The position numbers and the translations under genes are program-made. Under the pieces are notes generated by a model. The model did not search any database and was not told the DNA's origin. It saw only the letters and a program-made list of their open reading frames with translations. From Candidatus Eiseniibacteriota bacterium (GTDB taxonomy: Bacteria; Joyebacterota; Joyebacteria; Joyebacterales; Joyebacteraceae), in NCBI GenBank assembly GCA_043819135.1, contig JBDRFG010000137.1, positions 1 to 16,519 of the forward strand: a stretch of DNA of 16,519 nt. Reading direction: 5' to 3'. The stretch's first letter is position 1; the number at the start of each line of letters is the position of its first letter. This document shows, piece by piece, positions 1 to 16,519 of the stretch.

Positions 1-148
1 CGGCCACCTGGAAGAACTCCGCCGCCCGGTCCTGCTTCTCAAGCGCGTCGCAAAGGTCCGCCGTGTAGGTAGCGATGCCACACTTGCGTGGCAGGCTGCT
101 GCCCACGAACGCGACACGACGTGACCGTTGCTTCATGGCTCTTGGCAT
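1..148 (-). CDS. Glycosyltransferase family 4, N-terminal part (runs off the left edge; not in the ORF track)
   Basis: Manual translation from ATG at 148: MPRAMKQRSRRVAFVGSSLPRKCGIATYTADLCDALEKQDRAAEFFQVA. The 'AFVG..LPR.CGIAT.T.DL' motif is typical of a GT4 subfamily N-terminus. GGAG lies about 11 nt upstream; an alternative ATG is at 136. Confidence 0.85.
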   Translation of the reverse strand, partial: MPRAMKQRSRRVAFVGSSLPRKCGIATYTADLCDALEKQDRAAEFFQVA

Positions 149-300
149 TGATTCTCAATCTCCATCAAACCATCTGCGTCGGCGGCTGCCGGTTGATGTT
201 CCGGGCGAACGCCCGAGTGTTCTTGGCTCAAGCGCGGCGCCCCTCTTGCGAGGGGCGTCGGGTGCCGTAGAGCGTCGGCAGCAGATGCCGTTCAGGAACC

Positions 301-329
301 AAGATACTGCCAATACGGGCTGGCGGCAA
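301..329 (-). promoter_or_regulatory. Putative sigma70 promoter for the left-edge GT4 gene
   Basis: TTGCCG (329-324), 17 nt spacer, TATCTT (306-301). Confidence 0.5.
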
Positions 330-398
330 GGACTCCGTCAAGCTCCACTGACCCACGGGAACCGACCTCTCACCGACGACGTGGCTCTCGTGACCACA

Positions 399-776
399 TC
401 AGCCCGCGTACAAGCTACGCGAGGTACCTGATCCTGCCCGATCTAGAGATCTCCTACCATTCTTCGGCAGAAGGCGCCTCGCAACCAGCCGCTCCCCCAT
501 CGTGTCGTGAATAGCCTCGAAGCAGGCCCCCGCTACCAACTCGATGCGAACACCCGTCTCCTTGGAGGCGGGTGTTTGCACAGAGGCCAGCATGGTCGGA
601 CGGCTGAAGAGGTGCATCAGGATGTCGCCTGTGTCCGGGTCCACCTCAATCCGCTTCATGAACAGGCTGACCCACTGCCGCATCTCCTCCCTGGTCCCGG
701 CAGCGGACATTCCCCCGAACGCTCTGCGGCATTCCTCCACCAGAGACGCGTCAGCCAGAGTGGGCATCGGCCGCAC
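399..776 (-). pseudogene. C-terminal relic of a probable large serine recombinase reading through an att core
   Basis: 'REEMRQWVSLFMKRIEVDPDTGDILMHL' resembles the end of large serine recombinases. It continues 'IELVAGACFEAIH', where LVAGA is the reverse complement of a tRNA-3'-end-like core. An in-frame TGA at 786-788 and the end of the GT-C gene at 820 leave no room for the catalytic domain. Confidence 0.7.
525..539 (+). repeat. att-like core, copy 1 (GGCCCCCGCTACCAA; resembles the tRNA-iMet 3' end)
   Basis: Exact 15-bp direct repeat with 3559-3573. Initiator tRNA-Met typically ends ...CCGGCCCCCGC(T/A)ACCA. Confidence 0.8.
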
Positions 777-819
777 GGCGGCGCGTCAATTGGGTGGAGT
801 CGTAAGCGGCGGGATCTTG

Positions 820-2880
820 TCACGGGCTCCCCGACCCGCCTGCCGAGCCGCGCACTGGCTCGAACTGCGGTTCCGACGGACGTGGCGGAACGTACTCTCT
901 CACACGATACATCTTCGTAACCACTGTCCCCTTCCCGAGCACCGTGCCGTCCTCTGTGATCGCCATGCCCACTCGGTACCAGGGGTAGCTCCGATCCACG
1001 GTGTCGACGACGCGCTCGAAAAGATCAGGCAGCTCGTCGAGCGGAGACGTAAAGGGCTTGAGCCCAACCGTCCGCATGAAAAGGTAGTTGATCCCGGCGT
1101 CCCTCAGGGCCCCGTGTGCCGAAAGCCCGCTCATTCTGCTGATGTCGAGCCCGACGCCGACGTCGTCCCCCATCAGAACCTCGTTGCCGGGGAGGGACGC
1201 GATGAGGGGATAGCGGTAGGTCTGGTAGAAGTCGTGATCGGTCGGCCGAACGAGGAGGATCCGCGTGCCCACGGGAAGTCCGTAGACGATCTCGGGTATT
1301 CGATAGTATGCGAGACGCGACGCACCACGCTGATGCGACCAGATGTGGTGGTTCTCGCGGAACACCACGCGCAGCGTCTCGAGGCCCGAGAAGAGAACGG
1401 CTAGAGAAACGACAGCGATGATGACCGCTCGCGTTCTCTGCGCGACCGCGTCGAGAACAAGCGCGACCGGCACGCACGCAAGTCCCATGACCGGCAGGAG
1501 AAAACGCGGGAGATGGTGCTTCCCAAACCACCAGGTGAGAACACCGAGCGCGATGAGAGCCAGCACGACAACGCACCGCATCCTGACCGCGGCGCGCGCT
1601 TCGCGATCGAGGCCGCGTTTCGCGAACAACACTACGCCCGGGAGGGCGAGCGCCGCGAAGGCCGCTCCGAAGCCGGCCCCTCCGCTGTAGGTGCTGCCGA
1701 CGTGGCGGTCCATCATCGGGAAGACCCACCAGTAAGCACGCGCCGGCACGAACTGGAACTCCTGCCGGAGCCCCGATGACGCGGCCCACTCCCGGATCCC
1801 CATCGACAGCGGTTCGATCGGATTCCCGGTGAGGACAAGATTGCGCACGAACCAGAAGCCCGCCGGGATCGCCAGTGCTACTACGAGAATCCCCGTGGCC
1901 CCGAGAGCGCGGCGGAGTGATGACGGCCCCGGCTGAGCCGCCGAGAGCGCGTGGAAGATGAACACGAGCGGAACGGCAACGATGACAAACGGGAGGATCG
2001 AGTACTTCGTCCCGAGCGCGAGGCCAAGAGCGAAGCCCGCCGCCACGATCTCGCGCGTGCGACCGCGCCCTCCGACACTCGACTCGAGGGATCGAAGAAG
2101 AAAGAACGCGAAGCAGAGAATGAGCCCCGTCACGACGAGATCGTTCTTCGCGATCGTCGTCTGGAAGAACACGATTGGCGCCGTCAGGAAGACGAGCACC
2201 GCGATCGACGCAGAGGCGACCGATGCCCCGAACCTCCGTCCGATGCCGTAGATAGCGAGCGCCGCGAGAAAGGCGAACGGAAGCTGCACGATCGGTACGA
2301 GTTTATCGCTCCCGCCGAGGAAGAGGGCGAGGATTAGGAGCTCGGCGTTCGAGGGGTAGAAGGCGCCCGTTGAACCGTAGACGCCGAGATCGCCGTGCAG
2401 AAGCCAACTCGCCGTGCGCGGGAGGTGATAGGTCAGGACGTCCCAGTGGCGCGGAGGACCTGAGAGGCCCGACGACACCGCGATCGCGAGGAAAACCGCG
2501 CAGACGAAGAGTACTATGATGAGCGCGTCGTGGCGCCGATCGCGATTTCGCCCGGCCGCGGGCCGGCCCTTCCGGAGACGGAACTCGTCCTGTCGAGCGA
2601 CCTCGGGCCGGAGCGGCCGCACGCGACGCCACAGGAGCGACCACGCGGCTGCGCAGAGAAGGGCTGACACAGTGAGCGCGTTCCCAGCGGTGACCATCGG
2701 TCTGCTGGTCGCGGCGGCCAGGATTCCCAGAAGCTGGAATCCTACCACGAGAAGGCTGAAGGCCGCCAAGGCGCCCGCAGCTAGAGCGGCCACGCCAGAG
2801 CGCCAAAGCCTCCCGATTGGGACGGCCGCGAGCAGGAAGAGGAGGACAGTCAAGAAGACCATTAGGGGATCCACAAGCAC
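820..2880 (-). CDS. Multi-pass membrane glycosyltransferase, GT-C fold (ArnT/PMT_2-like)
   Basis: 686-aa ORF with many hydrophobic helices and motifs 'HWDVLTYHLP', 'FYPSNAELL', 'KNDL', 'GLALGTKYS', 'WFVRN...TGNP' and 'PRFLLP'. Start uncertain (GTG 2880, GTG 2874 or ATG 2862). Confidence 0.8.
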   Translation of the reverse strand: MLVDPLMVFLTVLLFLLAAVPIGRLWRSGVAALAAGALAAFSLLVVGFQLLGILAAATSRPMVTAGNALTVSALLCAAAWSLLWRRVRPLRPEVARQDEFRLRKGRPAAGRNRDRRHDALIIVLFVCAVFLAIAVSSGLSGPPRHWDVLTYHLPRTASWLLHGDLGVYGSTGAFYPSNAELLILALFLGGSDKLVPIVQLPFAFLAALAIYGIGRRFGASVASASIAVLVFLTAPIVFFQTTIAKNDLVVTGLILCFAFFLLRSLESSVGGRGRTREIVAAGFALGLALGTKYSILPFVIVAVPLVFIFHALSAAQPGPSSLRRALGATGILVVALAIPAGFWFVRNLVLTGNPIEPLSMGIREWAASSGLRQEFQFVPARAYWWVFPMMDRHVGSTYSGGAGFGAAFAALALPGVVLFAKRGLDREARAAVRMRCVVVLALIALGVLTWWFGKHHLPRFLLPVMGLACVPVALVLDAVAQRTRAVIIAVVSLAVLFSGLETLRVVFRENHHIWSHQRGASRLAYYRIPEIVYGLPVGTRILLVRPTDHDFYQTYRYPLIASLPGNEVLMGDDVGVGLDISRMSGLSAHGALRDAGINYLFMRTVGLKPFTSPLDELPDLFERVVDTVDRSYPWYRVGMAITEDGTVLGKGTVVTKMYRVREYVPPRPSEPQFEPVRGSAGGSGSP

Positions 2881-2899
2881 CTCACTCTGGACGCCTCGC

Positions 2900-3070
2900 C
2901 TACTCCGATCGCGCCCACCGGACGATCAGCCCGATCGCGTCCGCGTGGAGCAGGAGGTAAAGCAGGAGGAGCGAGCAGCACGCGCCGACGATCCATGAGG
3001 AATAGGGCGAGGGCTCCGGAGCTCGCTTCTTCTGCGAACGTGACTGTCTCGCTGGGCGCTTGCGCTTCAT
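2900..3070 (-). CDS. Small (56 aa) basic, single-TM hypothetical protein
   Basis: AGGAG then 8 nt then ATG at 3070. Sequence MKRKRPARQSRSQKKRAPEPSPYSSWIVGACCSLLLLYLLLHADAIGLIVRWARSE*. It lies between a promoter and the GT-C gene (19-nt gap). Confidence 0.55.
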   Translation of the reverse strand: MKRKRPARQSRSQKKRAPEPSPYSSWIVGACCSLLLLYLLLHADAIGLIVRWARSE

Positions 3071-3152
3071 CCTGTATTCTCCTACGTCTCGTGCCGATGG
3101 ACGACAGGTGGGCGATTCGCCCCTCACGGGACGGCCACGGACACACGCGGAG

Positions 3153-3181
3153 ATGATAGCACTGTTATGAGCGGAGACCAA
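3153..3181 (-). promoter_or_regulatory. Putative sigma70 promoter with extended -10 for the small ORF and GT-C
   Basis: TTGGTC (3181-3176), 17 nt spacer ending TGC, TATCAT (3158-3153). Confidence 0.55.
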
Positions 3182-3394
3182 CTCGGACTCGGCGCGGTGG
3201 TGTATCAGTTCCTGTGTGGAAAGGGCTTGGGGCGGCCACAGTGTACCGGGTCCAGGAACATCTCGGGCGTCCTTCACGCGAGCCTGCGGCCGTCCCGGAA
3301 GCACGCTGACCTCGTGGCCGTTGCGCAGTCGACGATGCCGGTCGCTGCGGGTGCACCACCCGGCCGCGCTGCCCTTGCCTCTCCCCAAGTCGAA

Positions 3395-3421
3395 TCGACG
3401 CTCGTGACGCTGGTGACGCTG
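3395..3421. repeat. 9-bp tandem repeat x3 (TCGACGCTC GTGACGCTG GTGACGCTG)
   Basis: Read directly from the sequence; GACGCT occurs at 3397, 3406 and 3415. Confidence 0.7.
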
Positions 3422-3450
3422 TCTCCCGATCTTTCTGCCCGGACTGCCCA

Positions 3451-3573
3451 TCACGCCGCCGTTCCTACCCTCACCATCTCCAGCTCTGCGTGCTTGACTC
3501 CCTAGTAGCGCCAGTGCGTCGTAACGACAGGCAGCCGCTCCGAATCGGCTACTAACCGGGCCCCCGCTACCAA
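3451..3573 (-). pseudogene. Orphan recombinase C-terminal tail next to att core 2
   Basis: Translation from 3573: LVAGARLVADSERLPVVTTHWRY*GVKHAELEMVRVGTAA*. Same frame relative to the core as the 399-776 relic, with an internal TAG at 3502-3504. Confidence 0.55.
3559..3573 (+). repeat. att-like core, copy 2 (GGCCCCCGCTACCAA)
   Basis: Identical to 525-539. It ends in CCA-A and is followed 6 nt later by a 12-bp hairpin, as expected downstream of a tRNA 3' end. Confidence 0.8.
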
Positions 3574-3579
3574 ACATGG

Positions 3580-3607
3580 AGAGCCCGGGTCCCTAGACCC
3601 GGGCTCT
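3580..3607. terminator. Perfect 12-bp stem-loop, probable terminator
   Basis: AGAGCCCGGGTC-CCTA-GACCCGGGCTCT, between core 2 and the stop of the 3662 gene. U-tract is weak. Confidence 0.7.
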
Positions 3608-3661
3608 TCGTCCTAGGAGGAACCACCTCCCGGGGCTGGCGTCTGTGGGGCGAGGTAGTGG

Positions 3662-6574
3662 CTACTGGCCCTCTAGCTCTGACCGGATCATCTCTAGACC
3701 TCGCGCGACCTGCGGATCGCCGGGAGCAAGATCGTCCGCCCTGAGCAGTGAGGCCTCGGCCCTCTCAAGCACCCCCCGGAGCTCGTCCGGATCTGCGCCG
3801 CCCTGAGATGACAGACCCATCCATCGCTGATAGTCCTCTGACGCCTTTCGAACGTAAGCCATGACGAGAGCGCTGCCGCCGAGGTGACTGACCTCGGGAT
3901 CGTCCGGGAGGATGCGGTCGGCTATCCAGATCTCCTCCAGAGCCGCGTTCATGTTCCCTTCGTACAAGTGGAGCGAGCTCAAGAGAAGATGTCGACGACC
4001 TTCGATGGCCCGGTCCAACTCGGCGCCGAAAGCGTCAGGCCACGTCGACGGTGGGTCCTCCAGGATCGACGCGAAGTCGGGCCTGGCAGCGAGGAGCGCC
4101 TCGAGGTTCTCGGGCCTCGTGTCCCTGCCAAAACTCCGGGACTCCGAGAACTCAAGAAGAGCGTGATCGTCCGTGTTGATCGGACCGTCCCCCACGAACT
4201 CCCGTATCGCTGCGGAGTCAAGCACCAGACACGACACGATCTTTGCCGGCGAGTAAAGCCCCACCGACTTGAGCAGCTCGCCGGCGGTTGGCACACGCGA
4301 GTCTGAGCCTTCGTGCGTCCCGGAGCTCCCGCGCGACAGCGCAGGCTCGAAGATCGTCTCGAGGTTTGCGAGCGTGGTTGTGACCCCGTTCGGACCTCCT
4401 ACGAGCACGCCGTGTTGGCTCGCCATGAAGACGGCCGACTCGGGGAAGACCGAAGAGAACGTACGCAGCAGCACCCTGAAGTCCGAGGACGAGAGCTGGT
4501 GGAGCGGAAGGTACTGAACCATCACTCCGCCCGCGGCAAGCCTCGAGCGGCACAGCTCATAGTAGTCCTTCGTGTAGAGTGCAGGGCTCGCTACGGCGGG
4601 GTGGATCGGATCGCAGCTGATGACATCAAACGTCTTGTCTGTGCCGATGACATAGCTCCGTCCGTCCTCTATGACCCCGCGCACTCTCGAGTCCTTGAGG
4701 ACATCGTAGTTGTATTCGGCGAACACATCAGCGACGTCGAACACGCCGGGGGCGATTTCCACAACCGTGATCTCCTTGAACGGATGTGACGCGACGGCGG
4801 CAAGGGTCGTTCCCATGCCGAGTCCGATCACGAGGGCCGAGTCCCGGCGCTCGGCGAGAATCGCGGGGAGGTGTCCGAGGAAGCCCGCTGTCTGGAGGGC
4901 GCCCATGGACGTGTCCATCGCGAACGTACCGTTGGTGTAGAGACGTCTCACCCCGGTGTCCGTGTCCTCAACCACGATAATCGATGCGCCAATCTCCTCC
5001 TTGTAATAGAGGGTGGTCGTCCCAGCCCCCTTTTCAATCTTGCCGAGGTAGTATTCGCCTCGGTGAGAGGAGGCGGCAACGATCAGGACGGCGACGCCGA
5101 CGGCCATGGCTGCGTACGACAAGCCGACACGCGTTACGCGACGAGGTCGCATCGCTGTCAACAGCAGGAAGCCACCGAACCCCACCAGCAGTATGGCAGA
5201 GATGAGAACGGTCCCTTTCGTTCCAACCGCAGGTATGAGCACGAACCCGGCGAGCAGACTTCCGAGGACAGCGCCAGCCGTGTTGGCGGCGTAGACGGCC
5301 CCGATGCGTCCGCCGAGTCCACGACGCGGCTTTCCACCGGACGCGTCATGACTCGACCCAGCGCGTCCCGTTCGACCTGCGGCGGCCGCCAGCAGGATCG
5401 GGAAGAGCGCACCCGACAGGGCCGCTGGCACGAACATAATGGCCGACGAGAGCCCCAGCCGTCCCACGAAGATCTGACCCCACGTCGGCCCCTGCCCGGG
5501 GGGCGCCAAGGTGCCCACAATCCCCTGGAAGATCTTAGCGCTCTCGAAGATGAGAGGTATGGCGAGCGCTGCCGTCGCGCCGAACCCGATGAGCAGAAAC
5601 GGCACCGCGAATGGCGTCTCTCTGCGCCTCGAGGAGACGATGAGACTCCCCGCGCCGATCCCGATCAGGAACGCCATGAGCATCGCGGAGACCGAGAAGA
5701 TACTCGAGGCAAGCATGAGACGGAGCACCCTGCCCCATACGACCTCGCAGGCGAGCGCTGAGAAGCCCGCCAGGAACGTGGCTGCGTAGATGCCCCACGA
5801 CGGAATCCGAGGTCCGGCCTCGGCCTTCGCGTCCGACGCGGACGACTGCTCGGACGCATCTTCGTCAGCCGCCCTACCACCCGTCCGCACCAGCACGAGC
5901 GCCGCCGCGCCCGCGACGACGTTCATGAGCACGGCCACGAGCGAGGTCGACGAGGTGCCAAGATATCGAAGAAGCACGAAACCTGCCAGGAAGACTCCGA
6001 GCACGGCTCCTAGCGTGTTGACGCCGTAGAGCCCGCCGATGAGCCGCTGCGACGCCCGCGTGCGACAAAGACGGACGGCGGCGCGAACCATCACGGGGAA
6101 CGTCGCCCCCATGAGCATCGTGGGGACGATTAGGAGCAGAAAGACGCCCGCGACTCGCAGGACGACAGCCATAGACGTCGGTCCGCCGGGTCCGTAGAAC
6201 ATGTAGTAGACCGCGCTGGCGCCTCGGACTCCGAGCGGGACTAGGAGAGCGGACACGCCGATACCGAATTGAAGGAACGCATAGATGGTCAGAGCCCGCG
6301 CGCGCCGTCTGTCGAAGACGCTTCCCAGGTACCCCGATCCGAAGGCAAGTCCCGCCATGAAGGCCGCGAGTACGGTGGCGACTGCGGCGGTCGAGCTTCC
6401 GAGCGAGAACTCGAGCGATCTGATCCAGACCACCTGGTGCACGAGGCCCGAGGCACCGGAAACGAAGAAGATCGCAAACAGAACGAACGTGACTCCGCGG
6501 ACTGTCGGAAGCTCTCTGGCCCTGAAAGGAGCTCGAGAAGCTCTCTTGGACTTCCTGCGGTGCGATTCCGACAT
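3662..6574 (-). CDS. Fused MFS-like membrane domain / spermidine-synthase-like SAM-dependent domain with C-terminal TPR-like helices
   Basis: N-terminal TM region 'FFVSGASGLVHQVVWIR', 'LYGVNTLGAVLG'. Class I SAM motifs 'LVIGLGMGTT', 'VVEIAP', 'EDGR', 'FDVISCDPIHP', 'LYTKDYY..RL..GG'. Start placed at ATG 6574 (GAGAGG upstream) rather than 6601. Confidence 0.9.
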   Translation of the reverse strand: MSESHRRKSKRASRAPFRARELPTVRGVTFVLFAIFFVSGASGLVHQVVWIRSLEFSLGSSTAAVATVLAAFMAGLAFGSGYLGSVFDRRRARALTIYAFLQFGIGVSALLVPLGVRGASAVYYMFYGPGGPTSMAVVLRVAGVFLLLIVPTMLMGATFPVMVRAAVRLCRTRASQRLIGGLYGVNTLGAVLGVFLAGFVLLRYLGTSSTSLVAVLMNVVAGAAALVLVRTGGRAADEDASEQSSASDAKAEAGPRIPSWGIYAATFLAGFSALACEVVWGRVLRLMLASSIFSVSAMLMAFLIGIGAGSLIVSSRRRETPFAVPFLLIGFGATAALAIPLIFESAKIFQGIVGTLAPPGQGPTWGQIFVGRLGLSSAIMFVPAALSGALFPILLAAAAGRTGRAGSSHDASGGKPRRGLGGRIGAVYAANTAGAVLGSLLAGFVLIPAVGTKGTVLISAILLVGFGGFLLLTAMRPRRVTRVGLSYAAMAVGVAVLIVAASSHRGEYYLGKIEKGAGTTTLYYKEEIGASIIVVEDTDTGVRRLYTNGTFAMDTSMGALQTAGFLGHLPAILAERRDSALVIGLGMGTTLAAVASHPFKEITVVEIAPGVFDVADVFAEYNYDVLKDSRVRGVIEDGRSYVIGTDKTFDVISCDPIHPAVASPALYTKDYYELCRSRLAAGGVMVQYLPLHQLSSSDFRVLLRTFSSVFPESAVFMASQHGVLVGGPNGVTTTLANLETIFEPALSRGSSGTHEGSDSRVPTAGELLKSVGLYSPAKIVSCLVLDSAAIREFVGDGPINTDDHALLEFSESRSFGRDTRPENLEALLAARPDFASILEDPPSTWPDAFGAELDRAIEGRRHLLLSSLHLYEGNMNAALEEIWIADRILPDDPEVSHLGGSALVMAYVRKASEDYQRWMGLSSQGGADPDELRGVLERAEASLLRADDLAPGDPQVARGLEMIRSELEGQ

Positions 6575-6711
6575 CAGGTTCCTCTCATAGCGCAGGACCA
6601 CGATTCGGCCTCTGGCTTAGCCACCGTGTGCCCTCTCACGTCCAAGGCGCCACGGACGAGGCAGTCGCGTTCAACCGAGTCGATTATGGGCTGCTAACTT
6701 GCCTATGGCCA

Positions 6712-6740
6712 ATTTTGCAGGCCCTACTCGAGGGTGTCAA
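6712..6740 (-). promoter_or_regulatory. Putative sigma70 promoter for the spermidine-synthase-like gene
   Basis: TTGACA (6740-6735), 17 nt spacer, CAAAAT (6717-6712). Confidence 0.5.
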
Positions 6741-6761
6741 GTGCCGTAACCAAATATGTCT

Positions 6762-6798
6762 AACCAAGTACTCACCCATCGTGTCCTGAATGGCCTCG
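6762..6798. repeat. Diverged copy of 483-519 (recombinase-tail relic)
   Basis: 30/37 identical, ungapped. Minus-strand peptides are EAIQDTMGEYLV and EAIHDTMGERLV. Confidence 0.8.
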
Positions 6799-6877
6799 CA
6801 GCCAGAGTGCCACCCTTGGCCTTGAACCTCACCTCGACCACGTCAGAATTCCGACCCAGACTTCTCTCTTGGACTTC

Positions 6878-6896
6878 GTAGCGGACCCCCGCTACC
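6878..6896 (+). repeat. att-like core, copy 3 (CCCCCGCTACC at 6886-6896) within the dyad GTAGCGGA-CC-CCCGCTAC
   Basis: 11-bp match to cores 1 and 2. The minus strand reads VAGVRYEVQERSLGRNSDVVEVRFKAKGGTLAA. It overlaps the flippase stop codon. Confidence 0.65.
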
Positions 6897-8268
6897 GAGC
6901 GCGCACGCGCCCCGCGAGTTTCCGTACAAACCCACCATACAACGCGAGGTCTTCGCGCCGGATGATGACGGTCTCTGCGAGGCCGCACCCGGAAAGCCGC
7001 GTGAAGAACGCGAGCATGAGCGCGCTCTGGAACGTGTAAGCGATGGTCGACGCCCACGCCGCGCCCTCGATGCCGTGCCCGGGTATCCACAGTAAGCAGA
7101 GTCCGGCGTTCGTTCCAAACGCAATGGCGGTCGCGATCGTCTGGTAGATGCGGCGATCCCTGCCGGAGAAGTACCCGGACAGCACTACAGCGATTGACAG
7201 CATGGCGACACCCGGTATTAGGACGCGGAGAGCTCGGAGCGCAGGTAGGAACTCTTCACCGTAGAAGAGGAGTATGAGCGACCGAGACAGGAAATACAGC
7301 ACGACGCCGGCCAGCAGGGTGACCGCAAACGCGTTCCTGGTAACGCGCGGCGTCAGCTCGTTCGCTTCTTCCTGCCCGACCGACGAGAGCCTTGGAAAGA
7401 GAACGACCTGAACTGAGTGCGGGATGTGGGACAGCTTCTCGGCCAGGAGGACCGCTATCGAGTACAGCCCCTGAGTGTGCAGACCCGCCATGGACAGGAT
7501 CAGGAACATGTCGAACCGGTACATGAACGTGACGAAGATGTTGCCGACATGCCCCTGCAGTCCGTACACGACTGACCTTCTGAACATCCCCGGCGGCGGG
7601 CGCTCGAACATTCGTTCGCCTCTGAGTTCGCGTCGCGCCACCAGTATCGCTACGACGGTCACGCAGAACTCGCTCGCGATGTAGGCCGTGAGCGCGCCCC
7701 GTGAACCACCGTGGAAGACGAAGAGGTTCAGGCACATCAGCGCGAGCAACACGCCCGCCTGCATCAGGTTGGCCAGGTTGAACCAGCGGATCCTGTGCAT
7801 GCCCAGCAGAAGCGCGACGGACAGATACTTGAGCAGGAGGATCGGGATCAGCACCGTCGCCAGGCGAAGCACCGACGCGAGGACCGGGTCCGACGCGCCG
7901 CCGTAGAATCGAAGGAAGACCAGGTAGCACGGGACCGCGACCGCACTGACCGCAAGGGTCATGAGCAGCCCCTGCCCGTTTATCTGACCGATGGAGTAGC
8001 GCTTCTGGGAGAGCAGATAGGTGTGGGACGAGTCGATGCCGAGAAGCCCGATGAAGGCAAAGAGCGCCGGGAACGTAACGGCTGATATGTAGGTTCCCTG
8101 GCCGTCCACGCCCAGAAGCCGCGCGATGAGAATGGACGTCGGGATATTGATGAGGACGATGCCAATGCGCGATGTGAACGTCATCAGGCTGTGCCTGAAG
8201 ACGGTTCGCGCCGAACTCTGGCCGTCCACGTGGTCCCGCAACCTCCACCCCCGTTCATCGTGACTCAC
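6892..8268 (-). CDS. Oligosaccharide/polysaccharide flippase (Wzx-like, MOP superfamily)
   Basis: 458 aa, highly hydrophobic, with 'ARLLGVDGQG.Y', 'YRFDMFLI', 'GLYSIAVLLAE', 'LFPRLS' and 'GIEGAAWASTIAY'. GTGA overlap with the upstream GT4 stop. Confidence 0.9.
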   Translation of the reverse strand: MSHDERGWRLRDHVDGQSSARTVFRHSLMTFTSRIGIVLINIPTSILIARLLGVDGQGTYISAVTFPALFAFIGLLGIDSSHTYLLSQKRYSIGQINGQGLLMTLAVSAVAVPCYLVFLRFYGGASDPVLASVLRLATVLIPILLLKYLSVALLLGMHRIRWFNLANLMQAGVLLALMCLNLFVFHGGSRGALTAYIASEFCVTVVAILVARRELRGERMFERPPPGMFRRSVVYGLQGHVGNIFVTFMYRFDMFLILSMAGLHTQGLYSIAVLLAEKLSHIPHSVQVVLFPRLSSVGQEEANELTPRVTRNAFAVTLLAGVVLYFLSRSLILLFYGEEFLPALRALRVLIPGVAMLSIAVVLSGYFSGRDRRIYQTIATAIAFGTNAGLCLLWIPGHGIEGAAWASTIAYTFQSALMLAFFTRLSGCGLAETVIIRREDLALYGGFVRKLAGRVRAR

Positions 8269-9545
8269 GTCCGTGATATTCCGGTGCTTCGGGTGGAGCG
8301 ATCACTCACGGCCCGCTCCATGACCTCGACCTCCATGGCCTGCCGTTCCTCCATGGTCGGGAATCGCTCGTCCATGCGGACCCGGGCCGCTTCTCCGAGC
8401 GTCCTCGCGCGAGCGTTGTCCCCCAGGAGCTCGAGCAGCACCCGGGGCAGGTCCGGCAGCTCCTCCAGCGACACCAGCACGCCGGTTCGACCCGCCTCCA
8501 CGAAGTCCGCGGTTCTGCCCGTGTTGAGAGCCACGACCGGCAGCGCCGACAGCATCGCCTCGTAGAGCGTGTTGAACGCGTTGGTCCGGTTCGAGAGCGT
8601 CACGAAGACGTCGGCCGAGGCGTAGACCCCCGGCAGTGCGTCGTGAGAAATGGCGCCGGTGAAGACGACATCACCGCTGATGCCGAGCTCGGCCGCAACA
8701 GCCTCGAGCCGGTCTCGATCCTCACCATCCCCGACGATCAGGAACGTGATGTCGGCGCGCTCGGAGAGTATGCCCGGCGCCGCGCGGAGCAGTCTGTCGA
8801 TGCGCTTCTCCTCGGAGAGCCGCGCCACGCTGAGCACGACCTTGTTTCCCTTCGGAATCCCGTACCTCATCGTTACCGACGGATCGCGTTCTGCGCCGAC
8901 AAACCTGTCTTTGTCGACGCCGTCGAGAAAGAACAGGAATCGGTCCATGTCGACACCGAGCATGGCCGCAAGCTCGTCACCGCAAGACCCGTCGTTGTGC
9001 ACGATCATGTAGTCAGACGGTGTCTTGAACGCCGCTATTTCCCTGTACCTCAGGATGAACCTGAGCGGGCTGGAACGGATGTCATCAATGTAGATCCCGA
9101 CGCCAAAGAACCGGCTGACGCACGGGACGCGGCGCATCCGGGACAAGATGAAAGCAGCGGGCGCCCCAAGTTCGCCCATGCCGAAGAAGGCGTCGGGCCG
9201 GATCCTCTTCGCGAGCGCCAGGCCGGCTGGAAGAACTCTGACGAACCAGTAGAGATAGGAGAGAAGCAGCTTGGCGTGGTGCACCAGCTTGTTGCTGCCG
9301 GGACTGGGCATGAAGTTCACTGCGCTCCTGAAGCGGTGGAGCGTGACGCCGTGGTAGTCCTCTTCGGAAACGCAGCCCGGGAGCCCGGGCATCAGCACGT
9401 GCATGTCGTGGCCGTGCTTCGGGAAGCTCGTGATGGAAAGGAAGAACGACGGCGCGCCCCGGCCCTCTCCCATCGACCAGAACTCGCGCCAGCTGTAGAT
9501 GGCCAGGACCGTGAGGGGCTGATGCTCCTGGGGCGTGTTTGTCAC
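8265..9545 (-). CDS. Glycosyltransferase family 4 (GT-B)
   Basis: 'VLSVARLSEEKRIDRLL', 'LIVGDG', 'VYASADVFV', 'EAMLSALPVV'. Start placed at GTG 9545 (GGAG upstream, and downstream of the promoter) rather than 9629. Confidence 0.9.
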   Translation of the reverse strand: MTNTPQEHQPLTVLAIYSWREFWSMGEGRGAPSFFLSITSFPKHGHDMHVLMPGLPGCVSEEDYHGVTLHRFRSAVNFMPSPGSNKLVHHAKLLLSYLYWFVRVLPAGLALAKRIRPDAFFGMGELGAPAAFILSRMRRVPCVSRFFGVGIYIDDIRSSPLRFILRYREIAAFKTPSDYMIVHNDGSCGDELAAMLGVDMDRFLFFLDGVDKDRFVGAERDPSVTMRYGIPKGNKVVLSVARLSEEKRIDRLLRAAPGILSERADITFLIVGDGEDRDRLEAVAAELGISGDVVFTGAISHDALPGVYASADVFVTLSNRTNAFNTLYEAMLSALPVVALNTGRTADFVEAGRTGVLVSLEELPDLPRVLLELLGDNARARTLGEAARVRMDERFPTMEERQAMEVEVMERAVSDRSTRSTGISRT

Positions 9546-9591
9546 TGGCTCGCTCCAATTACTGCGTGAATTCTGGCCACCGGGCTCGGTC

Positions 9592-9620
9592 AGGGTAGCA
9601 CGCCTCACGGCCGGCGGCAA
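9592..9620 (-). promoter_or_regulatory. Putative sigma70 promoter for the GT4-flippase operon
   Basis: TTGCCG (9620-9615), 17 nt spacer ending TGC, TACCCT (9597-9592). Confidence 0.5.
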
Positions 9621-9649
9621 CACCGGCAACCCATGCCGGTAACCGCGCT

Positions 9650-9678
9650 TTGACTTCGGCGGACAACGAGGCTAGCAT
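9650..9678 (+). promoter_or_regulatory. Putative sigma70 promoter for the EamA gene (divergent pair)
   Basis: TTGACT (9650-9655), 17 nt spacer, TAGCAT (9673-9678). Confidence 0.6.
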
Positions 9679-9740
9679 CGCCGGAGCTGTCCGACGGTAG
9701 TCTCGGACACGAGCAGACAGCCCCGAGAAGAGGCAACGTC

Positions 9741-10356
9741 GTGAACTGGGTTCCCATGGCGATAGTGACCGCGATCGGATTTGCCTCGGCCGGCAGCTAC
9801 GCGAAAGCGCTGTCGAAGAGGACGCGCGTTTACGTGGTCACGTGGGCGTTCATTGCGCTGTCGGCGCCGTGGACGGCCCTGGCATTGATGCGGCAGGGCA
9901 TGCCCCCGCTCGGCGACAAGTTCCTTCGCGCCGCTCAAGGCGATAGCATCTGAGAAGGGAAGCCTCCTGACGCTCGTCGTCGCCATCTGGAGCATCTCAG
10001 CCGTCTTCGACAAGGTCGCGACCGTCGAGAGTTCGCCGGTCTTCTACACCACGTTCTTCGCGCTCGCGTACGCGCCGTTCGTCGTCTTCGGCGTGAGGAA
10101 GAGCTCCCCGGACCTGGTGACCTGGCCGCGGCTCCTGCTGCTTGGACTCTTCACTGCGATCATGATACTGAGCCAGTTCACGGCCATTGAAATGACGGTC
10201 GCCAGCTACGTCATCGCCATCAAGCGCGCGGGCATGGTGCTGTCGGTCGTGTTCGGGTACTTCTTCTTCAAAGAGAGACACCCGCGAGCCAGGCTCACAG
10301 GTGCGCTGCTGATGACTGCCGGAGTGATCGTTCTGTCGCTGCAGGGTGGACCCTAG
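9741..10356 (+). pseudogene. EamA/DMT family transporter with internal deletion and frameshift
   Basis: Frame 1: MNWVPMAIVTAIGFA...PLGDKFLRAA, then stop at 9953. Frame 2 from 9928: APLKAIASEKGSLLTLVVAIWSISAVFDKVATVESSPVFY...VASYVIAIKRAGMVLSVVFGYFFFKERHPRARLTGALLM. Combined length is about 207 codons, versus about 290 for a two-repeat EamA. Confidence 0.8.
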
Positions 10357-13300
10357 GTGTCCCCGTCACCGGATCGACCGGCGGCCTCTCCCAGCCCCAG
10401 CCCCGTGAAGCGCGACAGGTCCCCCGACCGCCCCGATTCGCCCAGGATCTCGGCCGAGGTCCGGATGTCGCTCGCGATGTCCGGACGCGAGAGGAACGAG
10501 GGTCCCGCGTCGCCAAGCTCGCGGACGAGTCCCACCGCCGCGTCCAGGCAGCAGGCGGCGTTCTCTGCCGAGTCGCTCTCTCCGCGGGATATGCGAGCCA
10601 GCAGGCAGCGGCACCTGAGAAGCAGCTCCCGCTCCCCCATGGACCAGGCCATGTCACAAGCGGTCACGGCCGCCTCCCTCGCTCCCGCGCGGTCGCCGCT
10701 CTCGAGAAGCGTCTGGGCGCGGTAGAACTCGGCGGCGCCCAGAACGGATTCCAGGCCCAGTGAGCGCGCCTCCTCGACCACACCGTCGAGCACGGCGGTC
10801 GACTCGTCGAGCTTGCCCTCGCGGCGAAGTGCCCGTCCGAGTTCCGACGCGACCTGCAGGAGCGTGATGCGGCCGCCGCTTGACTCCGCGTGCGTCCGCG
10901 CCTTCTCGAGGTCGGTCACAACGGAATCGGAACCCGCCAGGTTCCCCATGGTTCCACGGGCCAGAAGCGCGTCCGCAATCAGCTCTTCGTTGCCGATCTC
11001 GTCGGCCATCTCGAGGGCACGCGCCACCGTGTCGGCCGCGATGTCGCAGTTCCCCAGCGAGCATTCGAGCTTGGAGCGCGCGGCCAGCGACCAGGCGACG
11101 CCGTTCTTGTCGCCGAGTTCCTCGAAGATGCCGAAGGCCTCTTCTTGGGATTCGAGGGCGGCCTGGTATCTCCCCTGCAGCGCCATCACCGTTGCCATGT
11201 AGCCGCGCGTCTCCGCTTCGCCGCTGCGCCATCCGATCTCTTTGGAGATCTTCAGAGCCTCGAGATATCTGGCCATCGCCTTGTCGTGGCGACCCCGCAG
11301 GCGTTCGATGTTCCCCAGGTAGTTGAGCGATATCGCGATGCCCTTCTTCTCACCCAGCTGCCTGCGCGCCTCGAGGGCTCGCTGGAAGTAGACCCCTGCG
11401 TCGTCGACCTTTCCCTGGATCAGGTACACGTTGCCGATGTCGTTCAGGCAGAGTATCTCGGCCATGCGGTCGCCCAGGCCCGACTCGACCTTGAGTGCCT
11501 TCTTGTAGCTCTCGAGCGCCTCGTCCAGCGACCCGCGCTCCTCGTAGGCGGTCCCCATGTTGATCATGTTCTCCGCCGTCCCGCGGACATCGCCCAGCTC
11601 TCTGCTGATGTCGATGGCCGCCTCGTAGGTCTCGATACACTTCTCGTAGTCGCCCCTGACCTGATAGACGACGGCCATGTTCGAGAGAGTCGCGCTCTCC
11701 CCGCGACGGTCTCCTATCTGTCGCTTGATCTCGAGCGACTCGAGGTAGTGCTTGAGCGCCTCGTCGTATCTGTCCAGGTAGTAGTCGGCCAGACCGATCG
11801 CGTTCAGGACAGTTGCGCGTCCCTCATCGTTACCGAGGAGAGTGTTGAGCGAAAGCGCCCGGTATAGGTATTCCAGCGCCTCCTGGCCGCTGCCCTTCTT
11901 GATGTTGACGCGCCCCATGGCGAACAGCGCCGTGACGAACTTGGGGTCCAGCTCGATGATCCGCTCGAGGTTTCTGATGGCGCCGTCCCAGTCGCCCTTC
12001 ATCTCGTAGGCCTGGGCCAGCTCGTAGACGGCACTCAGGTTGTTTGGCAGTAGCTGGACCAGGAGCTCGAACGCCTCGATCGCACGGTCGATCTCACCGG
12101 CCACCATCGCTTCCCTGGCGGTGATGAAGAGCGAGTCCGCGCGGGTGAGGCCGTCTCCTCGCCGCGCGGCGTTGCCGAGGGCGTCGCGCGCCTCCTCCAC
12201 CCTGCCCGAGTTCGAGAGCGCTTCGCCCAGATAGGTGTAGGCGAGCGCGAAGTCCGGGTCGCGCTCGACGGCCTCAGAGAGAAGAGTGATGGCCTCTAGG
12301 TTGTTCCCCTCGTAGAGCTTCGCAAGGCCGTCGACGTACGCCCTGATCGCCTCTGGCTTCTCCGAGCCCTTCTCTCCGACCATCGTGACGACCAGGTCTC
12401 GCGCGCCCTCGCTCTGGATCGTGCGTCGAACCTGGGCCGCGAGGTGAGCCACGACCTGCAACAGCTCGGCCTCCGTCGAGGCCTCGGCCTTCTCGTGCAC
12501 GTCTTCGCCCGTGGAGGGTCGCCGTATCGAGACGTCGACCCGCGCCGCGGGACCGAGCTTGACGAAGCTGCCGCTGACGATCGTGTCGACGTTGAGAAAC
12601 TCGCCGATCGACCGGAGCGCCATCTCGTCGAGCGCGGAGTCGGGACGCAGCTTGAGGTCCGCCATCAGCGTCGTCAGACGGTCGGCCGGCACGACGCGCA
12701 ACGTCGGGACCTGCGAGAGGTCGCTTCCCAGCATCACCTGAAGGCCCGACTGCATCCAGTCGGCTTCGGGATTGCCGGTCATGTTCCTGAAGGGAAGCAC
12801 GACGATCGAGTGCTGTGGGTCTATCCAGGTGGTCTCCTGGAGCGGCTTGTCAACGACCCCGGTGGCGGTCCGCCACGCGGTCTGTGCCAGCGAACCGAGT
12901 TGGGTCCCCAGCACCGAGGATGCCGGCGCACCGAACTTCTCAAGCTCCGCGGCCACCGCGCCGCAATCGTCGAATCGGTCGGCGGCCTTCTTCGCGAGGG
13001 AGCGCGCGACGATCGCCTGATACTCCCGCGGCACTCCGGCGTCGTCCGGTATCGGAGCGGGTGGAGTGTTGACGACCGCGTATAGAACCTCCACGTGGGT
13101 CTCCCCTGGGAAGGCCGGCCGGCCTGTTGCCATCTCGTAGAACACCGCACCGGAGGCGAAGACGTCCGCCCTCGCATCGACGGGCGTGCCTCGCGCCTGC
13201 TCGGGAGACATGTAGCGCGCCGTCCCCATCACGGCGCCTTCACGGGTGAGTGACATGGCCTGCGTCGCGTCGGAGCTCTCCGACTGCTGAAGCAGCTTGG

Positions 13301-13757
13301 CCAGGCCGAAATCGAGTATCTTGACCAAGCCGTCCGGCCTGACGACGATGTTCTCGGGTTTGATGTCGCGGTGCACGATGCCCAGCTCGTGGGCCTTACC
13401 GAGGGCGCGGGCGATCTGTCTGGAGAGGTCGAGAATCTCGCCGAACGACGGGATGCCGGCGGATATCCTCGCGCGCAGCGTCTCGCCATCGACGAGTTCC
13501 ATGGCGATGAACGTCATGCCGTCGACTTCATCGATCTCGTAGATGGTGGCGATGTTGGGATGATTGATGGCGGACGCGGCCTGCGCCTCACGGATGAATC
13601 GCTGGACACGCTCGTGGTCGGAGGCGACGTCTTGCGCCAGAACCTTGAGCGCGACACGCCGGCCCAGCTTCGTGTCCTCGGCGGCGTAGACGATGCCCAT
13701 GCCGCCCCGGCCGAGTTCTTCGATGACGCGGTAGTGAGAGATCGTTTTGTCTACCAT
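10353..13757 (-). CDS. Serine/threonine protein kinase with TolB_N-like domain and multiple TPRs
   Basis: Intact Hanks motifs [21 protein letters not shown] and YMSPEQ. 'SIVVLPFRN' domain follows, then a long TPR array. ATG 13757 preferred; GTG 13772 possible. Confidence 0.95.
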
Positions 13758-13903
13758 GCTGTCCCGTATCACGCCTGGATTCGAGTCTGAGAAGGCGTCC
13801 GCCGCTGAGTATTGGTCACCGGCGCCGAGCTTCAGGCTACCAGATGCGCGGCGTCCTGACCACCCGGTTCCTGAGACGGGGGCGTGAGCGCCCGGTACGT
13901 AGC

Positions 13904-13954
13904 GAGACCGGCGGGAGAGCTGCCCTCGAACGACAGTGCTCCCACGCCGGTCTC
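13904..13954 (-). terminator. Long imperfect hairpin downstream of the secreted-protein gene
   Basis: GAGACCGGCG (13904-13913) pairs with CGCCGGTCTC (13945-13954), with further inner pairing. No clear U-tract. Confidence 0.55.
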
Positions 13955-13983
13955 CAATCAGCCCATAGCTCGGCTGCCTTCGT

Positions 13984-15927
13984 CTAGCGTATGAAGGCGA
14001 CCTTCGACGTCAGGACCTCACTCGCGGACTCCACGCGCGCGAAGTAGACGCCCGACGCGATCGGTCGGCCCGTCTCGTCGATGCCGTTCCACACTATCGT
14101 TTCACCACCCTCGGGCAACCGGCCCTCGTAGACGGTCGCCACGAGCCTTCCGGACACGCTGTATATGCGAGCCGCAACCTCGGTGCCAATGGGGCCCGAC
14201 AGAGCGAGTCTGCACTCACCGCGAGCCGGGCTCGTGATCGCGAGCGATATTGACGAGAACGCGTCGATCCCGGTGAGAGACCCCCCGCTCTCCAGTCCGA
14301 TGCTGTACATCAGCGTCTTCGAGTGAGCCAGAAGATGAGCGACCATGTTGCCGAGAGGATCATCGGAGCTGTCGGGGATGCACCAGCCGGCGTGGCTCCG
14401 GATCAACCCGTTCATGACGGCAAGCTCGGAGAGGGCGTTCGTGTACTGGCCCGCGCCGTAGTAGTCGCTGGCGCTCTTCTGGTACTTCTGCAGCCACTTG
14501 ATGAACTCCCAGGGGCACGGGTCGCCGCCGGGCATGTTGTCCGGGACGTCCATGGCGAGCTCGAGTCGCCAGAACTTGTAGGCCGTGACCTCGGGCAGCG
14601 TTCTGTCGTCCTCGACCAGCACGACCTCAGTCGGGCCGGTCTCGACCCTCTTGCCGCTCGTCGGCAGCTCGCTGAAGCGCGGAATAGTGCCGCGCGCATC
14701 CTCTATGCTCCCGACGACCGTGAAGTCGCGGAACGTGTCCCCCACGCCGCTCGCATAGAACAGGCGAGACCCCTCCTCGATAACGTCGACCTGGATGAGG
14801 CCCTCGTAGACCGCGTCCGTGGACAGGCCAACGTAGGAGAAGGCGGAGGCCCTCCCCGATCCCGGGAGCTGAGCGTCGGCAGGCAGGTAGTTGCCCTCGG
14901 GGCTGACTCTGGACGTCGTTACTTCTACGACGGCCGTCGTGAATCCCGAAGACGTGACCGATTCGTAGGTCACCTCGATGTTCTTCCCAGGCTTCACGAG
15001 GACATCCTCACCCTCGGGCGTCGGAGTGAACCCCGCCACTCCGATGGCGCCGAGGCTGACTATCCCGACGCCGAACGGATACCCAATCTGGTAGCCGTCC
15101 GAGCTGTAGCGCTCGACACGGTCCGTCTGGGAGTTGGCCAGGTAGATGATCCCGTTGGCGTCGATCTCGATGTCAGTGTAGCCCGGGTTGGATGCGGCCC
15201 CGAACCCCCAGACGTAGCCGTAATCCTCATCCACATAGAAGAGCCCGTCGCTCCAGTCCACCAAGATGATCCCGCCGTCAGGGTTGATGGCGATCCCGGT
15301 GACATCAACTGGCATCATCCCAGAGTCGGCCACGAGACCGTAGTAGAGAAAACTGTCGGCCTCGGTGCGCTCGATCTCGATGATCGAGTAGCCGTCGTCG
15401 CCAACCAGGGCAACGATGTTGCCGGCCTTGGGACCTGAGGGGCGGACGGCGATGTCCACGACATCCGGTTGGATGAACTCGTAGACCGCTTCCGCGGGAC
15501 CCACTCCACCGCTGAGGAGACCGAGCCAGGAACCGTCTGGGTTCTCCCGTGTGCCGTCGGCGCCCTTCCAGTTCTGCTGCTTCACAACGTAGATGTCATC
15601 TCCCAGGTCCACTGCCACCGCACCGGCTATGTGACCCGAGACATCCGCATCGAGCACCTCGACGACCTGCGTATCTACGTCGAACCTGAGAAGGTCGTCA
15701 TCTCCGTCGGAGGACGACAGAAGCAAGCGTCCCTCGTGGTCGAGGGCCATGTCGATGACGTTGGGAATGAGCGTGCAGGGATTGACGACGGTCCCGATTG
15801 TGTCCTGGAAGCTGAGAACGTTGCCGGGATAGTCCTCCCCCGCGAACACCTGGGCCGCCGACTCGGCGGGTCCGATGGCCAGTGTCGCGGTCAGGAGCAG
15901 CAGCGCCATCGTGTGGCAGTGTCGCAT
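13984..15927 (-). CDS. Secreted protein: signal peptide, NHL-like beta-propeller, uncharacterised beta domain, helical domain, C-terminal FlgD-Ig/T9SS-like domain
   Basis: AAGGAG before ATG 15927, signal 'MALLLLTATLAIGPAESAA', repeats 'GIAINPDG' and 'DIEIDANGIIYLANSQTDRVERY', and C-terminus 'IYSVSGRLVATV...WNGIDETGRPIASGVYFARV'. Confidence 0.85.
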   Translation of the reverse strand: MRHCHTMALLLLTATLAIGPAESAAQVFAGEDYPGNVLSFQDTIGTVVNPCTLIPNVIDMALDHEGRLLLSSSDGDDDLLRFDVDTQVVEVLDADVSGHIAGAVAVDLGDDIYVVKQQNWKGADGTRENPDGSWLGLLSGGVGPAEAVYEFIQPDVVDIAVRPSGPKAGNIVALVGDDGYSIIEIERTEADSFLYYGLVADSGMMPVDVTGIAINPDGGIILVDWSDGLFYVDEDYGYVWGFGAASNPGYTDIEIDANGIIYLANSQTDRVERYSSDGYQIGYPFGVGIVSLGAIGVAGFTPTPEGEDVLVKPGKNIEVTYESVTSSGFTTAVVEVTTSRVSPEGNYLPADAQLPGSGRASAFSYVGLSTDAVYEGLIQVDVIEEGSRLFYASGVGDTFRDFTVVGSIEDARGTIPRFSELPTSGKRVETGPTEVVLVEDDRTLPEVTAYKFWRLELAMDVPDNMPGGDPCPWEFIKWLQKYQKSASDYYGAGQYTNALSELAVMNGLIRSHAGWCIPDSSDDPLGNMVAHLLAHSKTLMYSIGLESGGSLTGIDAFSSISLAITSPARGECRLALSGPIGTEVAARIYSVSGRLVATVYEGRLPEGGETIVWNGIDETGRPIASGVYFARVESASEVLTSKVAFIR

Positions 15928-16066
15928 CTCCATCTCCTTTCGCCCGGCGTGCACCGCGGCGCCACCTCTCGCAACGGGATGTCTGCCTAGAGGTACCATG
16001 CAGAACGGCACGCAGATTTGGGGCGGCGTGCGCGAGCCATGAATCTCGATTCTGTGATGTGTGGCA

Positions 16067-16095
16067 ATAGTAGGTCAATTCTCTGCGTGTGTCAA
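16067..16095 (-). promoter_or_regulatory. Near-consensus sigma70 promoter
   Basis: TTGACA (16095-16090), 17 nt spacer, TACTAT (16072-16067), in an AT-rich patch. Confidence 0.75.
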
Positions 16096-16115
16096 TGATT
16101 TACAGTCAGAACGCC

Positions 16116-16147
16116 TCGAGGGGAACGTCCATCGGCGTCCCCCTCGA
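16116..16147. terminator. Stem-loop, possible terminator
   Basis: TCGAGGGG...CCCCTCGA with inner pairing, downstream of the 16249 stop. Confidence 0.5.
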
Positions 16148-16222
16148 TACTCGTATCTCTAGTCCCGGCGGCGGATTTCACGCAAGTGCAGACTCGCGCC
16201 TGCCCACCGGCCGCTGCTGCAA

Positions 16223-16243
16223 CCGCGGCGGAATCCGCCGCGG
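16223..16243. repeat. GC-rich inverted repeat right after the stop codon
   Basis: CCGCGGCGGA-A-TCCGCCGCGG. Confidence 0.55.
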
Positions 16244-16248
16244 CGGCG

Positions 16249-16519
16249 CTATTTCAGCATGACCATCTTGCGCTCGATGCTGGTCCCGTCGACCTCGAGA
16301 CGGTAGAAGTAGACGCCGGAGCCTACCTCGCGCCCGCCGTCGTCAAGACCACGCCACACGGCGAGATGCTCTCCCCCGCTCCTGTAGGCATCGACCAGCG
16401 TCCGCACCACGCGGCCGGACAGGTCGTAGACGCACAGGCTCACGCGGCTGCCAGGAGACGGAACCCGGTACTGGATCGCCGTCGACGGGTTGAACGGGTT
16501 CGGGAAGTTCGGGCTCAGA
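16249..16519 (-). CDS. C-terminal FlgD-Ig/T9SS type A sorting-like domain of a secreted protein (5' part outside the window)
   Basis: Frame is open to the edge: LSPNFPNPFNPSTAIQYRVP...VYDLSGRVVRTLVD...WRGLDDGGREVGSGVYFYRL...RKMVMLK*. Confidence 0.92.
   Translation of the reverse strand, partial: LSPNFPNPFNPSTAIQYRVPSPGSRVSLCVYDLSGRVVRTLVDAYRSGGEHLAVWRGLDDGGREVGSGVYFYRLEVDGTSIERKMVMLK

Follow-up and report, generated by a model that had tools for sequence, protein, structure and literature searches.

The window, that is, the whole 16,519-bp stretch of DNA analyzed here, constitutes the entire contig C137 of its source genome (G000), and the assembly contains nothing to the left of position 1. 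Within it, CCCCCGCTACC is found at positions 527, 3561, and 6886, each time on the + strand, with spacings of 3034 and 3325 bp; the first two copies have 15 bp in common. These observations agree fully with the first-pass annotation. The chance expectation of the triple occurrence is 0.01, and three copies were reached in none of 200 shuffles. The features of the region are as follows:

1..136, minus strand: 5′-end of the GT4 cargo gene of unit A, which runs off the contig
399..525, minus strand: left (“P”) arm of type a at junction 1, encoding a peptide tail that continues the frame of the large serine recombinase (LSR) past the core
513..767, minus strand: LSR 3′ remnant, reading into and through core 1
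526..539, plus strand: att core 1, the same sequence as the 3′-terminal bases of tRNA-fMet
545..580, plus strand: 16-bp hairpin following core 1, within the LSR remnant (z -8.3)
820..2880, minus strand: GT-C/PMT-like membrane glycosyltransferase of 686 aa, cargo of unit B (527-3561)
2900..3070, minus strand: 56-aa ORF, a candidate gene with one hydrophobic stretch
3397..3559, minus strand: left (“P”) arm of type b at junction 2, about 170 bp conserved across the family
3560..3573, plus strand: att core 2
3576..3611, plus strand: 16-bp hairpin in the right (“P-prime”) arm of unit C, with no LSR remnant (z -7.3)
3662..6601, minus strand: MFS-like/spermidine-synthase fusion of 969-979 aa, sole cargo of unit C (3561-6886)
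6712..6740, minus strand: sigma-70-like promoter TTGACA-17-CAAAAT (10 of 12 matches), facing the cargo of unit C
6802..6884, minus strand: left (“P”) arm of type c at junction 3
6885..6898, plus strand: att core 3, over the flippase stop codon (6892-6894), the conserved distal end of the array
6892..9629, minus strand: polysaccharide flippase (6892-8268) and GT4 (8265-9629), the constant right flank of the array in the genus

The GT4 start at position 136 was set by means of a 90% homologue in genome G002, in which the counterpart of unit A is complete (3769 bp from core to core) and carries GT4 (699 aa) and GH130. The Pfam matches of the GT-C/PMT-like protein fall under the curated cut-off, and homologues without cores are present in G016 and G010. 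With the fusion protein as query, no full-length homologue was found in the seven other genomes of the genus. The cargo (GT4; small ORF and GT-C; fusion) had been described correctly at the outset, as had the short VAG(A/V) peptide tails, the minus-strand frame giving VAGA, VAGA, and VAGV; the window copy of the type b arm carries a premature stop in the tail frame. The sigma-70-like promoter ascribed to every unit was recovered for unit C, where 6740-6712 on the minus strand is the sole site to pass the scan and two further minus-strand matches lie immediately beside it; no site behind core 527 or core 3561 passes. The hairpin of core 1 would be terminator-like for a restored tRNA. Core 6886, unlike the other two, has no strong hairpin behind it (z -0.8). 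The LSR remnant, the hairpins, the overlap with the flippase stop at 6886, and the identity of the window with a whole contig had escaped the earlier reading.

The tRNA-fMet gene of this genome lies at C68:16923-16999, and its 3′-end corresponds to the window cores, as had been proposed for initiator tRNA-Met. The 3′-end of the tmRNA differs from the core, and ssrA is therefore not the target sequence. Neither Rfam nor ARAGORN gave a match on the window, and no contig linking it to tRNA-fMet was found in the assembly. The 11-mer CCCCCGCTACC is not common genome-wide: the 2.69-Mb genome contains 11 copies, ten of which are at att-like sites. A first search pattern, GSCCCCGCYAC, proved too loose, with controls matching the signal level, and a stricter one was substituted. 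The profile search, its profile trained on such sites themselves, located 15 att sites across eight contigs, with no matches in the reversed genome. Since the cores on C12, C19, and C34 possess 21-57 kb of left flank without tRNA-fMet, G000 may harbor more than one array.

On C12 a full-length LSR reads through a core, and the window remnant (513-767) is 63.5% identical to this protein over 85 aa, which bears out the suggestion of a serine-recombinase att system. Array-linked LSRs combine Resolvase, Recombinase, and zinc-ribbon, and their closest relatives are found in records labelled Ca. Eisenbacteria. At five of 14 loci, relatives of a second LSR run into an intact tRNA-Met. Five viral contigs were found by DNA pattern, two of which carry full LSRs reading into tRNA-less sites; a peptide-pattern search for LSRs in viral contigs confirmed none, and those of INPHARED phages are distant only (23-26% among the ten matches listed). 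Judged from their sequences, the “VAG” tails appear to be the C-terminal 20-40 residues of the LSR itself, separated from it by the att site, and exist in what look like at least three interchangeable versions. The C12 LSR has no intact tail because only about 25 bp of its left arm remain. The pN/pS of the tail frame is 0.48 (type a) and 0.46 (type b), compared with 0.92-1.58 in the four control frames whose third positions differ from its own; for type c it is not clearly distinct (0.68 versus 0.74 in one control frame), the sequence pairs throughout being non-independent. Some tail frames carry stops. The fold predicted for the remnant-plus-tail ORF of the window puts two strands in the tail, an unreliable prediction (mean pLDDT 58, pTM 0.26).

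A set of 49 complete core-to-core units (median 2.8 kb) was compiled from 14 genomes. In keeping with the first-pass annotation, not one contains a full LSR; remnants of 25-185 aa occur in ten and no trace of an LSR in the remaining 39, and the 45 unit ORFs that were scanned, a subset, included neither relaxase nor integrase. Cell-envelope genes, at first regarded as the typical cargo, are not the main class, the family also carrying K+ uptake, trehalose synthesis, RND efflux, toxin-antitoxin pairs, and secreted proteins. Nor is the order core, tail, promoter, and cargo on one strand general: the largest ORF is on the plus strand in 22 units and on the minus strand in 19, with none in eight, counts which rest on noisy ORF calls in 64% GC DNA. 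Units may be multi-gene and up to 12 kb in length, and the largest array seen has at least ten sites in 33 kb (G016:C60). Two long stretches of G010:C32, and G010:C37, have no att sites. Decay is visible in the C68 unit, which exhibits internal deletions and inverted cargo.

The arms, 100-170 bp in length, form a few families that are 70-90% alike. Across 110 junctions there are 35 combinations of left and right arm types (unclassified arms being treated as one class), and the change of type falls on the 14-bp core. At internal junctions the mismatch with the tRNA extends all the way to the core: of 93, 81 have G at position -1 and six the tRNA base T, and in five the tRNA's own AATCCT precedes the core; T-loop bases are present in a minority. 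In genus g3, three junctions bear the host's own tRNA variant base, and G015:C27 is without the variant base of its host. Some extended type-b arms contain what we take to be the end of an IS3-like transposase, and no conserved directionality-factor ORF was found in the extended type-b arm.

Related genomes were compared as species-level MAGs rather than strains, with short contigs open to mis-binning. Gene order is not kept across the cores in these relatives; it breaks at them. All nine homologous unit pairs have different left neighbor arms. The order X-Y-flippase in G005 is Y-X-flippase in G004, with units 94-98.5% identical and a flank of 93%. A trehalose unit of 5384 bp is 99% identical end to end between G007 and G015, which have different left arms; alignment of this pair begins 23 bp to the left of the core, and the match fails just left of the core, where the adjoining bases vary even between 99%-identical units. 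G016 contains one unit twice (90%; 1699 and 1701 bp), once tRNA-adjacent and once internal. The TrkAH unit is tRNA-adjacent in two genomes and internal in others; between genera with 67-70% identity in their flippase DNA, it retains 80-90%. The flippase-adjacent unit differs in all eight genomes compared (0 of 28 pairs match). Because relatives carry the same units in different orders, the array has been reshuffled rather than just decaying, and of the two fates first envisaged, mobile cassettes or an inert graveyard of islands, the order swaps and differing neighbors favor the former. The core is absent from all eight flippase loci of other genera, which disfavors the flippase end as native DNA behind the tRNA and makes it more likely, on this sequence comparison, that the junction was fixed in the ancestor of the genus. 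No empty tRNA-fMet site was identified among the genomes compared; the tRNA of G015 was rejected as a candidate, the adjoining DNA being the TrkAH unit. Terminal repeats were absent among loci L138-L262 longer than 700 bp. The sole read set was sparse, containing 0.11 of the sequence words; it assembled into 13 short contigs, of which none spanned a core, and it yielded no joints and neither a circle nor an empty junction.

Units could have entered with or as autonomous islands, lost the LSR in place, and now move only in cis with an adjoining intact island or not at all, differences in order then reflecting independent entry histories and deletions between cores. This is the three-step model published in the available sections of PMC5704250 and PMC3146451; it accommodates the graded LSR remnants and the absence of circles from the sparse read set, and selection on the tail could be an inheritance from ancestral islands. 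We nevertheless judge it unlikely, since it predicts shared oldest distal units, precisely where no pair matches, and since a single ancestor could not give rise to both X-Y and Y-X by end addition and deletion without movement of both LSR-less units. Near-identical reduced units at different positions (the 5384-bp unit of G007 and G015; the 1699/1701-bp unit of G016) and the 39 units devoid of LSR trace also argue against it. Quite improbable is present-day shuffling of an LSR-built array by host homologous recombination at the arms or shared cargo, with DNA arriving via transformation or transduction. The few, similar arm families, the occurrence of the same cargo with different arms (own-arm identity being low in several pairs), the variable bases left of the core in 99% units, and the five junctions with AATCCT are all consistent with it; the free combination of arms, however, switches at a 14-bp core, too short for RecA, and the match in the 99% pair fails just left of that core. 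That chimeric joins at repeats mimic reordering is scarcely credible: all genomes are MAGs of short-read type, in which contigs often break close to cores, the G004 join depends on a 114-bp overlap, and G015:C27, G044:C154, and G020:C238 could be mis-binned, but the shared core of 11-15 bp is far under usual assembly word lengths, the X/Y, Y/X, X/flippase, and Y/flippase junctions all lie inside contigs, and 14 genomes, as well as independent metagenome contigs, show the pattern.

The window is thus very probably the distal end of a tandem array of small units built by LSRs that target the 3′-end of tRNA-fMet. The sequences document the target, the LSR link, the anatomy, and the exchange and reordering of LSR-less units at cores between genomes; we lean toward LSR-driven movement of these units being a continuing process. 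Each unit runs from a right arm, through cargo that would have its own promoter, to a left arm, the right arm restoring the tRNA end, adding a hairpin, and sometimes retaining the LSR 3′ remnant. Strand exchange would occur at the center of the symmetric site GTAGCGG-GCCC-CCGCTAC. The LSR may be brought in transiently by autonomous islands or phages and may excise single units or runs as circles, with reinsertion at the tRNA or other junctions; the units would be mobilized in trans. This helper is only assumed, since G004, G007, G015, and G016, the genomes showing a swap or transfer, gave no Recombinase-domain match. The LSR gene itself would be split by the att site: beside the tRNA the protein would end in 13 residues from the tRNA antisense, and when its gene is on a circle or follows another unit, the protein would acquire from the preceding left arm a 20-40-residue tail that may govern its activity.

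For an internal unit to be excised, two hybrid sites of attP type must recombine, a reaction that canonical serine integrases perform poorly, and this requirement counts against such excision. Integration by serine integrases between attP and attB is, in the available text of PMC5499577, essentially irreversible.

Only tentatively, and with some doubt, do we extend the reading to a lineage-wide cassette-shuffling platform, an integron analogue without a resident enzyme, in which a visiting LSR would recombine any two junctions, units would be excised, permuted, and traded between genera, LSR tail isoforms would depend on position, and metagenome units would share the att family. If so, array position (tRNA-adjacent, internal, or circular) would switch the LSR between isoforms, and the att family would serve short toxin-antitoxin/stress units behind tRNA-Met on many unrelated metagenome contigs.

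Integrons possess an IntI tyrosine integrase, attI/attC sites, and co-oriented cassettes under one promoter. Like them, the array is a row of small, exchangeable units without a recombinase; unlike them, it has no resident tyrosine integrase, attC, or common promoter, and its units are of mixed orientation and may be multi-gene. The integron-style cassettes first proposed therefore hold as an analogy only. PF00589 has seven matches in G000, none on the eight core-bearing contigs (the array contigs being fragmented), and this genome has a separate attC-like array, the repeats of which are mostly on other contigs, C34 having one split copy and C12 a partial copy. Among cassette chromosomes, ccr-less pseudo-SCC units occur.

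In the available sections of PMC6222049, staphylococcal and enterococcal cassette chromosomes employ CcrAB at rlmH, with att sites of ~50 bp showing dyad symmetry and multiple attR; ECC consistently have fewer than five att matches per genome, and the example element is 32 kb. On that account the array shares with SCC/ECC an LSR, dyad-symmetric att sites, multiple attR sites, and variable cargo, and differs in having a single LSR at tRNA-fMet, as against two-gene ccrAB at rlmH and larger elements. CIMEs, in the accessible part of the review by Guedon et al. 2017 (PMC5704250), have lost integration and transfer genes, kept their att sites, and lie in tandem with chimeric internal sites; the worked example is a two-element tandem with tyrosine integrases in streptococci. 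The array resembles these in its retained att sites, tandem arrangement, and lack of a full LSR (0/49 units) and, among the ORFs scanned, of relaxase and integrase; it departs from that example in its at least ten sites in 33 kb and its unit reordering. The order swaps argue for more than CIME-type cis movement and are compatible with multi-unit circles.

The ssrA islands of Dehalococcoides (DsiB serine recombinase; McMurdie et al. 2011), as given in the available sections of PMC3146451, lie in tandem with ssrA 3′-end repeats of 20 bp, and comprise 15 islands without an integration module alongside 16 modules. Common to both systems on this account are the tandem arrangement behind a tRNA-like gene, marked by its 3′-end repeats, and a reverse-strand LSR by attL that overlaps the att site and has no stop of its own (here the C12 LSR and many remnants). 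The target here is tRNA-fMet, not ssrA; exchange would fall in the acceptor stem rather than the T loop; and a full LSR is found in 0/49 complete units versus 16 modules there. The six-gene module (dsiB, dsiA, RecF-like, ParB, Mom, RNAP-domain) had no Pfam match upstream of the C12, G001, and G002 LSRs, where the search returned one DUF3987 only and contigs end within 1-3 kb. The question of the tail had, in the same sections, already been raised for DsiB, whose ends were divergent. The architecture is that of the Dehalococcoides islands and CIMEs, already described at ssrA in the portion available (PMC3146451); the new evidence is the order swaps and the protein-level selection on the split-off tail. 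A search of the main texts of open-licence papers found no description of tRNA-fMet LSR arrays.

The array system extends one already described in Dehalococcoides. According to Islander (PMC4383910), no serine recombinase is known to have tRNA genes as its target, and finders that, like it, require an on-board tyrosine integrase would miss such arrays. The question posed in the available part of PMC3146451, whether a complete LSR exists only when the element is circular or follows another island, is now testable, the three natural tail types and the tRNA-derived ending being directly comparable. An LSR that targets the highly conserved end of the initiator tRNA and accepts hybrid sites could serve serial gene stacking. 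For this uncultured lineage, the arrays represent a visible route of gene trading in osmoprotection, K+ uptake, efflux, glycosylation, and toxin-antitoxin functions.

Contig C137, which the window spans in full, belongs to an assembly of 2.69 Mb, 174 contigs and 64% GC. Its + strand carries CCCCCGCTACC at 527, 3561 and 6886, where 0.01 copies are expected by chance and none of 200 shuffles had three or more. The first-pass annotation read these as attachment (att) cores copying the 3′-end of an initiator tRNA, and the core indeed proves to be the 3′-end of this genome's own tRNA-fMet (C68:16923-16999). Checking against the sequence likewise bears out its core positions, their spacing and the 15-bp match between copies 1 and 2, together with the VAG(A/V) peptide frames at the cores and the cargo assigned to the three units (GT4; GT-C; MFS/spermidine-synthase fusion). 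It also gave each unit a promoter, which stands for a single region (6740-6712); no other passes the scan. Hairpins of 16 bp lie just behind cores 1 and 2, core 3 being without one and overlapping the stop codon of the flippase gene (6892-8268, - strand) that forms the constant right flank. The two complete cargo genes are uninterrupted, and the array is a real feature. The flippase-GT4-EamA block at 6886-9934 is 67-69% identical to congeners, the downstream kinase region 82-83%; the block is closest to that of related genome G044 (78%), and may be either a replacement or a unit captured long ago. The flank also encodes:

10353-13772, Ser/Thr kinase with many TPR repeats, 1139 aa
13984-16011, DUF6689/FlgD-tail secreted protein, 675 aa

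Two further cores follow the tRNA-fMet on C68; comparison of contig ends gave no link between C68 and the window's contig. With a profile built from such sites, 15 of them are detected on eight contigs of this genome, tRNA included, against none in the reversed genome. A stricter pattern matches 30 of the 31 genomes that here represent the entire family and phylum, with at least two matches in 22; in each genome one of the matches is usually the tRNA itself. The eight genomes of this genus have 3-13 matches each and controls 0; controls elsewhere reach 3. Contigs C12, C19 and C34 hold cores with long left flanks lacking a tRNA, so that several arrays could exist, or units of very large size. 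At internal junctions (n = 93) agreement with the tRNA begins at the core, position -1 being G in 81 and T in six. The commonest left ends render the site symmetric, and we infer strand exchange at its middle two bases. In genus g3, the base found at this place of the site is the host's own variant at three junctions, consistent with their formation at the host tRNA. Head-to-head junctions, where the right arm is the inverted left arm, occur at C53:1889 and in three relatives (G006:C188, G016:C60, G021:C277), and point to inversions having taken place at the symmetric site.

A full large serine recombinase (LSR) with Resolvase, Recombinase and zinc-ribbon domains is encoded on C12, its frame passing through a core. 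It is without an intact tail; its last 85 residues are matched at 63.5% identity by window 513-767. In a second LSR subfamily (G001) the frame likewise passes through a core, and 5 of 14 loci with relatives of this protein read into an intact tRNA-Met. Two of five viral contigs have a full LSR whose frame runs into a tRNA-less site, as expected of attP. The two closest titled LSR relatives (75-86%) carry the label Ca. Eisenbacteria. The Recombinase domain was detected in only 9 of the 31 genomes, partly in other families at tRNA-Asn, -Lys or -Glu; because MAGs often lose mobile DNA, it is termed not found, rather than absent, in the remainder. Four genomes (G004, G007, G015, G016) have LSR fragments only. 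The LSR of locus L050 (G002:C244) has proline in place of the serine of the YARVS motif seen in relatives; we take this serine to be catalytic, and the copy is probably inactive. Two more LSRs, of another family, lie at C107:91834-93660 and C42:2-988, the latter reading into tRNA-Asn, with relatives near tRNA-Lys/Glu in G013 and G043.

The peptides continuing the LSR frame beyond the core were assessed by pN/pS, counted beyond the first nine codons in related pairs uncorrected for kinship. In the LSR frame, left-arm types a and b give 0.48 (stops in 2/31) and 0.46 (3/26), and the four frames with other third positions 0.92-1.58; the antisense frame with the same third positions gives 0.62 (a) and 0.51 (b), with stops in 9/31 and 23/26. 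Arm c stands at 0.68 vs 0.74 in one control frame. Database LSRs possess the tRNA-derived ending plus additional tail types. From the pN/pS values, stop counts and database endings, the tails are most simply read as the LSR's true C-terminus, severed by its own att site.

Contigs chosen for pattern or LSR matches yielded 49 complete core-to-core units from 14 genomes, with a median of 2776 bp and 46 no longer than 6 kb. Using three LSR queries, a full LSR was found in none and remnants of 25-185 aa in ten. Orientation is mixed (22 +, 19 -, eight none). Left arms are of types a-d, right arms are LSR ends or bare hairpins, and 35 pairings occur in 110 junctions, counting unclassified arms as one class. 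The cargo (54 ORFs scanned, 45 from array segments) includes GT4+GH130, GT-C, TreT/trehalose genes, TrkAH, RND efflux, AbiE plus nucleotidyltransferase toxin-antitoxin pairs, sulfatase and FlgD-tail proteins. One OmpA-domain unit end occurs twice in this genome (C53:72-1664 and C68:26053-27645; 96% identical) with differing right neighbours, as either a duplicate or a strain variant.

Among homologous unit pairs (homology over at least 60% of both units) left neighbours are unrelated in all nine (arm identity 0.24-0.43 without gaps); right neighbours have an arm type in common in one pair (0.62), and another pair stops at a contig end. Two units, X and Y, stand in the order X-Y-flippase in G005 vs Y-X-flippase in G004, the units being 94-98.5% and the flank 93% identical, and all four junctions are internal to contigs. 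A two-unit circle re-entering via its other junction would produce this permutation. Independent entry in opposite sequence would also give both orders, but both LSR-less units must then have moved as well. A 5384-bp trehalose unit in G007 and its counterpart in G015 are 99% identical and have unlike left arms; the G015 contig (C27) is possibly mis-binned, so what counts here is the two contexts and not the genus labels. Firmer evidence across genera comes from the TrkAH unit: 13 of the 30 other genomes contain long matches to it (80-90% identical), which adjoin the tRNA in two genomes and have an internal position in others. The window's GT4 unit recurs in G002 (90%) beside a different right neighbour. 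The flippase core is retained in seven of the eight genomes of this genus and in G044, and the adjacent units match in none of 28 pairs (one unit with only 90 bp); a ninth case, G020, falls outside this comparison. Flippase loci of other genera have the core in 0/8. Decay counts against live cassettes: a GT-C unit on C68 has internal deletions and an inverted cargo, and some tails contain stops. The fragment-only LSR content of G004, G007, G015 and G016 also counts against them, as does a circle search that saw none in sparse reads assembling to 13 short contigs, none across a core.

The junction pattern occurs in at least 123 metagenomic stretches. Among 37 loci selected because they had several sites or long flanks, 23 contain at least two cores, and in five a tRNA-Met is called, the next site lying 0.4-5 kb away. 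Short metagenomic units often hold PIN, HicB, Phd or similar genes, and L195, L201 and L212 have LSR domains reading into the core.

Other repeats were also seen in this genome. About 27 copies of a TAAC...GTTAG-like-ended repeat, ~0.6-3 kb apart on C79, C121, C2, C66, C35, C110, C52 and C59, have the look of a classical integron attC array; none of seven tyrosine-recombinase matches was identified as its integrase. The 3′ ~760 bp of one gene, which we take to be TldD/PmbA-like, is repeated six times (84-91% identity), its 5′ part lying on C4, a contig that shares an 81-bp overlap with C19:

C4:1-66
C19: 114-881, 12487-13216, 21020-21779
C12: 1425-2186, 21298-21901, 25672-26433

C12 and C19 end in tRNA-fMet-type cores after these repeats, which are possibly a second island array targeting a protein gene. 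The tmRNA is called twice (C26:256-627, C109:11547-11918), as is tRNA-Arg(tct) (C26, C88), reflecting either duplication or bin redundancy.

The ssrA islands of McMurdie et al. share the present layout, but at ssrA; there the LSR overlaps attL, its stop codon being unclear, and 15 module-less islands are put forward as CIMEs (PMC3146451). The accretion model is set out in PMC5704250, and ECC/SCC have the LSR and multiple attR sites in common with the array (PMC6222049). The Islander paper describes serine recombinases as not known to target tRNA genes (PMC4383910), and a search of open-licence papers found none on such arrays at tRNA-fMet. The array seems to work like an ssrA-GI/CIME array; on their defining features it falls outside ssrA-GIs, integrons and SCC. 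New here, at the level of sequence comparison, is evidence suggesting selection on a split-off recombinase tail, and evidence that units without a recombinase change their order and, at the distal end, are exchanged.

Follow-up and report, generated by a model that had tools for sequence, protein, structure and literature searches.

Attachment sites that lie inside the gene for their own integrase have already been published for several elements, namely the DsiB islands, the rumA ICEs and phage Mx8. In the tandem ssrA islands of Dehalococcoides, many of which have no integration module, the gene for the serine integrase DsiB was proposed to reach full function in two settings only, on the circle and behind a neighbour that supplies the 3´ fragment; the overlap was left unexplained in 2011 (McMurdie 2011, PMC3146451). 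In phage Mx8, attP lies within int, a 112-residue C-terminus becomes 13 residues, and the recombinant enzyme is described as less active, a tested precedent for a switch of this kind (PMC6070905, PMC4701971). Directionality factors (RDFs) of large serine recombinases (LSRs) are predicted to bind the junction of the second DNA-binding domain (DBD2) with the coiled coil (CC), mostly via an added strand, and models of the SCCmec LSRs carry extra C-terminal strands on DBD2 that might obstruct the RDF site (PMC12286644). How insertion rather than excision is controlled in serine integrases without a known directionality factor is presented there, for SCCmec, as an open question (PMC12286644). As for targets, the 2014 Islander paper states that no serine integrase was then known to insert at a tRNA gene (PMC4383910). 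The small serine recombinase of phage RSM does target a tRNA gene.

The locus described here resembles the DsiB islands in that the integrase gene overlaps attL at its 3´ end, with the stop codon beyond the island, and in that the islands stand in tandem, some without an integrase. It differs in its target, tRNA-fMet rather than ssrA (tmRNA), in the six-gene module (with DsiA, ParB and Mom), which was not seen as such in the window, and in the gene ends, which are reported as divergent for DsiB and are conserved and codon-constrained here. A swapped serine integrase C-terminus is shared with the streptococcal rumA ICEs (PMC4701971); unlike here, those are conjugative and have a protein-coding target, and the accessible portions of the source describe no tandem tail exchange or conserved tail module. 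Mx8, unlike this system, is a phage with a tyrosine recombinase and a much longer swapped part. The first-pass annotation of this DNA had named the SSV1-type 'suicidal' archaeal integrases as its precedent. These do have the att site inside the integrase gene (PMC8371274), but they are tyrosine enzymes broken into an Int(N) and an Int(C) part, both inactive, whereas here the enzyme is of the serine family, all three of its Pfam domains lie to one side of the core and the exchange is confined to a short tail, so the better precedents are DsiB, the rumA ICEs and Mx8. The Islander expectation of a tyrosine integrase on board (PMC4383910) likewise does not fit the serine family found here. A literature search covering mainly openly available main texts returned nothing on conserved detachable tails of tRNA-fMet serine integrases, and the available part of PMC12884075 added nothing further on such tails. 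What appears to be new is that the detached tails are stretches of conserved, exchangeable protein, of which one class has a predicted seat at the RDF site.

We analyzed a window of 16,519 nt that is an entire contig (C137) of the source genome (G000; the window is thus G000:C137). Its first junction comprises three features.

Positions 537 to 785, minus strand: relic of the C-terminal end of an LSR, corresponding to residues 527-617 of an intact paralogue.
Positions 525 to 538, plus strand: att core 1, an exact 14-bp copy of the tRNA-fMet 3´ end, with the crossover inferred at about 527/528.
Positions 399 to 536, minus strand: class B tail of the left-hand island, conserved over about 536-450.

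The ORF at 776-399 (minus strand, 125 aa) has no stop across core 1 and continues into the tail, as the first-pass annotation had noted. Its residues 4-88 are 64% identical over 85 aa to the end of an intact 660-aa recombinase encoded on contig C12 of the same genome, and residues 527-617 of that paralogue are all that is present on the window contig. Because the C12 protein has Resolvase, Recombinase and Zn_ribbon_recom domains, the earlier family assignment, made on motifs alone, proved correct; the closest named homologues of the window recombinase are from Candidatus Eisenbacteria. The relic itself has no catalytic, recombinase or zinc-ribbon domain and, searched alone, no Pfam or NCBIfam match, and the window ORF does not count as an LSR when catalytic plus DNA-binding domains are required.

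ORF 776-399 consists of the last ~85 residues of an LSR fused in frame to the DNA of a neighbouring island. Direct evidence comes from a relative (locus L183, contig G002:C417), which matches window 1-539 at 90% up to the last bases of the core and beyond the core has a neighbour other than that of the window; window 1-524 and its class B tail travel together in L183. Since the shared stretch ends right after the core, the 125-aa ORF is, as had been proposed, a chimera of a recombinase body and a neighbour's tail. The further suggestion, a possible built-in directionality or stability switch, was not supported for this copy. The window copy is a dead relic within an island stack and cannot switch anything, because the catalytic domain is missing and a premature stop truncates the element's own tail. 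We also considered the relic as a conserved stand-alone small protein and dropped this candidate, as the starts of the stubs scatter (query 387 to 553).

Two further cores, two hairpins and two further tails were located in the window.

Positions 545 to 580, plus strand: 16-bp hairpin just downstream of the tRNA end (-33.8 kcal/mol, z -6.1, 0/200 shuffles).
Positions 3451 to 3570, minus strand: class A tail, the relic element's own, with 39 conserved codons and a premature TAG at 3504-3502.
Positions 3559 to 3572, plus strand: att core 2, an exact copy of the tRNA-fMet 3´ end, 3034 bp from core 1.
Positions 3576 to 3611, plus strand: hairpin resembling a terminator, where the next island, one without a recombinase, begins (-32.3 kcal/mol, z -5.0, 0/200 shuffles).
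Positions 6794 to 6895, minus strand: class C tail, supported by 21 class C sites and their alignment.
Positions 6884 to 6897, plus strand: att core 3, degenerate, in overlap with the stop of a polysaccharide flippase gene (8268-6892).

No tRNA gene was found within the window, and an Rfam search of window 1-7200 gave no meaningful match. The full tRNA-Met(cat) gene that matches the cores lies at G000:C68:16923-16999; we take it to be the initiator tRNA (tRNA-fMet) from its sequence features. Exact copies of the 12-mer core number two in the window against 0.007 expected, and 10 genome-wide against 1.1 expected. When cores 1 and 2 were joined in silico, the resulting excision circle had an open 102-aa frame that ends in the second tail, in agreement with the in-frame fusion proposed earlier. 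In junction classes A, B and C, arm symmetry was highest at the point separating the first C of the 12-mer from the second (0.58, 0.48 and 0.57, from 5, 8 and 4 sites, respectively), with no such peak in the tRNA class.

The hairpin at 545-580 is encoded antisense within the recombinase frame, and a near-identical hairpin follows the real tRNA on C68. Although absent from the list of a simple terminator scan, it likely functions as the terminator for the tRNA transcript. With this hairpin on the opposite strand before the core, the end of the recombinase gene therefore also carries the tRNA end and a probable terminator. Core 3 is followed by no hairpin (z -0.65). No promoter-like sites were found near cores 1 or 2. 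Upstream of a 979-aa cargo gene, three overlapping sigma-70-like promoter matches were noted on the minus strand at window 6683-6740, a region with four such matches against 0.7 expected. A fourth type of junction, in which the arm resembles the tRNA T-arm over ~30 bases before departing from it, giving short tails, was seen at five sites (G000:C97:140, C19:14, L033:15229, L041:14933 and L046:160). Separately, two tmRNA genes with the same tag peptide were called in the source genome, on C26 and C109.

Given that the window copy is a relic, we turned to 17 proteins matching the recombinase C-terminal region, the C12 protein included. The reading frame crosses the core in 15; the other two are partial proteins that stop before it. 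Eight of the 17 end in a 13-residue peptide read from the tRNA antisense strand, two have tRNA-like ends and five end otherwise or are cut. This is the pattern anticipated by the first-pass annotation, which had named integrated homologues with a tRNA-antisense peptide as their end among the expected support. No match to a non-recombinase family emerged, and no homologue apart from the two partial proteins ended before LVAGA. The antisense peptide is likewise the end of a stub that neighbours the real tRNA on C68. The C12 gene has as neighbours a 170-aa protein of unknown function and a Toprim-like protein.

A second LSR clade, 25% identical to the first (the clade of C12), provided both end states. 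P0086, a near-complete recombinase, has a class A tail as its C-terminus; the C-terminus is the tRNA peptide in its sister P0133 (77% identical) and yet another tail in P0134. In all three, as in the C12 protein, the LSR domains scored above the Pfam cut-offs. By sequence comparison, then, attP lies inside the recombinase gene, and natural proteins occur both with the tail (tail-on) and with it replaced (tail-off). Three of nine loci (L071, L072 and L073, 30-43% identity) read into tRNA-Cys instead of tRNA-fMet; these recombinase relatives are from Armatimonadota and two Firmicutes.

To characterize the detached tails, 207 candidate sites were classed on DNA identity in the 33 bases that follow the core, which gave 28 class A, 29 class B, 21 class C and 16 tRNA-like sites; the 113 unclassified sites are mostly chance matches and include 15 exact cores. 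For conservation tests, short, non-collinear and duplicate rows were dropped, leaving 25 of 28 rows in A, 20 of 29 in B and 18 of 21 in C. Distal to the binding arm of ~36 bp, pN/pS in the recombinase frame was 0.49, 0.56 and 0.69 for A, B and C (0.36, 0.34 and 0.62 after correction), compared with 0.91-1.33 in the other two same-strand frames. The mirrored reverse frame gave the same signal, as expected, and class C also had a signal in a second reverse frame (0.72). In-frame stops were two, one and zero for A, B and C versus 48, 15 and 24 in frame +1, and a deficit of conservation at third positions had permutation p-values of 0.006, 0.001 and 0.06, which overstate significance because the sequences are kin. 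Codon-patterned conservation extends to 87-117 bp, Trp, Arg and Gly columns are invariant, and identity falls towards background beyond the tail stop. The detached tails thus have the sequence signature of a conserved protein in three classes. Changes shared among copies are under purifying selection (93 synonymous and 117 non-synonymous of 210), and changes private to one copy are neutral (36 synonymous and 82 non-synonymous of 118, with an expected synonymous fraction of 0.26-0.31), so array-borne tails are now drifting.

The classes differ in their ends. The class A stop is fixed at codon 40 in 18 of 25 distinct relatives, and length variants stay in frame by two residues (15 motif-located matches of 41 aa, 38 of 39 aa); class B has no fixed stop. 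Alignments of A with C and of B with C extend over no more than the core-proximal 10-17 residues. In the window, the class A tail has its premature TAG at codon 23, after which the frame resumes to the usual stop at 3453-3451, and the class B tail has Arg in place of the consensus Trp. The same early TAG at codon 23 occurs in G000:C92 near 4362, a position at which relatives have Gln, Ala or other codons. At L177:2210 (G020:C141), a hybrid tail with a class A start and a class C end in the same frame suggests recombination between tails at a shared motif.

A class A profile searched against 1.84 billion proteins gave 115 cluster representatives, 94 of which match within three residues of the C-terminus; at least three of the matches are unrelated repeat proteins. 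The upstream parts of 26 matches fell into eight groups against nine recombinase-like references, which were chosen from the class A matches themselves, so that six of the 26 are self-matches. A single tail class thus stands behind recombinase ends that are 25-36% alike or less, which suggests a conserved docking surface. The profile had no match among solved structures (best E 1.2) and no usable match in the Atlas. No longer protein with the class B tail region was found among 65 candidates, itself weak evidence.

We next considered where a class A tail might sit on the enzyme. A complex between residues 37-592 of a C12-clade LSR body and a class A tail taken from a different genome was modelled with a score of 0.64, against 0.00 for the best of three controls, with contact agreement between runs of at least 62% and a partner pLDDT of at least 60; the same mark was reached by 116 of 157 solved and two of 215 mismatched pairs, a benchmark that is only roughly applicable with our own alignments. 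Tail residues 14-24 are predicted to pair with body residues 578-588, the last strand, and the tail also touches residues 429-450, the helix after the zinc ribbon. From the Pfam position and the P0086 model, this seat would be the DBD2-CC junction. The model thus supports binding, with the class A tail predicted to dock at the strand edge where RDFs bind. Solved LSR-RDF complexes exist, none with a sequence match to the tail, and likeness to them could let two halves of one gene pass as a complex. In an AF2 model of P0086, which matched solved serine integrases with a best E of 1.7e-12, the natural tail forms two strands (531-538 and 548-555), with a single-chain pLDDT of only 51-59. For the window relic plus class B tail, the predicted fold put the tail in a low-confidence helix and gave no strand (pTM 0.32), so our structural reading is limited to class A.

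We consider it fairly probable that ORF 776-399 marks a junction between neighbours in a stack of LSR islands at tRNA-fMet and that the exchangeable tail is a working part of the enzyme. In this scheme attP lies within the recombinase gene, some 30-40 codons short of the end, and it is the tailed enzyme that the free circle would encode. Upon insertion at the tRNA, the tail would give way to the 13-residue peptide from the tRNA antisense strand and be left stranded at the far end of the island. A newer island inserting at the tRNA would then fuse the older gene in frame to the newcomer's tail, as in 776-399. We infer that the tail is a real part of the enzyme, in class A probably a beta-hairpin that completes the sheet of DBD2 at the coiled-coil junction, the predicted place of RDF binding.

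The tail-on form would have to be able to integrate, because the incoming circle encodes no other form. Building a stack takes attP x attL events, and these leave hybrid junctions resembling attP, so the enzyme would also have to tolerate varied site pairing. By analogy with SCCmec Ccr, which has extra strands at the RDF site and relaxed att pairing and may serve as a model for the tail-on state, the tail-on form is probably tolerant of different att pairs, and this would account for the stacking. The Ccr extension, unlike the detachable tail here, is a fixed part of the protein as described in PMC12286644, and our proteins stay below the NCBIfam CcrA/B/C cut-offs (47-87 bits with the CcrB model, cut-off 900). 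In the tail-off form, activity is probably reduced or a separate factor admitted, which would make the inserted state more stable. A directionality or stability switch, as the first-pass annotation had suggested, is plausible for the recombinase family. In its most specific form, which we put forward tentatively, the detachable beta-hairpin would plug the RDF site, integration would remove it, excision would restore it, and each newcomer would re-arm the neighbour's enzyme by supplying its own tail. If so, directionality control would be written into the att site itself, in common to distant serine-integrase clades, and integron-like cassette stacks at tRNA genes would be explained. The natural tail-on/tail-off pair P0086/P0133, together with the predicted binding site, makes the question of a switch testable. 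There is also a practical consequence for genome-engineering screens, as an integrase cloned from integrated sequence carries the tRNA-derived end and not the tail of the free element.

Other readings of the tails are less probable. The tail could be an ordinary structural end whose loss lowers folding or activity as a mere side effect of a compact module of gene, att site and terminator, without any particular part in directionality; the predicted contact merely prolongs the domain's last strand, the lower activity described for recombinant Mx8 integrase (PMC4701971) would fit, and the overlap may serve compactness, given that the gene end also holds the tRNA end and the hairpin. We nevertheless find this unlikely, as the predicted tail site coincides with the RDF site of PMC12286644 and one tail class stands behind such dissimilar recombinase ends. 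Less likely still, the tail could be a separate directionality factor of 40 residues made from attR, with the reversed CCA end of the tRNA providing an NTG codon. TTG is indeed the codon right before the tail in 53 of 78 tails, gene callers start 14 of the 115 class A matches there, and the tail is predicted to dock in trans at an RDF-type site. However, integrase-RDF fusions favour attL x attR (PMC5737554), and a fused RDF would block integration by an incoming circle; moreover, private changes in array tails are neutral, two copies have the early TAG, a strong hairpin lies just upstream, and the promoter scan gave no match close to cores 1 or 2.

We also asked whether the tails might be non-coding att-arm or other DNA or RNA elements, open by chance in DNA of 63% GC. 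The signal in the first 36 bp is weak in classes B and C (pN/pS 0.68 and 0.88), class B has no fixed stop, and the ends of DsiB are reported as divergent, with a 'trivial' variable C-terminus considered for DsiB (PMC3146451). The codon pattern that persists well past the arm, the fixed class A stop, the in-frame two-residue length variants and the invariant columns all argue against such elements, which we regard as the most improbable of the three alternatives and, for class A, as largely refuted. We thus retain a working, exchangeable part of the enzyme as the preferred reading of the tails.

Further features of the window are cargo genes and a tail remnant; its tails follow in the order B, A, C.

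Positions 1 to 148, minus strand: 5´ portion of a cargo gene for a family-4 glycosyltransferase, which belongs to the left-hand island and is truncated where the contig stops.
Positions 820 to 2880, minus strand: cargo, a 686-aa membrane protein with weak glycosyltransferase (PMT-like) matches, below cut-off (Pfam PMT E 2e-4; NF047440 E 1e-4).
Positions 3662 to 6601, minus strand: cargo of the next island, a fused MFS/spermidine-synthase-like protein (NF037959, above cut-off).
Positions 6762 to 6802, minus strand: second class B tail, a coreless remnant, 80% identical over 41 nt to 483-523.

In L183, a 699-aa ORF matches Glycos_transf_1/Glyco_transf_4. The left-hand cassette (L183:180-3428; window 1-148) has this family-4 glycosyltransferase and a GH130 phosphorylase and no recombinase, and its other half is an 88% match to G000:C17. 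Core sites occur on at least eight contigs of the source genome and in many relatives, typically spaced 1-8 kb apart. Of the 78 A, B and C tails, 55 follow a short end without a recognized recombinase motif, usually with a hairpin, and among the loci examined only two stand behind a full-length LSR of the first clade; in one of the two, C12, no more than the first ~10 codons of the tail remain. First-clade ends pair with class A in six of 11 neighbour pairs, some of them duplicates, and the idea of one tail class per recombinase type was not borne out by these pairs. The right-hand element was not found whole in 30 relatives, where only cargo homologues were seen. A search of viral contigs for the circular form gave three weak 15-residue matches and no circle. 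A search of sequencing runs gave one DNA run sharing 0.11 of the words and, among those listed, no RNA run; on window 1-7200 the DNA run covered 10 of 30 bins, with no core covered and no joints.

A flippase-end junction like core 3, with a core that lacks CCA, was found at seven loci of relatives (L084, L111, L119, L121, L130, L141 and L148) with an A, B or C tail in front. Core 3 may mark where the stack finishes on its far side, or else a second insertion site; among 24 tRNA loci, several of them cut by contig ends, none showed an empty site in which the tRNA directly adjoins the flippase. The window cores are on a different contig from the tRNA, and no overlap of contig ends linking the window to C68 was found. 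On C68 itself, the tRNA and two further cores lie on one contig; this is the arrangement, a tRNA gene and, bordering the island, a co-oriented fragment displaced from its 3´ end, by which the Islander work defines islands that target tRNA genes (PMC4383910). In one relative, four contigs (G011:C57, C17, C5 and C58) each end in the same tRNA-fMet, and the two that we examined have different recombinase types behind it, possibly as strain variants with different first islands. At L033:16439 (G016:C60), the frame after the core enters an apparent fragment of what we take to be a transposase. Large Ser/Thr kinase-TPR proteins are encoded near core sites at window 10353-13772 and at L001:4598-7978.
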